This document shows positions 1-64,000 of a stretch of DNA of 64,000 bases, one piece after another. Every line of letters begins with the position of its first letter. Positions within the stretch are counted from its first letter, which is position 1. The notes under the pieces are model-generated. The model did not search any database and had not been told where the DNA came from. It was given only the letters and a program-made list of their open reading frames with translations. Source of the DNA: a virus (lineage: Duplodnaviria > Caudoviricetes); IMG/VR virus record IMGVR_UViG_2684623237_000002, positions 1-64,000 of that record; one strand, given 5' to 3'. Made by a program: the position numbers and the translations under genes.

Positions 1-158
1 CAGTAAGAGGGGCGGGTGGCCAAGGTAAGTCGGCTCGCCGCTGACGTCACGTGAACCCTGATGAATATTGTCTGCCGGTAACCCTTCCGAATGAATGGAC
101 CCCGCTCCGGCACATAAGCGTATGGTGGGTGTTAAACACGTTTATTGAGGTACCCACC

Positions 159-482
159 ATGGACGATAAACTCGGCATCCGCCTGAAGGAAGAACGCAAG
201 ATCCTGGGGCTCTCCCAACAGGAGTTTGGTGCGATTGGCGGTGTGGGTGCGAATGCTCAGGTGCACTACGAAAGTGGCGCGCGGGCGCCCAAGACCGATT
301 ACCTGATAGCCCTCCGGCATAAAGGCGTGGACGTGCTTTACGTGTTGACGGGGGAGAGGGCGGTTATCAACCAGGCCACCCTGAGTGACAAGGAGACGTT
401 GATCATCAACCACTACCGCACGCTGGACGGGCTGGATCAGGATGCGATTGCGCAGATCACTTCCTCGTTGTCTGACAGCTAG
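159..482 (+). CDS. XRE-family HTH transcriptional regulator
   Basis: LGIRLKEERKILGLSQQEFG...NAQVHYESG HTH pattern; GAGG SD before ATG159. Confidence 0.85.
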   Translation: MDDKLGIRLKEERKILGLSQQEFGAIGGVGANAQVHYESGARAPKTDYLIALRHKGVDVLYVLTGERAVINQATLSDKETLIINHYRTLDGLDQDAIAQITSSLSDS

Positions 483-516
483 CAACGAGGAAGTCCCGGA
501 TTTGCTTCGCGCCAGG

Positions 517-1890
517 CTAGAAGCTGTCGGTCGTCCTGAAGCTGCCGCCGCCTGTACTGCCTGACGTCGAAAAGCTGGCTGTGTTGTTATTGCTGCTTTC
601 GACGGTGGCGACGCCTAGGACGACAGGGCTGATCGATGCGCTGACATAGCCTCGCGTCGCCCCTGCCGCTACCTGGCTGCGGCGCACGATTTTAAGGCCC
701 CGGCTTAGCACATCCACAACCTGGCCAAGGGTTGCGCCCTGGGTCATGTAGCTCTCTACCAGACGCTCGAAGTCAGTCGACAGGTCAAAGTAAACATCGC
801 GGCCGGTAAAGGCATCGTTGCGAACTTTGCGCTCCAGGTCTTTGGCACGCTGGTAGCTGCTCTGGTGCACCACGGCTTCTTCCTGGGTCTGCGCCAGTTG
901 CTGTACCACCGCTTTCAAGCGCAGGTTCAGGGTTTGCAGCTGCTCGACGATCAGGTCGTCGGCGTCGCCCGGGGTGTGGCTGGCCAGGTCGATCAATTCG
1001 CCAATGCTCTGGGTTTTCAACTGGTCAGTGAGCAACTGCCGAGCGCGTTGGTACTGCGGGTCTTCGTTGCGTGAGTAGCTGCCGAGTTTTTCCTGGATGG
1101 CATTGGCCTGGCGCTTGGCGTTGTCGACCACGCGTTGAAGGGTATCGAGCTCGGGTTGTATTGAGGCCTGTCCGTGCTGGTCACGTGCCTGAGCGAGTTG
1201 CGCATCGACACTTGCGCTCAAGGTGCTGATCAGGGCGATGCGCTCGGCCTGCAAGGCCTCGTTTCGCTCACCAAGGGCGATCAGGCTCAGCTCGTTCTTA
1301 CGGTTGGCGAGGTAGTTCACCTTGGTCGCCAGCCAGTTGTCCATCCAGCGGTTCAGACGGTTGCGTCGGTATTGGTCGGTGCCGAAGGCGTGTCCGCGCA
1401 GGTAGACGTAGACCAGGTTGGTATCAAAGGTCGGACGCTTCAGTGCGCACTCCTGGCGCAGGTCTTCATAACCGCTGACGTGTTCTCGGTGGGCAGCCTG
1501 GGCCAGGTCCAGTTGCTCGACCTGGCGGGCGTAGTCAGGGTTTTGCTCCAGGGATTGCCGGGCTTGCTGGTCGAGGGTGTCGGCTCGCGCTTGCAGTTTT
1601 TCCTTGCCCGCCAGTGCCTGGGCCACGGCCTGCTCAGCGTCGCGCAGTTGCTGGTGGAGCAGGCCCTGGGACTGTTGGCGCAGGTTCAGGGCGACGGCAA
1701 CTTGCTCATTCTGCGTGTTGCCCTGGTCCAGGTGCAGGGCCGCGATTTTACCCAGGCGCTGGGTAATGTCCTGCTCCAGCGCCAGTTGCTCGCCGAGCAG
1801 TTCAGACAGGTGTTGCTCGGCCGTGCGAATCCTCAGCTCGGCGTTGCGGGAGTTACGTTCGGTGATGCCGATCAGGGTGTCAGGCGTCAT
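517..1890 (-). CDS. Long coiled-coil hypothetical protein
   Basis: 457-aa Q/L/A-rich heptad ORF; last gene of a tight three-gene operon. Confidence 0.75.
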   Translation of the reverse strand: MTPDTLIGITERNSRNAELRIRTAEQHLSELLGEQLALEQDITQRLGKIAALHLDQGNTQNEQVAVALNLRQQSQGLLHQQLRDAEQAVAQALAGKEKLQARADTLDQQARQSLEQNPDYARQVEQLDLAQAAHREHVSGYEDLRQECALKRPTFDTNLVYVYLRGHAFGTDQYRRNRLNRWMDNWLATKVNYLANRKNELSLIALGERNEALQAERIALISTLSASVDAQLAQARDQHGQASIQPELDTLQRVVDNAKRQANAIQEKLGSYSRNEDPQYQRARQLLTDQLKTQSIGELIDLASHTPGDADDLIVEQLQTLNLRLKAVVQQLAQTQEEAVVHQSSYQRAKDLERKVRNDAFTGRDVYFDLSTDFERLVESYMTQGATLGQVVDVLSRGLKIVRRSQVAAGATRGYVSASISPVVLGVATVESSNNNTASFSTSGSTGGGSFRTTDSF

Positions 1891-1894
1891 GTCT

Positions 1895-3085
1895 TCACCA
1901 CTCCAATATCGTTTCGAGCGGGTCGGTGGTCCGTTGGCTCAAATAGGTGACTTCCATCCTGCCGGCTGGCTTGCGGCCGACTACTCGGTTGGTCAGGTGG
2001 CCGTCGTCGAGTTTGTCGGCCTTGACCTTCAGGTATTCGGCCTGCGGTACCCGCACAGCGAACTGGCTGGCCCAGGCGCCGGTGCCGGTCTCACTGCTGA
2101 CGGTGGGCAGCAGCACCGGCCTGTCCGACAGGTCGACGGCTTCAACAACCAAATACCAGCTCTTGCCCTGGGTCGAACCAGGATTGGAATTACACAGCGC
2201 CTTGTCGTAGCAGCGCTCGACACCGGACGGCGTGCCGGGGCGGTCGACAACCCGAATGGTCACCTCCTTGGGGATCAGTTCGGTGTTGGCACGCAGGGCC
2301 CTGAGTTGGCCGCCGGCTTTTTCGATCTCGAATTTCCCGATGAGGTCTTTGATCATGACCAATTCGGCCTGCATGCCCCGCGTCGCTTTACTGTCGGCGG
2401 CTGGCAGGTGAATGTCGGCGACCTTGCGGGTCAACTCGTTGAGCTGATCGGTCATCGGCTGGACTGCCTTGACCTTGGCTAAAAACGCCTCCAGCACGCC
2501 GATCTGCTCACTGGCGTAATCGACCCCGGAGGTATCGACCATGGCCAGGGCATGTTCGGCCTTGGTATTCAGGCGGGGCAGGGCACTGAACAGGTCGCCG
2601 CCCTCAATATAGGCCGGGTCCTGTTGCACGGCGCTCAGGCGAGCCTTCAGGTGGGCGATGTCTGATTGTTTTTGTGCCGCGCTCGTCTCGACGGCGATGG
2701 CCGCTCTTTGAGCTTCTTGGATTTCGTGTCTGGCGACCATCACCCGGCTGCATTGCACCACCAGCAAGGTGACCGCGATGAGTTGGATGACGAGTATGCC
2801 GCGATGCCGCCTGAGCAGTACGTTGCTCCAGAAACGGTCAAGCGCACTCAGTTCCGGGGCCTCGAACACCAGGCGTTTGGAAAAGAATTCGCGCACGCCC
2901 TGGTCGATCTGCGCTTCGGTAAATTGAATGCCGTTGTTCTGGTAATACTCGCGGATGCGCGCCGCCACTTCGGCACGGCGTTGGGGCAGGCTCAAGTCCT
3001 TTTCAACCGCCATCTGCTGGTGGCGCAGTTGATCCACCAGCGCCATCGCGCCGAGTTGCTCGGAGAGAAGAATGTCGCTCATCAA
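1895..3085 (-). CDS. DUF6384-like membrane-anchored coiled-coil protein
   Basis: MALVDQLRH N-terminus, one TM segment, C-terminal WYLVVEAVD motif; overlaps the upstream stop. Confidence 0.65.
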   Translation of the reverse strand: MMSDILLSEQLGAMALVDQLRHQQMAVEKDLSLPQRRAEVAARIREYYQNNGIQFTEAQIDQGVREFFSKRLVFEAPELSALDRFWSNVLLRRHRGILVIQLIAVTLLVVQCSRVMVARHEIQEAQRAAIAVETSAAQKQSDIAHLKARLSAVQQDPAYIEGGDLFSALPRLNTKAEHALAMVDTSGVDYASEQIGVLEAFLAKVKAVQPMTDQLNELTRKVADIHLPAADSKATRGMQAELVMIKDLIGKFEIEKAGGQLRALRANTELIPKEVTIRVVDRPGTPSGVERCYDKALCNSNPGSTQGKSWYLVVEAVDLSDRPVLLPTVSSETGTGAWASQFAVRVPQAEYLKVKADKLDDGHLTNRVVGRKPAGRMEVTYLSQRTTDPLETILEW

Positions 3086-4221
3086 GCGGCCTTTGTCAGC
3101 AATGCGGCGAACTTGCGTTTGGCCTCTTCGACGGCTTCGGCGATGTCACGGGACGCGTTGCTGGATTCAGCGCGGTAGGTTTCCGTCAGGCCGTGCATGT
3201 CAGTCTGGAAGCTCAGGGTGGCTTCGGCCAGGGCGCGCACCGAGTCGACCTTGATGGTGGAGCCATAGCTGGCCTTGACCGCCGCTTCCAATTGGGTGTT
3301 GCCGGTGCTGCCCAGGGCTTCAAGGCCCTTGCTGATGCCGTCGGTGGTGGCATTCAGCGTGTTGGTGGCTTCGGCCAGGCCACTGTTACTGGTGAACGAT
3401 ACCGCGAGGCCGGTCAACACCACTTCGTTGGTGGAGAAGAACGAGACCATGCGCTGGTATTGGCGCTCCTTGATCACATGCACCTGGTTGATCCGGGCGA
3501 AGACCATTTCGGCCGTGTTGTAGCCGACCTTGAGGTCATCGGCGATGTCCTTGACGATCTGGTAGCGCTTGTCTTCGTCCTGCAGCGCGCGTACGGCTTC
3601 ATCGCGACGCAACTCCAGGGCCGCGCGTTCGGCCGGCGCCAGGGTTTCGGCAGCCGTAACTTGGGCGTTGGCTTCGTTCAAGGCCTGGGTACGCTGCTCC
3701 AGGACCTGGCCGGCCAGGGCAAGCACTTGTTGGGCATCGACCTCGGCCGCCTTCATGGCCATGCGGAAGTCCAAGTAGGCTTCCAGAATCACCGTTTCCC
3801 GGGAGATCTGGTCATTGGCCGACTTGCACACCTGCAGGTAGTTTTCACGGATCTCGCTGAAGCGGCTGGGGATCGAGCCACGACGCAGGTTCATCCAGCT
3901 CAGCTTGAGCTTCTCCAGCGTATCCAGGCGCCCGTCATCCATCCAGCCGGCCATGGCGGCGGCGTCTTCGCGAATCGAGGTGAAGCTCTGGGTGATGTCC
4001 ATGAAGCGTGTGGAGATATCCATGCCGGCAATCTGTTCGCGAACCACGCTGTTGAAGGTGGTCGACTGTTGCAACACGGCGGCGATAGCAGTGACTTTGG
4101 CGGTGTCGTACTGGGCAACGCGGTCCAACAATACCAGTACCGGTGCGTCTGGAACCGGCTGCAGAAGATTGATGCCCAGGGTCCGCAGGCCCGTCAGCGC
4201 GCGGTCGAGGTAGTTGCTCAT
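3082..4221 (-). CDS. Coiled-coil protein, possibly TelA/toxic-anion-resistance-like
   Basis: All-helical ORF; AAGGA SD before ATG4221; family is inferred. Confidence 0.6.
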   Translation of the reverse strand: MSNYLDRALTGLRTLGINLLQPVPDAPVLVLLDRVAQYDTAKVTAIAAVLQQSTTFNSVVREQIAGMDISTRFMDITQSFTSIREDAAAMAGWMDDGRLDTLEKLKLSWMNLRRGSIPSRFSEIRENYLQVCKSANDQISRETVILEAYLDFRMAMKAAEVDAQQVLALAGQVLEQRTQALNEANAQVTAAETLAPAERAALELRRDEAVRALQDEDKRYQIVKDIADDLKVGYNTAEMVFARINQVHVIKERQYQRMVSFFSTNEVVLTGLAVSFTSNSGLAEATNTLNATTDGISKGLEALGSTGNTQLEAAVKASYGSTIKVDSVRALAEATLSFQTDMHGLTETYRAESSNASRDIAEAVEEAKRKFAALLTKAA

Positions 4222-4431
4222 CGAGTGTCCTTTCAGGATGTGTTCAGCACAGGGTGCAGAGGAGGGCGCAAGTATACCGATCAATGAAGGCAAACCAATG
4301 GCAGTTTGGTTCGAAGGCGCTTGTTGGGGGGCTGACGAAGTGTATGCCTGTATCTGCCTGTAGCTGTACGGGGCGCAGGCTGGCGCAACGTTCTACTGTC
4401 ACGGCCACAGTACTCGTTCGGATGTCGCGCC

Positions 4432-5040
4432 ATGCTTATGTCTTCAAGCCTGTTGTCAGCCTTTGCGCTGTTCGCCTTTGTGTCCTCAATCACCCCAGGT
4501 CCCAATAACACCATGTTGCTGGCGTCCGGGGTGAACTTCGGTTTTATTCGCTCGATTCCCCATGCACTGGGGATCAGCATTGGCTTCATGTTGTTGGTGA
4601 TCGCCGTGGGCTTGGGGCTGGGTGAGGTATTCAAGGCGTTGCCGTGGGCCTACACCGTATTGCGCTATGTGGGGGCGGCGTATTTGCTGTACCTGGCGTG
4701 GAAGATTGCAACCTCCAGCGCGATGTCCGATGACACCGATGACAAGCGCAAACCCATGACTTTTCTCGGCGCGGCGGCATTCCAGTGGGTCAACCCCAAG
4801 GCCTGGGTCATGGCATTGGGCGCGATCACCACCTATACGCCTGCCGACGGTTATGTCACCAACGTGCTGTTGATTGCGGCGGTGTTTGCCCTGGTGAACC
4901 TGCCCAGTGTTTGTGTGTGGGCCGGCTGTGGCAGCGGCTTGCGCAATGTGTTGCGCGAGCCGCGCTGGTTGCGGCTGTTTAACTGGTCGATGGCGGGATT
5001 GTTGGTGCTGTCGTTGTATCCGATGTTTTTTGCCGGCTGA
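4432..5040 (+). CDS. LysE family translocator
   Basis: SITPGPNN and FQWVNPKAW motifs; highly hydrophobic. Confidence 0.92.
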   Translation: MLMSSSLLSAFALFAFVSSITPGPNNTMLLASGVNFGFIRSIPHALGISIGFMLLVIAVGLGLGEVFKALPWAYTVLRYVGAAYLLYLAWKIATSSAMSDDTDDKRKPMTFLGAAAFQWVNPKAWVMALGAITTYTPADGYVTNVLLIAAVFALVNLPSVCVWAGCGSGLRNVLREPRWLRLFNWSMAGLLVLSLYPMFFAG

Positions 5041-5073
5041 AACTCCCTCTGACGTCAGGCGAGGGGAGGGATC

Positions 5074-5157
5074 CTAGACCGGTGAGATGGTGGCAAGCAG
5101 ACCAATCGCAATGGTCAGCGCAAGAAAACCGAACAGGAAAAATGCCATCTTAGCCAT
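5074..5157 (-). CDS. 27-aa single-TM small protein
   Basis: MAKMAFFLFGFLALTIAIGLLATISPV preceded by GGAGG SD. Confidence 0.5.
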   Translation of the reverse strand: MAKMAFFLFGFLALTIAIGLLATISPV

Positions 5158-5429
5158 AAGGCCTCCGAAATGAACGGGCCGGCAGGACGGTTCCTGTCGG
5201 GCTCCACGGGCGTGTCGGGAGTGGGTGTATTGTCAGGCCAGGACGGGTTTCGTTACAGGGTCAGATGCAGAAGAAAAAAGCGTATCAGATGCCCTCAGGC
5301 GCCGCAGGTGCCGGATAACAAGGGGTGATGGTTTTCTAGGATCAGGCAATAAATAGCGGCTCAGTTCGGTCAAGGAACTAACCTTTTGTGCGCAGTATCG
5401 TATCCACGATCCCACAAAGGAGGTTGTTT

Positions 5430-5717
5430 ATGAGCATTGGGGCGAGGTTAAAGGCAGAGCGTGTCAGGCTTGGCTATTCTCAAGCGACGCTGGGCAAGGT
5501 CGGAGGCGTTGAGACCAATGCCCAGGGGCGTTATGAAAACGGTGTGCGTTTTCCACGGGCAGATTACCTGGCGGCGATTGCCAAGGTCGGTGTCGATGTG
5601 TTGTTTGTCATCACCGGCAATCGCGCTGAAAATGGCAATTCTGCCTCAGCCAAAGCGGCCGAAGCACTGGACAGCGCCACGGAGTGCCTGGAGAAGGCAA
5701 AAGAGTTGATTCACTGA
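5430..5717 (+). CDS. XRE-family HTH regulator, paralogue of 159..482
   Basis: IGARLKAERVRLGYSQ...NAQGRYENG; AAGGAGG SD. Confidence 0.85.
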   Translation: MSIGARLKAERVRLGYSQATLGKVGGVETNAQGRYENGVRFPRADYLAAIAKVGVDVLFVITGNRAENGNSASAKAAEALDSATECLEKAKELIH

Positions 5718-5745
5718 AGCGGTTTTCATCGGGGCGAGTAGGCAA

Positions 5746-5832
5746 ATGGGCAAAACATTGGCTGCGCTGTCGTTTTTGATGACCCTGGTTTGGGTTTCAG
5801 TGGTCATTGCCGTCATGACTTATTTTTCCTGA
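5746..5832 (+). CDS. 28-aa single-TM small protein
   Basis: MGKTLAALSFLMTLVWVSVVIAVMTYFS; weak SD. Confidence 0.35.
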   Translation: MGKTLAALSFLMTLVWVSVVIAVMTYFS

Positions 5833-5980
5833 TGCGCCTGGTGGCGAGTGCCGCAGATGCCGAAGCGGTGGGTGCTGCTATTGCTCAGCACTGCGGCTGA
5901 AATCTGTAGATCACTGATCTGGCGAGCTTTTTTGTTTGCAGAGGAGCCGCTGGTTTGTTTGAAAAAGCCCGCGCCCGACC

Positions 5981-6009
5981 TTGCATCGAGGGGGCTGGAT
6001 CTATATATT
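5981..6009 (+). promoter_or_regulatory. Sigma70-like promoter for the tRNA
   Basis: TTGCAT-17bp-TATATT. Confidence 0.5.
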
Positions 6010-6071
6010 CCCTAGCCTGCTGCAACGCTCAAGGGCTTTTGAAGCTGCTTGGCTCGCTGTATAGCGCTACC

Positions 6072-6158
6072 GCCCGAATGGCGAAACTGGTAGACGCATG
6101 GGACTTAAAATCCCCCGCTCGTAAGGGCGTGCCGGTTCGATTCCGGCTTCGGGCACCA
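6072..6158 (+). tRNA. tRNA-Leu(UAA); 3' end is the likely att core
   Basis: GCCCGAA acceptor stem, CTTAAAA anticodon loop, long variable arm, GGTTCGATTCC T-arm, CCA end. Confidence 0.97.
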
Positions 6159-6209
6159 TCTAGAATCAAGGGTTTGCGGGCGAAAGCTGATGCAAGCCCT
6201 TGTTTGTTT

Positions 6210-6240
6210 CCGGTCCGCAATAAAATAACCGGTCCGCAAT
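6210..6240 (+). repeat. 12-bp direct repeat CCGGTCCGCAAT x2, likely integrase arm-type sites
   Basis: Copies at 6210-6221 and 6229-6240 between the tRNA and the int stop. Confidence 0.6.
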
Positions 6241-7272
6241 TCACTTCGTTGGTGAGACTTTCTTGCCTTTCCGGTTGCGGATGTACTGCTCAGTCATCAC
6301 TACGGTGGTATGCCCAAGTTGATCCTTGGCCTGCATGATATCGCCACTGGACTCGGCCTTGTCCGTACCGGCTTTGGCGCGTAGATCGCGCATTTGAAAC
6401 TCAGGCTTAGTCACCCCAGCAGCTTCCCTCGCTATATCAAATCTCCTACGCAACATTGCCACCGTCATTGGTGTGCCATCCTCCGCCACGATCAGCCGCG
6501 TCGAGCGGACCTTATGCCCTGACTTTCGGGACATTATTCGATCAATCAAAACCTTCAGTTCGCCAGTGACCTCGATTCGACGTTTTGCCTTTGTTTTCCC
6601 CTGGAGGACCCAGATCTGCCCATCCCTTACGTCTCGTTCGTCCATCAGCCGTGTGTCCGTGACTCGTTGACCAGTCAGGTAGGCGAGGTCCATGGCATCA
6701 CGCAACCCGGCGTCAGCCTTGTCGTGAACTCGCTTGAACAGCTCGTCCTCGACGTAGGTGTCCCGTCCGGTCTCCTTGTTGCCTTTGATTCCGGCGCATG
6801 GGTTCGCCAGTGATGTATAGCCCTTATCCCTGGCGTAGTTCCATATCGCGCTGAGCAGGGCCTTTTCTCGATTGGCTCTTACCGGCGCTGACTTTCGCCA
6901 GGTCAGATACTGGCGAACATGAAGGGGCTCGATCGTCTCAAGTGGTGCGGGCGGATCATCGAAGAACGCCATTAAGTTTTTCAGTTCGCGCTGGTTGTCG
7001 AGCTGAGTCGCTGTGCCCTTGGTGGGCACAACTTCAACCAGGTACTTTTCTGCCACGTACCGAAAGGTGATCACCCTGGCAACCAGTTCGGTTGAGGTGC
7101 GATCACGCTCTAGTTTTGCATACTCCATGATGGCCAAGCCGTAGTCGCTGCCCAGAGGTATTTCCTTGCGGTCCTTTCCGCCGGTGTCGTAATAGTAAAA
7201 AACACGGCCGCTGGCTTTCTTGCGCTCTCTCAGCCGGGCGATGGAGCCCGGCTTACTTGGTCTTCTTCCCAT
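6241..7272 (-). CDS. int: Tyrosine recombinase (phage integrase)
   Basis: LTGQR..D, RDLRAK, LGHT and Y catalytic motifs. Confidence 0.95.
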   Translation of the reverse strand: MGRRPSKPGSIARLRERKKASGRVFYYYDTGGKDRKEIPLGSDYGLAIMEYAKLERDRTSTELVARVITFRYVAEKYLVEVVPTKGTATQLDNQRELKNLMAFFDDPPAPLETIEPLHVRQYLTWRKSAPVRANREKALLSAIWNYARDKGYTSLANPCAGIKGNKETGRDTYVEDELFKRVHDKADAGLRDAMDLAYLTGQRVTDTRLMDERDVRDGQIWVLQGKTKAKRRIEVTGELKVLIDRIMSRKSGHKVRSTRLIVAEDGTPMTVAMLRRRFDIAREAAGVTKPEFQMRDLRAKAGTDKAESSGDIMQAKDQLGHTTVVMTEQYIRNRKGKKVSPTK

Positions 7273-7273
7273 T

Positions 7274-7483
7274 TCAGCTTGCCTTGCGTGGTTTCCATAC
7301 GAGTTTTTCTGGCTCGGACATGCCGACGGCAGTAACTGCCATGGCTGTCACGCTCGGCCAACCGTTCATTTTGATGGTGTGCCTGATGCCGTTCCTTTTG
7401 AGGTTCAGGATCTGGCCAGCCTTTGTCCGAGCGCCGGTCAGCTCGCAGACCTCTTCATGCGATAGGAATTGAACTCCGCTCAT
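7274..7483 (-). CDS. Excisionase-like DUF4224 protein
   Basis: FLSHEEVCELTG...LKRNGI...GWPSV, directly upstream of int. Confidence 0.75.
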   Translation of the reverse strand: MSGVQFLSHEEVCELTGARTKAGQILNLKRNGIRHTIKMNGWPSVTAMAVTAVGMSEPEKLVWKPRKAS

Positions 7484-7707
7484 GGATCGCTCCGTGCGCC
7501 CGTAGTGGGCCGCGCTGTCTTGATGATGTGAATGACCAGGCCGAAGGTGATCAGCATCCAGCCGCAGGTGCCGGCGAAGGCGTAGAGGATGTCGGCTGTT
7601 TCGCCGTCCGCCAGAAGGCGTGGGCCGAGCCAAAAGAACCAGCCGGCGGTGCCGACCAGGTACAGCAAAGCGCCCAGCAGAATCAGGGTGAGCTTGATTG
7701 CGAACAT
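7480..7707 (-). CDS. Small 2-TM phage protein
   Basis: Hydrophobic 75-aa ORF; ATGA overlap with the xis-like gene. Confidence 0.65.
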   Translation of the reverse strand: MFAIKLTLILLGALLYLVGTAGWFFWLGPRLLADGETADILYAFAGTCGWMLITFGLVIHIIKTARPTTGARSDP

Positions 7708-7743
7708 TTGGTGTCCTTGCCGCGCTGGGCGGCGGAAGGTGGG

Positions 7744-8241
7744 CTATATGGAGAACTTGGCGAGGGCGTCGTCTGCGACCTTCATCGCTGCCTGGGCATC
7801 GTTCACATAGGCAGGGTCAAAACCGCCGCAGAGGTGGATGGTTGCCTGGCAGGCGCGCAAGTTTTCGCGGTTCAGCTTCAGCGCGGTGATCAACTCTTCC
7901 CGAGCCTCGGCTTCACCTCGACCGATGTCCCAGAAGCGCTGGCCCCAGTGCCCGGCTGGTGGGGGGGTGGAGTTCTGCGCGCCCGTGGCCAGGGCACCGA
8001 CAACGCAGTCCAGCAGGTCACGCTTGTAGGTGTTGTCGCCGTCGATGCTCAGGCCATTACGGCGAAGCGCGTCGAGGGTGTTGTTCAGGTTCGACTCGGG
8101 CGAAGGCAGCACCAGGTCAAAGTCTTTCTTGCCTGGGCGGCAGGCCACCACCAGCAGTTCGCAATCGAGCGGCAGGTGCTGCGCCATATCCGAGATCGCT
8201 TCGATAGCGGCTTCGCGGAATGCATTCTTTTCTTCGGGCAT
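7744..8241 (-). CDS. Phage hypothetical protein
   Basis: GAGG SD before ATG8241; part of the early-left operon. Confidence 0.65.
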   Translation of the reverse strand: MPEEKNAFREAAIEAISDMAQHLPLDCELLVVACRPGKKDFDLVLPSPESNLNNTLDALRRNGLSIDGDNTYKRDLLDCVVGALATGAQNSTPPPAGHWGQRFWDIGRGEAEAREELITALKLNRENLRACQATIHLCGGFDPAYVNDAQAAMKVADDALAKFSI

Positions 8242-8290
8242 AGGGATACCTCGCCCGCCGCTCACCGGCAGGCATGTAGGGGGATTGGGG

Positions 8291-8524
8291 TTAGGGCAGG
8301 GATTTGTGAGAAAGCGCATGCGCTAGGTGGCGCGCGTAGGTCGAGACGGCTCGCCAGTAGGCGGCCATCGGGCCTTTGCGGCGCTTCCAGGAATTCTCCG
8401 CCTCGGTGTTGGCCTGGTCGCGCAGTTCGCGCATTACGGCTTCAATCCGCGCCCTATCTTCTGCTGGTAGATCCAGAAGGGCGCGGCCAGATGGCAACTT
8501 TAAGAGTGGGTTGATGTAGCCCAT
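8291..8524 (-). CDS. Phage hypothetical protein
   Basis: 77-aa ORF in the operon. Confidence 0.55.
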   Translation of the reverse strand: MGYINPLLKLPSGRALLDLPAEDRARIEAVMRELRDQANTEAENSWKRRKGPMAAYWRAVSTYARHLAHALSHKSLP

Positions 8525-8883
8525 AGGGTCACCTTTTCGAAGTAGAACACCACCGGCGCGCCAGTCTCGGCGATCAGTCCGTAGGACTTGGCTAGGCGGT
8601 AGATGGGGTGGTAGCTGTTGAGGGAGTTGATGTGCCCGGCGATCCAGGCCCGCAAGCCCTCCAGCGTCTGCCGGCCCTTGCTGATGTTGCAGGGCGCACA
8701 GGCCGGCATCATGTTGTCGAGGTTGTGATTCTCGGCCTGCTCGGCCACGCGCTCATCACTGACCCTGATCACTGGCTCTCGGTGGTCGGCGTGCCACCGG
8801 TCACCCAGCAGCACGCCGCAATAGGCGCAGTGCCCGCCGTATTTCAGGCGCACTTGCTCGCGCTCAGCTTTCTTCAGGCGCAT
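8500..8883 (-). CDS. HNH endonuclease
   Basis: CAYCG...ADH...N...CAPCN..K. Confidence 0.88.
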   Translation of the reverse strand: MRLKKAEREQVRLKYGGHCAYCGVLLGDRWHADHREPVIRVSDERVAEQAENHNLDNMMPACAPCNISKGRQTLEGLRAWIAGHINSLNSYHPIYRLAKSYGLIAETGAPVVFYFEKVTLWATSTHS

Positions 8884-9014
8884 AAGTTTCCTTGCCGCTA
8901 TAGCGGCTGACTTTGAGGGGGGAGGGGTATTTACCTGACCTGCGTCGAGCTTTCACTTTGGGCAAAGGGCCTGTATATTTTTGAGGGCAAAACGCCATAC
9001 ATAGGGAAAATGAG

Positions 9015-9398
9015 ATGAGCGAGAAAATTGATGCTGCAGACATACTCAGAGGCATCGAGGGTTTAGCCCAGGCCCGGCTAGCTTATGGGGTAGCTCCTCC
9101 GCCTCCGCCACCGCCTATTCCATCGCCTCCAGCAGTAAGAGGGCTTTGGTATAACGAAAAAATTATAAAACTGGATGGTTGGCGCTTTGAGTCGTGTAGG
9201 TTTGATAAATGTCGTCTCATAATTGAAACTCCAAATTTCTCTTTGATTGATTGCTATTTGGATAGCACGAATTTTATTGTTGTTTCTGGGAAGTTAGTTA
9301 ACGCACTGCAGTTTATGGATTTGGGGAATGAGTTTGATGACTCTCCCGAGTACCACCCGATACGTAATCCTAACGGTACCGTTACTATCGGAGCATGA
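9015..9398 (+). CDS. Cargo gene, Pro-rich hypothetical protein
   Basis: AT-rich, opposite strand to the operon, poly-Pro linker. Confidence 0.7.
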   Translation: MSEKIDAADILRGIEGLAQARLAYGVAPPPPPPPIPSPPAVRGLWYNEKIIKLDGWRFESCRFDKCRLIIETPNFSLIDCYLDSTNFIVVSGKLVNALQFMDLGNEFDDSPEYHPIRNPNGTVTIGA

Positions 9399-9399
9399 T

Positions 9400-9981
9400 A
9401 TGGAAGTTAAGGCCAAGGCTGCATTGAGTGTCAGTCCTCGTGGTGGGCAAATAGTTGTATTTACATTGGTTTTCTTTTCTGCTGCATTCTTGTTTGTAGC
9501 TATTTGGCTTCACTCCCAGAATCAAAATTTCATCATTGCTGTCTGCGGGGCGATTGTATTTTTCGCTGCGGGCGGCTTGTTTTGGTGGGTTTCGCATAAA
9601 AATGAAGAGTTGAAGCAGTCTCATCCTTTTAATCTGAATTTGGGAGAGGGTGATAATGGCTTGATTTTAAGTGCGGATGTTCGAGCTTTGCCGCAACTGG
9701 AATATGTAAAGGGCTTGCTATCTCATTACTCCTCCGTATTTCATCGGGAACCGCTACCTATGGCGGACGGAATGATTGGTGAATCTGGTGAACTGATAGA
9801 AGGTAGAGTTGAAGAAGCAAACAACGTCGTACAGAAAGCTAATGAGCAGGCCAGGGCCCAGTGTGATTTATTGATGCAGGAATTATTAATTGGTGCTGAA
9901 TCAAGATTACACTCAAAACTTCATGTCGTATCGAATGTACCACCCACGATCGATTTAATAACCCCAGTCTCCAACAGCTAA
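9400..9981 (+). CDS. Cargo gene, 2-TM protein with cytoplasmic C-terminal domain
   Basis: AT-rich; starts immediately after the previous stop. Confidence 0.7.
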   Translation: MEVKAKAALSVSPRGGQIVVFTLVFFSAAFLFVAIWLHSQNQNFIIAVCGAIVFFAAGGLFWWVSHKNEELKQSHPFNLNLGEGDNGLILSADVRALPQLEYVKGLLSHYSSVFHREPLPMADGMIGESGELIEGRVEEANNVVQKANEQARAQCDLLMQELLIGAESRLHSKLHVVSNVPPTIDLITPVSNS

Positions 9982-12059
9982 GCGGCTTTGATAACTACAG
10001 CCAGCTTTTGCCATGGATCGTTGGCCCGAGCTAAGACAGCCATCGGCGGTGGGCTTACGCTGTTGCCGCACATGTGCACCTGTTGTGTCTTGGTGAACGG
10101 CTTGCCGTCGGCGCCGTGGCTGATGATGTAATCAGCGGGGAAGCCCTGAGCCTTGTACAGCTCGGACGGCTTCAGCATCCGCAGGCAGATGTCGACGATT
10201 ACGTAGGGGGTTCCCTTGACCATCACGGTGACCATTGCCAGGCGGTCCTTGGTGGTGATCGTCGGCGCCGGCGAATCGCAAGCGCTGATGTTCTCGGTAC
10301 CGTAGTAGCTGATCAGGAAAGCGGCTACGCGGAGGGCACCGGCTTCGTGCTCAGGCGATAACGTGAGCGAAACCAGCGAGCTCTTGCCGCCGCCACCGGC
10401 AGTAATGGTCGGCGCCGGTTCTTCCAGGCCCTGACCAATGCTGCCGCCGAATGCTCGCTCCATGAATGCGCTGACCAACCCGTGGTGCTGGCCACCGGCG
10501 CTGACGGTGTGCAGCGGGTCATTGACGTCCCGGGCATCGCAGTTGCCGCGCAAGTGCACCAGGTTCGCCGCCACCAGCTGTTGCTGGCTGCCGGTGTTGG
10601 TCACCGTGGTCATCGGGTCCTCGATGCTCTTGGCGTCGGTGGTGTTGAAGCCACCATTCATCTGGGCCATGAACACCGTGGAGATGCCCATAGCGTGGGC
10701 AGCCCCGGCCGGGCGCTGATAGTTGCCGCCGCTGGTGATGGTCGGCAGTGGCTCGTCCAGCGCCTTTCCCGCGTCATCAAAGCGAAACTTCACCAGATGC
10801 GCCGCTGCGATCGCGCGGTGGTTCTGTGTCGTGACTGTACCTGTCGGCTGGTCGACGCTCACCGGCTTACCGGAATACTCTGGGCCGCCCGCCCCAACCA
10901 TCAACGGGCTGATCAGCGTCAGCTCGCCGCGATTCGCGCACGTTACCGTGGGCAGAGGATCAAGCGGGTCATTGATACGATCGCTGCCCTGATGCGTTGC
11001 CGGTGCGATGATTGGGCTCACCACCGAGAAGGCGCCGCCCTTTGGGTAGGAGGTGATGGTGCGCAGCGGCTCGTCTGCCGATTGCACAGTCTCGCCTGAC
11101 CAGTTGGCAATCGGCACAATGAACGGCGCCGCGCTATCGATGACGAACTTCTTCATGCCCTTGGCAACACGGCGCAGGGTGGCCGGGGCCAGGTCTTTCT
11201 TGCGGCCGAAAATGCTCTTGCCCAGGTCGGTGAAGTCGATGCAGTCAGCGGCGGTTTTCCACTTTTGCTGACCCTTAACGGGGTTCTTGGCGTGGGTTGG
11301 CTCCGGCCACACAATCGGCTCGCCGTCGCACCTGGCGATCATGAACAGGCGTTCCCGGCTGGTCGGCGCGCCGAAGTCGCAAGCCTTGATGACTTTCCAT
11401 TCAACGACGTAACCCATGCCCTCCAGCAGCGCCACGAAGCGGCGCCAGGTGCGGCCGCGCTGCTTCGGGTCAGGCACCAAGAACTGGTTGGAAACCGGAA
11501 CCTGTTCGCCTGGCGCCGCCACTCGGTTGGTAGTCGCGCCCTTTTTGGTTGGGTGCGGAATCTGGTCAAGGGTCACCACGCGGCCGGTGGCCTTGTCGCG
11601 CTTGGCGATCAACCGGCCCCACTGCAGGATCTGTTTCACGTTCTCTAGGCTGATCACCCTGGGCCGCTTCATGCCTGCCCACTTGAGGCCGATCCACGAC
11701 AGGTTGCGGATCTCACGCTTGCGCGGTTGCCCGCCGGCCGCCTGGCTGTGGTGCGTGCAGTCCGGTGACATGTGGAACCAGCCGACGGCCTTGCCGCCAC
11801 ACTCGGTGTCAGGGTCACCCTCGAACACGTCGGTGGTGAAGTGCTGGGCGCCTGGGTGGTTCATGGTGTGCATGCTGATCGCTTGCGGACTGTGGTTCTT
11901 GGCGACGTTCACCGCGCGGCCCAGGCCGATCTCCAGGCCGGTACCGGCACCACCACCACCGCAGAAGAAGTCGACAACGATCTCATCGTCCTGAGGGTTG
12001 AAGCCGAGTCCGTATTGGGTTTTGAAATCGAAGGGGTGTTTCTTCTGTTGTGCGGACAT
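9978..12059 (-). CDS. DNA cytosine-C5 methyltransferase
   Basis: DFFCGGGG (I), SPDC (IV), ENV (VI), RERLF (VIII), GNSV (X). Confidence 0.93.
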   Translation of the reverse strand: MSAQQKKHPFDFKTQYGLGFNPQDDEIVVDFFCGGGGAGTGLEIGLGRAVNVAKNHSPQAISMHTMNHPGAQHFTTDVFEGDPDTECGGKAVGWFHMSPDCTHHSQAAGGQPRKREIRNLSWIGLKWAGMKRPRVISLENVKQILQWGRLIAKRDKATGRVVTLDQIPHPTKKGATTNRVAAPGEQVPVSNQFLVPDPKQRGRTWRRFVALLEGMGYVVEWKVIKACDFGAPTSRERLFMIARCDGEPIVWPEPTHAKNPVKGQQKWKTAADCIDFTDLGKSIFGRKKDLAPATLRRVAKGMKKFVIDSAAPFIVPIANWSGETVQSADEPLRTITSYPKGGAFSVVSPIIAPATHQGSDRINDPLDPLPTVTCANRGELTLISPLMVGAGGPEYSGKPVSVDQPTGTVTTQNHRAIAAAHLVKFRFDDAGKALDEPLPTITSGGNYQRPAGAAHAMGISTVFMAQMNGGFNTTDAKSIEDPMTTVTNTGSQQQLVAANLVHLRGNCDARDVNDPLHTVSAGGQHHGLVSAFMERAFGGSIGQGLEEPAPTITAGGGGKSSLVSLTLSPEHEAGALRVAAFLISYYGTENISACDSPAPTITTKDRLAMVTVMVKGTPYVIVDICLRMLKPSELYKAQGFPADYIISHGADGKPFTKTQQVHMCGNSVSPPPMAVLARANDPWQKLAVVIKAA

Positions 12060-12154
12060 AGGGGATCCTCGCCTAGGTGGCGTGAGTTGATGATTTGAGG
12101 TATTCAGAAGGTTGTGGGCGGCAATGTGCCATCCTTATAAGCAAGGAGTTTTGC

Positions 12155-12451
12155 GTGGAGCAGGTCAGAGCTGCATTTGCTGAGGCAATTTCTGAAGCAA
12201 TCAGGGAATGCCACGAGTTCGGATATCACCCAACTAAATGGGAGGCGATGAACCGCGCCCAGCATCCGGTCGAAGCATCGATCAAACTGGTTCAGTCCCC
12301 CGAGTTTCAAGATGGCTTCAGGAAGCTATTGCGAGAGGGAAGGGAGCACCTGACAGTGGAGGCGATCATGCTCAGACCCGAGTTCGCTTCCCTGTTCAGC
12401 AGTCAGCTCCTCCAAGCCGCTAGGTGGCGATTGCAGTCCGCCCCCCGTTAA
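12155..12451 (+). CDS. Cargo gene, small hypothetical protein
   Basis: AAGGAG SD and GTG start; GYHPT...DGF..L...LTVEA...PEF..LF motif. Confidence 0.65.
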   Translation: MEQVRAAFAEAISEAIRECHEFGYHPTKWEAMNRAQHPVEASIKLVQSPEFQDGFRKLLREGREHLTVEAIMLRPEFASLFSSQLLQAARWRLQSAPR

Positions 12452-12778
12452 ATCTGGTGATGCAGCGCGCCGGCGCTCCATTTGCCGAGGCCGGCGAACA
12501 AATCGATTGCTGTTTTCGTAGAAGAGTTGCCGCGAGCCCCTCACGAGGCTCGGGCCTTAGATTGACTTACAGGATGCCGAACTTGTATTGGATGAATTTG
12601 AGTGCGACAGCACCCCAGAAAAGGCCGGACGAAAAGGTCTTTAAGAGTTCTTTGTTGCAGTTGCAGCTCATACGTTGCCCTCACTAGATCAATCACAAGC
12701 GGAATGCCTGTTACCTAATAGTGGAAAGGCACAGCCCCTTTTTGGCGGTATAGGTGACCAAATCTTGTAAAATAAAGA

Positions 12779-13648
12779 TCAGTCGCCGCAGAAACAGGCA
12801 ATGGCCTCGTCGTGGTCGGCGAACATATCGAACTGTCTGTCGGAGTAGTCGAGCATCTGCTGGTAGCTGGGCCGGTCGCTGCGGAAGCGGGCGCCGTCGC
12901 CGGTGAACTTCCCGCCGGAAACAACTGAGCTCTCCATGCGTGCCCACCAATCACCCTTGCGGATCGGTTCATCGCGGTCGCTAGCGATGATTGAATAGAC
13001 CTGCTTGGCACCTTTTAGGAAGCAAAGGTCGCAGTTGCCTTCCAGCGTCCTGCCGTTGATCGTCGGCAGCATCAGGTCGAACGGTTGGCCTGCCCAGAAG
13101 TCGGTCACGTCTTGCACGCCGACACCGGCGTCAGCCAGCGGCATAACCATAGTTGCCCATTTGCTTTCGCTGGTGCTTTTGCGGTGGCGGATCTTCACGA
13201 CACGTCGCGGCTCATCAGCACGGATGCCTGTCATCATGTCCACCGGCACTTCCTCGGTCGAAAGGCCCAGGCTGCGCAGGTACTTGTGAATGATGCGGAT
13301 CTTCAGGTCGATGGTGCAGAACCTGGTTACAGGGTTGGGCAGGTACTTGCGTTTGCGGATCAGGGCCTCGAACGGCTCGCCCTGTCGGCTTGCAGTGTCG
13401 TAATCCACTACTGCAAATCCCGCGTCATCGTCCCGAAACTCCAGCCAGACAATCGGCACTGCCCAGCGCTCTGCGCATTCCCGGACGAACTCCAGGGTGG
13501 CCGGATGCTCCTTCCCGGTATTGGCGAAGGTGACGACCAGATCGCTCAGGTCTTCGTTGTTGTCCAGCACCTGGCGCAGCATGTAGGCGCTGGTGCGACC
13601 GCCGGAAAAGCTGACGACCGTCGTCCCGGACAATTTGTAGGGAGACAT
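12779..13648 (-). CDS. PAPS-reductase-like (PP-loop) phage protein
   Basis: SFSGGRTS, ANTGKEH, GIRADE, NCDLCF, C-terminal CFCGD. Confidence 0.85.
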   Translation of the reverse strand: MSPYKLSGTTVVSFSGGRTSAYMLRQVLDNNEDLSDLVVTFANTGKEHPATLEFVRECAERWAVPIVWLEFRDDDAGFAVVDYDTASRQGEPFEALIRKRKYLPNPVTRFCTIDLKIRIIHKYLRSLGLSTEEVPVDMMTGIRADEPRRVVKIRHRKSTSESKWATMVMPLADAGVGVQDVTDFWAGQPFDLMLPTINGRTLEGNCDLCFLKGAKQVYSIIASDRDEPIRKGDWWARMESSVVSGGKFTGDGARFRSDRPSYQQMLDYSDRQFDMFADHDEAIACFCGD

Positions 13649-13731
13649 AGGGGATCCTCGCCGGCTGGCGTGATTCGTTGATATGGGGTATTACGGGTGA
13701 CCGGCATGGGGCCGGGTTACGGAGATGCTTA

Positions 13732-14106
13732 ATGGATGCAGCGGTCGCAGGGCTTATTGGTGCCGGGATAGGAGCTGCAAGCTCGGTCTTGACTATTTGG
13801 TTCCAGTCTTATTACTTGGCGAAGCGAGAGCGGGCTAAAGCGGTTCTGGACTTCTCTATTCGGCATAGAGCCGAGGTAGTGGAAAATGCAGATAAAATTT
13901 CCGGCCCGGTAACTGTACTGCCACTCGCCGTTTACGTGCATTTTCAGCAAGGCATGCTAGATATAGTTGAGTCAGGAAAGGTGACCACAGAAGCTCTAGT
14001 TCGGTTAAGGAAGGATAACGATGAACTCGTCGAAAAACTTTCTGAGATGGATAGTCCAAAGTCGCCAGATGCAAGGCGAACTTACATTCCAACTGGGGAC
14101 CGGTAA
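13732..14106 (+). CDS. Cargo gene, protein with N-terminal TM segment
   Basis: GGAG SD; AGLIGAGIGAASS helix; opposite strand. Confidence 0.65.
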   Translation: MDAAVAGLIGAGIGAASSVLTIWFQSYYLAKRERAKAVLDFSIRHRAEVVENADKISGPVTVLPLAVYVHFQQGMLDIVESGKVTTEALVRLRKDNDELVEKLSEMDSPKSPDARRTYIPTGDR

Positions 14107-14230
14107 TCCTGATTTTCGTTAGAAACGCCAAGAGTTTCGCGGTTGTTATTGATCTTCAATTTCCGCGACACCTTTCGCCTTTTGTGAGTAGGTGCCGCGC
14201 TCCTTTACCGGGTGCAGCGAGTAGGGTGGG

Positions 14231-14542
14231 TTATGCTTCTTCGGCGTCGAGCCGTGATGCTTGGCGCTGGCCTATGGCGTAAAGTTCTGCCGCCACGTTT
14301 TCGTTAACTTCGATTTTGTGGCGCGAACGGAGCGCTTCACGTGCGCCATCGCGGCCGAGTGAGTGGACATAGCGCAGGGCGCCGGCCATTACCGAGGCCT
14401 GCTCAGTGTCTTCAGTCCAGGCCATGAGGTCGGCGAGCATCCGCTTTTCGCCTGCCCGCACCCGGTGCCGAAGCTCTTCCTCGCCAAGCTCCTTGCGTTT
14501 CGCCGCGCTCTTTGCAGATCGCGTCTTTTGATCCATGGCCAT
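14231..14542 (-). CDS. Phage hypothetical protein
   Basis: 103-aa ORF with SD. Confidence 0.65.
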   Translation of the reverse strand: MAMDQKTRSAKSAAKRKELGEEELRHRVRAGEKRMLADLMAWTEDTEQASVMAGALRYVHSLGRDGAREALRSRHKIEVNENVAAELYAIGQRQASRLDAEEA

Positions 14543-14611
14543 GGCCTACCTCTTCTATTCCGCTGGCCGGCAGTGCGAGCCAGGTTTGTCTTTTGCGTTG
14601 CTGGATGCGGG

Positions 14612-15082
14612 CTATGCGGCGCATGAATCGACCTTCACCTGGTGCCAGGCACCGACTGCTTCGAAGATGCGCGCCGCGTGGGCCTCGTCCAGCGATAGGG
14701 TGTCGGGGATGGCGATCCAGCCAGAAGCCACCATCTGACTTTGGTTGGCCTCGTCGCGCAGCTTCTTGTAGCAATGCTCGATCACGTCTTCCAGGTGGTC
14801 GGAGAGGTAAACGCCATCGGGCGCCACCTCCACCGACTTGCTGTATCTGTCACCGCGGGCGTCGATGCAGAGGGCGCTGAGGTAGATCGTCCACCGGTGA
14901 GGGATGCCGCAGACAGCCTGGCCAATCTTCCCTGGAGCGATGTTCTTCAGCGACTTGTAATTGATCATGCCCTGGCGGCCACTGGGGTCGATGTTCACCA
15001 CTGCGACATGGTTGGTTGCCAGCAATGATCGGCACGAACGGGCGATGCGTGCCTGAAAATTGTGCGGCTTGCGCTTTTTCAT
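14612..15082 (-). CDS. Phage hypothetical protein
   Basis: GGAGG SD; overlaps the upstream stop. Confidence 0.7.
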   Translation of the reverse strand: MKKRKPHNFQARIARSCRSLLATNHVAVVNIDPSGRQGMINYKSLKNIAPGKIGQAVCGIPHRWTIYLSALCIDARGDRYSKSVEVAPDGVYLSDHLEDVIEHCYKKLRDEANQSQMVASGWIAIPDTLSLDEAHAARIFEAVGAWHQVKVDSCAA

Positions 15083-15321
15083 AAAGCCTCCGCGAGTTTG
15101 CGCAGCGCTTCACGCTCGGCCCGGGTGATGGGCGGCTTGCGGCGCTTGAGGATGGTTGCCGGGTCGATGAATTCCGAACGCTTCGCCGGGTCTGGATTGA
15201 TCGCCGGGCTATCGCCGATGGTGAGCTTGCCGCCGGCGGCCAGGTGCCGCCGGACCTGACTGGAAAGCTCCAGCGCTTTCTCGCGCCGAAACTCGATGTC
15301 TGATTTCAGGTTACTGATCAT
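15079..15321 (-). CDS. Phage hypothetical protein
   Basis: 80-aa ORF in the operon. Confidence 0.65.
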   Translation of the reverse strand: MISNLKSDIEFRREKALELSSQVRRHLAAGGKLTIGDSPAINPDPAKRSEFIDPATILKRRKPPITRAEREALRKLAEAL

Positions 15322-15323
15322 GA

Positions 15324-15986
15324 TCAGGCTCCTAGGCGACGGGCTTGCGCCCGGGCTTTGTCTGCTACCTCATCAACCATGCGATTGAGCTCCAGGTTGA
15401 ACTGAACCAGCTCTTTGTGCAGGTTGGCGATGTAGTCTTCGTCGCGATAAATCGTCTCGATATAGAGCTGACACTCTTCATCTTGGCGGGAATCGAAAGA
15501 CAGAAAGTCCCACCACTTGCGACCTGTAACGAACATGCAGCCCTGAATCTGCGGCATATGCTCTTCGGGCATCCCTTCCAGCCAGGTCCTGACGTGTATC
15601 GCCTCGTTGAAGGGGCACTTCGACTCGGTGCCCCCATCATCGTTGATAAGGCCGTCTGGTGAGCAGCCGAGCCAGTCGTACTTCGGGTGAACGATGAACT
15701 CCGACGGCTGGACGATGTTGCCGGTCAACATCTCGTAGGCGTCCTGGGCCTTTTGCTCTTCGATGTGGCCCCACTTCATAGAGGCGCTGCTGACATTGTG
15801 CTTGGACTTCTTTGCCAGTCGCTCGAAGCACAGTTCGCGCATGTATGAGGTGCGCGCGCCCATCGGCTCGCGCTTCCCATTTTTATCAGGCTTCCCCCAG
15901 GCCATAACGTCTTTAAAGCGGCTGGCTGTTACGCGACCAGATCGGTCCGCACGCCACTTTTCAGTGCCCTGAAGTTCCGTCCTCAC
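15324..15986 (-). CDS. YqaJ/lambda-exonuclease family protein
   Basis: RSGRVTAS, WGH..E, CSPDG, ESKCP, QIQ motifs. Confidence 0.93.
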   Translation of the reverse strand: MRTELQGTEKWRADRSGRVTASRFKDVMAWGKPDKNGKREPMGARTSYMRELCFERLAKKSKHNVSSASMKWGHIEEQKAQDAYEMLTGNIVQPSEFIVHPKYDWLGCSPDGLINDDGGTESKCPFNEAIHVRTWLEGMPEEHMPQIQGCMFVTGRKWWDFLSFDSRQDEECQLYIETIYRDEDYIANLHKELVQFNLELNRMVDEVADKARAQARRLGA

Positions 15987-16975
15987 TATGCCGCCTCCTC
16001 TGCCTGGGACTGGTCGCCGTTATGGCCGGTCATATCTGTAAAGTCGGCATCGACGGTCGCCGCCATGGCTTTGAGGGCTTCGTGGCACTCCAGCCCGATT
16101 GCTGCACGTTGCTTTGGCTTGAGACCTGCCCATGCTGCCGCATAGGCCTCGATGTCCTGCTGCTTCGCGACGACCAGTAGGTCTGCGAAAACACCGTCAA
16201 TTTCTGGTGAGGGGGATTTGGGGCCAAACGAAACGCCAGCAGCGGCAGCAGTATTTGCAGCATGCTTGGTAGGAGTGATGTCGATCTCGCCACCGTATGA
16301 GTCCTCGAATTCGTCGGGCGTGTAAACGCCGAGGATCACGTCAGGGCAGAAGAGGCGGGCCCATTTTTTTGTCACCAAGTAGGCGATCTGTTGCTTCGGG
16401 TCTTCCGCCCAAAGTGTGGAGTTGCGTGTGCGAACCTGGGTAAGCAGAAGCTCCAAAACCCGCGGCTCATCTTCGCCCTTGAAGGTCGCCCAGACTTTAA
16501 TGCCGAGCCCTTTCTCATCATCAAAACTCCAGGCTGGAACGCGGTATTTTTTAAACTCGCCGGTGTCCTCGTCCTTCTTCGTTTTGCTGGTGACTTCGCG
16601 CATCTTCCCGATGACGTTTTCCCAAGCGCCGAACCATTCAAAATTCAATCGACCTTTGACTGGTGCCTTGGCGGTGATCACTGCATTAACGAGCTGCGCC
16701 TCATAGCTCAAAGCGCCACCGTTGACGATGAACGTCTTCTGCGCGACAGCGAAGGGATTCATCTGCCACTGCATGGCCTGCAGTACTACAGCCATGCAGT
16801 CGGCTTGATTGCCCTTCAGGTGTTTTGGCACTGTGGTAACACCCTTCGACATCATCATCGCCAGGTCGCTCATCGACCTCATGGTGCCTGGGTCGAGTAT
16901 GAGCGCCGCGGCGTTGTGCGATGGATCGTGGTACGTGGCGATGCCGGTTTGTGCTTGTGTGTCTGATTCGTTCAT
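15986..16975 (-). CDS. recT: RecT-family ssDNA annealing protein
   Basis: DCMAVVLQAMQWQMNPFAVAQKT...PDVILGVYTPDE; adjacent to the exonuclease. Confidence 0.85.
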   Translation of the reverse strand: MNESDTQAQTGIATYHDPSHNAAALILDPGTMRSMSDLAMMMSKGVTTVPKHLKGNQADCMAVVLQAMQWQMNPFAVAQKTFIVNGGALSYEAQLVNAVITAKAPVKGRLNFEWFGAWENVIGKMREVTSKTKKDEDTGEFKKYRVPAWSFDDEKGLGIKVWATFKGEDEPRVLELLLTQVRTRNSTLWAEDPKQQIAYLVTKKWARLFCPDVILGVYTPDEFEDSYGGEIDITPTKHAANTAAAAGVSFGPKSPSPEIDGVFADLLVVAKQQDIEAYAAAWAGLKPKQRAAIGLECHEALKAMAATVDADFTDMTGHNGDQSQAEEAA

Positions 16976-17028
16976 TGCGCTCTCCCTGGCCGACAAGGAA
17001 TGTGTCGGCTTTCGGGTGGAAAGGGTGG

Positions 17029-18189
17029 TTAGAAGCGGATGGCGCGTAGCCAAGCGTGGGCAGTGTCGAGAGGTACGTCGAAGCCCAGCGCTACAACCTC
17101 GATAATGTCTTCAACTGCCGGCGCGGTCGTAGTCAAATCGTCCTGTTCAGCGTCGGTCGCCTGTGATCTGACTGGTGCGACCTCGGCCTTCGCTTCGATC
17201 GAGGCAGGAGCCGTAGCAATGACCGGGACCGGCGCGGCAGCTTGGGCGCGCAGACGGGCCAGTTCTTCTTGGTCACGCTGATATTGGGCGTCGCGCTCGC
17301 GCTGCTGGCGCTGCTGTTCTTCTTGCTGCTCGCGCTGTTGGCGTTGCTGGGCTTCCATGTCACGACGCTGCTGGTCCAGTTCGTCCTGCTGCTTCTTTAA
17401 CCGCAGACGGTCTTCCTCGGCGCGCTGCTTACGCAGTTCTTCAGCCTCAGCGTCGGCGATGCGTTGTTTCTCGCGCAGGTCGTCCAGCTCTTTCTGCTGA
17501 GCCAGCAGCTTGGCAGCAGCTTCCTCTCGATCAATGGCAGCCTTGTGTAGCGCTTCCAATTGCTCAATGGCGTTGTCGCGAGCGATGGTGCCTTCGGCTT
17601 CAAATTCGCCATATTCTTCGGGGAGGATCACCGACTCCTTAACGCCTTTCAGAATTCCGGCGACGTCGGCAGCGCTGCGGCTTGCGTATGCGGCAGCGAC
17701 AGAGCTGAAGCGGGTAATCTTGGCCCGGATGGCGTCGACACGCTCAGCCTCGACACGCTCGCGCTCTGCCTTGGCATCAGCAATGCGCTTTTCTTCGGCC
17801 TTGATTGCTTCGTCAACAGGAGTCTCGATTGCCAAGACTCGATCTTTCAGCGTATCGCCGAACTCCTTTACTTGGTTGACGCGAGCCTGGGCGTCTTTAA
17901 CCGCCTGCTGGTAGGGAACCAGTGCCGTTTTGGTGGTGTTGGCTAGGGCATAACGCACGTCGCGGATATCGACGCGAACTTCCTTTGCATTCGCCAAGCC
18001 TTCGCTGGTCGAGCAGTCAACCACCAGCTTCCCGTAGGTTGTCTCTAGGCGAACGATTTGCTCCTCGTGCGGCCGATACTCCGCGATGTCGGTGACGGCG
18101 ACAGCAGGGGCAATGGACTTCTTGGATTCTTCCGTTTCGCTCATTTCGAGCGATTCTTGTGCGGGTGCTTTTTTAGGATTGGTGGACAT
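17029..18189 (-). CDS. Phage coiled-coil protein
   Basis: Q/E/R-rich heptads. Confidence 0.75.
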   Translation of the reverse strand: MSTNPKKAPAQESLEMSETEESKKSIAPAVAVTDIAEYRPHEEQIVRLETTYGKLVVDCSTSEGLANAKEVRVDIRDVRYALANTTKTALVPYQQAVKDAQARVNQVKEFGDTLKDRVLAIETPVDEAIKAEEKRIADAKAERERVEAERVDAIRAKITRFSSVAAAYASRSAADVAGILKGVKESVILPEEYGEFEAEGTIARDNAIEQLEALHKAAIDREEAAAKLLAQQKELDDLREKQRIADAEAEELRKQRAEEDRLRLKKQQDELDQQRRDMEAQQRQQREQQEEQQRQQRERDAQYQRDQEELARLRAQAAAPVPVIATAPASIEAKAEVAPVRSQATDAEQDDLTTTAPAVEDIIEVVALGFDVPLDTAHAWLRAIRF

Positions 18190-18246
18190 GACGATCCCTC
18201 GCCGCGCCTGGCGCAGCATTGAAAGTTTTGTGGTGGGGTGGGGCCG

Positions 18247-18474
18247 TTAAGCGGCGGAAACGATAGAGGCGTTGTAGTTGGCGTAAATCTTGTCGATGCG
18301 CGCCCGGAAGTATCGATGTTCGGCCTCGTCAATGGCCCGCAGCATGAAGGCCAGGGTGACGCAGGATGTCGCCGCCGAACTGGCGTTGGGCTGGCCAAGG
18401 TTGCGGATCATGTTTTCGATCTCTGTCTCGATCCAGCTGACGGCGTTCTGGTGGTCTCGCTGGGCGGTGTTCAT
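18247..18474 (-). CDS. Phage hypothetical protein
   Basis: GGGGGAG SD; ATGA overlap. Confidence 0.6.
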   Translation of the reverse strand: MNTAQRDHQNAVSWIETEIENMIRNLGQPNASSAATSCVTLAFMLRAIDEAEHRYFRARIDKIYANYNASIVSAA

Positions 18475-18701
18475 GTATCTCCCCCAACCGGCGGACAAAT
18501 GCTTTCCATCTGAGCCATAACCAGTCCAATGCGACGCTTGAGGCTGGCACGCTCTGCGAGCCGGCGGACTTCACGCTCCGCCAAATCTTTCTCGGTGTAT
18601 TCGTGAAAGAGGGCGGCGCGGCTTTGCGGTGTTCGCTCCGGGAAGTCCCAGCGCCTGTCTGATTCACGGGCCTGGGCACTATCCGCGTAACTGGTCGGCA
18701 T
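18471..18701 (-). CDS. Phage hypothetical protein
   Basis: 76-aa ORF in the operon. Confidence 0.55.
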   Translation of the reverse strand: MPTSYADSAQARESDRRWDFPERTPQSRAALFHEYTEKDLAEREVRRLAERASLKRRIGLVMAQMESICPPVGGDT

Positions 18702-18945
18702 TGAGGGACTCCAGGCGCCGAGCGAGCGCGCAGGCTTCGTTGTGATCGCGGCGGAACCCCATCACTTTGTCGGTCCGGGTATCAACCACATGGAAGAAGT
18801 CACGTCCCGCCGGCTTCACTGTCATCCTGAAGCGGACCGCGGGCTCCGGCCGCCCAATCAGTCGGTAGAAGTCGGCAGTGGCGATGCGGGAGCGTTGACG
18901 CAAGCCATCGACGATGTCGCGGCGCGATTGGATGCTGTGGTGCAT
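18679..18945 (-). CDS. Phage hypothetical protein
   Basis: GGAGG SD; 88 aa. Confidence 0.65.
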   Translation of the reverse strand: MHHSIQSRRDIVDGLRQRSRIATADFYRLIGRPEPAVRFRMTVKPAGRDFFHVVDTRTDKVMGFRRDHNEACALARRLESLNADQLRG

Positions 18946-18966
18946 GGTGACCTCCAGTGTTTGAGG

Positions 18967-19209
18967 TTAGGTAGAGCGGGCGGCGAGCATCCGGTCGGCA
19001 ATTTCATAGGCATACTTCGCCGCGGTCGACAGGATCTCGTCTACCTCATTGCCTGCAGTTGCAAGCTCGCCGATTTCTCCGAAGCTCGGTGCGATCTTCA
19101 CAATTGCCTTCGCTGCGAAGTAGTCGCGCAGCGTCATGCCTGCTTCACCTTCATGCACGTAGTTGGCTTCGGTTCCTGGGAACGCTGGGCCGCCGGTTTC
19201 TGTCGTCAT
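18967..19209 (-). CDS. Conserved phage early protein (GGPAFP...GMTLRDYFAAKA type)
   Basis: Characteristic phage motif ending AYEIADRMLAAR. Confidence 0.75.
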   Translation of the reverse strand: MTTETGGPAFPGTEANYVHEGEAGMTLRDYFAAKAIVKIAPSFGEIGELATAGNEVDEILSTAAKYAYEIADRMLAARST

Positions 19210-19418
19210 GACTTTCTCCATTCGTTGGTTCACCTGTATTCGTCAACACTCATGCCTCCCGCTGGTTGCCGATGGGCGCGGGGGAGGAGTGCTGACGGGT
19301 AGAGGTGGGAATCCGAAAAATCGGATTGATATGAGAGGACAGGGAGTCCTCAATGCATTGCTGTAGGAATGGTGGAGCTGAGGCCCTGTTCAGTAAGCCA
19401 CCACTAGGGGAGGTGCGA

Positions 19419-19862
19419 TTACTGGTGAATGCTGGTCTTGCTGATGGCAATCCAAGAAATAGCGAATATGCCAGCAACAAATATCACCGGACTGCCGAAA
19501 ACTTTGTAGTAAAGCCAAAAATCAAATGGCGTGGAAAAAGCGACCGCAACGTTCAACACTGCCATAGTTGCGAGAAGCAACGCCAGTGAAAGTGCACACA
19601 TGCGCCATTGTGGTTTTGACAGATTTAAACGTTTTCCGAAAATGCATTGAAGTAGATTGAGCTTGAATCCGGCTTCAGCGATAACTACTACCAGAGCTAA
19701 TGATCCGTACAAAATTGTAGGCTTAATCAATATGACGAATGAGCTCGGCAGTAGGAGTTTTCCAAGCAGTACGCCAAATACCAAACCGAAAATTTGGAAC
19801 AATAGAAACGCGCGCCACAAAAGCGCAAAGGACAGCCTCAGCCAATTTTTTGTCACACTCAT
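19419..19862 (-). CDS. YciB/IspZ-like inner-membrane protein (cargo); start uncertain
   Basis: IKPTILY, FGKRLNL...W, LNVAVAF...WLYYKVFG resemble the YciB C-terminal half; AT-rich. Confidence 0.7.
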   Translation of the reverse strand: MSVTKNWLRLSFALLWRAFLLFQIFGLVFGVLLGKLLLPSSFVILIKPTILYGSLALVVVIAEAGFKLNLLQCIFGKRLNLSKPQWRMCALSLALLLATMAVLNVAVAFSTPFDFWLYYKVFGSPVIFVAGIFAISWIAISKTSIHQ

Positions 19863-20023
19863 TCTACGAGACCTTAAGGTGTTCATCATGTAGCGGCGGT
19901 ATGCCATTTCACGTTTAGGATTTCAGTTCTAAGCTACTAGATTGTATTGGCTCCATAAAGTACGAAAATTTTGTCATGCAGGTGACCGGGCATTTAACGA
20001 CAGGCTGTCGTGGCGCTGGTTGT

Positions 20024-20191
20024 TCAGGTGCTCGCACGCATGAACAGGTCGACCAAGGCTTTCAGCAGTGCATCATGATCAAGGCTCTCTACAGGCAGGC
20101 CTGCATCCTGAAAGGTCGCAATTGCACGATCCAGTGCATTGCTGACGATCTCCTGATCTTCTGGCTCAAGGTCTATGTATTCGGTTGCCAT
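20024..20191 (-). CDS. 55-aa acidic protein, first ORF downstream of PL
   Basis: MATEYIDLEPEDQEIVSNALDRAI...; GAGGG SD. Confidence 0.5.
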   Translation of the reverse strand: MATEYIDLEPEDQEIVSNALDRAIATFQDAGLPVESLDHDALLKALVDLFMRAST

Positions 20192-20457
20192 CGTCTTGCC
20201 CTCGGTTGTTTTCCCAATGCACCCGTCACCAGGTGCATCAGTGAAAACTTCCGCCGTGACCCGCTACTGGCGTCGGTCACTGGCTTGAATCAATTGTTCT
20301 TCCAGCCACGGGCCTTTCGGCTTGTTATCCCGCTGGATAACTGTTCTTGGCGCTTTACGCTGCACGCCCGGGTCAGTTGCCAACCCTCTGAACCGTTTAG
20401 GCCGGCTCATCGCTGCCTTTGAATCTGGGCCGGTGGTGATCCGGCAAGGGGTATCGC

Positions 20458-20466
20458 TAAAGAGCG
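20458..20466 (-). promoter_or_regulatory. boxA-like antitermination site CGCTCTTTA
   Basis: Matches the boxA consensus about 50 nt downstream of PL. Confidence 0.55.
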
Positions 20467-20514
20467 GCGCAGGTTTAGCTGCTGGCCGGCGTTCTTCGTT
20501 GCTGGCTTGAGGCG

Positions 20515-20589
20515 ATAATCACAGAGTGTGTTTATCATGTCAACACGTAATGTGTTCGTATTTTTCATGATTGAATCACGCTGTGTGGT
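20515..20589 (-). promoter_or_regulatory. PL promoter with three OL-like operators
   Basis: TTGACA-17-GATTAT on the minus strand; sites ATCACagagtGTGTT, AACACgtaatGTGTT, ATCACgctgtGTGGT. Confidence 0.8.
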
Positions 20590-20645
20590 TTTTATAGGGG
20601 AATTGAGAAGGACGGGGTGGTGAGCCCGCCTGCTGGCGTGCTCAT

Positions 20646-20897
20646 TTAGGAATCGCAGTATTCGCGCCAGCCGATCCTGACGGCACCGTCATCCAGATGC
20701 TCGACGCTAATGCCGGCGGTGTCGCCGATGTCTTGAATGACCTGGCGCCAGGCTTCAGGGCTCTCGTCGTCGCGTCTCGAAACCTCGACCAACTGAACTC
20801 TCTGGACCCGGGGAGATGCGATCAAGCGTTGCAGGCGGTGGCCCACAAGCTCGTAGGAATTTCTCGGTTTGGGTGTGGGATATGGTGCCTGGATCAT
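20646..20897 (-). CDS. DUF1654-like protein
   Basis: SYELVGHRLQRLIASPRVQ...ESPEAWRQV; AAGGAG SD; SOS box upstream. Confidence 0.7.
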   Translation of the reverse strand: MIQAPYPTPKPRNSYELVGHRLQRLIASPRVQRVQLVEVSRRDDESPEAWRQVIQDIGDTAGISVEHLDDGAVRIGWREYCDS

Positions 20898-20916
20898 GCG
20901 TCGCTCCTTGCGAATA

Positions 20917-20932
20917 CTGTATGCATACACAG
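20917..20932. promoter_or_regulatory. LexA (SOS) box
   Basis: taCTGTATGCATACACAGta matches CTGT-N8-ACAG. Confidence 0.85.
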
Positions 20933-21020
20933 TATTGGTGCTGACATATCTTGGCAATAGGGCGACAGGAAGTTTCATGCATAAATGCATATTTCTAAGA
21001 GGGGCGTTTTCACCGGGCCT

Positions 21021-21046
21021 GAAAAAGCCCTCTCGTAGCGGGCTTT
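21021..21046 (-). terminator. Rho-independent terminator
   Basis: GCCC/GGGC stem with a T-run on the minus strand. Confidence 0.55.
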
Positions 21047-21066
21047 GATCGAATTGGTCTTGAGTC

Positions 21067-21861
21067 TTATTTGGGGATTGAGCTTCGCTGCTCTGCCCAA
21101 CGCTCAAGGGTCCAGTAGTTGAACCGGCCTACCTCTGGGCTCTTCGAATATTCACTCGCCTGCTTTAGGCCAACCTGCATTAGATCGTCCCGAATCTGTA
21201 AAACGGTCCAGGTGACTCCGGGGTTGACGTCTCGTTGGTGAAAGCAATCCGCTCCCTTCGTTCTGTCCGCCCAAGCCGTAAACTCTGATCTGTTGTAGTG
21301 ATAGAGCGACTGGGAAAAGTTGGTTTCAGACACGCACCCGAACGCGGACGGGTTCAGCCCGATCAGTTCGTCAGCTTTAGGTCGATACGTGTTTGCAGGC
21401 GCGAGCACCGTAGAGGCAGACGGGACGGGGATCATTCGATAGGCGACCACACCAATGATTAAGGCGACCAAGGCCGCACAGATCGCGATGAATGGACGAT
21501 TGCTATTCGAATTCCGCACTATCTGATCTGTCGTAATAGAACTGGCGATTGATTCCACGTCAGCCCCACAGTGACGGCACCGGATAGCTGCGTTTTTGAT
21601 TACCTCGGCGCAGAGGGGGCACGGTCGTGTATCGGCCTCAACGGCAGGGTTGGTAACTGAGCCTCTCCCGCCAAGCAGTACCATCAGGAGACCGGCCACC
21701 GCTAGCAACCCGCCGACGATTGTGTGCACCTGGCGGTCTGCCATGAGGCCCAGGTTATTAACTCTCCCGCCAGCGCCGGTTGCAACGGACACATCCATGC
21801 TCAGCGCGAAGATCAGCCAACACGAGCCGACAATGATCGCAAATATTCCGAATCCCTTCAT
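21067..21861 (-). CDS. Membrane protein with zinc ribbon
   Basis: Three TM segments; CPLCAE..AIRCRHCG. Confidence 0.75.
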   Translation of the reverse strand: MKGFGIFAIIVGSCWLIFALSMDVSVATGAGGRVNNLGLMADRQVHTIVGGLLAVAGLLMVLLGGRGSVTNPAVEADTRPCPLCAEVIKNAAIRCRHCGADVESIASSITTDQIVRNSNSNRPFIAICAALVALIIGVVAYRMIPVPSASTVLAPANTYRPKADELIGLNPSAFGCVSETNFSQSLYHYNRSEFTAWADRTKGADCFHQRDVNPGVTWTVLQIRDDLMQVGLKQASEYSKSPEVGRFNYWTLERWAEQRSSIPK

Positions 21862-22032
21862 TGAATAACTCCCGTAATTGAACCCGAACTTTACCATTGG
21901 TGACGCACTGCCACTATCGGATGGCCGAACCGCCCAGCAAACCGTGTACAGAGAAAAGCCCGCGATGGGGGAGGGCGGGCATAAGGTGTTCTCAAAGCGA
22001 ATACAGTTCTAAAAGAGGTGTTTTGGCTGTTA

Positions 22033-22671
22033 TTAAGATGGAATCAAGCGAAGAGCGTAAAATATAAAGCCAACCAAAAATATGTAAGCTGTTAGAGTTA
22101 TGATGGCCTCAGATTTTCGATCCATGAAGCGAGCAAATCCGCCTAATAAAAACTGCTGCTCAATAGCTTGCTTTATAAGCGCTCCGGTTTTTGTAACGAA
22201 ATTCCCTCGGAAAAGCTTGCTGAATTCAAGCTCTAGTGCGGACTCTAGGTCGCTAGAGGTGTCTCTGATATTCTCAATAATCAATGAGCTGGGGGCCTGC
22301 CTAATAAATGTGGCGCTTTGAAAGTTATCTAGGGTTATGGCGTCCACAAATAACGAGTATTGATCCATGTAAGAAGAGTTACGAATTCTTAGATATCCCA
22401 AGTGTTCGCTCAGCCTACTCTCCATCATGACGATTTGTGTTTCTAAATTAAAATTTTTACGCTTTGCCGTATGATAGGTTATCGCCTCTCTTTGGAGGCT
22501 ATCTATATCATCAAATATTTTTGCAAGCGCAGTTCTAATCTCTTTCCTTTCTTCACGTCTATTGTTCTGCCAGTTTACGATTAGCCAGCCTACGATGACT
22601 AAGGCCCAAGTCACTGGGTAAAACCAAATCGGAGTACCGTTACCTTGGCTCTCTGCCGTCAGTGCCATCAA
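22033..22671 (-). CDS. Membrane protein with N- and C-terminal TM helices (putative effector)
   Basis: WALVIVGWLIVNWQNNRREERKE; AT-rich; third gene of the operon. Confidence 0.7.
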   Translation of the reverse strand: MMALTAESQGNGTPIWFYPVTWALVIVGWLIVNWQNNRREERKEIRTALAKIFDDIDSLQREAITYHTAKRKNFNLETQIVMMESRLSEHLGYLRIRNSSYMDQYSLFVDAITLDNFQSATFIRQAPSSLIIENIRDTSSDLESALELEFSKLFRGNFVTKTGALIKQAIEQQFLLGGFARFMDRKSEAIITLTAYIFLVGFIFYALRLIPS

Positions 22672-23014
22672 TCATTCTCCGTATGAAAGATTTGCTCTTG
22701 GGGTTACTTTTCCCGCGAGCGTCATGAATGTAAGTTTTAATACGTTGAACTAAATTTTCATCACGTGAAGCTAGTATTATTAAAGACTCAACTAAATCTG
22801 TAGGGTATTTCCGAGCGATACCACCGAACGCCTCTTCAAGAAAAGAGGATCCATAGCCTCTAGCTCCATCCAAATAAACCACAATTTTTTCATGGTCTTT
22901 CATTCGCGGTTCTAGATATTTTTCCCTAAATAATTCGCCGCTATAAGGGCCGTCGGTTTTATACCTTCCTGCTGGATGCTTGGAAAATTCCGCAGCCAAA
23001 TGTACTTCTGTCAT
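22640..23014 (-). CDS. STAS-like (DUF4325) protein
   Basis: GRYKTDGPYSGELFRE...LDGARGYGSSFLEEAFGG. Confidence 0.85.
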   Translation of the reverse strand: MTEVHLAAEFSKHPAGRYKTDGPYSGELFREKYLEPRMKDHEKIVVYLDGARGYGSSFLEEAFGGIARKYPTDLVESLIILASRDENLVQRIKTYIHDARGKSNPKSKSFIRRMIDGTDGREPR

Positions 23015-24051
23015 GATCCGGGCCTCGCCGTTAAGGGCATCTGCCAATAAATTATCGTACCATTTGTAGACATTGTGAAGTCGCCATAGGTTTCCTTTCC
23101 TTTCTTGATTTGGTACCACCCTCGATTACTTTGTACTATTGCCACGCTGTCCTTGCTCGCAAGCACTGTTTCGACGATCTGTGTCAACCCTTTGCCACGA
23201 TTATGCTTTCTGGTGCGAGTTTTGCTATGGCGGATTGCACCTCTGATAAGGCGAGCGTCACCAAGATTCTGGAGGCCAAATCGAGAGAGGACCAGATACC
23301 ATTTCCGCCAACCGTCGTCGTCGCTATATGGAAGTGACCCTGGAATCCCCACCCCCAAATCACAAAACACAACCGAGAGCATTCCATCCTTTTCTTGAGA
23401 AAACATCCACCAAGGCTTGTAACTTTTTGCCGATGCGATACCGTCTGAGCGACGAGCAATGTATGCGTGATGATGTGCATTTGTCATTGCTTCTGTAAGG
23501 CCTGCATACAGGTCCTCTTGCAGCGCAGGGGTAATAACACCATCATATTTCCCAAGAATCACATCATAATTGGCTCCCGATACATCCTGACCTTTTGCCA
23601 CGCGCCAGTTTATGACGTCAGCAAGTTCGCAGTTGGAGATCGGAACTTTTTTACCTATTCTTGTATAGAAGCCTATTTGTTGCAAAACAAGAGAAGCTTT
23701 TTTATTTAGTGGAATGGTTGATCGAACATTGAGCTTTGGAAATAAGTCAAGTAAGCGATCTATCTCGGAGAAAAATAAAATTGTACCGCTTGCTATAAAT
23801 TTTTGTGTTCTAGAAAAGTCAATGAGTATGGATCTGCAACCGGAGATTACCGAAAATCTAATTTTTTCGATAAATTTTATTAGCTCATTTCTGGGTTCTG
23901 TGAAAGCACAAAATACTATCGGAGCGTGATGGATTACCGTTTTAAGTTTATGCTTGCTCTTAGAAGGCTGAGTAGATCGCAACACTTTGATCAAAGCGAA
24001 TCTATGTTTACGCAAAGCTATATCTTTATAGTCGATCGGTAGCTTTTTCAT
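23011..24051 (-). CDS. GHKL/HATPase-domain protein (anti-sigma kinase-like)
   Basis: EAMTNAHHHAY (N), DLGVGIP (G1), RGKGL (G2), GT (G3). Confidence 0.85.
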   Translation of the reverse strand: MKKLPIDYKDIALRKHRFALIKVLRSTQPSKSKHKLKTVIHHAPIVFCAFTEPRNELIKFIEKIRFSVISGCRSILIDFSRTQKFIASGTILFFSEIDRLLDLFPKLNVRSTIPLNKKASLVLQQIGFYTRIGKKVPISNCELADVINWRVAKGQDVSGANYDVILGKYDGVITPALQEDLYAGLTEAMTNAHHHAYIARRSDGIASAKSYKPWWMFSQEKDGMLSVVFCDLGVGIPGSLPYSDDDGWRKWYLVLSRFGLQNLGDARLIRGAIRHSKTRTRKHNRGKGLTQIVETVLASKDSVAIVQSNRGWYQIKKGKETYGDFTMSTNGTIIYWQMPLTARPGS

Positions 24052-24168
24052 ATTACGCTTTCCATGTCGTAAAATCCGGCTAATTTCTCTAATAAATCCT
24101 GAAATTTTGCCTTTAATCAATAAGCGCCCTTCAACGTCTGTAAACGGAGCTTGGCGGGAAATGTAGAC

Positions 24169-24410
24169 TCACTTGTGCGAATTATGATAATGGCTCAGTG
24201 CTATCAATTCAAGCGCGGTCACGAATGCACAAAGCAAAATGAAGGCATGGCTGAAGACCTGCTTGCGGCTGAATGAGCAGCCATCCGCCCAATTGCCAGC
24301 GTAGCTTGTGAAAACCACCATGAGCATCAGCAGATCATAGGTCCACGCCTTGCTCCAGAAGGTCCGCTCTCCTTGTCTTGCCCCGCAGTTTGGTTTGGTT
24401 GGCGGATCAT
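24169..24410 (-). pseudogene. Possible frameshifted small 2-TM gene
   Basis: ATG frame stops early; an alternative frame encodes TFWSKAWTYDLLMLMVVF...FILLCAFVTALELIAL. Confidence 0.3.
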
Positions 24411-24440
24411 CAGATCACCCCCGCGACCTACTTATCATGC

Positions 24441-24782
24441 CTAGGGCTTGCGGTAGAGATACATACCTTTCTCGTCAGACTCGTTAGCAGCGCTCAAAGC
24501 CCTCGCTGCAAGCGCTGTAGTTTCACCATGTCCGAATTCGTAGTGCGGAGGCAGTACCAATACGCTGGTCCACCAAGGCTCTCCATTGATTGGCAGGGGG
24601 AGTTCGTGGCATTGCAGTTGGTTTTCATCAGATCTAGGACCCAGCGCCGCTCTAAGCGAACTTGTGAGGATTGAAGCCCCGGGGCGATTGTGGTGGTTGG
24701 CCACAACAAGCCCATAAGCCTTCAAGGCGCTGGCTATGTGATCTAGGTCTGCTTCGTTATTCAGCACTGCAACTACGGTCAT
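24441..24782 (-). CDS. Hypothetical protein downstream of cI
   Basis: AAGGAG SD; 113 aa. Confidence 0.65.
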   Translation of the reverse strand: MTVVAVLNNEADLDHIASALKAYGLVVANHHNRPGASILTSSLRAALGPRSDENQLQCHELPLPINGEPWWTSVLVLPPHYEFGHGETTALAARALSAANESDEKGMYLYRKP

Positions 24783-24840
24783 ATCGCACTCCTTGCAACT
24801 TCACTTTGAAAATCCGGAATTCCCCGGAGTGTGGTCCTTT

Positions 24841-25485
24841 TCAATAAAACTTCTGCAGTGCCTGCACAACCACGCCCACGATCCGGCAATGCTCGTCGAC
24901 TGCTTCGATGGGGTAGCTCGGGTTCAGTGGCTTCAGGAACAATCGGCCACCGTCGCTCACCAGCTTCTTGAATGTCGCCTCGTTGCTGTCCGGGAGCTTT
25001 GCCACGACCAGCTTACCTGGTGCAACTTCAGCCTCAGTGTCCACAAGGATCAGCGTGCCCTCAGTGATGCTCTGGCCGGCGGGCGCCGTCATTGAGTCAC
25101 CTTTCACCTTCAGCCAGAAAGCCGTGCCCTTCGAGTCGTACTCCGAGAACTCATAGCTGTCCGAAAATCCGGCCGGGTAGGGCTCAACGGCTTCCGCCCA
25201 GGCGCCGGCGGCAACCCAGCTGATTACTGGGTAGCGGAATGATTTGGTGGGCTGGGCGGCGATTGAAATATTCGAGGGGCTTTCGCCAGGCAAAAGTAAC
25301 GCTGCCGGATCGACTTTCAGCTCATGGGCAATCTTGGCGATATCTTCAAGGTTTGGCTCCCGAGCATCTTTCTCATAGTTTCCTATGCGCGATTGGGATT
25401 TCCATCCGCACGCCTTTGCCAAGGCAGCCTGAGAAAGCCCTGCTTTTTCTCTGTAGTGCGCGATGCGCGATCCGAGTGTCTTCAT
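24841..25485 (-). CDS. cI: CI-like repressor (XRE HTH plus S24 autopeptidase)
   Basis: HTH, VAAG cleavage site, GDSM, TFKKL. Confidence 0.95.
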   Translation of the reverse strand: MKTLGSRIAHYREKAGLSQAALAKACGWKSQSRIGNYEKDAREPNLEDIAKIAHELKVDPAALLLPGESPSNISIAAQPTKSFRYPVISWVAAGAWAEAVEPYPAGFSDSYEFSEYDSKGTAFWLKVKGDSMTAPAGQSITEGTLILVDTEAEVAPGKLVVAKLPDSNEATFKKLVSDGGRLFLKPLNPSYPIEAVDEHCRIVGVVVQALQKFY

Positions 25486-25492
25486 GGATGGA

Positions 25493-25564
25493 ATTTTAAT
25501 CACGGAGTGAAATAAAATCCGCCCACTTATTGTGTTTGCCAATAACACGATATGTGTTTATCCT
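25493..25564. promoter_or_regulatory. OR region with PR, PRM and operators
   Basis: PR TTGCCA-17-TATCCT; operators AACACgatatGTGTT (25544-58) and CCCACttattGTGTT (25522-36); TAAAAT -10 lies 7 nt before the cI ATG. Confidence 0.8.
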
Positions 25565-25591
25565 TGGTTTATTGACCGCAGGAGCAACGCA

Positions 25592-25819
25592 ATGAATCTC
25601 ATAGCAGAGTTTCGTGAGGAGGCCGGAATCACGCAGGCAGCCTTACACCGAAAGCTCAACTGGAAGCAGTCGCGGCTCGCTAACTACGAGTCGGGGGCTC
25701 GCCCATTGAAGCTTGAAGACGCCCGGAAGATCGTCCAGGCGCTGAATGAATTGGGTGCGAAATGCACTTTGGATCGCGTTTTTCCGCAGCAATCTTCTGC
25801 GGATGTTCAGGCCGCCTAA
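25592..25819 (+). CDS. cro: Cro-like repressor
   Basis: Short HTH protein divergent from cI. Confidence 0.85.
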   Translation: MNLIAEFREEAGITQAALHRKLNWKQSRLANYESGARPLKLEDARKIVQALNELGAKCTLDRVFPQQSSADVQAA

Positions 25820-25873
25820 GCGACACCCCTGTCCGCCGTTCCATTGAAGCCAGATTAGAAGAGAGCAGTCCCC

Positions 25874-26491
25874 ATGCAAACGTCCAGTTCCAGACACACC
25901 GTACAAACCCGTGATCAGGTGCTGGTCGCCCACGCTGCAAACCAGATCGCGCGCACCAGCCTGAGCCAGGACGACTTCGCCCAGGCGCTGAGCCGCGAGC
26001 TGCATCTGTCGTGCCCAGAGAAGGCTGTCGCCAAAGAGGTCCCGGACTTCGCCGCGCTGACGTTGCAGAACGATGTCGGTGACTTTGTGAAGGCGACCGG
26101 CCGCTGGCTCAAGCGCGTTCAACGCTGGCTGTCCGGCGATCAGGAGATGCCGTCGTGGTTGGAAGAGTCGTGGGTCAACGCCCTTGAGCCTGAATTCCGC
26201 GACCACTGCGTAAACGAACTGGCGAGCCGTCACGGCCTGACCGGCGCCCGCCAGATGACCAGCGACCAATGCGCGAACAAAAGTTTCGGCGCGCTGATCC
26301 GTGCCTTAGGCGATGTGATCGACACCGGCAGCGAAGTGTTTGACGACCAGGTGATGTGCGAACTGGATCTGCCGCACCTACCGGCATTCGCCAAGCAGTG
26401 CCGCCAGGTTGAAGCGAAGGCGGGGGAGTTGGGGCGCCGTGCCGAGCAGTTGCTCGCTTCGGTCCAGCGAAATTTGAAATCTGTTTCCTGA
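25874..26491 (+). CDS. CII-like/regulatory phage protein
   Basis: Position after cro. Confidence 0.6.
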   Translation: MQTSSSRHTVQTRDQVLVAHAANQIARTSLSQDDFAQALSRELHLSCPEKAVAKEVPDFAALTLQNDVGDFVKATGRWLKRVQRWLSGDQEMPSWLEESWVNALEPEFRDHCVNELASRHGLTGARQMTSDQCANKSFGALIRALGDVIDTGSEVFDDQVMCELDLPHLPAFAKQCRQVEAKAGELGRRAEQLLASVQRNLKSVS

Positions 26492-26621
26492 TTTCCCGCG
26501 CATGCGCGGAAATCGGTGCCCACCGGGTTCGCACTATGAATTAAGCGGATCTGAAACCCAGGCACAAAAAAGCCGACGGTCGAGGTCGGCTAATTCGATA
26601 ACACTTTGTGAGGCCGATTAT

Positions 26622-27470
26622 ATGCAAACCCCGCCACATATCAATAGCACTACCAATCTCGCGCCACGTTTTTCGCAATCTGAAAACGTGGCGCGCAATT
26701 CAGCAGTGATTCCGTTCGACTTCGACGGCGCCGCAATCCGGGTCATCACCGACAAGCTCGGCGATCCGTGGTTTGTTGCGCGCGACGTCGCTGACGCCCT
26801 CGGCTACTCCAAACCAGAGAACGCGGTGGCCCGTCACTGCAAGGCAGCGACCACTACCCCGAAACAGGGTGGTGGTTTCATGACAATCATTCCTGAGCGG
26901 GACCTGTACCGGCTGGTGATGAAGTCCAAGCTGCCGGCCGCCGAGAAGTTCGAAGAGTGGGTGGTCGGGCAGGTGCTGCCGAGTATCCGCAAGACGGGCA
27001 CCTTTTCCACCCAGGGCCCGAACAACTCCAAGATCGTCGGCGAGCTCGCCATTCTGGAATGCTTCGACCGCCTGCTGAAGCCTGCGAACTCCAGCAAGAT
27101 GATGATGCTAGCCAAGATCGCCCAGAACAATGGCCTGGATCCGAAGTTCCTCCCAGGCTACTCCGTTGATGCCGCCCCTGACGCTGCTGGCGGCTCTTCG
27201 ATGCCTACCAAGGCAATCACCGCCCTGATCAAAGATCACGCCATCGCCAGCACCGCCCGCGCCTTCAACCTTTCACTGGAGGCCCACGGTTTCCTCAAGG
27301 TTCTTCAGCGCAAAAATTCAAAGCAGGAAATGGTCGACTTCTGGTCCGTGACCGAGAAAGGCATGGTCTACGGCAAGAACCTCACCAGTCCTCAATGCCC
27401 CCGCGAGACGCAGCCTCACTGGTACGTGGATCGCTTCCTTGAATTGGCCGCTAAGGTCGGGAAGGCCTGA
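26622..27470 (+). CDS. BRO-N domain antirepressor
   Basis: PWFVARDVADALGY...FEEWVVGQVLPSIRKTG. Confidence 0.9.
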   Translation: MQTPPHINSTTNLAPRFSQSENVARNSAVIPFDFDGAAIRVITDKLGDPWFVARDVADALGYSKPENAVARHCKAATTTPKQGGGFMTIIPERDLYRLVMKSKLPAAEKFEEWVVGQVLPSIRKTGTFSTQGPNNSKIVGELAILECFDRLLKPANSSKMMMLAKIAQNNGLDPKFLPGYSVDAAPDAAGGSSMPTKAITALIKDHAIASTARAFNLSLEAHGFLKVLQRKNSKQEMVDFWSVTEKGMVYGKNLTSPQCPRETQPHWYVDRFLELAAKVGKA

Positions 27471-27471
27471 C

Positions 27472-28449
27472 ATGCAATACACCGTCACGATTAACCAGGT
27501 GAAGGCGCTGGAGTGGGGGCTGAATTCTCAGCAGGCCCTGCTCTTCGCGTTCGTCTACGGCTGCCCGAGCTGGGCCAAGCCAATCAAGACTGATGACGGG
27601 ATCTTCTTCGCGCTGAGCAAGGCCAAGATCACTGAGGAGCTACCGCTGCTCACTGACAAGCCAGACACCGCTTACCGCATGCTGAAGGCCCTGGAAGAGG
27701 CCGGTTTGATTGAGCTTTCCAGCACTTCGAACATCACGCTTTTTCGCCTCACAGAGAAAGCGATCGAGTGGAACCAGAAGCTCGACGGGTCGGAAAAATA
27801 TCCGACCCCACCAAACAATAAGGGTCGGAAAAAAATCCGATCTACCTCGGATAAATCTCCGAGCAAGGTCGGAAAAAAATCCGGGCAAGGGTCGGATAAA
27901 TCTCCGACAAATCAGGATACCAATCATCAGGGTACCAATCAGGGCACCAGTCAGGACTTGCAGGACGCCACCGGCAAGCCGGCTCAGTCCCGCGGCTTGG
28001 TGCTGGTGGTTGATCGTACCGATACCCCACGGGTCGAGATCCCCGCCGACATGCCGGGCCCCAAAGACCAGACCTGCAAAACCTTCAAGGTCTGGGCGAA
28101 CTACGCCATGGCTTACCGCAAACGCTACAGCGCCTGGCCGGTGTGGAATGCCAAGGTCGGGGGCCAACTCGGCCAACTGGTTGACCGCCTCGGCGCCGAT
28201 GTCGCCCACCACGTCGCCGCTCACTTCCTGAAAACCAGCGATGCCGCTGTGCTGCGCAAGTGCCACAGTCTCAACGAACTGCTGGCCAACGCCGAGAGCT
28301 ATCACACCCAGTGGGTGACCGGGCAGCGCATCAACGGCACAACTGCTCGCCAGATGGAGCGGACTGAGGCGAACCATTCCGCGGCCGAGCAGGCCGCCCA
28401 GATGGTTCTGGCCAAACGCCAAGCAGGTGACCGCAATGAATACCTTTGA
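27472..28449 (+). CDS. Phage replication initiator (O-like)
   Basis: N-terminal wHTH-like region, internal iterons, position. Confidence 0.8.
   Translation: MQYTVTINQVKALEWGLNSQQALLFAFVYGCPSWAKPIKTDDGIFFALSKAKITEELPLLTDKPDTAYRMLKALEEAGLIELSSTSNITLFRLTEKAIEWNQKLDGSEKYPTPPNNKGRKKIRSTSDKSPSKVGKKSGQGSDKSPTNQDTNHQGTNQGTSQDLQDATGKPAQSRGLVLVVDRTDTPRVEIPADMPGPKDQTCKTFKVWANYAMAYRKRYSAWPVWNAKVGGQLGQLVDRLGADVAHHVAAHFLKTSDAAVLRKCHSLNELLANAESYHTQWVTGQRINGTTARQMERTEANHSAAEQAAQMVLAKRQAGDRNEYL
27787..27910. repeat. Replication origin iterons
   Basis: Five near-palindromic TCGGAwAAAwmTCCG units inside the initiator gene. Confidence 0.8.
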
Positions 28450-29233
28450 AATGAACGACCAGCAGGTCGCCGGGCTTGCAGCCGCTATCTGCGCAACAGC
28501 TGAGGCCATGGGCCAGGAAATGAATCCAGGCACCGCCGCGATGATGGCCGAAGACCTCTGCGCGTATCCGGTGCCCGTCGTCAAGGCTGCGCTCAAGGCC
28601 TGCCGCTTCGAAGTGAAGGGAAAGCTGGCTATGGCCGACATCCTGCAGCGGGTGCAGTCCTCCGATGGGCGCCCGGGCAAGGACGAGGCCTGGGCCATCG
28701 CCATGACGACCAACGACGAATTTGAAACCGTGGTGCTGACCGACGAGATCCAACTGGCCCTGGCTGCTGCGAAACCCATCTTGGATGGCGGCGACAAGAT
28801 CGGTGCGCGCATGGCGTTCATCGATGCCTACCAGCGTTTCGTAGGGCAGGCCCGCGAGGATGCGAAACCGGTCAACTGGCACGTGTCCGTGGGCTTCGAC
28901 TCCAACCGCCGCATCCAGGCAGTCACCAAGGCTTTGGAGCTGAAACGCATTCCCCAAGAGCACGGCCAGAAGTACTTGGCTGACCTCAGCATTGTTCCAG
29001 TTACCGAGGATGGCCGCGCCATTGCTGGATTGCTCACAGGCACCGTCACCCAGCCAAAGCCGCTGCTGCGCGCGAAGCTCGAGATTGTGAAGAGCTCGAT
29101 GCTGGAAATGCGGAAGGCCAGCGCCGAGAGAAAGGACGAAATGCGGATTGAAGCGGCCAATGAACTGGCGGATCGCCGGGCGCTACTGATCAAGCAAGCC
29201 CAGGAACTGGAAGCGAAGAGGGCGGCGCAATGA
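28436..29233 (+). CDS. Replication accessory protein (P-position)
   Basis: Overlaps the initiator; DGRPGKDEAWA motif. Confidence 0.65.
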   Translation: MNTFEMNDQQVAGLAAAICATAEAMGQEMNPGTAAMMAEDLCAYPVPVVKAALKACRFEVKGKLAMADILQRVQSSDGRPGKDEAWAIAMTTNDEFETVVLTDEIQLALAAAKPILDGGDKIGARMAFIDAYQRFVGQAREDAKPVNWHVSVGFDSNRRIQAVTKALELKRIPQEHGQKYLADLSIVPVTEDGRAIAGLLTGTVTQPKPLLRAKLEIVKSSMLEMRKASAERKDEMRIEAANELADRRALLIKQAQELEAKRAAQ

Positions 29234-29700
29234 CCGACAAAATCAGCGTCAACTGCCAGGCCAAGCTCTCCGAAGTCATCACCAAAATCAGCGCCATGTA
29301 CAAAGACAAGAAGTATGTCGTCGTGACCCTGCGCGCGGGCAAGGACCGCACGCTTGACCAAAATCGGTTGTGGTTCGGGATGTACAAACGCATCGCCGAA
29401 ATGACCCAGATCGGTGACGCGGCTGACGCCCGGCGCTACTGCAAGCTGCACTTTGGCGTGCAAATCCTGCTGAACGAGGATGCCGGGTTCCAGGCGGAGT
29501 GGTATCGCGTCATGCGCCATCTGCCCTACGAAACAAAACTGGCCATGATGGGGGAGTGCCATTTGTTCGGGCCTGACGGCTTCCCGGTAACCAGCCTGTT
29601 CAATCGCGCCCAGGGCATCAATTACACCGACCGCATCGCCGCCTATTTCACGGGCCAAGGTGTGGTTTTCACTGATCTACTCAGCAAGGAGGCTGCATGA
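29230..29700 (+). CDS. NinB-like protein
   Basis: RTLDQNRLW motif. Confidence 0.6.
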   Translation: MTDKISVNCQAKLSEVITKISAMYKDKKYVVVTLRAGKDRTLDQNRLWFGMYKRIAEMTQIGDAADARRYCKLHFGVQILLNEDAGFQAEWYRVMRHLPYETKLAMMGECHLFGPDGFPVTSLFNRAQGINYTDRIAAYFTGQGVVFTDLLSKEAA

Positions 29701-30287
29701 TCGCCAAGCAACCCAAACCGAAGAAGTGCAAGAACCCGGCATGCGGCATCAGCTTTCCGCCGCAGCGCCTGGGCCAGGCCGTATGCAGCCCGAAGTGCGG
29801 CCTCGCTATCAAGGACGTGAACCAGGCGAAGGCGCGCAAGTCGCTGGCCCAGGTCGAGCGTCGCGAGATCAAGGTTCGCAAGGAGAAGCTGAAGAGCCGC
29901 GGCGAACACATGCGTGAGGCTCAGCAGGCGTTCAACGAGTACGTCCGCACCCGGGACCAGGCCGCCGGCCACCTCTGCATCTCCAGCGGCAAGCCTTTGG
30001 ACTGGAGCGGTAACGCAGTCGATGCCGGCCACTATCGCAGCGTTGGCTCCGCGCCACACCTGCGCTTCGATGAGCGCAACTGCCACGCCCAGAGCAAGCA
30101 GGACAACCGGTTCCTTTCCGGCAACGCGGTGGACTACCGGATCGGTCTGATCGCGCGCATCGGCCAGGAGGCCGTCGACGCCCTGGAAGCTGACCAGAGC
30201 GTGCGCAAGTACTCCGTGGAGCAGATCAAGGGCATCAAGGCCTACTACAGGGCAAAAACCAGAGAACTGAAGAGGGCTGCAGCATGA
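29697..30287 (+). CDS. ninG: NinG/Rap-family endonuclease
   Basis: AQQAFNEYVRTRD...DAGHYRSVGSAPHLRFDERNCHAQ. Confidence 0.9.
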   Translation: MIAKQPKPKKCKNPACGISFPPQRLGQAVCSPKCGLAIKDVNQAKARKSLAQVERREIKVRKEKLKSRGEHMREAQQAFNEYVRTRDQAAGHLCISSGKPLDWSGNAVDAGHYRSVGSAPHLRFDERNCHAQSKQDNRFLSGNAVDYRIGLIARIGQEAVDALEADQSVRKYSVEQIKGIKAYYRAKTRELKRAAA

Positions 30288-30829
30288 CCTATCGCAACGT
30301 TGTTTCAGCAGTAGTTCGGGCGCTCGCGGCCGAGACCATCAGTTCCGCCGGCGGCTGCGACTTTGAGCCGAAGGTGCAGTGCGCCAAACAGAAGGGGGAG
30401 ATAGTCGGAAAGGAGGCGGCGTTTCTCCAGGACTGCTGGGTGTTCGGTCGGCTGCACAAGGCGCTCACCCCGGCACACTGGCGCGCGCTGGTGGCGAAAT
30501 ACTCGACGCACCAGGAACGAAAGCATGGCGCCATTTTGGAGCTCCTGAATTCGGTGAAGACCCCGGCGCCGAAGCGCTTCCGGGAATGCGCGGTGCTGAC
30601 CTGGGCCATTCCGCAAGTTGCCGGTGCCGACGGCAAGCGTTCTGCCGCTGTGCTGCCGGCCGCCTGGTACGACATCACAAATTGGGATAACGACGGTAAG
30701 CCTGAATCTACTCGGTACCGGTGGCGCTCGACGATCCGTAAGACACTGGATGACCAGGTGAACGAGGCGCTCACTGCCGCTCAGGAACTGCTTGATGCAG
30801 AGGGATTAATCGAAAGTTGTGTGGCGTAG
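30284..30829 (+). CDS. Putative late-gene regulator (Q position)
   Basis: Last early gene, followed by a promoter-like region and a terminator. Confidence 0.55.
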   Translation: MTYRNVVSAVVRALAAETISSAGGCDFEPKVQCAKQKGEIVGKEAAFLQDCWVFGRLHKALTPAHWRALVAKYSTHQERKHGAILELLNSVKTPAPKRFRECAVLTWAIPQVAGADGKRSAAVLPAAWYDITNWDNDGKPESTRYRWRSTIRKTLDDQVNEALTAAQELLDAEGLIESCVA

Positions 30830-30909
30830 TAAAAAGCCGTTGCAATGAGTGAGAAAGTGAGAGAGTATTTACCCATCCTATCGATCTTGCGCGTTAGGGG
30901 TTCACACTG

Positions 30910-30940
30910 AAAAGCCCGGCTTATATGTCGGGCTTTTTAT
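30910..30940 (+). terminator. Rho-independent terminator (tR'-like)
   Basis: AAAGCCCGGC...GTCGGGCTTTTT. Confidence 0.75.
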
Positions 30941-30999
30941 TGCGCTCAGTTTGTGCAAGGTCGAAAATAGAGCTTCCGACTATAAACTGGGAGAGCGTC

Positions 31000-31233
31000 A
31001 TGGTTTTGCGTGGCATGGCACAGATGCATGTCGACGACTTGGCGGAACGGTTCAAGAAGTTGGTTGTAGGGCAGGCTGGCAACGCGGATATTCAGTTAGC
31101 GTGGGTTGTTTTTTATCAGGGCAGAATGTTCGGAGCTTATTCAACGGCCGAGCTTGCACTGAAGAAAATAACGGACATTGAGCACTGCATCAGCATCGAC
31201 GAGGCCCCAGTCCCTCAAACTTCAAGCGACTAA
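31000..31233 (+). CDS. Small hypothetical cargo protein
   Basis: GGGAG SD; flanked by terminators. Confidence 0.5.
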   Translation: MVLRGMAQMHVDDLAERFKKLVVGQAGNADIQLAWVVFYQGRMFGAYSTAELALKKITDIEHCISIDEAPVPQTSSD

Positions 31234-31244
31234 ATTTTTTATGA

Positions 31245-31270
31245 AGCCCCGCCTAGAGCGGGGTTTTTTA
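31245..31270 (+). terminator. Rho-independent terminator
   Basis: GCCCCGC-CTAGA-GCGGGGT followed by a T-run. Confidence 0.75.
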
Positions 31271-31310
31271 TTGCCCACGGAAAGGGCGATTCAGCAAAAG
31301 GAATTTGCAG

Positions 31311-31517
31311 ATGTTGAAAGAATTCAGATGCGGTAACTGCAAAAGACTACTCGCCCGTACGGGTGGGTTTACAGAGCTCCAGATCAAATGTTCCCGATGT
31401 GGGACGCTGAATCATGTGAAGGCCACGAGCCTCGAGCAATCGCCTTTGAGCGACACGAACGCGGGATCTTCCGCAATCATTTGTCCGACTCAAAAGGTGA
31501 ATACATGTCTTACCTGA
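31311..31517 (+). CDS. Com-family Zn-finger translational regulator
   Basis: RCGNCKRLLA...IKCSRCGTLN, as in Mu Com. Confidence 0.85.
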   Translation: MLKEFRCGNCKRLLARTGGFTELQIKCSRCGTLNHVKATSLEQSPLSDTNAGSSAIICPTQKVNTCLT

Positions 31518-32374
31518 CCCCCTTCACAGCCAATGGCAGCTCCGTGCTCCCGCCGCGAAACCTCATGAGCGCTGGCCAGTTTCTGCAGTCTCCGAATAAG
31601 CGCTTCCGGCTGATCTATCAACCAGATGAGAATCTGGCGCTATACGATGGCGATACAGCTGTGTGGATTGCAGACTCAAATAGTGCGTACGCAACCCAGA
31701 TGATCTACCAATGGAAAGCCGTATCCACACCCCAGGTTTTCATGAACTACAGCCTGGTGCTGAACGACTTTAGTCGTCAGCGTATTTGGCAGACAAAAAA
31801 CAGCGACGTACCGGGCGGCGATAAGTATTTCGATACTCTTGCACAGCGAACTCATCTTCAGCTGCAGGACGACGGCAATATGGTGATCGTTGAGTTGGCT
31901 CCGCTTTGGACCACCTCAGGCCTTCCCATTGTTTACGATCAACCGTCATACATCTTCCCACCCAACACTTCCCTTGAGGTAGGTAAGATCTACAGCGTTG
32001 GTAGCTTTGGAGTGGTGTTCCAGGGTGACGGAAACTTGGTTGTCTACGGTCCTGGCAGCTCTGTTGTTTGGGCGAGTTACACCCAGGGTAAGGGCGCTAC
32101 CAGTTGCGTGTTCCAGGGTGACGGCAACCTCGTGATTTACAACGCTGCCGGTGTTGCGCTGTGGCATACCCATACAGGTGGTAACCCAGATGCGGTTCTG
32201 AGCCTTCAGGCAAACGGCCGGCTCACCATCACTCAGGCGCGTCCCGCTTGGGCTCGATTTGGCTACACGCCGACGATCCGCGCTCGCAAAGTGTACTACC
32301 CGAACAACGCTGATCCGGAGCAAAACAGCACCAGTCCGTACCCGACTTATGGCCATATCGGCTATGAGTTCTAA
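31505..32374 (+). CDS. llpA: Lectin-like bacteriocin (LlpA/putidacin L1 family)
   Basis: Tandem MMBL domains with QDDGNMVI, QGDGNLVVY, QGDGNLVIY; C-terminal WARFGYTP. Confidence 0.9.
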   Translation: MSYLTPFTANGSSVLPPRNLMSAGQFLQSPNKRFRLIYQPDENLALYDGDTAVWIADSNSAYATQMIYQWKAVSTPQVFMNYSLVLNDFSRQRIWQTKNSDVPGGDKYFDTLAQRTHLQLQDDGNMVIVELAPLWTTSGLPIVYDQPSYIFPPNTSLEVGKIYSVGSFGVVFQGDGNLVVYGPGSSVVWASYTQGKGATSCVFQGDGNLVIYNAAGVALWHTHTGGNPDAVLSLQANGRLTITQARPAWARFGYTPTIRARKVYYPNNADPEQNSTSPYPTYGHIGYEF

Positions 32375-32517
32375 ACACTGACGGATGTGCCCATTCAGGC
32401 CCGCGGCATTGTAGTGGGCCTAGTTACAAGAAGGTCGAGAACCTCACCTCATCGCCTCTGAGCGACATGAAAGCGGAAATCTTCCGCGATAAATCATTCG
32501 ACTCAATAGGTGAAAAA

Positions 32518-32850
32518 ATGGCTGTACGTACCCTCGGTAAATATTTCAAAAATACATCCTTCAATGGCAATGCAATCTCAATCGCTACCTTGATTGCCCC
32601 TGAAGATAACCTGCACGGTGTCATCCTGCGATCCAAGACAGGTGGTGCTGATACCAGTTACGGCAAGAAGGCTCCGCCACCAGGTAACCGCTTCGATGTC
32701 AGCCTGATCCAAATTCCAAGCGTCATGCTTTCCTATAACGATGTCCTGATTCCGGCAGGTAATGGGTTGTTCATGAACCTTTCGGCTGATTACACCATCA
32801 ACATCGCAATGTCCTGGGACGTACTCAACGCCGATGGCACTGTTGCGTAA
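32518..32850 (+). CDS. Hypothetical protein behind the duplicated leader
   Basis: AGGTGA SD before ATG32518. Confidence 0.7.
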   Translation: MAVRTLGKYFKNTSFNGNAISIATLIAPEDNLHGVILRSKTGGADTSYGKKAPPPGNRFDVSLIQIPSVMLSYNDVLIPAGNGLFMNLSADYTINIAMSWDVLNADGTVA

Positions 32851-32929
32851 GTCACGCTGAAGGATGGAGCCCCGGGTAAGAAGGGGGCTCTCAAGCAACG
32901 CCGCGTGGCTGAGATCACGCAACTATTCA

Positions 32930-32956
32930 AGGCCCCTCCATTGTGCGGGGCTTTTT
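32930..32956 (+). terminator. Rho-independent terminator
   Basis: GGCCCC...GGGGCTTTTT. Confidence 0.6.
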
Positions 32957-33043
32957 CGTATTCGGCCCCACCACATCCATCGCTCTGAGCTGGGAGTGCC
33001 ACTGGGGCTGACCTCTTCAAACATGCCCCACGGAGTCGAGCGC

Positions 33044-33382
33044 ATGGAGTATCTACAGCGCCTGCTCGACAAGATCGACAGGTTCGAATTACTGATTGCG
33101 GGCCTCGTCGGCGCCGTGATCGCCAGCTGGTGGCACAAGGACGACTTGAACGACTGGCGTGCCTGGATGATCTTCCTCATCACCGGCATGGCCTGCTCGA
33201 TCTACCTGACGAGCATGGTCAGCACCTACCTGGGTGTGACGGAGCCGAAGATCGTCGCCGGCATCGGCTTCCTGCTGGGTGCATTCGGCGGTTCGCTCCT
33301 GGCGGCCATCAATCGAGCCATCAAATCCGCTGACCTCTGGGCGCTCATTCGCCAGCGGTTCGGGGGAGGCAATCCACCATGA
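33044..33382 (+). CDS. Holin
   Basis: Three TM segments, about 112 aa, charged C-terminus. Confidence 0.7.
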   Translation: MEYLQRLLDKIDRFELLIAGLVGAVIASWWHKDDLNDWRAWMIFLITGMACSIYLTSMVSTYLGVTEPKIVAGIGFLLGAFGGSLLAAINRAIKSADLWALIRQRFGGGNPP

Positions 33383-33723
33383 ATCTTGAACTGATCAACT
33401 CCATCGCCTGCGGCCTTATCGCGCTGTGGGCAGCCTGGTGCGTACTGAGCGGGAAGGTGAGGGACGGCATTCTGGGCAAGCTGATCTACTCGGCCATTGC
33501 CATCAGCGGTTTCGTCGTTATGGCGCGCAGCCAGAACATTTTCTTTGGCCCGAGCAGTGCCGGCCTGACCCTGCATGTGTCCCTGGCCCTGGCCGGAGCC
33601 CGCCATGTCTTCATGGTCACGTACTGGCAACGGGTGAAGGTCTGGCTGTGCCGGACGTTGAACTGCGAACACTGCCTGCACTGTGACAAAGCGCCTGGTG
33701 GTGTCGAGCGGCGGGGCAAGTAG
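33379..33723 (+). CDS. Holin-associated membrane protein
   Basis: Three TM segments; ATGA overlap; Cys-rich tail. Confidence 0.65.
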   Translation: MNLELINSIACGLIALWAAWCVLSGKVRDGILGKLIYSAIAISGFVVMARSQNIFFGPSSAGLTLHVSLALAGARHVFMVTYWQRVKVWLCRTLNCEHCLHCDKAPGGVERRGK

Positions 33724-33904
33724 TTCGCGCCACGTTTTCTAATGCGCCAAATCGTGGCGCGGCAGTGGAGCAGGGCATGACCGCCGGCAACATACCTTCG
33801 TCGATCCTGAGCGAGCCAGTGGTGCAGAGGATCATCGAGGAGCGGCTTCAGCGGATGACTGCGTGACGACTAAGCAGCCAGCTGGAAGACAAATATTGGC
33901 AGTA

Positions 33905-33933
33905 TTGAGCCTTAATGCCGGTTGTCATATGAT
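33905..33933 (+). promoter_or_regulatory. Sigma70 promoter of the fluoride cassette
   Basis: TTGAGC-17-TATGAT. Confidence 0.7.
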
Positions 33934-33940
33934 TCATCCA

Positions 33941-33988
33941 GGAGATGGCATTCCTCCTCATAACCGCCTTCTGGCTGATGATGCCTAC
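33941..33988 (+). ncRNA. Fluoride riboswitch (crcB motif)
   Basis: GGAGATGGCATTCCTCC...AACCGCC...GCTGATGATGCCTAC upstream of fluC. Confidence 0.93.
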
Positions 33989-34063
33989 GCAAACCCTATG
34001 GAGGGTGCGTAGGCCATCGCCTGTCTTTCCATAGGGATCCTCAGATCTCTTTGGAAGTCTCGA

Positions 34064-34441
34064 ATGTACAAGTCTCTCTTCGCGGTAATCATTGGTGGCA
34101 GCTTCGGCTGTGTGCTTCGGTGGGCGCTTGCCTTGAAGTTTAATGGTGCGTTCCCCAGCATGCCGCTGGGTACGCTCCTCGTTAACCTGATTGGCGGACT
34201 CATCATAGGGTGCGCCATGGCCTTCTTTATCAAGATGCCAGATCTCGATCCTGCGTGGCGATTGCTCGTTACCACGGGTTTCTGTGGCGGGCTGACTACG
34301 TTTTCAACGTTCTCCGCTGAAATCGTATTCATGCTGCAAGAAGGTAGATTCGGCTGGGCTGCTGCTACGGTGCTCACGCATGTCCTGGGGTCGTTGTTGA
34401 TGACCTTCATCGGCTTCGGGCTAGTGACGGCGCTGGATTAA
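34064..34441 (+). CDS. crcB: Fluoride channel Fluc/CrcB
   Basis: [23 protein letters not shown]. Confidence 0.96.
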
Positions 34442-34483
34442 CCCCTATAGCCGCTAGGCCTGGAAGTCTGCAAGGAGCATTCG

Positions 34484-35107
34484 ATGGAAAGGCCATACCC
34501 GCCCTCGTCACTACTTGAATTGGCCGAGATTTCCGACTTTGGTATCCGGTTGACCCCGGCGCCGGAGGTGTGGGAGTGGCTCCAAGCCGAGATACTCGCC
34601 GACACCGGCAGCATTCACAACGAAGACCATGCCCACCTACTGGATGCAGACATCCGGGTTATGTGGGCCTCGTCTAGCTTCGAAAAGCAGGGCAGAACGG
34701 TCTTGGGCCAGGCCGAACAGGTAGCGTTCCGCGCCGGTGGCTGGCAGAAAGCACGGATGGAGCAACAGATGCGTGATTGGTTCGGCGATGTGCCGGCCTT
34801 CATCATCACGCTGGCTGCCGACTATTGCGCCCAGTGCAGCGACCTTGAGTTCTGCGCCCTGATCGAACACGAGCTGTACCACCTGGCTCACGCGACTGAC
34901 AAGTACGGTCAACCAGCATTCACCCAAGACGGTGCACCGAAGATCAAGCTGCAGGGCCACGACGTCGAAGAGTTCGTCGGTGTCGTCCGCCGCTACGGTG
35001 CAAGCCCTGACGTTCAAGCGTTGGTGGATGCTGCAAACAGTCCTGCTGAGGTGGGGAAATTGAACATTGCGAGGGCCTGCGGAACCTGTCTGCTCAGATC
35101 GGCCTGA
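34484..35107 (+). CDS. Phage putative metallopeptidase
   Basis: EHELYH, HDVEEF. Confidence 0.8.
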   Translation: MERPYPPSSLLELAEISDFGIRLTPAPEVWEWLQAEILADTGSIHNEDHAHLLDADIRVMWASSSFEKQGRTVLGQAEQVAFRAGGWQKARMEQQMRDWFGDVPAFIITLAADYCAQCSDLEFCALIEHELYHLAHATDKYGQPAFTQDGAPKIKLQGHDVEEFVGVVRRYGASPDVQALVDAANSPAEVGKLNIARACGTCLLRSA

Positions 35108-35138
35108 CCCCTGACAGACCTAAGACGGAATTTACCCT

Positions 35139-35600
35139 ATGGCAGCCCTGAACAGTGAGGTGAAAGGCTTCATGGTTCAGGCCTTGGCGTGCTTCGACAC
35201 ACCTTCCCAGGTTGCAGCGGCTGTCCGAGAGGAATTCGGCATTGAGGTGACCCGTCAGCAGTGCGAGGCGCAAGACCCGACCAAGCGCGCCGGCCGAGAT
35301 CTGGCAAAGAAGTGGGTGACCCTTTTCCACGACACCCGTAAGCGGTTCCGTGAAGAGACAGCTGACATCCCGATCGCCAACCGCGCCTTCCGCCTCCGCG
35401 CCATGAATCGCTTCGTGGAGAAGGCCGAGACGATGAAGAACATCGGTCTGGCCATGCAGATCCTCGAACAGGCCGCGAAAGAAACCGGTGACATCTACGT
35501 CAACCGGGCACGGAAAGAAGAGGCTGGCGATGAACCGGTGATCCCGACCCGCATTCAGGTCGACGTGGTGGATGCGAGGAAGCCGAATGCCGAGCCTTAA
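35139..35600 (+). CDS. Terminase small subunit (DUF2280-like)
   Basis: VQALACFDTPSQV...QAAKE; precedes terL. Confidence 0.8.
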   Translation: MAALNSEVKGFMVQALACFDTPSQVAAAVREEFGIEVTRQQCEAQDPTKRAGRDLAKKWVTLFHDTRKRFREETADIPIANRAFRLRAMNRFVEKAETMKNIGLAMQILEQAAKETGDIYVNRARKEEAGDEPVIPTRIQVDVVDARKPNAEP

Positions 35601-37896
35601 CGTTCCGCAATCGCAGTTCCTCCTGTTACCGCACAAGTTTCGTGCATTCGTTGCCGGGTTCGGGTGCCTGCGAGGAAGCACCCTGGTTATGACTGAGTCT
35701 GGGCCTATGCCCATTCAGGAAATCGATCGGCCAATGCGCGTTCTATCGTGGTCGGCTGCGAATGATCGATTTGAGCTTGCTCTAAGTGGTGGCGCGTACC
35801 CAAAAGGTGCGGCGACGCTATTCCGAGTCGTGACGCAGCGAGGAGAATTTGTAGCAAGCGGACATCACCGCGTTCTCTGCGCTGACGGTAGCTATCGACG
35901 CGTGGATATGCTGGTCTCAGGTGAGATGGTATCTGCATCTTCGCAAAGCCTTCTTCAGACCAATTTGGCCGAAGTCCCGAAATCGTGGCACGCAGGTGAT
36001 CAGCATTCGAATCAAAGACTCGCAGATTCACTGGGTCGTTATGCAGATGAAGCCCGTCGATATGGTCAACAACTTCTGACGGAAGCAGGTATCGGCCAAT
36101 CTTCTGCTCGGCAATCAGCCGATGCTGGAACATCAAGCCAGTCTTCCTTGCTTGAGGGTGGTCGGCCGGAGCCTGGACTAGCGCATAGCCATCCAGGTCG
36201 ACAATTCTGCCTGCTTGGTAGCTGTGGTTCAGTTCGCCAAGCCGTCCTCCGCGACTCAGTCGATCTGCGTTGTGAGTCCTCAGGGTGTTCTGCACATGCT
36301 TGTCGCTGCACCCGAGAAGGCCAGCAATCTCTGCAGATGTCCGATTCTCTCCTGCAAGGGCAAGAATCTCCTGCTTCAGGCTGGATCGAGGCGCAGGCTT
36401 CGCTCGCTGCTTCAGCTTCAGGTTGTACCGCTCAATGCAGCGATAAACATGGCTGCGCTCGCACCCTGCAAGCTTCGCAACTTCTGATGCGCTGCGATCA
36501 GGCTGGGCAAGATCACAAATTTTCTGGTCTAGAGGCGTCAAATAATAGCTCCGCAATCGAATCCTGCTACATTTTAAGCGTTGTCGCACTCGATGTGGTA
36601 GAGACTTACTACGACCTGCAGGTGCTGGATAACAACTGCTACGTGACTGTCGATGGGGCTATCCATCACAACAGCGGCAAGACCTGGGTCGGATGCTCGG
36701 CACTGAGCAAGCACTTCATGGAGTGGCCCGGCGTTAACGCTGGCTACTTTGCACCGACTTACCCGCAGATCCGGGACATCTTCTATCCGACCATGGATGA
36801 GGTGGCCTACGACTGGGGGCTGAAGACCAAGATCAACCAGGCGAACCACGAAGTTCACATCTACAGCGGCCGGCAGTACCGCGGCACTGTGATTTGCAGG
36901 TCGATGGAGAAGCCGCAGACGATTGTCGGTTTCAAGATTGGTCACGCCCTGGTTGATGAGCTGGACGTGCTGACTGCCATCAAGGCTCAGCAGGCCTGGC
37001 GCAAGATCATTGCCCGTATGCGCTACAACCTTCCGGGGCTGAAGAACGGCGTGGACGTCACCACGACGCCAGAAGGCTTTAAGTTTGTCTTCCTGCAATT
37101 CGTGAAGCAGTTGCGCGACAAGCCGTCGCTCAAGGAAATGTACGGCCTGGTGCAGGCCAGCACGTTCGATAACGAGCTGAACCTGCCGGATGACTACATC
37201 GCCTCCCTGATGGAGTCGTATCCGCCGCAGCTGATCATGGCGTACCTCAAAGGCCAGTTCGTCAACCTGACGTCCGGCACGATCTACACGGCCTACGACC
37301 GCAAGCTCAACGGCTGCTTCGACACTGTGCTGCCCGGCGAGCCGCTGTTCATCGGGATGGACTTCAACGTAGGCAAGATGGCGGCGATTACCCATGTTAA
37401 GCGTGACCAGGGGCTGCCCAGGGCCGTGGATGAGCTGATCGACGGCTACGACACGCCCGACATGATCCGCCGCATCAAAGAGCGCTACTGGCAGCACGAC
37501 GGCAATGACTTCAAGAAGACCTGCGAGATCAGGATCTACCCAGATGCCTCGGGCGATTCGCGCAAGTCCGTGAACGCCAGTATCACCGATCTGGCCATGC
37601 TCAAGCAGGCCGGCTTTGCGGTCATCGCTCCCGCGGCAAACCCGCCGGTGAAGGACCGAATCAACGCAATGAACGCCGTCTTCTGCAATGCGCAGGGCGA
37701 GCGCCGCTACCTGGTCAATTCGCTCACCTGTCCGACCTACGCCGATGGCCTGGAACAGCAGGTGTGGGGCACGAACGGGGAGCCAGATAAAACCGCCGGC
37801 ATCGATCACGCGAACGACGCCGGCGGCTACTTCATCCACCGCGAGTACCCGATCATCAAACCGGTCACCGCTATCAAAATGGGATACGCCCGATGA
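35587..37896 (+). CDS. Terminase large subunit, intein-containing
   Basis: Walker A AGFG|SGKT split by the insert; LVDELD Walker B; TTTPEG; GMDFN nuclease motif. Confidence 0.95.
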   Translation: MPSLNVPQSQFLLLPHKFRAFVAGFGCLRGSTLVMTESGPMPIQEIDRPMRVLSWSAANDRFELALSGGAYPKGAATLFRVVTQRGEFVASGHHRVLCADGSYRRVDMLVSGEMVSASSQSLLQTNLAEVPKSWHAGDQHSNQRLADSLGRYADEARRYGQQLLTEAGIGQSSARQSADAGTSSQSSLLEGGRPEPGLAHSHPGRQFCLLGSCGSVRQAVLRDSVDLRCESSGCSAHACRCTREGQQSLQMSDSLLQGQESPASGWIEAQASLAASASGCTAQCSDKHGCARTLQASQLLMRCDQAGQDHKFSGLEASNNSSAIESCYILSVVALDVVETYYDLQVLDNNCYVTVDGAIHHNSGKTWVGCSALSKHFMEWPGVNAGYFAPTYPQIRDIFYPTMDEVAYDWGLKTKINQANHEVHIYSGRQYRGTVICRSMEKPQTIVGFKIGHALVDELDVLTAIKAQQAWRKIIARMRYNLPGLKNGVDVTTTPEGFKFVFLQFVKQLRDKPSLKEMYGLVQASTFDNELNLPDDYIASLMESYPPQLIMAYLKGQFVNLTSGTIYTAYDRKLNGCFDTVLPGEPLFIGMDFNVGKMAAITHVKRDQGLPRAVDELIDGYDTPDMIRRIKERYWQHDGNDFKKTCEIRIYPDASGDSRKSVNASITDLAMLKQAGFAVIAPAANPPVKDRINAMNAVFCNAQGERRYLVNSLTCPTYADGLEQQVWGTNGEPDKTAGIDHANDAGGYFIHREYPIIKPVTAIKMGYAR
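35665..36672 (+). mobile_element. 336-aa intein in the terL Walker A motif
   Basis: Block A CLRGSTLVMTESG, block B ASGHHRVL, block F TYYDLQVLDNNCYV, block G HHN followed by Ser+1. Confidence 0.93.
35705..36589 (-). CDS. Antisense HTH-HTH-HNH endonuclease nested in the intein (possible start TTG36556)
   Basis: SASEVAKLAGC and TSAEIAGLLGC HTHs; GELNHSY; HRLIAEQKIGRYL..SEVVDHIDG...NDPVNL HNH motif. Confidence 0.88.
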   Translation of the reverse strand: MRQRLKCSRIRLRSYYLTPLDQKICDLAQPDRSASEVAKLAGCERSHVYRCIERYNLKLKQRAKPAPRSSLKQEILALAGENRTSAEIAGLLGCSDKHVQNTLRTHNADRLSRGGRLGELNHSYQAGRIVDLDGYALVQAPADHPQARKTGLMFQHRLIAEQKIGRYLLPSEVVDHIDGLHLHNDPVNLRVFDSNADHLRATISGLRPNWSEEGFAKMQIPSHLRPAYPRVDSYRQRRERGDVRLLQILLAASRLGIASPHLLGTRHHLEQAQIDHSQPTTIERALADRFPEWA

Positions 37897-39311
37897 GCAA
37901 CGACGTCTCCTTCAAGCGGGCGGAATACACGGCAGTGCTGGATCGCTGGGCGACCGTTCGCGACGTCTGCGCGGGCCAGCACCGGGTAGTCGATCGGCTG
38001 CCGTACATCAACGCGCACGACAAGTCGCCGGAGAACGAAGATCGGAACCGGGCTTACCGCGAGCGAGCGGTGTTCAAGAACGCCACCGGGCACACCCGTA
38101 ACGGGCTGCTGGGTCTGGCCTTCCATAAAGACCCGACACTCACGGTGCCAAAGAAGCTGGAATACCTGCAAGACAACGCCAACGGCTCCGGAGTGAGCAT
38201 TTACCAGCACTCCCAAGGCACGCTGGAGAAGGTGCTTGAAGCTGGGCGCCACGGTCTGTACGTCGACTATCACCAGGACGACGGCATCGGCGGTCACTCG
38301 GTGATCCTGTCCTACTGCGCGGAAGACATCATCAATTGGCGCACGGGCATGGTTAACGGCCACAGCGTGCTGACGCTGGTGGTACTGCGCGAGTCTCCGG
38401 AGATTCCTGACGGCTTCGGCTACAAGACGGCTGAGCAGTACCGGGAACTGGCGCTTGAGGATGACGGGTTTGTTTGTCGTGTTTGGCGCCGGTCCGGCCC
38501 GAAAGGTGGCGGGCCGCTGGCGGTCATCGAAGAGTTCAGGCCGGAAGGCGTCACCGGGCGTCTCAAGGAGATCCCGTTCACCTTCGTCGGCGCGCAGAAC
38601 AACGACCCAAGCATCGATGAGTCACCGCTCTACGATATCGCCATGATCAATCTGGGCCATTACCGGAACAGCGCAGATTACGAAGACAGTGTCTTCTGGT
38701 GTGGCCAGGCCCAGCCATGGATCAGTGGTTTGGATGAGCAGTGGCGCGACTGGATGGAGAAGCACGGTGTCTATGTCGGCTCCAGGGCGCCAATGATGCT
38801 GCCGGCCGGCGGCCAGTTCGGCTACGCGCAACCCCAGCCGAACACGCTGGTTAAGGAGGCCATGGCCGACAAGAACCAAATGATGATCGAGCTTGGCGCC
38901 CGCATGGTCGTTGCGTCTCTGTCCTCAAAGACGGCAACCGAGGCGCGCGGTGACCAATCAGCGTCCACATCGGTGCTGGCCGGGTGCGTGGCGAACGTGA
39001 GCGAGGCCTACACCCGGGCGATCATGTGGTGCTGCGCCTACATGGGCATTGCTGACAAGAAGATCGCCTACCAAGTGAATCAGGAGTTCGTCGAGCTGAC
39101 GGCTGATCCGCAGATGATCACGGCTTTGGTTGGCTTGTGGCAGCAACGCGGCTTTGCCAAGGCAGACCTTCGGGCCTACCTGCGCAAGCTGGGGCTGATC
39201 GCGCCAGAGCGTACAGATCTGCAGATCGACGGTGAACTGGAAGAGCAGGGCGACGGCCTGGGCCTGGATGACGAGGACAAACCAAATGGCGGTAAATCCG
39301 GCAGTACTTGA
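37893..39311 (+). CDS. Portal protein (DUF4055-like)
   Basis: Follows terL; PLYDIAMINLGHYRNSADYE. Confidence 0.85.
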   Translation: MSNDVSFKRAEYTAVLDRWATVRDVCAGQHRVVDRLPYINAHDKSPENEDRNRAYRERAVFKNATGHTRNGLLGLAFHKDPTLTVPKKLEYLQDNANGSGVSIYQHSQGTLEKVLEAGRHGLYVDYHQDDGIGGHSVILSYCAEDIINWRTGMVNGHSVLTLVVLRESPEIPDGFGYKTAEQYRELALEDDGFVCRVWRRSGPKGGGPLAVIEEFRPEGVTGRLKEIPFTFVGAQNNDPSIDESPLYDIAMINLGHYRNSADYEDSVFWCGQAQPWISGLDEQWRDWMEKHGVYVGSRAPMMLPAGGQFGYAQPQPNTLVKEAMADKNQMMIELGARMVVASLSSKTATEARGDQSASTSVLAGCVANVSEAYTRAIMWCCAYMGIADKKIAYQVNQEFVELTADPQMITALVGLWQQRGFAKADLRAYLRKLGLIAPERTDLQIDGELEEQGDGLGLDDEDKPNGGKSGST

Positions 39312-40374
39312 TGCCACGATCCGGCACGCGGTCTTCCTCGAAAAGCTCAAGGCGGGGGAGGTGGGCAAGTTCGCTCCCTTCCTCAAGGAGATTGACCGAT
39401 CTATACGGGATCGGCTGACCCAGTCGGACCTGACCGAGTACAACACGAAGCGCCTGGAAGCGTTGCTGAAAGAGGTCGACAGTCTGTTGCTGGGCATCTT
39501 CGACCGGTACAGCGCGCAACTGAACCTTGACCTGGTGGACATCGCCAATTACGAGGCCGAGTTTGAGGCGACCAGTCTTGCCAGATCGGCGCCGGTTGGC
39601 GTGTCGCTGGATGTGGTCGCTCCGACGACCGCTGCAATCCGCACCGCAGTGCTGACGAATCCGCTCAGCGTGCGCGGCACAGGCGGCGGGAAGCTGCTGA
39701 AGGCCTTCATCAAGGGGTGGACCGGTGCGGAGCGTGAACGGGTTACCGGCACCATCCGGCAGGGCTTTTTCGAGGGGCAGACGAACTTTCAGATCATTCG
39801 CAACATTCGCGGCACCAAGGCGGCAGGGTACAAAGACGGCATCCTGGCCACCACCAACCGTAATGCCAGCACGGTCGTGCACACCGCGATTCAGCATGTG
39901 TCGTCCCAGGCGCGCATGGAGGTGGCCAAGGCCAACACGGATATCGTGGAAGAGATCCAGATGGTGGCCACGCTGGACAGCAAGACCAGCCAGCAATGCC
40001 GCTCAATGGACAAGCGTAAGTTTCCAGTGGATTCCGGGCCAAGGCCTCCGTTCCACCCGAACTGCCGTACTACGTTCGTTTTGCTCACCAAACTCAGCGC
40101 CATGTTCGCCAAAGGCGCTACCCGGGCTTCAGTGGGTGCTGACGGCGGGCAGCAGGTGAGTGCTGAACTCGATTACTACCACTGGCTCCAGCAGCAGCCG
40201 GCCTCGTTCCAGGACGTCGCCATCGGGCCCGTCCGAGCCAAACTGTTCCGGGAGGGCGGGCTGACCGTCGAGCGCTTCGCCGAACTGCAGCTTGATCGCA
40301 ACTTTGCGCCGCTGACTCTGGTGCAGATGAAGAGCCTAGAACCTCTAGCCTTCCAAAACGCTGGGTTCATATAG
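39286..40374 (+). CDS. Minor head morphogenesis protein (SPP1 gp7/Mu F)
   Basis: ATLDSKTSQQCRSMD...PPFHPNCR. Confidence 0.9.
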   Translation: MAVNPAVLDATIRHAVFLEKLKAGEVGKFAPFLKEIDRSIRDRLTQSDLTEYNTKRLEALLKEVDSLLLGIFDRYSAQLNLDLVDIANYEAEFEATSLARSAPVGVSLDVVAPTTAAIRTAVLTNPLSVRGTGGGKLLKAFIKGWTGAERERVTGTIRQGFFEGQTNFQIIRNIRGTKAAGYKDGILATTNRNASTVVHTAIQHVSSQARMEVAKANTDIVEEIQMVATLDSKTSQQCRSMDKRKFPVDSGPRPPFHPNCRTTFVLLTKLSAMFAKGATRASVGADGGQQVSAELDYYHWLQQQPASFQDVAIGPVRAKLFREGGLTVERFAELQLDRNFAPLTLVQMKSLEPLAFQNAGFI

Positions 40375-40412
40375 CTTGTAGAATGACCCTTCATAACCAT
40401 GGAAGAGACAGT

Positions 40413-41048
40413 ATGAATTGGGGTTGGATTTTGTTCTCGGTAGTGCTGGGCATTGTTTGCACTTTAGCTGGGCTATTTATCGGCGTCAGCGTGAATTCTG
40501 AGTGGTCGGTGAACTATTTGCCTGTCGGCGCTAGCTTTGGTGATTGGGGGAACTGGGTCTCTGGTGTTGGTGCTTTACTAGCGGTTTTGGTATCGCTGCA
40601 TCTCGCACGTCGAGACGATAGTGAGAAAGTTTCCACGGAAGTTGGCGTACAAGCTCTGTTAGACCGTGGGGCAGAAGGTCTTGGAATATTCATAAGAGCT
40701 GCTAGCGTCGGTCGATCTCCTACGACAGTAGTACAGGTCGGCGTTTGTATAGACGGCAAGCCACAAAGCTTTTGTCCAGCCGTTGCGTTTACCAGCGAAA
40801 CTGACGAAGTTCCGAAATATCTGGCGCGCGGGCAAATATTTGAGGCTTCTCTCGACATCGTTGGTATTTCGAAGGTGGCGTTAAGGTTCTATGAGGAGAC
40901 GAGTGGACAGCCTAAGAAGCTTCATTTTGAAGTTAGAACTGGTTCTAGGACGTACAGGGTAAAGCCCACTGCGGCGGCATTTGATCTCCTAGAAATGGCG
41001 TTTAAGTCGCAAGCCAAATATTCAGGGGGCGTCGCTAAAGCAACGTAG
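40413..41048 (+). CDS. Cargo membrane protein
   Basis: Two TM segments with WGNWVSGVGALLAVLVSL; lower GC; downstream terminator. Confidence 0.7.
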   Translation: MNWGWILFSVVLGIVCTLAGLFIGVSVNSEWSVNYLPVGASFGDWGNWVSGVGALLAVLVSLHLARRDDSEKVSTEVGVQALLDRGAEGLGIFIRAASVGRSPTTVVQVGVCIDGKPQSFCPAVAFTSETDEVPKYLARGQIFEASLDIVGISKVALRFYEETSGQPKKLHFEVRTGSRTYRVKPTAAAFDLLEMAFKSQAKYSGGVAKAT

Positions 41049-41072
41049 CTGGAACTGACTTTTATTGATAAG

Positions 41073-41098
41073 CCTCGGCAACTGCCGGGGTTTTTTTA
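41073..41098 (+). terminator. Rho-independent terminator
   Basis: CCTCGGCA..TGCCGGGG followed by a T-run. Confidence 0.75.
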
Positions 41099-41140
41099 TG
41101 CCTGCAAAGCGGGCAAAACATACCCAAGGGGTGCATCAAC

Positions 41141-41869
41141 ATGGCAGAAGAAAACGAAATCGACCTGGAAAACCCGGCAATCAAGGCCGCTATCGCGACT
41201 GCCGTTGAAGCATCCGTTTCTGGTTTGAAAACCAAGAACTCGGAGCTGCTGGGTAAGCTGAAGGAAACATCCGGCAAGCTGACCCAGTTTGAAACACAGT
41301 TTGAAGGCATCGACATCGACGCTGTTAAAGGCCTGCTCAGTCGAGCGGGCCAAGACGAAGAAACCAAGCTGCTGACTGAGGGCAAGGTTGACGAGGTCTT
41401 CAACCGCCGCACCGAGCGCCTGCGTGGCGACTACGACAAGCAACTGAAGACCATCAGCGAGCGCGCCGAGAAGGCGGAGTCGTTCGCTGCCAAGTTCCAG
41501 GGCAAAGTCCTGGGCGACTCGGTACGCGGTGCAGCGCTGAAAGCCGGCGCTCTGCCAGAAGCAACCGACGACATCATCCTGCGCGCCAAAGGCGTGTTCA
41601 CTCTTAACGAAGATGGCGATGCAGTCGCCGTTGATGAATCCGGCCAGGTCATCCTCGGTAAAGACGGCAAGACCCCTCTGACTCCGCTCGAATGGGCGGA
41701 ATCTCTGCGCGAAAGCGCACCTCATCTGTGGCCAAGGGCTTCAGGGACATTTGCCCCGGGCGGGGGTGGCGGCAAGGCTGCATTCAAGCGCTCCGAAATG
41801 ACCTCCGAGCAGAAGCGCGACTTTCAGCGCAAGCACGGCCAAACCGCATATCTCGCATTGCCCAAGTAA
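41141..41869 (+). CDS. Capsid scaffolding protein
   Basis: Coiled-coil; precedes the capsid gene; Gly-rich tail. Confidence 0.8.
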   Translation: MAEENEIDLENPAIKAAIATAVEASVSGLKTKNSELLGKLKETSGKLTQFETQFEGIDIDAVKGLLSRAGQDEETKLLTEGKVDEVFNRRTERLRGDYDKQLKTISERAEKAESFAAKFQGKVLGDSVRGAALKAGALPEATDDIILRAKGVFTLNEDGDAVAVDESGQVILGKDGKTPLTPLEWAESLRESAPHLWPRASGTFAPGGGGGKAAFKRSEMTSEQKRDFQRKHGQTAYLALPK

Positions 41870-41881
41870 GGGGATTGACCC

Positions 41882-42847
41882 ATGGCTACAACCGTTAACA
41901 GCGACCTGATCATCTACAACGATGAGGCGCAAACCGCATACCTGGAACGTGTTCAGGACAACCTGGACGTGTTCAACGCATCGTCCAACGGCGCAATGGT
42001 GCTGGACAACGAGCTGATCGAAGGCGACTTCCGCAAGCGCGCGCTCTACAAGCTGAACGGCTCTCTGGAGCATCGCGACGTCAACTCCGACGGCAAGGTA
42101 ACTGCCAAGAAGATCAGCGCCGGCGAAGCTGTCGGCGTCAAAGCTCCCTGGAAGTACGGCCCGTACCAGACCACCGAAGAGGCATTCAAGCGCCGCGGTC
42201 GTCCGGTCGAGGAGTTCTCCCAGATCGTCGGCGCCGACGTCGCTGATGCGACCCTGGAAGGCTTCATCCAGTACGCAACTGCTGGCCTGCGTGCCGCCAT
42301 CGGCTCCAACGCTGACATGGTGGTTTCGGCCAACATCGAAACCGATGGCAAGAAGACGCTGACTCGCGGTATGCGCAAGTTCGGCGACAAGTTCGGCCGT
42401 ATTGCTCTGTGGGTCATGCACTCCAGCGCCTACTTCGACATCGTCGACGAAGCCATCACCAACAAGATCTACGAAGAAGCTGGTGTCGTGATCTACGGCG
42501 GCCTGCCAGGCACCCTGGGCAAGCCGGTACTGGTGACCGACACCGCGCCGGCGGACGTGATCTTCGGCCTGCTGCCAAACGCCGTAACCATCACCGAGTC
42601 GCAGGCGCCGGGCTTCCGTTCCTACGAAGTGAACGACGAAGAAAACCTGAGCATCGGCTACCGCGCGGAAGGCACCGTGAACATCGATGTGCTGGGTTAT
42701 AGCTGGAAAGCCACCACTGGCGGTTCCAACCCAACCCTGGCTGCCGTCGGCTCCGCTGCCAACTGGGTCAAGCATGCGGGAAGCAACAAAGTCACCGCCG
42801 GCGTGATGATCACGCTGACCGCAACGCCTCCTGTTACTGGCGGTTAA
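41882..42847 (+). CDS. Major capsid protein
   Basis: 321 aa, strong codon bias, position. Confidence 0.85.
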   Translation: MATTVNSDLIIYNDEAQTAYLERVQDNLDVFNASSNGAMVLDNELIEGDFRKRALYKLNGSLEHRDVNSDGKVTAKKISAGEAVGVKAPWKYGPYQTTEEAFKRRGRPVEEFSQIVGADVADATLEGFIQYATAGLRAAIGSNADMVVSANIETDGKKTLTRGMRKFGDKFGRIALWVMHSSAYFDIVDEAITNKIYEEAGVVIYGGLPGTLGKPVLVTDTAPADVIFGLLPNAVTITESQAPGFRSYEVNDEENLSIGYRAEGTVNIDVLGYSWKATTGGSNPTLAAVGSAANWVKHAGSNKVTAGVMITLTATPPVTGG

Positions 42848-42894
42848 GCCTCAAACTCAACGCGCGGTCAGCAATGGCCGCCTTGGAGAAACAC

Positions 42895-43476
42895 ATGGAA
42901 CTGACTTACAGCAACCAGCTGAGCGGCTTCGACCCGGAGAAGCGTTACCGCAATCCGGAACACTTCGATAAGCCCGAAGCGGGTGTGACCAGCGTGCTGG
43001 TGATTGGCGATTGGCCGAGCGTGGTCAATGCGTACGAAGTAGCCGGCATCGATGTGTCGGTGAAGGAAGCCAAGCGGGCGCAGATTGTTGGTGTGGGCAA
43101 CCAAGCCGAACTGGAAAAGGTTATCGCGGCTTTGCTTGCTGAGCATGGATCGATCCAGATCCTTGTTGACGGTCTGGAAGCTGGCGAAATCCATCCTCCA
43201 GAGTCCGGCGACCTGGCGTTGCGCTTGTATGAAGTGCTGGGCGCCATCCATGCTTCGGTTGGTGAGTTGACCACAGAACGTGACGGGCTGACCCTGACTG
43301 TCGAGGCGCTGCGCGGCGAGGTTGAAGCGCTGAAGCAGGCTGCCCTCACGCCGTCGGCTGATGAGGCTGGTGAAATCGCGGCGCTGAAAGCAAAGCTCGA
43401 TGAGGCCAAGGTCCAGTACCGGGCCAACGCCTCGAGAGAATCCCTGGAAAAGCTCGTCGCAAAGTTGAGTGCCTAA
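42895..43476 (+). CDS. Head-associated hypothetical protein
   Basis: Follows the capsid gene; C-terminal HeH-like motif. Confidence 0.6.
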   Translation: MELTYSNQLSGFDPEKRYRNPEHFDKPEAGVTSVLVIGDWPSVVNAYEVAGIDVSVKEAKRAQIVGVGNQAELEKVIAALLAEHGSIQILVDGLEAGEIHPPESGDLALRLYEVLGAIHASVGELTTERDGLTLTVEALRGEVEALKQAALTPSADEAGEIAALKAKLDEAKVQYRANASRESLEKLVAKLSA

Positions 43477-43608
43477 TACGACCGAGCTGTAGGCAAGGCT
43501 AATAAAGGACTAAGCAAAAGCTTCGTGAGTTCTTCAGAAATCTACTAAATCAGGCGTGATTCAGGTAGGTTTTAACTTCTGACCTTCACCGAATCTATGG
43601 AGTGGATA

Positions 43609-44046
43609 ATGATGAGCGAAAATGGAGAGCTAAATCCTGAGCTTCACGAGCAAATAAAGAAATTCAGTAGTGCCGGAGATATGCTGGCTGAGTCAGGCCG
43701 CTATGAGGCAGCGGTGACTGAATATAACAAGGCCTGGGAAATGATCCCTTCACCAAAAAACGATTGGGAGGCCGCTACTTGGATTCTGGCGGCCATAGCT
43801 GATGCTTGTTTCTTGTCAGGATTCAAAACCTCTGCTCGCGAAGCTTTGCAGTACGCAATGACCTGCCCTGGCGGTCTCGGAAATCCATTTTTGCATCTGC
43901 GCCTTGGGCAGGTTTTGTTTGATGAAGGTCAAGAAGACTCTGCAGCAGACGAGTTGATGCGAGCATACATGGGGGCTGGCCCAGAGATTTTCGCAACTGA
44001 AGATGCTCGATACCTAATCTTTCTCAAAACACGTGCTGATCTTTGA
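43609..44046 (+). CDS. TPR protein (cargo)
   Basis: TPR helices; GNPFLHLRLGQ..DELMRAYM. Confidence 0.75.
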   Translation: MMSENGELNPELHEQIKKFSSAGDMLAESGRYEAAVTEYNKAWEMIPSPKNDWEAATWILAAIADACFLSGFKTSAREALQYAMTCPGGLGNPFLHLRLGQVLFDEGQEDSAADELMRAYMGAGPEIFATEDARYLIFLKTRADL

Positions 44047-44190
44047 AGTTCTTTAACTACTAGGCTGACCATCTCTCTACTGCACTGAGCGCTGTCTAGC
44101 GCTCTAGGCACTCCATCGTGCGCGCACTTGGTCTAATGACTTAGTCCGTAAAGCGAGCAGGCGGTCTAAACCCATTCAGCGAGCAAACGC

Positions 44191-44694
44191 ATGACACTAA
44201 TCATCGAGGACGGCACCGGCAAGCCTGACGCCGAAAGCTACGCGAGCGCCGAGGACCTGGCCATGTATGCCGTGAAATTCGGCACGGTCATCCCCTCCGG
44301 CGTTCCCGAGCAGGAAGCGCTGCTGCGCCGGGCCGCCCTGGCGATGGATGGCATGACCTGGAAGGGGCGAAAGACGAATAGCGAGCAGGGACTGTCCTGG
44401 CCGCGCCGGGAAGTGCTGCTGGACCACGAGATCAAGCCGAACAACTACCTGCCTGCGCGCATCCAGTACGGCCAAATGGCCCTGGCCGCTGAGATCCATC
44501 AGGACGACATCGACCCAATCGACAAGCGCAAAGGCGCTGTGACGCTGGAGCGTGTCGAAGGTGCGGTAACCCGCGAATACGCGACGATCTCCAACACCAG
44601 CAATCGGCTATTGCCGGCGGCACCTGATCGACCGAGCGCTACGCAGTTTGCCGACTACCTACAAAAACGCGGGCTTTTCGCTGTTCGTGCGTAG
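44191..44694 (+). CDS. Head-tail connector (DnaT-like annotated family)
   Basis: LIIEDGTG..AESYAS, QGLSWPR. Confidence 0.8.
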   Translation: MTLIIEDGTGKPDAESYASAEDLAMYAVKFGTVIPSGVPEQEALLRRAALAMDGMTWKGRKTNSEQGLSWPRREVLLDHEIKPNNYLPARIQYGQMALAAEIHQDDIDPIDKRKGAVTLERVEGAVTREYATISNTSNRLLPAAPDRPSATQFADYLQKRGLFAVRA

Positions 44695-44729
44695 TGGTAG
44701 CGTGGGCTCTCACACACAAGGAGGCTCGC

Positions 44730-44903
44730 ATGATTGTTAACGGTCAAGAAAGGCATGAAATTTGGAAGCTAGCGTATATAGCTGCAATCGGAGGTTTGGC
44801 AGCTAAGTCCATTCCAGATAACGATGTGGTTACTCGCGCAGTGGAAATCGCAAATAAGGCACTCTCTGAATATACAAACGAGATGTCGAAGAAAAGCTTC
44901 TAA
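44730..44903 (+). CDS. 57-aa cargo protein
   Basis: AAGGAGG SD; AT-rich. Confidence 0.55.
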   Translation: MIVNGQERHEIWKLAYIAAIGGLAAKSIPDNDVVTRAVEIANKALSEYTNEMSKKSF

Positions 44904-44923
44904 TTAAAAACTCTGGAGCCACC

Positions 44924-45292
44924 ATGGCCTTCTACGACGAAATGGCCGTGATGGCTCTGGAGATGATCACAGAGTTCGGCCAGCCTGTGACCATCAGCAA
45001 GACGGAGCCGGGCGAGTACGACCCGGGGACGGGCGGGGAAGCGCCAGGCGACACTGTCGAGCAAATCGCCCAAGGCATCCTGCTCGACTTCACCGGCCAA
45101 GAATTCCAACACAACAGCCTCATCAAGCAGGGCGACAAGAAGCTCAAGATCGCTGCGCAGGGCATGGCCTGGGTGCCGGGTCTGCTCGACAAAGTCGTGG
45201 CCCAGGGCCGCATCTGGTCAATCGTCCCGCCGCTGAAAGCGGTCAACCCCGCCGGCACCCCGATCCTGTATGAGCTGCAGGTGCGGTCATGA
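44924..45292 (+). CDS. Head closure/adaptor protein
   Basis: Position and size. Confidence 0.7.
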   Translation: MAFYDEMAVMALEMITEFGQPVTISKTEPGEYDPGTGGEAPGDTVEQIAQGILLDFTGQEFQHNSLIKQGDKKLKIAAQGMAWVPGLLDKVVAQGRIWSIVPPLKAVNPAGTPILYELQVRS

Positions 45293-45885
45293 GCCGGGCA
45301 GGCGCCGGCCAGTCCGGTAGCTTCGCCCTGAGCCTGGCCGAGTTCGCCGCTCAGACGGGTGAAGCCATCGATGCCAGCGTGCGTGAAATCATCATCGAGG
45401 TCGGCAGTAGCCTGGTCCGGATGTCCCCCGTGGGCAACCCGGAGATCTGGGCGCAGAACGCAGTGGCCACCCAGTACAACAGGGCCGTCGACGATCACAA
45501 CAGCGCGCTGCGCAGTGACCCTGCCAACCTCACGAAAGGCGGCAGGTTGAAGAAAGGCCGCAAGCTCAACGACGGCATGGACATCAAGGTGCCTGAAGGC
45601 TACGTCGGCGGTCGATTCCGTGCGAACTGGCACATCTCGCTCGGTGTGGTCGAGAACGTCACCTTTGACGAGGTTGACCCGAGCGGCGCCGAAACCATTG
45701 CTGCGCTGGTTGCTGCGATGAGCGACTTCACCGCCGGCCAGATGGCCTACATCATCAACAATTTGCCCTATGCCATCCCGCTGGAGTTCGGCCATTCCAC
45801 CCAGGCCCCCGGTGGCATGGTCCGGGTAACCGTGGCTCGCTTTCAGCAGATAGTGCTGGAGGCCATCAGGAACAACCAGGTATGA
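45289..45885 (+). CDS. HK97 gp10-like tail completion protein
   Basis: GRFRANW, NNLPYAIPLEFGHS. Confidence 0.8.
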   Translation: MSRAGAGQSGSFALSLAEFAAQTGEAIDASVREIIIEVGSSLVRMSPVGNPEIWAQNAVATQYNRAVDDHNSALRSDPANLTKGGRLKKGRKLNDGMDIKVPEGYVGGRFRANWHISLGVVENVTFDEVDPSGAETIAALVAAMSDFTAGQMAYIINNLPYAIPLEFGHSTQAPGGMVRVTVARFQQIVLEAIRNNQV

Positions 45886-46298
45886 GTCACGCAATTATTG
45901 CTTCGATCTACGAGGCCAAGCTCATCGCCTGGAACGCTACCAGGTCGGAGAAGCTGAAGATCGTCTTCGAGAATACGACCTATACGCCGGCGGCGGGCGA
46001 AACCTTACTGCGAGCCTTCACTATTCCGGGCGACACCGCGAGCAACACGCTCGGCGGTGATCACCGGCTGTTCACCGGCGTGTTCCAAGTCAGCGTCATC
46101 GCACCGGCAGGCACCGGGAAGGCCAAGACGAATCCAATAGCAGCCGAACTGACCGACCTGTTCCCTCTCTACGCGCGGGACACGAAGGGCTCGGTCACCG
46201 TGGTGACCATGTCGCCAGTTGACCCAGGCCCTGGCATCACCGGCGATTCCACCTACACCGTCCCGGTCTCGTTCTTGTACCGAGCCGACACCAACTGA
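45882..46298 (+). CDS. Tail terminator-like protein
   Basis: GVFQVSV..PAGTG; precedes the tail tube gene. Confidence 0.75.
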   Translation: MSHAIIASIYEAKLIAWNATRSEKLKIVFENTTYTPAAGETLLRAFTIPGDTASNTLGGDHRLFTGVFQVSVIAPAGTGKAKTNPIAAELTDLFPLYARDTKGSVTVVTMSPVDPGPGITGDSTYTVPVSFLYRADTN

Positions 46299-46370
46299 TC
46301 CCGCCCATTGGGCAAACCCACAAACCCGCCATTGAGCGGGTTTTTTCATATCTGCAAAGAGGAAATACCC

Positions 46371-47027
46371 ATGGGCTACAAACTCCCGAACGGCGGCACC
46401 TTCCAGCACGCCGCAACCTACGGCGCGGCACTGGCGTTCGCTGCCATCAGCAATGCGAGCGAGGCGGTGGCTACTGTAGTCGGCGGCACCATTGCCGCCG
46501 GCGATATCGTTCTGCTCACGTCCGGCTGGAGCAAGCTGGATAGCAAGGTTGTACGCGTGAAGGCGGCCACCGCGACGGCTATCACCCTGGAAGGTATCGA
46601 CACCACCGATACTCAGGTTTTCCCGGCAGCAGGCGGTGCAGGCACTATGCGCAAGGTGCTGACCTGGGTGCAGATCCCGCAGATCTCCGACGTTGCCTTC
46701 TCCGGCGGCGAACAGAACTACCTGGATGTGGTGTTCCTCGAGGATGACCAGGGCAAACAGATCCCCACTGACAAATCGGCGGCAAGTATGGTGCTGACCA
46801 TCGCTGACGACCCGGCCCAGGCATTCAACAGCGTTCTGCTGAAGGCTGACGCCGGCAAGCAGATTGAAGCGGCGCGCCTCAACCTGCCCGGCAATGACAC
46901 CCTGCTGTACGGCACCTACACGTCGTTCTCCAAGCAGCCGGCAGTCTCCCGCAACAACCTGTTGACGCGCACCGTCAACTTGGCGCTGCAGGCCGAGCCG
47001 ACCCGTTACCTGACTGCGGTGGCGTAA
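46371..47027 (+). CDS. Major tail tube protein
   Basis: LPNG, SGWSKL, SGGEQ motifs; position. Confidence 0.85.
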   Translation: MGYKLPNGGTFQHAATYGAALAFAAISNASEAVATVVGGTIAAGDIVLLTSGWSKLDSKVVRVKAATATAITLEGIDTTDTQVFPAAGGAGTMRKVLTWVQIPQISDVAFSGGEQNYLDVVFLEDDQGKQIPTDKSAASMVLTIADDPAQAFNSVLLKADAGKQIEAARLNLPGNDTLLYGTYTSFSKQPAVSRNNLLTRTVNLALQAEPTRYLTAVA

Positions 47028-47030
47028 CCC

Positions 47031-47411
47031 ATGGCAAAGATCAGAATCGCCCAAAACCCGACGTTCAAGGCCTTCGTGTCTATCCCGATCGTTGGGGGTG
47101 AGCCCGAGAAAATCGAGTTCACCTTTAAGTATCGGGATCGCCTGGGGCTTGCCGCTCTGTTTGATGAGTGGAACCTGAAGCGCGATGAAGCTCGGGCCTC
47201 CCTGGGTGAAAGCCCAACGCTTTCCGAAATCGTTGCTGCTGACACTGAGCAGCAGTCGCAGCAGATCAAAGACCTGGTAGTCGGCTGGGGCTTCGACGAC
47301 AAGTTCGACGACAAGAGCATTCGTGCGTTGGTGACGTCCTGTCAGGGCGCCGCTGAGGCGGTCGTGAATGCCTACCAGAGCGCATTCAATCAGGCCCGCT
47401 TGGGAAACTGA
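47031..47411 (+). CDS. Tail assembly chaperone (G)
   Basis: Ends RLGN at a slippery site. Confidence 0.85.
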   Translation: MAKIRIAQNPTFKAFVSIPIVGGEPEKIEFTFKYRDRLGLAALFDEWNLKRDEARASLGESPTLSEIVAADTEQQSQQIKDLVVGWGFDDKFDDKSIRALVTSCQGAAEAVVNAYQSAFNQARLGN

Positions 47412-47731
47412 CGGACGCCGCCCGCGCACTCTACGCGCCGGCGGCACCGGCTGAACTGATGGGCCTGTTCGGGCTTGCCCCGGGTGACCTTGAAGAGGTG
47501 TCCGAGGTCTGGCCCTGCAACTGGACGGCGTTCTTCCTGTTCAACAGGATGTCGACTCAGTGGAGGGCGGGCGTCGGTGGCGCGATCGGTCTCGACTACA
47601 CCTGCATCCGCGACGTGGCCGGCTTCCTCGGCATCAAGAAAAAGAAACTCGCTGAAATCTTCCCTGACCTTCAGGTGCTGGAAGGCGAAGCCCTGCGCGT
47701 TATGGCGGAGGAAAGGGAAAACAGCCCGTAA
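47402..47731 (+). CDS. Tail chaperone T (DUF1799-like) reached by -1 frameshift at G GGA AAC
   Basis: GGGAAAC at 47402-08; -1 frame open to 47731; TQWR..GLDY motif. Confidence 0.8.
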   Translation, partial: GKLTDAARALYAPAAPAELMGLFGLAPGDLEEVSEVWPCNWTAFFLFNRMSTQWRAGVGGAIGLDYTCIRDVAGFLGIKKKKLAEIFPDLQVLEGEALRVMAEERENSP

Positions 47732-47758
47732 CTACGGGCACTTATTCAAGGTGAGTCG

Positions 47759-50700
47759 ATGAACATTGCAGAACTCGGCGTCAAGATCGACTCGGCCGAT
47801 GCAATCCAGGCGAAAACGAGCCTGGATGAAATGGCGAAGGCCGGCGGCCGGGCCGAGCAGTCCGCCGTTTCGCTGATGAACGAAATGCAGGCGCTGGAGA
47901 AATCGCTTTCCACCAGCGCCAAGACCACGCAGGACCTGGCAAAGCAGCGTGATGCCCTGGCGAAACTGACCAAGACCGGCGCCTATGGCGAGGCCGAGGC
48001 AGCGAAGATCTCAGCACAGCTCGACAAGCAGCAGGTGGCCTTGGCCAAGTCTGCTATGGACGAGCAGAAGGCCCTCAACAGCCTGCTGGGAGCTATTGAC
48101 CCTGCCCGTGCCGCGCTGGCTAGGCTGGACACTCAGGTCGAGCAACTGGGCAAGCACTTGGACGCCGGCCGCATCAGCCAGGATCAGTACAACGCCGCCC
48201 TGAGCAAGATTGACAAGGACTACGCCAAGCTCGAAAAGACCACCACCGGTTTCGACAAGCTGCGCCTCGGCACCCGCCAGGCGCAGGAAAACGTAGTGCA
48301 GTTGGGTAATGCTCTGTCCTCGGGTGACTGGGGTAGCGGTGTGCGTGCGGTTGCTCAACTAGGTGCCGGGGCTGGGGCAGGCGCTGCCGGGCTGCTCGCC
48401 ATCCTGGGGCCGCTGGCGCTTGCAACGGCTGCTGTTGGCGGCCTCGCATACGCCTACTACAAGGGCAGTGAGGAGCAGGACAAATACAACAAGTCGCTGA
48501 TCCTCACCGGAAACTACGCGGGAGTGAGTGCTGGCCAACTGGGAGATATGGCCCGGCAGGTAAGCGCAACGGTTGGTACTACCGGGCAGGCCGCTGCTGT
48601 GCTGGCGCTGCTGGCCGACAACGGCAAGATCGCCGGGGACAGCTTCACCGGCATCACCCAGGCAGCCGTGTCGATGCAGGAAGCCACCGGTAAAGCCGTA
48701 AGCGAAACTGTCGCCGAGTTCTCCAAGCTGGCAGACGACCCGGTAAAGGCCTCCGCTGCGCTGAACGAGCAGTACCACTACCTGACGGCCTCGGTTTACT
48801 CGCAGATAGCCGCGCTGGAAGCGCAGGGCGATCATGCGGGCGCCGTGAAGCTGGCGACCGAATCTTATGCCGATGCAATCAACGAGCGCACGCCGAAGAT
48901 TCTGGAGAACCTGAGCTTCTGGGAGCGAGGCTACAACGCCGTTGCGCGTGCTGCTGACAACCTCAAAAACATCGGCCGACCTGACATTGGTGCAGACATT
49001 GAGCAGGCGCGTCGCGACCTGACCGATGCGCAGAAAGGCAATATCGGCCTGTTCCAAAACCAGAAGGAAATGATCGAGTTCCGGCAGAACCGCCTGAACA
49101 TGCTTGAGGACGAAAAGGCGGCCCAGGCTGATATCGCCAAGTGGGAAGGCGAGCAGGCGAAGGCGCAGGGCGATGCTGTTTCGTCGATGGCCAAGATCGA
49201 TGCCTTGACCAAGTCGTCGTGGACCAACGAGCAGAAACGCGCCGAGGCCCTGAAGGATTACAAACGGCAACTCGACGATATTCGCAAGGTTGACCCGAAA
49301 GACTCGCGACTCGATCAATCGGCAATCGACAAAAACATCTCCAACATCAACGACAAGTTCAAGGATCCGAAGGCGGCTGCGAATCAGGTCGACTTAACCG
49401 GCTTCAACAACGCCAAAAACAACCTCGCAGCCATCGTTGATGCTTACAAAAACACCCAGAAGGAACTGGATGCGGCGGAAAAGGCCGGGCTGATTTCTCA
49501 GTCCGAATACGCACTGAAGCGTGAAGCCCTGATCGGCAATCAGCGTGATGAGGTAACCGCGGCCTATGAGGCCGAGATCGCAGCGCTGGAAGCCACCAAG
49601 GGCAAGAAGGCGACGACGGCCGCGCAAAGCATTCAGTTGGACCAGAAGATCGCTGACGCGCGCGCAGGGATGGTCAAGGCGCAGAAGGAGGCAGACAGCC
49701 AGCTTGAGGTGTTGGCCACCAACGAAACTGGGCGCCTGGCGAAGCAGGAGCGGTCAATCACCACCTACGTGCAGGCCCTGGCTCAGCAACAGCGAGCCTT
49801 GGAGCTTGCGGGGCAGCGCGCAGTTCTCGGAGTGGGCCAGGGTGACCGCCAGAACGCACTCAACGGGGAACTGAACAGCCAGCAAGACCGGTTTGCTCAG
49901 CAAGCGCTGGAACTGGCCAACCAGAAATCCGACCCGTCGCGCAACATGTCGGAGGAAGAGTTCAAGCGAAAATCCCAGGCACTCGCAGACGCGAACAAGG
50001 CTGCCACTGACCAGATCCGGCAGAACTACGCGGATGTGGAGGCCGCCCAGGGCGATTGGACGAAGGGCGCGACCTCGGCCTGGGCCAACTACCTGGATTC
50101 GGCGAAGAATATTGCTGGCCAGACCAAAAGCCTGTTCGGCAATACCTTCAGCAGCATGGAGGACGCGGTCGTCAACTTCGCAATGACCGGTAAGGCATCG
50201 TTCTCGGACTTCGCTAAGTCGATCCTTGCGGACATGGCGCGCATTGCTACCCGCCAGGCGAGTTCGGCATTGCTGAGCAGCTTGGTTGGCGCAACGGCCA
50301 GCTACTTCGGTGGCGGCGGTGGTTCTGGCGGTGCAAGTCAGGCCGGGTACACCGGTACCGACCTTTCAAACTTCACGCCGGGCAGCATTCAGGCCAAGGG
50401 TGGCGCTTGGTCGGGCGGTGTGCAGATGTTCGCCGACGGCGGCGCCTTCACCAACACAATCGTCAGCAAGCCCACCGCGTTCGGCATGGCCAACGGCAAA
50501 ACCGGGGTCATGGGCGAGGCGGGCGACGAGGCAATCATGCCGCTAGCCCGCACAGCCAACGGCAAGCTGGGTGTTTCTGCGGTTGGAGGCGGCGGTGGCG
50601 GGGTAAACCTTAGCCTCAGCATGCCGATCATCCTGACGGAACAGGAGGCCGGCCGCCCGGACGGTGCCGAGTTCGACGCCGAACTTTTCCAGCGCAACAT

Positions 50701-50788
50701 GGAGTTGCGCACCCGGCAAATCGCAACAGAAGAGATCGCCAAGTCTTGGCGCCAAGGCGGCGTGAGCAGCCGAAACGTAAAAGGATGA
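47759..50788 (+). CDS. Tape measure protein
   Basis: 1009 aa, Ala-rich helical; GVMGEAGDEAIMPL. Confidence 0.93.
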   Translation: MNIAELGVKIDSADAIQAKTSLDEMAKAGGRAEQSAVSLMNEMQALEKSLSTSAKTTQDLAKQRDALAKLTKTGAYGEAEAAKISAQLDKQQVALAKSAMDEQKALNSLLGAIDPARAALARLDTQVEQLGKHLDAGRISQDQYNAALSKIDKDYAKLEKTTTGFDKLRLGTRQAQENVVQLGNALSSGDWGSGVRAVAQLGAGAGAGAAGLLAILGPLALATAAVGGLAYAYYKGSEEQDKYNKSLILTGNYAGVSAGQLGDMARQVSATVGTTGQAAAVLALLADNGKIAGDSFTGITQAAVSMQEATGKAVSETVAEFSKLADDPVKASAALNEQYHYLTASVYSQIAALEAQGDHAGAVKLATESYADAINERTPKILENLSFWERGYNAVARAADNLKNIGRPDIGADIEQARRDLTDAQKGNIGLFQNQKEMIEFRQNRLNMLEDEKAAQADIAKWEGEQAKAQGDAVSSMAKIDALTKSSWTNEQKRAEALKDYKRQLDDIRKVDPKDSRLDQSAIDKNISNINDKFKDPKAAANQVDLTGFNNAKNNLAAIVDAYKNTQKELDAAEKAGLISQSEYALKREALIGNQRDEVTAAYEAEIAALEATKGKKATTAAQSIQLDQKIADARAGMVKAQKEADSQLEVLATNETGRLAKQERSITTYVQALAQQQRALELAGQRAVLGVGQGDRQNALNGELNSQQDRFAQQALELANQKSDPSRNMSEEEFKRKSQALADANKAATDQIRQNYADVEAAQGDWTKGATSAWANYLDSAKNIAGQTKSLFGNTFSSMEDAVVNFAMTGKASFSDFAKSILADMARIATRQASSALLSSLVGATASYFGGGGGSGGASQAGYTGTDLSNFTPGSIQAKGGAWSGGVQMFADGGAFTNTIVSKPTAFGMANGKTGVMGEAGDEAIMPLARTANGKLGVSAVGGGGGGVNLSLSMPIILTEQEAGRPDGAEFDAELFQRNMELRTRQIATEEIAKSWRQGGVSSRNVKG

Positions 50789-50791
50789 TTT

Positions 50792-51130
50792 ATGGCAATC
50801 GAGCGATTTACCTGGGCTACTGAGAAGGGCGTCGAGGGTGACATCAAGCAGCGCGTGCGCACGAAGCAGTTTGCCGATGGCTACGCGCAGTCGACCGAGG
50901 ACGGGATCAACAACAAATCCCAGTCCTGGCCGGTCACCTTCACCGGCTTGAAGGGGCGGATCAAGGACATCATGGACTTCATCGACCGGCACAAGGGCGC
51001 AAAGGGTTTCCTCTGGGAACCGCCCCTAGGCGATTTGGGCCTCTACAAGTGCAACGGCTACAAGCCAGTGCACCGCGGCGGCCAGGTCTACGCGATCACT
51101 GCGACCTTCGAACAAACCTTTTCACCCTGA
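50792..51130 (+). CDS. Minor tail protein M-like
   Basis: QFADGYAQ..DGIN, FLWEPP. Confidence 0.85.
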   Translation: MAIERFTWATEKGVEGDIKQRVRTKQFADGYAQSTEDGINNKSQSWPVTFTGLKGRIKDIMDFIDRHKGAKGFLWEPPLGDLGLYKCNGYKPVHRGGQVYAITATFEQTFSP

Positions 51131-51141
51131 GATAACCACCC

Positions 51142-51894
51142 ATGGCACTGATCACGGACATCCAGAAACTGGAGCCCGGCGCTGAAATTCGCCTGTTTGA
51201 AATTGACGGGACCGAATACGGCGCGGATTACCTGCGCTTCCACGGTCACGCCATCCCGCACACGCCCGAGGAACTGCTGGCTTACGAGCATTCGGAGGAG
51301 GATCTGCCGGCCAAGTCGATTTGGTGGCAGGGCGCCGAGTACGCGGCCTGGCCGGTGCAGATCGAGGGTATCGCCTCTGGCAGTGACGGCACGGCCACCA
51401 GGCCGACGTTTGCCGCCGGCAACATTAATGGGCGGGTCACCGCGCTATGCCTGGCCTTTGAGGACCTGCTGAAATTCAAGCTGACAGTTCGCGAGACCCT
51501 GGCCCAGTACCTGGACGCCGCGAACTTCCCCGAAGGTAACCCAACTGCCGATCCGACTCAGGAAGGGCTGGAGATCTGGTACATCGACCAGAAAACCAGC
51601 GAGGACGGTGAAGCGGTGGTCTGGGAGCTGTCCTCGCCGGGTGAGATCGATAACCACGGTCTGCCCGGGCGCCAGATGACGACGTTTTGCCACTGGGCGA
51701 TGACCAATGGCTACCGGGGGCCAGACTGCGGCTACACCGGTGCGGCCATGTTCGACGACGAGGACAACTCCACGGATGACCCGGCCAAGGATCAGTGCAA
51801 GGGCTGTCTGTCGTCTTGCAAATTGCGCTTCGGCGAGAACGAAGAATTGGGATTTGGGGGATTTCCAGCTGTGTCCCTCATAGCCCGGAGCTGA
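51142..51894 (+). CDS. Minor tail protein L
   Basis: C-terminal Cys cluster CHW..CGY..CKGCLSSCKLRF. Confidence 0.9.
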   Translation: MALITDIQKLEPGAEIRLFEIDGTEYGADYLRFHGHAIPHTPEELLAYEHSEEDLPAKSIWWQGAEYAAWPVQIEGIASGSDGTATRPTFAAGNINGRVTALCLAFEDLLKFKLTVRETLAQYLDAANFPEGNPTADPTQEGLEIWYIDQKTSEDGEAVVWELSSPGEIDNHGLPGRQMTTFCHWAMTNGYRGPDCGYTGAAMFDDEDNSTDDPAKDQCKGCLSSCKLRFGENEELGFGGFPAVSLIARS

Positions 51895-51896
51895 TC

Positions 51897-52658
51897 ATGC
51901 GAAAACACATCATTGCGGCCATCCAGGCGCACGCGGCCGCGCAGTACCCGAAAGAATGCTGCGGCCTGTTGCTCGCCATTGGCAAAGCGCAGAAGTACTT
52001 CCCGTGCAGGAACGTCGCCACGGAGCCGAGCGAAGAGTTTCGGCTCGATCCCGAGGACTACGCTGCGGCGGAAGACCTGGGCGAAGTCATTGGCATTGTC
52101 CATTCGCACCCGGACGCCACCAGCCGGCCGTCACCGCACGACCTGGCCATGTGCGAGGCCACGGCCTTGCCCTGGCACATTCTGTCGTGGCCCGAGGGAG
52201 ACCTGCGCACGATCACACCAACCGGCAGCACGTCGCTGCTCAAGCGTCCGTTCGTGCATGGAGCCTGGGACTGCTGGCAGGTCTGCGCTGACTGGTACCA
52301 GCGTGAATGGGGGCTTGAGTTCGAAGCCTTTCAGCGCGTCGATGGCTGGTGGGAGAGGGCGGAGAACGCCAGCCTGTACGAGCAGCACTACGAGGCCGCC
52401 GGCTTTGTTCGCGTCGACCGGCCGCAGCGCGGCGACCTGATCGTCATGCATGTGGGCCGGACGGTTCACCCGAACCACGCTGGGATTTACCTGGGCACTG
52501 ATACTGCGCTACCCGACGAAGAGTCAGGCACTTTCGGCCCTGGGCCGTTCCTGCTGCATCACCTATACGGCAGGCCTTCCGAAATCATAGTTTTTGGCGG
52601 TCCGTGGCATGACAGAACGCGCCTGATTCTCAGGCATAAAAATGCAAAACAACCATGA
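51897..52658 (+). CDS. Tail assembly protein K (JAB plus NlpC/P60)
   Basis: ECCG, HSHPD, DCW, NHAGIY. Confidence 0.9.
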   Translation: MRKHIIAAIQAHAAAQYPKECCGLLLAIGKAQKYFPCRNVATEPSEEFRLDPEDYAAAEDLGEVIGIVHSHPDATSRPSPHDLAMCEATALPWHILSWPEGDLRTITPTGSTSLLKRPFVHGAWDCWQVCADWYQREWGLEFEAFQRVDGWWERAENASLYEQHYEAAGFVRVDRPQRGDLIVMHVGRTVHPNHAGIYLGTDTALPDEESGTFGPGPFLLHHLYGRPSEIIVFGGPWHDRTRLILRHKNAKQP

Positions 52659-52938
52659 CGCGGCCGGGCCGCTGGAGCAGGGCATGCAAACCTCGCAACG
52701 CTACATGCTGACCATTTACGACCTTTTCACCATTACCGACCCTGGTATCTGCGGCGCTGAAGCCGAAGTCGCCATTCTGGATGATGGTGTCGAGATTGAT
52801 CGCATGAAATTCTCCGGAAAGTGCCAGAGCAAAGGTGGCTACAGCCGCAGCTACCAAGGCAAGCCAGGGCTCAAAGCGGCGCTTTTATCAGGGCCTGGAA
52901 GAATTGATTTTGGTTTGGCACAGGCGGTCGCTATCTAG
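52642..52938 (+). CDS. Hypothetical cargo protein
   Basis: 98-aa ORF; start uncertain. Confidence 0.45.
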   Translation: MQNNHDAAGPLEQGMQTSQRYMLTIYDLFTITDPGICGAEAEVAILDDGVEIDRMKFSGKCQSKGGYSRSYQGKPGLKAALLSGPGRIDFGLAQAVAI

Positions 52939-53161
52939 GCTCGTCGCCACCACCCATAAAGTCATCAGTTCCGAGCCTGTGCGACCCATATTTCACAGTG
53001 TGACCATCACCTAAGCGATCAGCCTCGATCTCTGCGACATGCTTGTCAGCGTAGATGTCAATAAAGCTCCATGGATCATTACGGCCCACTGCCCATCCCA
53101 GTACCCACCCAGGCATGTCTGGGTCTGCAGGTAGATTCTTTGCGAGGCTTCTGATTGACAT
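52931..53161 (-). CDS. Hypothetical cargo protein
   Basis: 76 aa, convergent orientation. Confidence 0.55.
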   Translation of the reverse strand: MSIRSLAKNLPADPDMPGWVLGWAVGRNDPWSFIDIYADKHVAEIEADRLGDGHTVKYGSHRLGTDDFMGGGDEPR

Positions 53162-53318
53162 GCCCTATCCCTGGCTGCTGTATATGAAGGCGCAAAGCTA
53201 CTACGGCTGAATCCAATCCCGTTACTGGGTTTGCGTCCAGGCTGGATGGGTGGACAGGGGGCTTTCCATCGCTCTGCTGTATAGTGCTAAAGTGCCATCT
53301 TTTGCTAGGAGCACTGAA

Positions 53319-53723
53319 ATGGTCAGCGGAACTTTGCTGCGGGTTGCCACGGAGATTGAAATTGCGAGCCTTCAAAATCTGTTAGAGCAAGACACCAACA
53401 ACAGTATTCGGGCGGTGCGCAATGGATCTGAAGTTCTGGGCGAAACTGTGCTTGCGATCTTGCATGGTGGCAAATATGCCGGTTTCTGCACGTTCAGAGC
53501 TGGCGGCAATGAAATCTTCCCACTAGTTGTCTTCGGCCCATTTCGCGGAATCGGGGTAGGCTTCTCCGCTATGCAGCAGCTGATCGGGATGTTGCGGAAG
53601 GACGGGATCCGAGACGTGAGCATTGAGGTGCTACCAGGGGCCGAAGCTTTCTGGAAGAAGGTATTTGCCGGCTTCCCAGAGACAGCTCACTTTGGTGGAA
53701 AGAACTTTACATACGCCATTTAA
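53319..53723 (+). CDS. GNAT acetyltransferase (cargo)
   Basis: FRGIGVG motif A; AEAFWKK; AGGAG SD. Confidence 0.75.
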   Translation: MVSGTLLRVATEIEIASLQNLLEQDTNNSIRAVRNGSEVLGETVLAILHGGKYAGFCTFRAGGNEIFPLVVFGPFRGIGVGFSAMQQLIGMLRKDGIRDVSIEVLPGAEAFWKKVFAGFPETAHFGGKNFTYAI

Positions 53724-53820
53724 TGTTTCACTTAGGAAGCCCAGCCCCGCGCTGGGCTTTTTGCATCTGCTCGCCCCAGTGCTACAGTCCCGCCAAACCA
53801 ACGAGGGAAACAAGCGTTCA

Positions 53821-54057
53821 ATGAATCATGAACTCTGGCTTGAGCCCGACGGGTGTCAAACATTTTGTCTTGCTGGCCCTTACGGAGAAGATGCGCGCGG
53901 GCTGCTGGAACCAATGTCAAAACTCATTTGGCAGGTCGAAGCCTCCAGTTATTTTGAAGCAATGAGCAAATACTATTCGTACATGGACTGGGGAGATTAC
54001 ACGACCGAATTTCCTGAGCATGACAAGACCTCATATAAGGATCTTGGCTGGGAGTGA
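53821..54057 (+). CDS. Small cargo protein
   Basis: Own promoter/SD unit upstream. Confidence 0.6.
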   Translation: MNHELWLEPDGCQTFCLAGPYGEDARGLLEPMSKLIWQVEASSYFEAMSKYYSYMDWGDYTTEFPEHDKTSYKDLGWE

Positions 54058-54190
54058 GAAAAGCTCAGTCGATCGCACTCCATCCACGCTGGATGCCTGG
54101 CCAGCCTGTTGTCTCCTGATGACGATAAGACCTGATTTGCTCCGATTAAGGTTGATGGTAGATTGCCGCCATCTACATGGAGGGTTTTGA

Positions 54191-54682
54191 GTGAAACTTA
54201 AGATAATCGCTTTGATGATAGGGCTCGCTTTGATTTCTGGATGCGCGAATCAACAGCCCGTTCCGAGAATACCGTTCCCAAGTGCCGAGTATGAGGCACT
54301 GCCGACTACCGGCACGGGGACGATCGAAGGGCAGGCTTTCTTGAAAACCGTCGGCGGCGATGTGAAGTACGGGGCAGGCTCAGAGGTTTATTTGGTTCCA
54401 ATCACCAGCTACTCTGAGCAGTGGTACGACGTCTCCTACAGGCAGCAAAAGCCTTTTGCTGTAAGTGACCCGCGGCAGGCCAAGTTTGTTCGTATGGTTC
54501 GTGCGGACGGCAACGGCAACTTCAAGTTTGAAGAGGTGCCACCTGGCAAGTACTTCATCCGAGCCGACGTCTTTTGGAAGGCGCCTTCTCCATACGGCGG
54601 CCTATCTCAGCAGGGTGGCTCTATGGCAAATCGCATAGAGGTATCCAACGGAAAGCTAACGCGGGTAATTATCACGCGATAG
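54191..54682 (+). CDS. Lipoprotein with carboxypeptidase-regulatory-like fold
   Basis: Lipobox ISGC; ADGNGNFKFEEVPPGKY. Confidence 0.8.
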   Translation: MKLKIIALMIGLALISGCANQQPVPRIPFPSAEYEALPTTGTGTIEGQAFLKTVGGDVKYGAGSEVYLVPITSYSEQWYDVSYRQQKPFAVSDPRQAKFVRMVRADGNGNFKFEEVPPGKYFIRADVFWKAPSPYGGLSQQGGSMANRIEVSNGKLTRVIITR

Positions 54683-54777
54683 AATTTGTGGGATAAAGCT
54701 TAAAGCCCAGCCCGGCGCTGGGCTTTTTGCATCCTCCCCTCAGTGCTAGAGTCCCGCGAAACCAAAGAGGGAACGAC

Positions 54778-55128
54778 ATGCGAATTTTGATAGCGGCGGT
54801 AGCGGTGGCGATTCTGGCGGGGTGCATGGCTCCGACGATGAACGAGGCTCGCCAGGAAGGTCCTTACAAGGTGCTGACCTCGCAGAAGTCCGACGCCGCG
54901 CTGGCCAAATGCGTTCAGTACGAATGGCAGAACCAGCCAATCTTCGGCGGCGCGCCGGGGGCCACACTTCAGCCAGGGCGCGACACCGGATATACGGTGT
55001 TCACTGAGGGCTCCCAGTACTTCGTTGATATTCAGCCCAAGGGCTCGGGTTCCGAGGCGAAATACTATGTGGTGGTCGGTAACTGGATCGCCAATAAAAG
55101 GCTTACCGCGCTGCAAGGCTGTCTGTAG
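54778..55128 (+). CDS. Lipoprotein (cargo)
   Basis: Lipobox LAGC; GAGGG SD. Confidence 0.8.
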   Translation: MRILIAAVAVAILAGCMAPTMNEARQEGPYKVLTSQKSDAALAKCVQYEWQNQPIFGGAPGATLQPGRDTGYTVFTEGSQYFVDIQPKGSGSEAKYYVVVGNWIANKRLTALQGCL

Positions 55129-55191
55129 CGGCGCATCAAATTGTTCAAGGCTCGCTTCGGCGGGCTTTTTTATTGCCTGGAGAAAAAGCAC

Positions 55192-55803
55192 ATGGCGGCA
55201 CTTGCCATCAATTATCAGCCTATGACCACGATCCTGCTCTATGGCCAGCTCCGGCAGTTTGGTCGGTCCTTCCGGATGGCAGTGAGGACACCGGCCGAGG
55301 CCGTCAAGGCCCTGTGTGTGCAAATACCGGGTTTCGAGCGCTTCCTGTCCAATGCCAAATCCCGGGGTATCGAGTTCGCCGTATTTCGCGGGGCTACGAA
55401 CCTGGCAGAAAAGGAACTGGGGTTTGTCGGCGAAGGGGATATCCGAATTGCACCTGTCATCACTGGCAGCAAACGCGCAGGGGCACTCCAAACCATCATC
55501 GGGGCTGTGCTGATCGTTGTCGGCGCGGTGATTACCGGAGGCACCTTCGGCGCAGGCGCTCCGTTTGGTTCGGCCTTGATCATGATGGGGGGATCGATGG
55601 TGCTGGGTGGCGTAATTCAAATGCTCAGCCCCCAGGCCGGCGGACTTAAGACCAGCGCTGCGCCGGAGAACACACCCGGCTACGCCTTCGGCAGCGCCAA
55701 GAACACAACGGCCTCCGGCAATTCTGTGTCGCTGTGTGCAGGCCGCCGGCGCTGGGGTGGCGCGATCATCAGTGCCGCCATTTACGCCGAAGATCAAATG
55801 TAG
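55192..55803 (+). CDS. Tail assembly protein I
   Basis: EAVKALC, IRIAPVITGSK, GGAIISA. Confidence 0.9.
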   Translation: MAALAINYQPMTTILLYGQLRQFGRSFRMAVRTPAEAVKALCVQIPGFERFLSNAKSRGIEFAVFRGATNLAEKELGFVGEGDIRIAPVITGSKRAGALQTIIGAVLIVVGAVITGGTFGAGAPFGSALIMMGGSMVLGGVIQMLSPQAGGLKTSAAPENTPGYAFGSAKNTTASGNSVSLCAGRRRWGGAIISAAIYAEDQM

Positions 55804-55862
55804 CCAACACCTGAAGCACCGCAGCCGCCCATGAGGCGGTTTTTTATTGCCTGGAGAAAAGC

Positions 55863-58800
55863 ATGGGCGCAGCACGCAAGATTGATATCCACGGCGCCAA
55901 GGGCGGCGAAGAAAAGCCAAAAACGCCAACGGAAGCCCCGGACAGTCTGCGCTCGGTGGCCATAGCCAAAATGCTGATCGCTATCGGTGAGGGTGAATTC
56001 GAAGGCACGCCTACGGCGCGTGACATTTATCTCGACAACACCCCGCTGCAAGACCCTCAGGGCAACATGAACTTCCCGAACGTGAAGTGGGAATGGCGCA
56101 CCGGTGCGGTGGATCAGACCTATATCCAGGGGATTCCATCGGTCGAGAACGAGACCACGATTGGCACCGAGTTGCGTAGCGGCACGCCATGGGTCAAGTC
56201 CATCAACAACATCCAGCTTTCTGCTGTGCGCGTGCGCTTTTCTTGGCCGGCCCTCCAGTCAGTGGATGCCGGCGGCAACATCAACGGGTACCGGATTGAG
56301 TACAAGGTTGAACTGGCAACCGACGGCGGCGCCTACCAGCAGGTGCTGAGCGAAGCTGTCGATGGTAAGACCACCACCGTGTACGAGCGCACCCGCCGTA
56401 TTGACCTTCCCAAGGCAGTGTCCGGCTGGCTTTTGCGTATTACCCGGATCACGCTGAACCAGAACAACAACAAAATCTCAGACACGATGCAGATCGCCGG
56501 CTTCACTGAGGTGATCGACGCGAAGCTGCGGTATCCAAACACCGCGTTGTTGTACATCGAATTTTCCGCTGAGCAGTTCCGCAGTATCCCGGCAGTCACC
56601 ATTGATTGCGACGGCCGCAAGTGGCAGGTGCCGAGCAATTACGACCCTCGATCGCGCAGCTACTCTGGCATTTGGGATGGCACATTCAAGGAGGCATGGA
56701 CCGACAACCCTGTCTGGCATACCTATGGCCTCACCACGAACGACCGCTTCGGCCTCGGCCGCCGTATCAAGCCGTGGATGGTCGATAAGTGGGAGCTGTA
56801 CCGCATCTCGCAGTATTGCGACCAACTGGTACCGGATGGGAAGGGCGGCATGGAGCCGCGCTTCATCTGCAACCTGAACCTCCAGAGCAAGGCTGATGCC
56901 TGGTCCTTGCTGCGTGACATCTCGGCGATATACAGGGGCATGACCTACTGGGCGCAGGGCCAGGTGTTTACCCTGTCGGATATGCCGCGGGCCACTGACT
57001 TCGATTTCGCCTATACCCGGGCGAACGTCATCGATGGCAAGTTCACCTATTCGAGCGCATCGGAGCGCACTCGCTACAGCCGGGCGCTGGTCAGCTACGA
57101 CAACCCGCTGAACAACTACGACACCGACGTCACGGCCGTGACCGACCAGAAGCTGCAGCGGCGCTACGGCGACAACCCGCTGGAGATCAGCGCCATCGGC
57201 TGCACGCGTGAGTCGGAGGCCCAGCGCCGCGGCAAGTGGGCCTTGCTCACCAACTCCAAGGACCGGGCGGTAACGTTCCGTGTCGGCCTGGACGGCCGCA
57301 TCCCGCTGCCTGGCTACGTAATTCCGATCGCGGACGAGCTGCTGGCTGGCCGGCCCGTGGGCGGGCGTATCTCATCGGTGAACGGCAAGGTCATTACCCT
57401 AGACCGCGACACCCAGGCAAAGCCCGGCGACCGGCTGATCCTCAACCTGCCCGACGGCAAGTGCGAGGGGCGCACCGTGCAACTGGTCAGTGGTCGCCAG
57501 GTCACGGTCACCACGGCGTACTCCGTGGCGCCTGAGAGAGAACTGGTGTGGGCGCTCGACGCTGACGACCTGGCCATCCCGCTGTACCGGGTTACCAGCG
57601 TTTCCCGGCCAGAGCCTGGCGTGTTCGAAATCTCGGCTGTGCAGTACGACCCGAGCAAGTTTGCGCACATCGACACCGGCGCTCGGCTGGAAGAACGGCC
57701 GATCAGCGTTATCCCGATCACCGTAGTTCCAGCACCGGCCAGCGTCACGCTGACGTCGAGCTACGCCGTGAATCAGGGCATTGCCATCAGCACCATGAAC
57801 GTCTCGTGGCCAGCCGTGAACGGTGCGATCGCCTACGACGTGGAGTGGCGCAAGGACAGCGGCAACTGGATCAAGGTGCAGCGCACCGGCTCGACGAGCG
57901 TCGATGTCACTGGCATCCACTCGGGCGCCTACTTGGCCCGGGTCCGCTCGGTCAGCGCTTTCGAGATCTCGTCGATCTGGAAAAGCTCGATCCTGACCAA
58001 CCTGGAAGGGAAGGTCGGGCTTCCGCCGGCGGTGTCGTCCCTGACCACCACCAGCCTGGTTTATGGCATTGGCATTCAGTGGGGATTCCCGCCGGGCGCC
58101 GAGGACACCCAGCGCACGGAGGTGTGGTACAGCCAGTCGGCGGATCTGTCGACTGCGGTCAAGCTGAGCGACTTCAGCTATCCGCAGGCCGCGCACGAAA
58201 TGCACAGCCTGCTCGCCGGTGCGAGCCTCTTCTTCTGGGCGCGCCTGGTTGACCGGACTGGTAACGTTGGTCCGTTCTTCCCGGTGCCCGGCGCAGTCAA
58301 CGGCCAGGCCAGCAGCAAGCAGAGCGATTATGAGGCGTACTACGCTGAGAAGATCGGCAAGGGCGCCCTGTACCAGAGCCTGCGCGAAGAGATCGAGCTG
58401 ATTACAGGCGATGGTCCAGGGTCGGTAAATGAACGGCTTGATGAAGCCAAGCAAGAGTTGGAGGATTTGATCAAGCAGGTCAGCGATGCGCTCGCCTACG
58501 ATCCTGCAAAGCCCTATCTGAAGGGCGACATCGTCCGACTGGATCAGCGTCTCTACCAAGCGAAAGGCCCGGTGCCGGTTGGGGCGGCGCCCCCAGACGC
58601 CGATTACTGGATCGATATCGGTACCATCCTGGAGACCACCGACGCACTGGCGTCTCAAGTCCAGATCATCGAAACCAAGATCGAAGAGATCGACGGCAAG
58701 GTGTTGGCCACCGCAACCTCGGTGGAAGCGCTGCGCTCTGCTGCGCGTGGCGATGACGGCGCCGGCGACCTGGCCGATGCAATCAAAGGATGGACGTCCA

Positions 58801-59732
58801 CGGCAGATCTTGCTGTCGAACGCAAAACGCGAGCGGGCGAGAATGACGCAATGGCTCAGCAGCTGCTCACCCTGGGTGCCCAGGTAGGCGATAACAAGTC
58901 GTCGCTGAGCGTTCTGGAACAGGTGGTAGCCAGCAACCGTGAGACCTCCGCAGCGCAGATCACCAAACTGAACAGCGATCTGTCTGCGGTCGATCAAAAG
59001 GCGAACGGCAATGCCCAGGCGCTCACCAACCTCGATACGAAGGTCATCAATCTTGACGGGAAGATCACCTCTCAGGCTTCGAGTAATGAGGCGCTCCGAG
59101 CTTCCGTTCGTGGTGACGACGGCTCTGGCGACCTGGCTGGGGCGATCAAAGCATGGGAATCAACCGCAGCCATCAGCACAGAGAAGAAAGTGCGAGCATC
59201 TGAAATCGAGGCCCAGGCTAAGGTTTCGGAAACGCTGCAGTCGAGCATCGGACAGACAAGCGCGTCGGTTCAAACGGTGAGCGAGACAGTAGTTCGGCTC
59301 GACGGCAAGGTGTCGGCACAGACCACCATGAAGGCACAGACCATCGTAGATGGAAGGAAGGTTGTTTCGGGTTTGGCCTTTGGCTCGAATGGCGAACAGT
59401 CGGAGTTCCTGATCTTCGCTCAGCGGTTCGCCATCGTGAACGAGGTCAGCGGCAAGGTTGACCCGATGTTCGTCATCGAGAACGGCCAGGCAGTCTTCAA
59501 CACAGCGATCATCAGCAGGGCGATCATCCAGGAAATCGTTCTGGGGATGGTGCTTCGGTCGCCGGCGGTTGATTCGAAAGGCCGGCCTTTGCTGGAAATT
59601 AACATCCCGGCGGGCACTTTCACTCTTCGTAGTTCCGGTACGGGCGGCTCGGCCCTGCTCAACAACGACGGGCTCACTGTGTTTGATGCCCAAGATATTG
59701 ATCGCGTAACCGTTGGGAGGCTTTCGTCATGA
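55863..59732 (+). CDS. Central tail fibre/host-specificity protein J
   Basis: GAKGG, WTDNPVW, FN3-like domains, coiled coil, C-terminal FAIVN..PMFVIENGQ. Confidence 0.93.
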   Translation: MGAARKIDIHGAKGGEEKPKTPTEAPDSLRSVAIAKMLIAIGEGEFEGTPTARDIYLDNTPLQDPQGNMNFPNVKWEWRTGAVDQTYIQGIPSVENETTIGTELRSGTPWVKSINNIQLSAVRVRFSWPALQSVDAGGNINGYRIEYKVELATDGGAYQQVLSEAVDGKTTTVYERTRRIDLPKAVSGWLLRITRITLNQNNNKISDTMQIAGFTEVIDAKLRYPNTALLYIEFSAEQFRSIPAVTIDCDGRKWQVPSNYDPRSRSYSGIWDGTFKEAWTDNPVWHTYGLTTNDRFGLGRRIKPWMVDKWELYRISQYCDQLVPDGKGGMEPRFICNLNLQSKADAWSLLRDISAIYRGMTYWAQGQVFTLSDMPRATDFDFAYTRANVIDGKFTYSSASERTRYSRALVSYDNPLNNYDTDVTAVTDQKLQRRYGDNPLEISAIGCTRESEAQRRGKWALLTNSKDRAVTFRVGLDGRIPLPGYVIPIADELLAGRPVGGRISSVNGKVITLDRDTQAKPGDRLILNLPDGKCEGRTVQLVSGRQVTVTTAYSVAPERELVWALDADDLAIPLYRVTSVSRPEPGVFEISAVQYDPSKFAHIDTGARLEERPISVIPITVVPAPASVTLTSSYAVNQGIAISTMNVSWPAVNGAIAYDVEWRKDSGNWIKVQRTGSTSVDVTGIHSGAYLARVRSVSAFEISSIWKSSILTNLEGKVGLPPAVSSLTTTSLVYGIGIQWGFPPGAEDTQRTEVWYSQSADLSTAVKLSDFSYPQAAHEMHSLLAGASLFFWARLVDRTGNVGPFFPVPGAVNGQASSKQSDYEAYYAEKIGKGALYQSLREEIELITGDGPGSVNERLDEAKQELEDLIKQVSDALAYDPAKPYLKGDIVRLDQRLYQAKGPVPVGAAPPDADYWIDIGTILETTDALASQVQIIETKIEEIDGKVLATATSVEALRSAARGDDGAGDLADAIKGWTSTADLAVERKTRAGENDAMAQQLLTLGAQVGDNKSSLSVLEQVVASNRETSAAQITKLNSDLSAVDQKANGNAQALTNLDTKVINLDGKITSQASSNEALRASVRGDDGSGDLAGAIKAWESTAAISTEKKVRASEIEAQAKVSETLQSSIGQTSASVQTVSETVVRLDGKVSAQTTMKAQTIVDGRKVVSGLAFGSNGEQSEFLIFAQRFAIVNEVSGKVDPMFVIENGQAVFNTAIISRAIIQEIVLGMVLRSPAVDSKGRPLLEINIPAGTFTLRSSGTGGSALLNNDGLTVFDAQDIDRVTVGRLSS

Positions 59733-60061
59733 CTTATGGTATGCGAACAAAGGGGGGGGATGGAGCGGTCCAGCTTGATGAAAACTCCTTTACCTGTCGA
59801 GTCGTCTACAGCGCAGTTGTTAATCCTGCTACTGCGCCGAATGGGTCTTACTTTGATATACCAGTCGTCGGAGTAACTACGGCCAACGCTGCTGCATTTT
59901 GCATACCTGCCGGGCCCATTAATTTCAGCTCTGATAAGCAGCTAGAGCCCGAGATTATAAATGGTGCAGCAAGAGTTTGGCGGGTTATGAAAGGGTATTC
60001 CTACCCTAATAGCTGGTCCAGCCAAACAGCTATGATCCTTATCGTAGTGAGGTTTAAGTAA
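59729..60061 (+). CDS. Tail-tip associated protein
   Basis: MTYGMRT..G; overlaps the J stop. Confidence 0.7.
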   Translation: MTYGMRTKGGDGAVQLDENSFTCRVVYSAVVNPATAPNGSYFDIPVVGVTTANAAAFCIPAGPINFSSDKQLEPEIINGAARVWRVMKGYSYPNSWSSQTAMILIVVRFK

Positions 60062-60751
60062 GTGGCGGAATCTTATGGTTTGACGTTTCAGAACTCAGTG
60101 GATAATAGAGTTATTATTGATTCTGAGTTTACGAGGCTTTCTGTTATATGCAAAGGAAGGTATGTTAACAATTCGGGTCTTTATGCAATCACATCTTTTC
60201 CGTTCGCAATAAAGTCGCAGTGGCCTCCGTTTGTGTTCATACGTCCTGACCCGGCTGCTGGGCAGATAGGTATGACACAAGCTGAAGTGCTAGGAAGCTC
60301 AGGCGCGTGGACTGGATTCAGAATTAGGGCTTATGATAACTCCAGTGTTCGACCTAACGGCAGTTACTTTGTTGCGGGCTTCGGTGCTGAGATTTTAAGT
60401 GACTATGGAATGCGGCTTAAAGACGGAGACAGGAAAGTACTTTTTGATACGGGCACGCCAACTGCTTTGTTTGCTAACTATAACTCGACATGGACGTACT
60501 CGGGGCAAGGTACAACGCCTCAGGGACAAAGCATCGCCTATTTTACCGCGCCGTTCGTGATGAGCAATAAAGAGTACATATTGATAAATACTCTGAGTAT
60601 GCCGGTTATCCGTTCATTGCAACAGCAAAGCGATCTGCAAATGATATGGGATTATCCTAATAACAGAATGATTGCGGCTGTTATTTATATCAATGGATAT
60701 AACACTAACTCGCTGGGTATTTCCACGATGACAGCAAAGCTCGTTGTGTGA
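60062..60751 (+). CDS. Tail-tip associated protein
   Basis: YGL/YGM repeats; low GC. Confidence 0.7.
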   Translation: MAESYGLTFQNSVDNRVIIDSEFTRLSVICKGRYVNNSGLYAITSFPFAIKSQWPPFVFIRPDPAAGQIGMTQAEVLGSSGAWTGFRIRAYDNSSVRPNGSYFVAGFGAEILSDYGMRLKDGDRKVLFDTGTPTALFANYNSTWTYSGQGTTPQGQSIAYFTAPFVMSNKEYILINTLSMPVIRSLQQQSDLQMIWDYPNNRMIAAVIYINGYNTNSLGISTMTAKLVV

Positions 60752-60804
60752 TGTGGTTTTTAAGTCTATTGCACCTATTTTAAATTATTAGTTCGGAGTA
60801 AGTC

Positions 60805-61545
60805 ATGGCTTCTTGGTTCGCAGAAGGAACCGTAACAGTCACCAACGGGAATACCGTGGTGGCTGGTGTGGGTACGAAGTTTTCAAATTGCCGATCTGGT
60901 GACATGTTCGTCGGGCCTGACAACGGCATTTATCAAGTGATCAATCCGTCGAGTGATACCTCCGTTTCAATCTCGCCGGCCTACCGCGGTACTACTGTCG
61001 CTGGTGCTGCTTACGGCATCGTGCCGGTTAACGGCTACCCAAAGGCACTGGCTGATGCAGTGAACCTCATGGTTCAGCAGTGGGGCGCAACCCTTGCTGG
61101 CCTGGGCCCTGTCGCAAGCATGACGATAGTGCCCGTTGCCAACGGAGGTACGGCCGCCAATTCGGCGGCGGGTGCCCGGGCAAATCTTGGGCTCGGTAGT
61201 GCGGCCGTAAAAAACATCGGCAGTGCCGCCGGCAATCTTCAGGACGTGAATTCACCTCCTGCGATGGTTGGCAACTCTGCATTCGCTGAACCGGGCAGCC
61301 ACTTCATCAGCTACGGCGACAACACCACAAACGTACCGGCCGGCGGCGCTTACTGGGCAGGTCTGCGCGCTCAATACCCATTCCAGAACTGCGGCATGGA
61401 TCTTGTAGCCCAAGTTGTCACCGGCGGCAGCATGAACCTGATGTTTCGAACCATCGCAGGCAGCGGTGCGCCAGACGCGTGGCGGAAGATCTACCACGAT
61501 GGCAACACAACCCGTGCCGCTGACGGCACCTTGAAGGCGATCTGA
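60805..61545 (+). CDS. Tail fibre protein
   Basis: GTVTVTNG, PVANGGT..ARANLGLG, WRKIYH. Confidence 0.8.
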   Translation: MASWFAEGTVTVTNGNTVVAGVGTKFSNCRSGDMFVGPDNGIYQVINPSSDTSVSISPAYRGTTVAGAAYGIVPVNGYPKALADAVNLMVQQWGATLAGLGPVASMTIVPVANGGTAANSAAGARANLGLGSAAVKNIGSAAGNLQDVNSPPAMVGNSAFAEPGSHFISYGDNTTNVPAGGAYWAGLRAQYPFQNCGMDLVAQVVTGGSMNLMFRTIAGSGAPDAWRKIYHDGNTTRAADGTLKAI

Positions 61546-61547
61546 CC

Positions 61548-61898
61548 ATGGCAAGAGCAGCAATTAACGTTCTCGGCGCAACCGGTGCGACGTACGACTT
61601 CGTCACCCAGGGCGCCACCGCTGTCACTTCGGCGCGACTTTCGAAGGGGCTATACCAAATTACAGGGTGCCTTGGCATGGTCCCGTTCCCACCTATCGAC
61701 GACGGATGGGGTTACACGGTGAACCAGGTGGACGGTCGGGCTGACGTGGAGACGGACTTCGCGGACGGCCTCCTGACCGTGACGGTGACCAAGGACGGCC
61801 AGCCGTACGACCTGAAGCACATGATCACCCTGCACATTCTGGTACCGGACTCGCCGGCCGTAGATGTACCGACGCCCGCGCAGACCGCTGAGGCCTGA
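61548..61898 (+). CDS. Tail fibre-associated protein
   Basis: Directly follows the fibre gene. Confidence 0.65.
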   Translation: MARAAINVLGATGATYDFVTQGATAVTSARLSKGLYQITGCLGMVPFPPIDDGWGYTVNQVDGRADVETDFADGLLTVTVTKDGQPYDLKHMITLHILVPDSPAVDVPTPAQTAEA

Positions 61899-61980
61899 TC
61901 GCTGACCAAACATCGATGCCCGCCTTGAGCGGGTTTTTTATTGCCTGGGAAAATCTCGGCTAGTTCGGCTCTAATAAAGG

Positions 61981-62190
61981 TCAGCTTCCACTAGGTTTCA
62001 GATCGATTTTCTCTGATGGTTTTTTCGAGCTAGAGGATGGTGTGGAATTGCAGCCAGGCTGATTGGCTGGCTCGGCATCGCAGCTGATTTGGAAGCCTCC
62101 AACCCTCATGTCAGTAGTGTTGTGTCCGGTGCTGTACGACGAACAAGCGCCGAGAGTTGCAGAAACTATAAGGATCGCTAGGTATTTCAT
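61981..62190 (-). CDS. Small lipoprotein (cargo)
   Basis: Lipobox LGAC; lies between terminators. Confidence 0.6.
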   Translation of the reverse strand: MKYLAILIVSATLGACSSYSTGHNTTDMRVGGFQISCDAEPANQPGCNSTPSSSSKKPSEKIDLKPSGS

Positions 62191-62285
62191 CTGGGGTCCA
62201 TTCCTGTTCACTCCGATAATCCCCCGAGTATATCGAAAGTGCCTCGCCCGCCAAGATGCGGGCTTTTTTTCACCTGGAGAAAACT

Positions 62286-62819
62286 ATGCCGATCACTGAG
62301 CAGCAGCTGCTGCAGATCCTCCCGAACGCCGGCCGCCAAGCCGGCGTTTTTGTTCCTGTGCTGAATGTGGCCATGGCTAAGTACGGAATCGTCACGCGAC
62401 TGCGCATCGCCGCATTCATCGCCCAGGTCGGGCATGAGTCCGGCCAACTGCGCTACGTGCGCGAGATCTGGGGGCCCACGGTGCAGCAGCTCACGTACGA
62501 AGGTCGTGCCGATCTGGGCAACACCATCAAGGGTGACGGCTCGAATTACCGTGGGCGTGGACTGATCCAGATAACCGGCCGAGCCAACAATGCTGCATGC
62601 GGTGAAGCCCTGGGCCTGGATCTGATCAACAATCCGGACCTGCTCGAGCTGCCCCAGCACGCGGCGATGTCGGCGGCCTGGTTCTGGTCTACCAAGGGGC
62701 TCAACACGCTGGCGGATCAGGGTGAGTTCACGAAGATCACGCGGCGCATCAATGGCGGGCTCACAGGCCAGGTCGATCGCCAGGCGCTATACGACAAGGC
62801 GCTTAAGGTGCTGGCATGA
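62286..62819 (+). CDS. GH19 endolysin
   Basis: AQVGHESG, YRGRGLIQITG, ITRRINGG. Confidence 0.93.
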   Translation: MPITEQQLLQILPNAGRQAGVFVPVLNVAMAKYGIVTRLRIAAFIAQVGHESGQLRYVREIWGPTVQQLTYEGRADLGNTIKGDGSNYRGRGLIQITGRANNAACGEALGLDLINNPDLLELPQHAAMSAAWFWSTKGLNTLADQGEFTKITRRINGGLTGQVDRQALYDKALKVLA

Positions 62820-63322
62820 CGCAGGTGCAGAAGCTGGTGCTCATCCTGCTGGCGATGGCCGTGAGCTTCGGCGCTGCCTGGCAGGTGCAGGACTGGCGGT
62901 ACGACGGGAAGCTGGCAAAACAGGCGGGGCAGTTCCAGACGGACCTCAACGCGATCGGCAATGCTGCAGCCGCCCAGGCGCGCGCCGAGCAAGACAAGCG
63001 CCTGGCCACCGAGCAGCAACTGGCCGCCGCCGACCAACAACACTCCAAGGAATTATCCGATGCCCAGCGCAACCAGGCTCTGCTGCGTGACCGCCTTGCT
63101 ACTGCTGATGTGCGGCTGTCAGTCCTTCTCGACGCCACGGATTCAGCCAGTGGCTGCGACGTGCCTGCCGCCCCCGGCGCCGTCGGCGTGGTTCATGCAA
63201 CCCGTCGAGCCCAGCTTGACCCAGCGCATGCTCAACGAATTATCAGCATCACCGACGCCGGCGACCAAGGATTGATCGCGCTGCGGGCGTGCCAGGCTTA
63301 CGTCAGGACTATTTCTCGCTGA
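62816..63322 (+). CDS. Rz i-spanin
   Basis: N-terminal TM, coiled coil, LRACQAYV. Confidence 0.88.
   Translation: MTQVQKLVLILLAMAVSFGAAWQVQDWRYDGKLAKQAGQFQTDLNAIGNAAAAQARAEQDKRLATEQQLAAADQQHSKELSDAQRNQALLRDRLATADVRLSVLLDATDSASGCDVPAAPGAVGVVHATRRAQLDPAHAQRIISITDAGDQGLIALRACQAYVRTISR
63060..63275 (+). CDS. Rz1 o-spanin nested in Rz
   Basis: Lipobox MCGC; Pro-rich CLPPPAPSAW; +1 frame. Confidence 0.75.
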   Translation: MPSATRLCCVTALLLLMCGCQSFSTPRIQPVAATCLPPPAPSAWFMQPVEPSLTQRMLNELSASPTPATKD

Positions 63323-63995
63323 TCGGCTGGATCAGCTCCGGCCCCTTGTTCCGCACATTTCCCACGGCAGTGTCGACCTTGAACCATTCGAAGGCGTCGG
63401 CAGGCTCGCCCTGGTGCAGCCCCATCTGTTCGGCGCGCTCCTTGGGCGTGGCCGGGTCCAACCATTCCCGGGCCAGGTCCGGCGTCAGTACCACGGGCCG
63501 CCGGTCGTGAATGTCCACCATGCCGCCAGCGCTGTCGGCGGTGATGATCACGAATCCATCATGCTCGCCCGGTCCTTCATCGCTGTCAGGCAGTTGGCCA
63601 ATGGCTGCGCACAGCACGGGCGCGCCATCCCGCCTGCGGATCAGGTAGGGCTGCTTCTTCGGCCCGCCTTCGTCGACCCACTCAAACCAGTTGTCGACGG
63701 GCGTGATTGCCCGGTGCGGCCAGATTGCGCGGAAGAACGGGCCGTGAGCCACCTTCTCGACGCGGGCATTAATCGGCGCGGCGCGGTCCTTGGCCCAGTG
63801 CGGCCGCCATCCCCAGCGCACCAGGTCGGCGTGCAGCAGGTCTCCTTGCTGGTGGAGCAGGGCGACTTGCGTTGTTGGTGCGACGTTGTACCGCTCCAGG
63901 GGCAACTCACCCACGGAGTTCGCCAGGGCATTGGGCATGCTCAGCGCTGCAACGAAGTCGTGAATGCCGCTGTACTGGGAAAGTCTTCCGCACAT
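63309..63995 (-). CDS. SRAP/HMCES SOS-response-associated peptidase
   Basis: MCGR N-terminus, YNVAPT, INARVE, IHDRRP. Confidence 0.93.
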   Translation of the reverse strand: MCGRLSQYSGIHDFVAALSMPNALANSVGELPLERYNVAPTTQVALLHQQGDLLHADLVRWGWRPHWAKDRAAPINARVEKVAHGPFFRAIWPHRAITPVDNWFEWVDEGGPKKQPYLIRRRDGAPVLCAAIGQLPDSDEGPGEHDGFVIITADSAGGMVDIHDRRPVVLTPDLAREWLDPATPKERAEQMGLHQGEPADAFEWFKVDTAVGNVRNKGPELIQPISEK

Positions 63996-64000
63996 AGTCG

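Follow-up and report, generated by a model that had tools for sequence, protein, structure and literature searches.

What does the small com gene do in front of bacteriocin genes? In print, com lies directly 5' of llpA, of colicin-M-like genes or of other cargo (PMC4684702, 2015; Ghequire et al., 2018, PMC6240691), an arrangement also found at our locus, and a review states that com stands before ~90% of the L-type bacteriocin genes found outside P. aeruginosa. Ghequire et al. (2015) report that a tailocin preparation contained a protein encoded by com-linked cargo. In the passages of these papers that deal with it, com is a protein-coding neighbour whose regulatory role "remains to be explored", and reviews of Pseudomonas bacteriocins count its role before llpA and before other cargo of tailocins or prophages among the open questions (PMC6240691). 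We analysed a 64,000-nt stretch of a Pseudomonas provirus record of 72,214 bases (the window), in which one com gene is accompanied by two copies of an RNA leader, one before llpA and one before a second gene. Sequence comparison and folding predict that this leader is probably a translational switch that is opened by Com and acts in both cis and trans.

The cargo block sits between the NinG/late-regulator region and the lysis cassette, with the following features:

29697-30287: NinG (PF05766)
31247..31269, + strand: terminator-like hairpin followed by U6, just 5' of com, read by eye
31311..31517, + strand: com, 68-aa Mu-Com-type zinc-ribbon protein (ATG 31311, TGA 31517)
31505..32374, + strand: llpA, lectin-like bacteriocin, 289 aa
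32518..32850, + strand: second leader-bearing gene, 110 aa, PHROG 31751, small beta jelly-roll
33044..33723, + strand: two holin genes directly 3' of the cargo (PHROG 2359 and 2508, 'holin')

The com product belongs to Pfam PF10122 (Zn_ribbon_Com; 77 bits against a cut-off of 22.9, E 7.3e-22) and to PHROG 6417, 'translational regulator', and its gene is single-copy in the 72,214-base record. Its four cysteines (a CCCC zinc ribbon) and two arginines align with Mu Com, and residues R6, C7, C10, C27, R29 and C30 are common to Mu, B3, JD024 and DVM-2008; a sequence search of the PDB returned no structure of a Com relative. LlpA resembles characterised LlpA, with its tandem monocot-mannose-binding lectin domains, over its full length: phmmer aligned query residues 5-265 with residues 7-263 of Putidacin L1 (PDB 3m7h; E 3.4e-70), and Pfam B_lectin scored 37.2 bits against a cut-off of 32.4, with a single domain above the cut-off. 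The 110-aa protein is a member of the commonest cargo family behind the leader (66 of 132). It matched no Pfam family, and a word-index protein search returned five relatives; two of these, from one source, are named '3-methyladenine DNA glycosylase', a name that we did not adopt since no Pfam match supports it. Its AlphaFold model (pLDDT 86.3) matched nothing in the PDB or BFVD at E <= 0.001, and VIA-align returned generic jelly-rolls only, with Z <= 7.0.

The llpA start codon (31505) lies upstream of the com stop (31517), giving an overlap of 13 nt. In most relatives, com ends at a UAG within CAAUAGGUGA, 8-9 nt 5' of the cargo AUG; in the window this codon reads AAG, and com runs on into llpA. 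The original prediction that com overlaps llpA as Mu com overlaps mom thus holds for this phage but does not extend to its relatives generally. Whereas llpA is directly downstream of com, the 110-aa gene lies 1.0 kb 3' of it, behind a leader of its own without com. A scan of 30700-33100 returned no promoter-like sites, and no sigma-70-like promoter was found between the terminator-like hairpin at 31247-31269 and the cargo. A second terminator-like hairpin was read by eye 5' of com at 30910-30938; the promoter/terminator scan listed neither of the two. Given their position between the late-regulator region and the holins, both cargo genes are probably transcribed with the late/lysis genes.

The leader occurs twice on the + strand, at 31420-31507 and 32432-32520. 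Copy 1 (~90 nt) makes up the final ~100 nt of com, inside its 3' end and 5' of llpA; copy 2 stands 5' of the 110-aa gene without com. Their parts are:

31420..31432, + strand: copy 1 hairpin 1, AGGC[CACGA]GCCU; Com-type loop CC-N2-GAG with closing C-G
31440..31453, + strand: copy 1 hairpin 2, UCGC[CUUUGA]GCGA; Com-type loop CC-N3-GAG; also the 5' arm of the SD-sequestering helix
31461..31474, + strand: copy 1 inner clamp hairpin, GCGG(G)AUCU(U)CCGC, from the fold and compensatory changes
31482..31507, + strand: copy 1 3' arm, with SD AGGUGA at 31495-31500 and then the llpA AUG at 31505-31507
32432..32444, + strand: copy 2 (orphan) hairpin 1, AGGU[CGAGA]ACCU
32452..32465, + strand: copy 2 hairpin 2, UCGC[CUCUGA]GCGA; also the 5' arm of the SD helix
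32473..32487, + strand: copy 2 inner clamp hairpin, GCGGAA AUC UUCCGC
32494..32520, + strand: copy 2 3' arm, with SD AGGUGA at 32508-32513 and then AUG at 32518-32520

A repeat search of the window recovered the pair as two repeat families lying side by side, one of 47 nt (74% identity) and one of 45 nt (78% identity), whose copies are spaced by 1012/1013 nt. Aligned with MAFFT, the copies share 82% mean column identity over 132 columns and 87% over an 80-column core, and the core pattern was found twice in the forward direction of the 72,214-base record, never in reverse and never in the control. These results bear out the earlier observation of a ~70-90 nt element before llpA and before the next gene, at the same places on the + strand. 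Each unit begins with an extra hairpin (31420-31432 in copy 1, 32432-32444 in copy 2); the coordinates given earlier took in this 5' hairpin, hairpin 1, but left it undescribed.

Both copies are predicted to adopt the same fold, in which UCGCCU pairs with AGGUGA and GAGCGA with UCGACUC around an inner GCGG..CCGC hairpin; the modelled pairing agrees with that proposed earlier, TCGCCT..GAG against CTC..AGGTGA with the SD buried. Fold energies were -26.1 kcal/mol for copy 1 and -24.5 kcal/mol for copy 2 (z -2.63 and -3.02), and 5 of 200 and 2 of 200 shuffles, respectively, folded equally well. The comparison of folds suggested at the outset thus returned one architecture for both copies. Per-base unpaired probabilities of the SD in the leaders were 0.0-0.25 in silico. 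The SD of the 110-aa gene, at 0.013, is the least accessible of 72 candidate starts in the window, and that of llpA, at 0.05-0.10, ranks 4-7 of the 72 (median 0.38). Neither leader matched an Rfam family, and five matches elsewhere in 30800-33100 fell far below the gathering scores. Fold z-scores were not significant for a type-B leader (L068, 0.45), for Mu (-0.21) or for B3 (0.24); thus, thermodynamics alone is no marker of the family.

Since hairpin 2 is made of bases that also form the SD-sequestering helix, the two structures are mutually exclusive. The masked fold is more stable by 8-10 kcal/mol than folds in which the hairpins are enforced, a gap that would be within reach of protein binding. 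In silico folding with hairpins 1 and 2 imposed left the SD unpaired with probabilities of only 0.06-0.5 (0.83 at one base); it then still pairs weakly with alternative partners, so the modelled open state is not a clean one.

Which elements of the leader might Com recognise? Text passages of Nowacka et al. (2019; PMC6483171) give the Mu Com target, assigned by SELEX and SHAPE, as CC(N)2-3GAG within a loop of six residues, on a short C-G-closed hairpin that adjoins the structure hiding the mom start; the SELEX stems were reported to be always C-G-closed. The site in the Mu record reads AUGC[CUGCGA]GCAU and begins 22 nt past the fourth Cys codon. In copy 1, hairpins 1 and 2 follow the corresponding codon at +19 and +39. 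Both leaders thus carry a Com-type hairpin near the target start: copy 1 has two canonical ones, and copy 2 has one canonical and one U-A-closed (32432-32444), whose stem was preserved through a C-G to U-A double change and whose CC..GAG word was lost. Set against the C-G closure of the SELEX stems, this U-A-closed hairpin without CC..GAG counts against control by Com.

The arrangement recurs far beyond this phage. At 136 of 155 distinct com loci, both hairpins occur at these offsets; 17 loci have hairpin 2 alone, 2 have hairpin 1 alone and none lacks both. The 136 two-hairpin loci span phages of five bacterial genera; the full set includes Burkholderia phiE255 and AP3, Stenotrophomonas Smp131, Moraxella Mcat1 and Pseudomonas B3, JD024, PAN70 and UMP151. 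Stems differ among these phages (AGGC/GCCU, CAGC/GCUG, GGGC/GCCC, GCGC/GCGC, ACGC/GCGU, AGUC/GACU), and the two hairpins keep their fixed offsets even where the leaders of other genera are otherwise unalignable. Lone Com-type hairpins number 34 in the window as compared to 30.5 +/- 5.7 in shuffles; a single hairpin is therefore common by chance, and only the tandem pair is specific. The candidate Com determinants are likely the two CC-N2-3-GAG hairpins, one of them being the 5' arm itself, and the inner hairpin looks like a clamp rather than a Com determinant. The "conserved inner hairpin" of the original prediction is indeed present and conserved, but hairpins 1 and 2 are the likelier sites for Com.

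Covariation was assessed in a MAFFT alignment of 118 distinct leaders that was not fitted to the structure. A first set of 74 close relatives had been uninformative (97% paired, only two double-change pairs), so more diverse loci were required. In the 118 leaders, hairpin 1 is 96.4% paired with double-sided changes in three of its four pairs, and the inner hairpin is 98.5% paired with compensatory changes in three of four. None of 500 shuffles reached the observed values; when the 3' partners were slid by 1-3 columns, 27-54% of cells paired, and 35-43% across the whole structure. The two SD-arm helices are 82% and 95.5% paired and show almost no compensatory change (two cells in one pair); both arms are constrained in sequence, and the SD helix therefore lacks covariation support. 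Of the covariation looked for in homologues, that in hairpin 1 and the inner hairpin was found and that in the SD helix was not. The core of hairpin 2, CGCC..GAGCGA, is identical in 118 of 118 leaders, even at synonymous third positions of com codons, while the three loop N vary; nor does it change in any of the 19 com-less copies, which are free of coding constraint.

These 19 distinct orphan leaders keep the features of the family: most retain the inner hairpin and the SD arm (one of the 19 lacks the latter), and their hairpin-1 stems have changed only in a compensatory manner (AGGU/ACCU, AAGC/GCUU, GAGC/GCUC). The invariant core together with compensatory-only stem changes points to selection and not decay. 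Among the com-anchored loci, 12 of 136 leaders have unrelated upstream sequence, and all 12 lie on the same strand as, and 3' of, a com. In a scan of IMG/VR made independently of com, no intact zinc finger lay upstream of 13 of the 63 full-length leaders; of 81 matches to a 15-base pattern there, 14 were chance matches without the rest of the leader. Orphans can also be distant. In two Pseudomonas genomes, orphan pairs lie 1-2.5 Mb away from the sole detected com: one genome (G003) has its only PF10122 match at 1.51 Mb and leader pairs at 2.46 and 2.50 Mb, with six leader-bearing genes, and the other (G004) has com at 2.61 Mb and a leader pair at 5.06 Mb. Strains were thus identified in which a single detected com accompanies three or six leaders. 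Natural copies without a com of their own could be served only in trans.

At least five unrelated families of cargo lie behind the leader, and eight cargo clusters share it. Cargo types comprise lectin-like and colicin-M-like bacteriocins, a DUF642 protein, an alginate lyase and the abundant jelly-roll protein of 100-120 aa. Pairwise identity averages 84.5% over the 95 nt that precede the cargo AUG and 58.1% over the 95 nt that follow it (54.6% when shuffled), so that conservation ends at the AUG and identity then falls to about background. The ~90-nt operator would also form a conserved 5' junction for the exchange of widely differing cargo genes.

We propose that this element serves a Com-type translational activator as its RNA operator, with one cis and one stand-alone copy here. 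In the OFF state, modelled in silico, UCGCCUNUGAGCGA pairs with the downstream CGACUCAAUAGGUGA and the inner hairpin clamps the helix, burying the SD. In the ON state, Com made from 31311-31517 would bind the loops of hairpin 1, AGGC[CNNGA]GCCU, and hairpin 2, UCGC[CNNNGA]GCGA. Because hairpin 2 is built from the SD-masking bases, its capture would dissolve the long helix and free the SD, so that llpA and, in trans, the 110-aa gene could be translated; both products would then leave the cell at lysis. With Mu-Com-type hairpins in both copies, one zinc-finger gene probably switches on both genes. The comparative evidence favours the original proposal of one com, two leader genes and a switch portable to non-mom cargo; a true PF10122 com, the Mu-type motif, at least five cargo families and intact com-less copies have been listed in its support.

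Three other accounts deserve consideration. Ribosomes translating com might unwind the helix themselves, in cis, making the Com protein irrelevant and the com-less copies decaying remnants whose genes are poorly translated. The spacing of the com stop suits such coupling, 8-9 nt before the cargo AUG in most relatives and 13 nt into llpA here, as do com remnants 5' of several orphans (for example DVM-2008, before cma, and L175); moreover, com ribosomes cross all of copy 1, so coupling is inseparable from Com action there. Copy 2 is different: no upstream ORF crosses it (llpA stops at 32374), and ribosome traffic therefore cannot open it. The selection indicated in the 19 orphans also speaks against remnants, as does the Mu literature, in which Com is described as an RNA-binding activator (PMC6483171). 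A premature stop in com of the related lscB cassette would abolish coupling, yet it is reported to have had no effect (Srivastava 2012, PMC3899960). We consider this account unlikely. That same knock-out argues against the need for a cis copy of com; the text of that paper also puts com homologues in front of lscC and a glycosyl hydrolase gene, so that supply in trans is probably compatible with the result.

The leader might instead be conserved as homology for swapping cargo, a recombination anchor or portable expression cassette like PAPE of P. syringae, with no response to Com. The drop in identity at the AUG and the eight clusters behind one leader are what such an anchor would leave, and a PAPE fusion is described as making the silent lscA expressed (PMC3973379). 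It leaves unexplained, however, the match to the Mu Com SELEX motif, the fixed-offset hairpins in unalignable leaders of other genera and the compensatory changes, and it is compatible with a Com switch, not exclusive of it; as the whole explanation we regard it as quite improbable. We judge it very improbable that the element is a transcription attenuator, in which the inner hairpin terminates or pauses transcription, or the target of another RNA-binding protein, an RNase or an sRNA. A consensus scan does flag copy 1's inner hairpin as terminator-like (GCGGGAUCUUCCGC then AAUCAUUUGU), but the tail is not U-rich in the 118-leader consensus (GACAAAUCAUUCG) or in copy 2, for which the scan reports the opposite strand only, and no Rfam family matches the leader. 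We did not class the element as an intrinsic terminator or attenuator, as no conserved U tract follows a G+C-rich hairpin.

The Com switch that we favour shares much with Mu com-mom: the protein family (PF10122), the hairpin design (a 4-bp stem, a C-N2-3-GA loop and a closing C-G, 19-22 nt past the fourth Cys codon), the hiding of target start signals in a helix adjoining or overlapping the Com site (here in silico), and a target directly behind com on one transcript. It differs in its cargo, a bacteriocin and a small protein and not a DNA-modification enzyme; in its masking helix, which is long-range and nested round a clamp hairpin whereas that of Mu is a simple adjacent hairpin; in a second Com-type hairpin that is itself the anti-SD arm; and in an extra operator copy without com, which in some genomes lies 1-2.5 Mb from the only com. 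PAPE, upstream of the P. syringae genes lscB and lscC (Srivastava 2012, PMC3899960; Khandekar 2014, PMC3973379), is likewise a mobile conserved upstream block with com that ends at the cargo and gives expression to what follows. According to passages of these papers, however, it is defined as a promoter element, with a transcription start mapped to -339, 5' of com, and takes in the first 48 bp of the cargo ORF, which are conserved, whereas conservation of the leader stops at the AUG; PAPE has had no treatment of RNA structure, the term 'secondary structure' occurring zero times in PMC3973379. The present locus has com and the leader but no promoter-like sites, and identity drops to background after the AUG; we did not assign it to PAPE.

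That com is linked to cargo has been published, as cited at the outset (PMC4684702, PMC6240691); in the text passages of the literature that we covered, we found no description of the RNA leader, its Com-type hairpins, SD masking or com-less copies. The question of com's role thereby becomes one about a defined ~90-nt operator that combines two candidate Com sites with a mutually exclusive SD mask. If correct, this would explain how toxic or costly antagonism genes stay silent until the late/lysis phase and how new cargo gains control merely by recombining behind the leader, and the Mu Com paradigm would gain a map, across the family, of naturally occurring sites that differ in stem and loop.

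Mu Com is already in use as an RNA-tethering tool. More tentatively, Com could, in fluorescent pseudomonads, be the master of a dispersed, horizontally growing translational regulon, in which a ~90-nt switch moves and duplicates without com and captures unrelated secreted or antagonistic genes, the binding hairpin being the anti-SD strand. With protein-binding hairpin and anti-SD strand made of the same nucleotides, binding and unmasking would be a single event.

Public RNA libraries were available as contigs, in which neither transcript ends nor levels are visible. One 746-nt contig from a transcriptome run covers com and then enters another leader and its cargo; a 277-nt soil metatranscriptome contig joins the end of llpA to the orphan leader; and a run of uncertain kind covers 32216-32900 exactly.

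The original prediction that an element of ~70–90 nt occurs twice in the window proved correct: a repeat search recovered two adjoining repeat families at a spacing of 1012/1013 nt, and the two 131-nt stretches align with 82% identity. Copy 1 of this leader (31420–31507) precedes llpA and copy 2 (32432–32520) precedes a 110-aa gene. The 72,214-base source provirus record (IMG/VR) contains exactly two occurrences of the core pattern, and a reversed control none. All genes around the element lie on the + strand:

29697–30287, +, NinG (PF05766)
30284–30829, +, PHROG-3412 protein with no assigned function (PHROG match)
30910–30938, +, terminator-like hairpin (sequence read by eye)
31247–31269, +, terminator-like hairpin upstream of com (sequence read by eye)
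31311–31517, +, com (PF10122, 77 bits)
31505–32374, +, llpA (Putidacin L1 match)
32518–32850, +, 110-aa gene, the ORF behind copy 2
33044–33382 and 33379–33723, +, two holins (PHROG)

LlpA matches Putidacin L1 (PDB 3m7h) over nearly its full length (E 3.4e-70). Both terminator-like hairpins are absent from the output of the promoter/terminator scan. Public gene calls (P0001) give the second cargo protein 127 aa by starting at the leader-internal ATG 32467 (GACAUGAAAGCGG); the conserved Shine-Dalgarno sequence (SD) and its spacing point to ATG 32518, and hence 110 aa, as the true start. An extra A at 32477 in copy 2 brings the leader ATG into frame with the 110-aa gene, and this base is missing from the metatranscriptome contig of a relative.

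Folding predicts an identical minimum free energy structure for both copies (z −2.6 and −3.0), in agreement with the proposal that the leader buries the SD: in each, UCGCCU is predicted to pair with the SD AGGUGA and GAGCGA with UCGACUC, and an inner GCGG..CCGC hairpin (the clamp) is enclosed between these pairings. Predicted SD accessibility of the 110-aa gene is the lowest among 72 candidate starts in the window, and that of llpA ranks 4–7 of 72 (median 0.38).

According to passages of Nowacka et al. 2019 (PMC6483171), the target of Mu Com is CC(N)2-3GAG in the six-residue loop of a short hairpin with a C-G closing pair, which adjoins the structure hiding the start of mom. This site reads AUGC[CUGCGA]GCAU (loop in brackets) in the Mu record and begins 22 nt past the fourth Cys codon. 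Each leader of the window contains two hairpins of this design:

31420–31432, +, copy 1 hairpin 1, AGGC[CACGA]GCCU, offset 19
31440–31453, +, copy 1 hairpin 2, UCGC[CUUUGA]GCGA, offset 39
32432–32444, +, copy 2 hairpin 1, AGGU[CGAGA]ACCU
32452–32465, +, copy 2 hairpin 2, UCGC[CUCUGA]GCGA

Hairpin 2 shares its nucleotides with the 5' arm of the helix that masks the SD, so the two structures are mutually exclusive. As single features, Com-type hairpins are as common in the window (34) as in shuffles (30.5 ± 5.7); two in tandem, spaced 20 nt apart, are confined to the two leaders. The hairpin at 31247–31269, CCCCGC[CUAGA]GCGGGG followed by U6, also has a loop and closing pair that match the Com motif (CC-N2-GAG); given the frequency of single motifs in shuffles, this match could be chance, or it could mark a Com site on com's own transcript.

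Relatives were drawn from a com-anchored IMG/VR scan (80 of 307 kept), a scan of species-representative genomes (78 of 151 kept, almost all Pseudomonas) and ten phage records added by name. Two sets of 82 sources each were searched with a covariance model made from copies 1 and 2 of the window: one set (80 IMG/VR loci plus the window and one phage record) gave 74 leaders, the other (78 genome loci plus four phage records) gave 62. Both hairpins lie at the expected offsets in 136 of 155 distinct com loci; 17 have hairpin 2 alone, two (Mu and L128) hairpin 1 alone, and none has neither. The pair stands behind com, with varying stems, in Burkholderia phiE255 and AP3, Stenotrophomonas Smp131 and Pseudomonas B3, JD024, PAN70, UMP151, Komp_PAO1_1 and DVM-2008; Moraxella Mcat1 has a U-A closing pair in hairpin 1. 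Because the leaders of these named phages cannot otherwise be aligned with those of the window, structure and loop are conserved at the family level.

Pairing in a MAFFT alignment of 118 distinct leaders
Hairpin 1: 96.4% of cells paired; both-side changes in 3 of 4 pairs (26 cells)
Inner hairpin: 98.5% of cells paired; both-side changes in 3 of 4 pairs
Hairpin 2: 99.6% of cells paired; no variation
SD helix, two parts: 82% and 95.5% of cells paired; both-side changes in one pair (2 cells)

Shifting the 3' partners by 1–3 columns left 27–54% of all cells paired, and none of 500 shuffles reached the observed values. The covariation expected among homologues is thus present in hairpin 1 and the clamp but not in the SD mask, for which the evidence is predicted energy and conserved pairing potential. 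Judged from the alignment, hairpin 2 is marked by invariance and not by covariation: its core CGCC..GAGCGA is constant in 118/118 leaders, with three variable loop N positions, and the invariant bases take in third positions of com codons (Ser, Ser, Asp), which argues for constraint at the RNA level.

Some leaders lack com. A pattern search found no recognisable zinc finger upstream of 18 of 136 leaders; by reading, six of these follow com-like sequence and 12 unrelated sequence. Each of these 12 orphans is preceded by a com on its own strand, and in no case does the com follow (flanks symmetrical). The window's arrangement of com, lectin-like gene, orphan leader and ~110-aa gene is found again at three relative loci (L115, L117, L133). 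A pattern scan not anchored on com yielded at least 123 stretches (80 loci kept) with at least 81 distinct matches and at least 63 full-length model matches; among the 63 full-length matches listed, 13 have no intact zinc finger upstream, three of them still com-like. In five whole Pseudomonas genomes, leaders numbered 1, 2, 6, 3 and 6 and PF10122 matches, which are not copy numbers, 1, 3, 1, 1 and 6, respectively. One genome (G003) has its sole com (PF10122 match) at 1.51 Mb and leader pairs without a zinc finger at 2.46 and 2.50 Mb; another (G004) has com at 2.61 Mb and a leader pair without com at 5.06 Mb. ATCGCC..TGAGCGACAT is constant in 19/19 distinct orphans, while the hairpin-1 stem takes the forms AGGU/ACCU, AAGC/GCUU, GAGC/GCUC and AGGC/GCCU. 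This pattern indicates selection on the RNA, not decay. As llpA ends at 32374, copy 2, itself an orphan, could not be opened by ribosomes from upstream.

Of 135 leaders, 132 have an ORF behind the SD. These ORFs fall into eight clusters, bearing out the suggestion that the leader has been reused as a portable switch for non-mom cargo, at least as far as gene content can tell.

Cargo behind the leader
100–121-aa family, including the window's second gene: 66
Lectin-like: 39
Colicin-M-like (PF14859): 11
DUF642 secreted proteins: 7
78-aa proteins: 6
Singletons, one an alginate lyase: 3

Over 95 nt on either side of the AUG, mean pairwise identity is 84.5% upstream and 58.1% downstream (shuffled, 54.6%), which suggests that the leader is also a junction for cargo exchange. 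The 100–121-aa family is the commonest cargo (66/132; 32518–32850 of the window and 65 in L009–L166), and a Pfam search with the window's 110-aa protein found no family. Its AlphaFold model (pLDDT 86) is a single beta jelly-roll. The top structural matches are generic, none exceeding Z 7.0, and comprise viral jelly-rolls, Ena spore-appendage subunits, the PllA lectin and a phage cement protein. The name '3-methyladenine DNA glycosylase' carried by two relatives is supported by no Pfam family. According to sections of Ghequire et al. 2015 (PMC4684702), a tailocin preparation contained a com-linked cargo protein.

We consider it probable that the leader is a translational switch opened by Com in cis and in trans. 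In silico, the masked state of ~115-nt segments of copies 1 and 2 reaches −32.2 and −30.3 kcal/mol, as compared to −24.3 and −23.4 with hairpin 2 enforced and −21.7 and −20.2 with both hairpins enforced. Com bound to the two loops would have to pay these 8–10 kcal/mol to free the SD. Folding does not predict a clean open state, in that the SD pairs weakly with alternative partners. The cargo genes would be transcribed with the late genes and their products released via the adjacent holins.

Translational coupling in cis alone, with the Com protein irrelevant, is unlikely. In the sole published experiment of relevance, described in excerpts of Srivastava et al. 2012 (PMC3899960), a premature stop in a plasmid-borne com before lscB left levan formation unchanged (data not shown there). 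This result weighs against cis coupling and against the need for a com copy in cis; the same excerpts place com homologues at further loci of that strain, so the experiment probably did not exclude supply in trans. We regard a pure recombination anchor or expression cassette as rather improbable, and an attenuator, or the target of some other binding factor, as very improbable. None of the three explains the match to the SELEX motif and the intact orphans together.

The proposed switch shares its protein family and control logic with Mu com-mom. It differs in that the mask is nested and the predicted binding hairpin doubles as the anti-SD strand, and in that stand-alone operators would create a putative multi-gene regulon, dispersed in some genomes. 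The portions of Ghequire et al. 2015 (PMC4684702) and a 2018 review (PMC6240691) available to us note that com precedes llpA and other tailocin and prophage cargo and leave Com's regulatory role to be explored; parts of the P. syringae work define the com-containing upstream block as a promoter element (PMC3899960, PMC3973379). In these partial texts and in literature searches we found no description of the leader RNA, of Com-type hairpins in it, of the SD mask or of copies that lack com; the older Mu papers that these texts cite (Hattman 1999; Wulczyn and Kahmann 1991) may bear on priority.

Several relative loci depart from this plan. A second leader type (L026, L040, L041, L067–L083), which follows near-identical Com zinc fingers with the Com tail SPMSAIRPIQRPELKSAQ, retains the two Com-type hairpins but differs downstream, and at some of these loci a com module of this type B stands in tandem with one of type A. 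In Pseudomonas phage DVM-2008 (L004, EU982300), 3430–3620, upstream of the colicin-M-like cma, carries no annotated feature; it contains a com remnant that has lost the first CxxC and has its start out of frame, and behind this an intact type-A leader. Another com, itself intact and with a different leader, is situated 1.3 kb upstream. Behind an orphan leader at L027 (2173–2253) the cargo start has probably been lost, as ACG replaces the ATG of the relatives. In L054 and L057, around 2560, the third Cys codon of com has become Tyr and the leader is perfect.

Elsewhere in the window, the terminase large subunit ORF (Terminase_6N/6C; 35572–37896, +) carries a ~330-aa insertion at the Walker A motif, as read by eye (..GFG|CLRGSTLV ... 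AIHHN|SGKTW..). It looks like an intein, with an Intein_splicing match of 16 bits, under the cut-off. Within it lies an antisense 294-aa ORF (35705–36589, −) with HNH_3 (26.9 bits, cut-off 24.8) and HTH domains, and the + frame of the terminase is open over the ~885 nt of this gene. An intein with an antisense-encoded homing endonuclease would, if true, be unusual.

What the first reader, a model, noticed from the sequence alone, without database searches (positions are those of the whole stretch)
35665..36672. Terminase intein whose homing endonuclease is encoded on the opposite strand
Seen: a 1008-nt in-frame insert splits the TerL Walker A motif (AGFG|SGKT). It has all the intein splicing motifs: Cys1, block B SxxH, block F YDLQV, terminal His-Asn and Ser+1. 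The central ~200 aa of the intein frame are S/Q/A/C-rich and show no LAGLIDADG or HNH motif. The minus strand over the same interval (35705..36589) is one open ORF with two HTH motifs and a typical HNH motif (HRLIAEQKIGRYLLPSEVVDHIDGLHLHNDPVNL). Established: intein homing endonucleases are normally in-frame domains of the intein. Inference: this is a mobile element in which the endonuclease is a separately translated antisense gene, while the sense frame must stay stop-free so TerL can be spliced. Homing could then be timed independently of late terL expression. I cannot confirm novelty without a literature search.
Basis: partly seen in the sequence, partly recalled or inferred. Interest (0 to 1): 0.95.

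Follow-up and report, generated by a model that had tools for sequence, protein, structure and literature searches.

The report
Terminase intein with antisense HNH gene
A prophage DNA-packaging gene is interrupted in its ATP-binding loop by a self-splicing intein whose mobility nuclease is a separate gene on the opposite DNA strand. This is a widespread HNH version of a rare layout already described for other nucleases.

Summary
TerL (35572-37896, +) carries a 336-codon insert (35665-36672) between AGFG and SGKT. The insert has Cys1, a block-B His, terminal His-Asn and Ser+1. An HNH_3 gene with two HTH motifs lies antisense within it.

Both frames are kept open by selection. Synonymous shuffling gave 0 of 500 open frames in either direction. 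96 of 99 related loci show the same layout.

Codon-position variability shows three regimes:
- ordinary Hint coding at both intein ends;
- HNH-only coding in the centre, where AlphaFold predicts disorder in the sense product;
- true two-strand coding over about 78 codons, where the HNH C-tail overlaps the Hint N-domain.

The element is mobile. The 80 nearest TerL alleles all lack it, and they use TCN rather than AGC for the junction Ser. Related HNH genes also sit in unrelated TerL families.

Antisense LAGLIDADG and VSR-like endonucleases in inteins are already published. I found no paper on an antisense HNH. Expression, splicing and cleavage remain untested.

This scan had already noted the same layout on other DNA: 61 findings in at least 47 genomes.

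The parts
35572..35664 (+). TerL N-extein, 31 aa, ending AFVAGFG (first half of the Walker A loop)
   Evidence: The 80 intein-free relatives end this segment with the same ...AFVAGFG directly before SGKT.
35665..36672 (+). Class-1-type intein, 336 aa (Cys1 ... His-Asn), inserted between G and S of GxxxxGK[ST]
   Evidence: C1, H68, D317, H335 and N336 are invariant in 35 sequences. The AlphaFold Hint fold matches mini-inteins at E 1.5e-6 and prob 1.00.
35665..35940 (+). Hint N-terminal splicing domain (intein aa 1-92, blocks A and B)
   Evidence: pLDDT 92-98. Conserved in alignment A2.
35708..35940 (.). Two-strand dual-coding zone: the Hint N-domain (+) overlaps the HNH C-terminal helical domain (-)
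   Evidence: Entropy at sense positions 1/2/3 is 0.73/0.81/0.88 here. In the non-overlapped Hint parts, position 3 is 1.70 and 1.40. The HNH C-tail is predicted helical with pLDDT 72-89.
36100..36540 (+). Sense-frame linker (intein aa 146-292), with no amino-acid-level constraint; it is the mirror of the HNH gene
   Evidence: pLDDT is below 50 over residues 146-292. Sense codon position 2 is the most variable, at 1.64. No Pfam or PHROG family matches.
36553..36672 (+). Hint C-terminal splicing domain (intein aa 297-336, blocks F and G, ...YYDLQV...IHHN)
   Evidence: pLDDT 93-98. Ordinary coding signature of 0.87/0.61/1.40.
36673..37896 (+). TerL C-extein beginning SGKT (rest of Walker A, ATPase and nuclease domains)
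   Evidence: Terminase_6N and Terminase_6C. 89-99% identical to 80 intein-free alleles.
35705..36541 (-). HNH homing-endonuclease gene, 278 aa from TTG 36541, stop at 35705-35707. The open frame also allows GTG 36589 (294 aa).
   Evidence: HNH_3, HTH_29, HTH_23 and phrog_10730. Start column shared with ATG in L004, L005 and L011. Mean pLDDT 82.2.
36549..36552 (-). Candidate Shine-Dalgarno GGAG, 7 nt before TTG 36541
   Evidence: GGAG, GGAGG or AGGAG stands in the 18 nt shown before the chosen start in most of the 29 family members printed.
36275..36541 (-). Two tandem helix-turn-helix modules (HNH aa 1-40 and 53-89); the first is a clade-specific duplication
   Evidence: Internal alignment score 69, against a shuffle mean of 19 and maximum of 33. 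One-HTH relatives appear in A1 and A3.
35975..36244 (-). HNH catalytic core (aa 100-189), I-HmuI-like
   Evidence: VIA-align top hit is 1u3e_M: Z 6.7, rmsd 3.9, 74 aligned, 26% identity. H140, D159, H160, H167, N168, N172 and H182 are invariant in 30 sequences.

Best explanation
This is a two-strand selfish element in the large terminase gene of a Pseudomonas-type prophage.

On the + strand, a contiguous class-1-type intein interrupts the Walker A loop of TerL. To give an active packaging ATPase, it must excise itself from the 774-aa precursor, with Cys1 and Ser+1 as nucleophiles and cyclisation of the terminal Asn.

On the - strand, inside the intein, sits an independent gene with its own Shine-Dalgarno sequence and start codon. 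It encodes an I-HmuI-like HNH endonuclease with two N-terminal HTH modules and a C-terminal helical domain.

The nuclease most likely nicks or cuts intein-free terL alleles at the P-loop codons in a co-resident phage or prophage. Repair from the intein-bearing copy then copies in the intein, the HNH gene and a few flanking bases. That is homing.

Because the nuclease lies antisense, the sense frame across it carries no useful protein information. It is still kept free of stop codons so that the precursor can be made and spliced. The last 78 or so HNH codons overlap the essential Hint N-domain, and there both strands are under amino-acid-level selection.

Shown here:
- the architecture;
- selection on both frames;
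- conserved translation signals;
- presence/absence polymorphism;
- transfer between TerL families.

Inferred: antisense transcription and translation, splicing, the cleavage site, and whether the enzyme nicks or cuts.
For: Layout and conservation:
- Layout in the window.
- The same layout is in 96 of 99 loci found with the HNH protein. These include Pectobacterium phages and Pseudoalteromonas phage PHS3, and genomes of Enterobacter, Acinetobacter and others.
- 272 tblastn-confirmed relatives exist in IMG/VR, of which 80 were kept.

Both frames maintained:
- Across 59 unique inteins, observed sense stops are 0, and the median of the per-locus mean stop counts after HNH-synonymous shuffling is 7.94. 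54 of the 59 have 0 of 500 shuffles open. The highest open fraction is 0.13, in the shortened L040.
- The converse shuffle gives a median of 5.5 stops and a highest open fraction of 0.066.

Codon-position entropy (37 representatives below 85% identity):
- HNH core, HNH positions 1/2/3: 0.75/0.64/1.45.
- Linker, sense positions: 0.97/1.64/0.83.
- Overlap zone: 0.73/0.81/0.88.
- Non-overlapped Hint ends: position 3 is 1.70 and 1.40.

Translation signals and structure:
- Conserved start column and SD.
- The sense product folds as a Hint domain with residues 146-292 below pLDDT 50. The HNH product has mean pLDDT 82.2 and an I-HmuI-like core.

Mobility:
- 80 of 80 nearest TerL alleles (89-99% identical) lack the insert, as do Pseudomonas phage Medea1 and record MT838239.
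- The junction Ser is AGY in the window and the 8 clade members printed. It is TCN in 80 of 80 empty alleles. The preceding Gly is GGG here and never GGG in the empties. TCN and AGY are not linked by single synonymous steps, so the flank most likely arrived with the intein.
- 693 of 1595 locus pairs with alignable HNH have no alignable C-extein. The window and L004 share 93% HNH identity but 81% extein identity.
Against: - There is no direct evidence for an antisense transcript or protein, for splicing or for cleavage.
- The consensus scan found no sigma-70-type promoter on either strand in 35400-37200.
- Pfam Intein_splicing scores 19 bits, below its gathering score of 35.8.
- The Foldseek match of the whole HNH model is weak (best E 0.035), and the I-HmuI match is modest at Z 6.7.
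- Loci were collected with the HNH protein as query, so elements with a lost HNH are under-sampled.
- A search with the Hint N-domain returned only 14 proteins, of 656-770 aa, and no mini-intein form. The order of events, intein first and HNH second, is therefore not shown.
- The entropy and incongruence analyses do not correct for phylogeny.
Confidence: 0.8

Rival explanations
1. The HNH protein is functional, but it is not the homing enzyme of this intein. It could be a packaging-associated HNH that works with the terminase, or a free-standing nuclease that targets some other site or competing phages and merely lodges in the intein.
For: HNH genes next to terminase genes are common in phages (abstract of PMC3592412, seen in the search listings). 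Cleavage specificity is untested here. Weaker relatives of the HNH core are free-standing genes elsewhere in phage genomes (rows H10-H30).
Against: The HNH gene and the intein are always gained or lost together. 80 of 80 nearest TerL alleles lack both, so the nuclease is not needed for packaging. It belongs to the HNH_3 / I-HmuI homing type and carries HTH modules. It travels with the intein into unrelated TerL families, always at the same P-loop position.
Confidence: 0.1
2. The antisense ORF is an untranslated relic or a chance shadow frame of a GC-rich gene. On this view the element is simply an intein with a degenerate centre.
For: Long shadow ORFs exist in this window, for example 421 aa antisense to the TerL C-extein. 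No promoter consensus was found.
Against: The ORF has significant family matches (phrog_10730, E 7.7e-54; HNH_3 above gathering). Its third codon positions are the most variable, and 37 columns, among them the HNH-motif His, Asp and Asn residues (H140, D159, H160, H167, N168, N172, H182), are invariant. The frame stays open in loci of 40-45% GC. Start codon and SD are conserved. Its model is confident, at mean pLDDT 82.2.
Confidence: 0.03
3. In this particular prophage the intein no longer splices, so terL is dead and the prophage is defective. The open frames would then be inherited from a recently active ancestor.
For: Splicing is untested. Intein_splicing scores below its gathering score. 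The record is a provirus, not a plaque-forming isolate.
Against: All invariant splicing residues (C1, H68, D317, H335, N336, Ser+1) are present. The Hint domains are modelled at pLDDT above 90. Plaque-forming phages (Taid, Ymer, PHS3) carry the same layout, so it is compatible with packaging.
Confidence: 0.05
4. This is a fractured gene: terL is split into two genes by a free-standing endonuclease and rejoined by a split intein acting in trans.
For: This arrangement is known for phage genes, including a terminase (PMC2677866, passages read). The GenBank annotation of PHS3 shows a short terL plus a separate HNH gene.
Against: The sense frame is continuous across the insert in the window and in 96 of 99 loci. 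PHS3 itself has a 708-aa open frame. That continuity is far beyond chance.
Confidence: 0.01

Closest known systems
Non-canonical actinobacteriophage inteins with an anti-sense LAGLIDADG or anti-sense VSR-like homing endonuclease (Gosselin, Arsenault & Gogarten, bioRxiv 10.1101/2025.01.02.630785; abstract and sections 8 and 15 read)
   Same: The endonuclease ORF lies on the antisense strand inside a contiguous intein, and the sense frame is kept open. Some of these inteins are in TerL. There is evidence of continuing horizontal transfer. The authors propose invasion of an intein by a free-standing endonuclease.
   Different: The nuclease family here is HNH (HNH_3, I-HmuI-like) with HTH modules. 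The preprint lists HNH only as an in-frame domain. The hosts here are proteobacterial and environmental phages, not actinophages. [quoted passage not shown] I could not see its supplementary tables.
Ssp DnaX and Chloroflexus SpoVR-like inteins with a LAGLIDADG ORF in another frame or strand (Gorbalenya 1998 and Gogarten 2002, known to me only through the citing preprints; bioRxiv 10.64898/2026.09.14.751524, abstract and section 17 read)
   Same: The intein's endonuclease is not in the intein reading frame. Frame-specific selection shows that the endonuclease frame is the constrained one in the overlap.
   Different: The nuclease family, host gene and organisms all differ. The 2026 preprint describes the dnaX case as a +2 frame on the same strand, whereas the 2025 preprint calls it anti-sense. 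I could not read the 1998 paper.
[quoted passage not shown]
   Same: An HNH endonuclease is encoded in another frame of an in-frame, stop-free insertion in a phage gene, and the element is actively homing.
   Different: There the HNH is on the same strand, and no intein or other splicing domain was detectable. Here the insert is a complete Hint-fold intein and the HNH is antisense.
I-HmuI, the nicking HNH homing endonuclease of a Bacillus phage group I intron (PDB 1u3e)
   Same: It is the best structural match to the catalytic core: Z 6.7, rmsd 3.9, 74 residues, 26% identity. Both belong to Pfam family HNH_3.
   Different: I-HmuI is intron-encoded on the sense strand and has a different arrangement of DNA-binding modules. 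That I-HmuI nicks is recalled, not from a call. Nicking versus cutting is untested here.
TerL P-loop inteins of mycobacteriophages and prophages (PMC5050341, search listing only; PMC4760082, passages: 22 inteins in Terminase_6 of Firmicutes, Fusobacteria and Proteobacteria)
   Same: The intein sits in the large terminase, a known intein hot spot.
   Different: Those surveys describe in-frame endonuclease domains or mini-inteins. The passages I read do not mention an antisense HNH gene.

Membership tests
Class 1 intein (Hint domain) | In-frame insertion at a conserved site of a host protein, absent from close homologues | tested here: met
   The insert splits AGFG|SGKT. 80 of 80 nearest TerL alleles read AFVAGFG-SGKT without it.
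Class 1 intein (Hint domain) | Cys/Ser at position 1, block B His, penultimate His and terminal Asn, Cys/Ser/Thr at +1 | tested here: met
   C1, H68, D317, H335 and N336 are invariant in 35 sequences. The +1 residue is Ser or Thr in 96 of 99 loci.
Class 1 intein (Hint domain) | Hint fold | tested here: met
   AlphaFold pLDDT is above 90 for residues 1-95 and 298-336. Foldseek matches NpuDnaB, Ssp DnaB, DnaX and RecA mini-inteins at E 1.5e-6 to 1e-4 with prob 1.00.
Class 1 intein (Hint domain) | Pfam Intein_splicing (PF14890) above its gathering score | tested here: not met
   The score is 19 bits against 35.8. Four of the 14 relatives carry a precomputed PF14890 hit. I give this HMM shortfall less weight than the residue and fold evidence.
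Class 1 intein (Hint domain) | Protein splicing activity | not testable with these tools
   Needs an expression assay.
HNH homing endonuclease (Pfam HNH_3, I-HmuI type) | HNH_3 profile above gathering score and conserved catalytic His/Asn | tested here: met
   The score is 26.9 bits against 24.8. H140, D159, H160, H167, N168, N172 and H182 are invariant in 30 sequences.
HNH homing endonuclease (Pfam HNH_3, I-HmuI type) | beta-beta-alpha core resembling a solved homing HNH enzyme | tested here: inconclusive
   The top VIA hit is 1u3e_M, but only at Z 6.7. Foldseek gives E 0.38 with prob 0.97 for the same chain.
HNH homing endonuclease (Pfam HNH_3, I-HmuI type) | Site-specific cleavage of the element-free allele, promoting its own spread | not testable with these tools
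   Only indirect support: presence/absence polymorphism, flank co-conversion and extein switching.
Non-canonical inteins with an antisense-encoded homing endonuclease | Complete endonuclease ORF on the antisense strand within a contiguous intein whose sense frame is open | tested here: met
Non-canonical inteins with an antisense-encoded homing endonuclease | Endonuclease of the LAGLIDADG or VSR-like family (the published cases) | tested here: not met
   It is an HNH_3 enzyme. No LAGLIDADG or Vsr family matched on either strand.
Non-canonical inteins with an antisense-encoded homing endonuclease | Second ORF lies between the splicing blocks (stated as typical in the preprint) | tested here: not met
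   The HNH stop lies 19-43 nt inside the intein 5' end in 58 of the 59 unique inteins (1 nt in L071), so the ORF overlaps blocks A and B.
Fractured gene with split intein and free-standing endonuclease (Dassa et al. 2009) | Host gene broken into two ORFs by the endonuclease gene | tested here: not met
   A single 774-aa ORF here, and continuous frames in 96 of 99 loci.

The most novel reading that the evidence does not exclude
The family is an undescribed, widespread class of 'interlocked' two-strand selfish elements. An HNH gene invaded the linker of a TerL P-loop intein in antisense. In one large lineage it then extended its C-terminal DNA-binding domain by overprinting onto the essential Hint N-domain. 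More distant relatives (L093-L097) have an HNH that stops 148-244 nt short of the intein start, and may represent the earlier state.

The overlap would tie the nuclease to the splicing domain, so that most mutations in one damage the other. Antisense placement would let the nuclease be expressed apart from the late packaging operon, and the antisense RNA might also affect terL.
Probability: 0.3. Interest if true: 0.7.

Novelty: new variant of a known kind. Interest (0 to 1): 0.55.

Why it matters
It adds the HNH family to the short list of intein endonucleases encoded on the opposite strand, which so far holds LAGLIDADG and VSR-like enzymes.

It also shows that this is not a curiosity. There are at least 272 confirmed relatives in IMG/VR, plus isolates of Pectobacterium and Pseudoalteromonas phages and prophages of several phyla.

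It gives an unusually clean natural example of bidirectional dual coding. About 78 codons are under amino-acid selection on both strands, flanked by internal controls within the same element.

It supports the 'splicing domain first, endonuclease invades later' view of intein evolution.

In practice, gene callers keep only one strand. Taid and Ymer list a 754-aa 'hypothetical protein' and no HNH. PHS3 lists the HNH and a truncated terL. These terminases and nucleases are therefore systematically mis-annotated.

Tried and rejected
RNA evidence. The look-up of sequencing runs listed no holder on record as RNA. I laid two raw RNA runs of the same species label (X23, X24) and they gave 0 reads. That is no test, because the organism or prophage may not be in them. 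X1 and X5 are contigs and cannot show strand. None of this bears on expression.

Promoter and terminator consensus scan of 35400-37200: 0 promoters and 0 terminators. A TAAAAT at about 36571-36576 on the minus strand (TACAAT in L004) is only a candidate. It lies in conserved Hint coding sequence, so its conservation says nothing.

Search for a mini-intein or in-frame-endonuclease ancestor, using the Hint N-domain. It gave 14 proteins of 656-770 aa and none of mini-intein size. The search is word-limited, so this is not evidence of absence.

Pfam on the HNH C-tail alone (35708-35950, minus strand): no family.

Foldseek on the whole HNH model: no match with E <= 0.001. The model is multi-domain with pTM 0.39.

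Literature. Seven searches found no paper describing an antisense HNH gene in an intein. PMC6669764 came up twice but is irrelevant. The Gorbalenya 1998 paper is not held, and I know it and Gogarten 2002 only as cited.

Rejected readings: chance shadow ORF, fractured gene, packaging HNH (see rival explanations).

My first measure of HNH frame length (column HNHopen) started at the tblastn match start. It wrongly suggested broken HNH frames in L001, L016 and L017. Re-measured within the intein, they are intact at 242, 281 and 281 codons.

My N-junction regex missed 22 of 96 loci. I re-examined 13 of these by a simpler rule (L040, also run, was already among the 59); the other 9 were not analysed further. 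L040 was left out of the entropy alignments.


Full report
**1. What is there**

The window's + strand has a 774-aa ORF (35572..37896). Its ends match Terminase_6N (E 6.9e-25) and Terminase_6C, and its product reads ...AFVAGFG|CLRGSTLV ... DGAIHHN|SGKTWVG....

The neighbouring genes fit a packaging module. Upstream is a DUF2280 protein, and downstream a DUF4055 portal-type protein. The record is a 72-kb provirus. Its nearest cultured relatives are temperate Pseudomonas phages (Medea1, phiAH14a, PseuP_222), which match only outside the insert.

On the minus strand, 35705..36589 is one ORF of 294 aa. It matches HNH_3 (26.9 bits, gathering 24.8), HTH_29, HTH_23 and phrog_10730 'HNH endonuclease' (E 7.7e-54, residues 65-292). 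The sense product of the insert matches no endonuclease family, and matches Intein_splicing only weakly (19 bits, below 35.8).

**2. Is it more than chance?**

Long shadow ORFs occur in this GC-rich DNA; one of 421 aa lies antisense to the C-extein. I therefore tested openness directly.
- Shuffling synonymous codons of the HNH ORF gives a mean of 8.33 stops in the sense frame, and 0 of 500 shuffles stay open.
- Shuffling synonymous codons of the sense frame gives 7.02 stops in the HNH frame, again with 0 of 500 open.

The same holds for 59 unique related inteins of 40-58% GC. The medians are 7.94 and 5.5 expected stops. 54 of the 59 have 0 of 500 open. The worst case, at 0.13, is the shortened L040.

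**3. Relatives**

tblastn with the HNH protein found the same gene at 41-50% identity in eight Pectobacterium/Dickeya phages and in Pseudoalteromonas phage PHS3. In all three that I opened, it lies antisense inside a continuous 708-754-aa terminase frame.

A pattern search confirmed 272 relatives in IMG/VR, of which 80 were kept, and 15 in GTDB genomes (Enterobacter, Acinetobacter, Paracoccaceae, Phycisphaerae and others).

Of 99 loci including the window, 96 have an opposite-strand frame that is open across the whole HNH match and ends the insert with H-N|[S/T]-G-K-[S/T]. Two of the exceptions are cut by contig ends (L014, L063). One is a remote hit to the HNH core only (L098).

The N-junction is always G|C after the first glycines of the P-loop, although the exteins differ (AGFG, MGPVG, GGLG, GPFG...). 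The HNH always occupies the same relative frame: HNH codon position 1 faces sense position 1, position 2 faces sense 3, and position 3 faces sense 2. Its stop lies 19-43 nt inside the intein's first codon in 58 of the 59 unique inteins, and 1 nt inside in L071.

**4. Which frame is selected where**

I used 37 representatives below 85% HNH identity and measured nucleotide entropy by codon position. Three regimes appear, with values given for sense positions 1/2/3:
- The two intein ends that the HNH does not cover show ordinary coding: 0.84/0.59/1.70 for intein codons 1-13, and 0.87/0.61/1.40 for codons 297-336.
- The centre (codons 146-292) has its most variable site at sense position 2 (0.97/1.64/0.83), which is the HNH wobble position. 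Here the HNH frame is under amino-acid selection, and the sense frame is only kept stop-free.
- Codons 15-92, the Hint N-domain, are overlapped by the HNH C-terminal tail. There all three positions are held down (0.73/0.81/0.88). The sense wobble positions are constrained because they are HNH second positions.

This confirms true two-strand coding over about 78 codons. The analysis is not corrected for phylogeny.

**5. Signs that the HNH is a real, translated gene**

In the window's clade, an ATG (L004, L005, L011) or TTG (the window and six others) stands in one column, followed by T-P-L-D, with GGAG or AGGAG 7 nt upstream. This puts the likely start at TTG 36541, giving 278 aa, rather than GTG 36589.

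In the one-HTH relatives, the ORF begins with ATG at a conserved M-N-E/D-... position, usually after in-frame stops, and most have GGAG, GGAGG or AGGAG in the 18 nt before the start. In 30 aligned proteins, 37 columns are invariant, among them H140, D159, H160, H167, N168, N172 and H182 of the HNH motif.

**6. Predicted structures**

The sense product folds as a Hint domain, with pLDDT above 90 for residues 1-95 and 298-336. Residues 146-292 are below 50. Foldseek matches mini-inteins (NpuDnaB, Ssp DnaB, DnaX, RecA) at E 1.5e-6 to 1e-4 with prob 1.00.

The antisense product is confidently modelled (mean pLDDT 82.2) as four parts: two HTH modules, a beta-beta-alpha core, and a C-terminal helical domain at residues 196-273 with pLDDT 72-89. 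The core's best structural match is the homing enzyme I-HmuI: Z 6.7, rmsd 3.9, 74 residues, 26% identity. That match is modest, and whole-model Foldseek was uninformative.

A sense-frame helix at 113-140, with the conserved island Y-A-x-x-A-R-x-Y-G-Q-Q-L-L, is the mirror image of the invariant HNH motif. It need not mean anything for the intein.

**7. Mobility**

The 80 best TerL C-extein relatives in IMG/VR, 89-99% identical, all lack the insert and read AFVAGFG-SGKT.

In those 80, the junction Ser codon is TCN (TCA 37, TCC 21, TCG 12, TCT 10) and the preceding Gly is GGC, GGT or GGA. The window has GGG|AGC, and the window and the 8 members of its intein clade that were printed have AGY. TCN and AGY are not connected by single synonymous changes, so the junction codons most likely came in with the intein by co-conversion.

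Across 57 loci, 693 of the 1595 pairs with alignable HNH have no alignable C-extein. Conversely, exteins 82-94% identical carry HNH genes only 52-70% identical. The window and L004 share 93% HNH identity but 81% extein identity. The intein and HNH gene thus move as a unit between terminase families, always into the P-loop.

**8. Mechanism**

The best reading is a homing intein whose nuclease is an independent antisense gene. The sense frame across the nuclease gene is a stop-free spacer, needed only so that the precursor can be made and spliced.

Shown here: the architecture, selection on both frames, translation signals, polymorphism, and extein switching. Inferred: antisense transcription, translation, splicing, the cleavage site, and nick versus cut.

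I found no usable RNA data and no consensus promoter.

**9. Comparison with what is known**

Antisense endonuclease ORFs in inteins are in print. The sources are:
- anti-sense LAGLIDADG (Gorbalenya 1998 and Gogarten 2002, as cited);
- a 2026 preprint that treats the dnaX case with frame-specific selection analysis;
- an out-of-frame HNH described in a phage methylase that has no intein (PMC11855218, abstract).

The 2025 preprint lists HNH only as an in-frame domain, and says that the second ORFs typically lie outside the splicing domain. Seven full-text searches found no description of an antisense HNH in an intein. I could not see supplements or the 1998 paper.

I therefore class this as a new variant of a known kind. 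The nuclease family is new for this layout, the distribution is much wider, and there is a two-strand overlap with the essential Hint N-domain.

**10. Earlier notes of this scan**

After reaching this reading, I found that the scan had already noted the same layout on other DNA: 61 findings in at least 47 genomes. The follow-up verdicts match mine. They are not independent evidence. My scores rest on the calls above.

Noticed in passing
window 36275-36541 (minus strand): The window's HNH has two HTH modules that are a tandem duplication. Local alignment score is 69, against a shuffle mean of 19 and maximum of 33. Most relatives have one module. The duplication makes this clade's intein 336 aa rather than about 290, and it is stop-free on both strands.
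   Followed up: partly
L093-L097 (GTDB MAG contigs): More distant TerL P-loop inteins have a different Hint N-domain and also carry an antisense HNH in the same relative frame. Their HNH frame ends 148-244 nt before the intein start, so it does not cover most of the Hint N-domain. This may be the state before the C-tail overlap arose.
   Followed up: partly
L040 (IMG/VR contig): This is a shortened member: the intein is 224 aa and the HNH frame 170 codons, lacking the HTH region. The sense frame is still open and the junctions intact. It may be a decay intermediate towards a mini-intein.
   Followed up: no
window 36792-36954: In contigs of runs X1 and X5, the whole intein and the first 119 nt of the C-extein are identical to the window. 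All 10 listed differences fall at 36792-36954. This looks like a recombination or co-conversion boundary downstream of the intein.
   Followed up: no
L001 1793-4057, L002 1583-3847, L003 1715-3841: The GenBank annotation misses the layout. Taid and Ymer list a 754-aa 'hypothetical protein' and no HNH. PHS3 lists the HNH and a truncated 'terminase large subunit' starting after the intein, although a 708-aa frame is open.
   Followed up: yes
L076 (IMG/VR contig): The TerL frame stops 111 codons after the intein, although L075 and L078 have the same intein with a 712-aa frame. This is either an assembly error or a broken terL.
   Followed up: no
window 36001-36084 (intein aa 113-140): The sense frame has a conserved island (Y-A-x-x-A-R-x-Y-G-Q-Q-L-L) and a predicted long helix with pLDDT 77-88. 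It lies opposite the invariant HNH catalytic motif, so the conservation is probably a mirror effect rather than a feature of the intein.
   Followed up: partly
window 34484-35600: Upstream of terL are a putative phage metallopeptidase (PF18894) and a DUF2280 protein in the position of a small terminase subunit. Other first-reader notes on this window (fluoride riboswitch-crcB unit, LlpA bacteriocin, Com leader repeats) were not examined.
   Followed up: no
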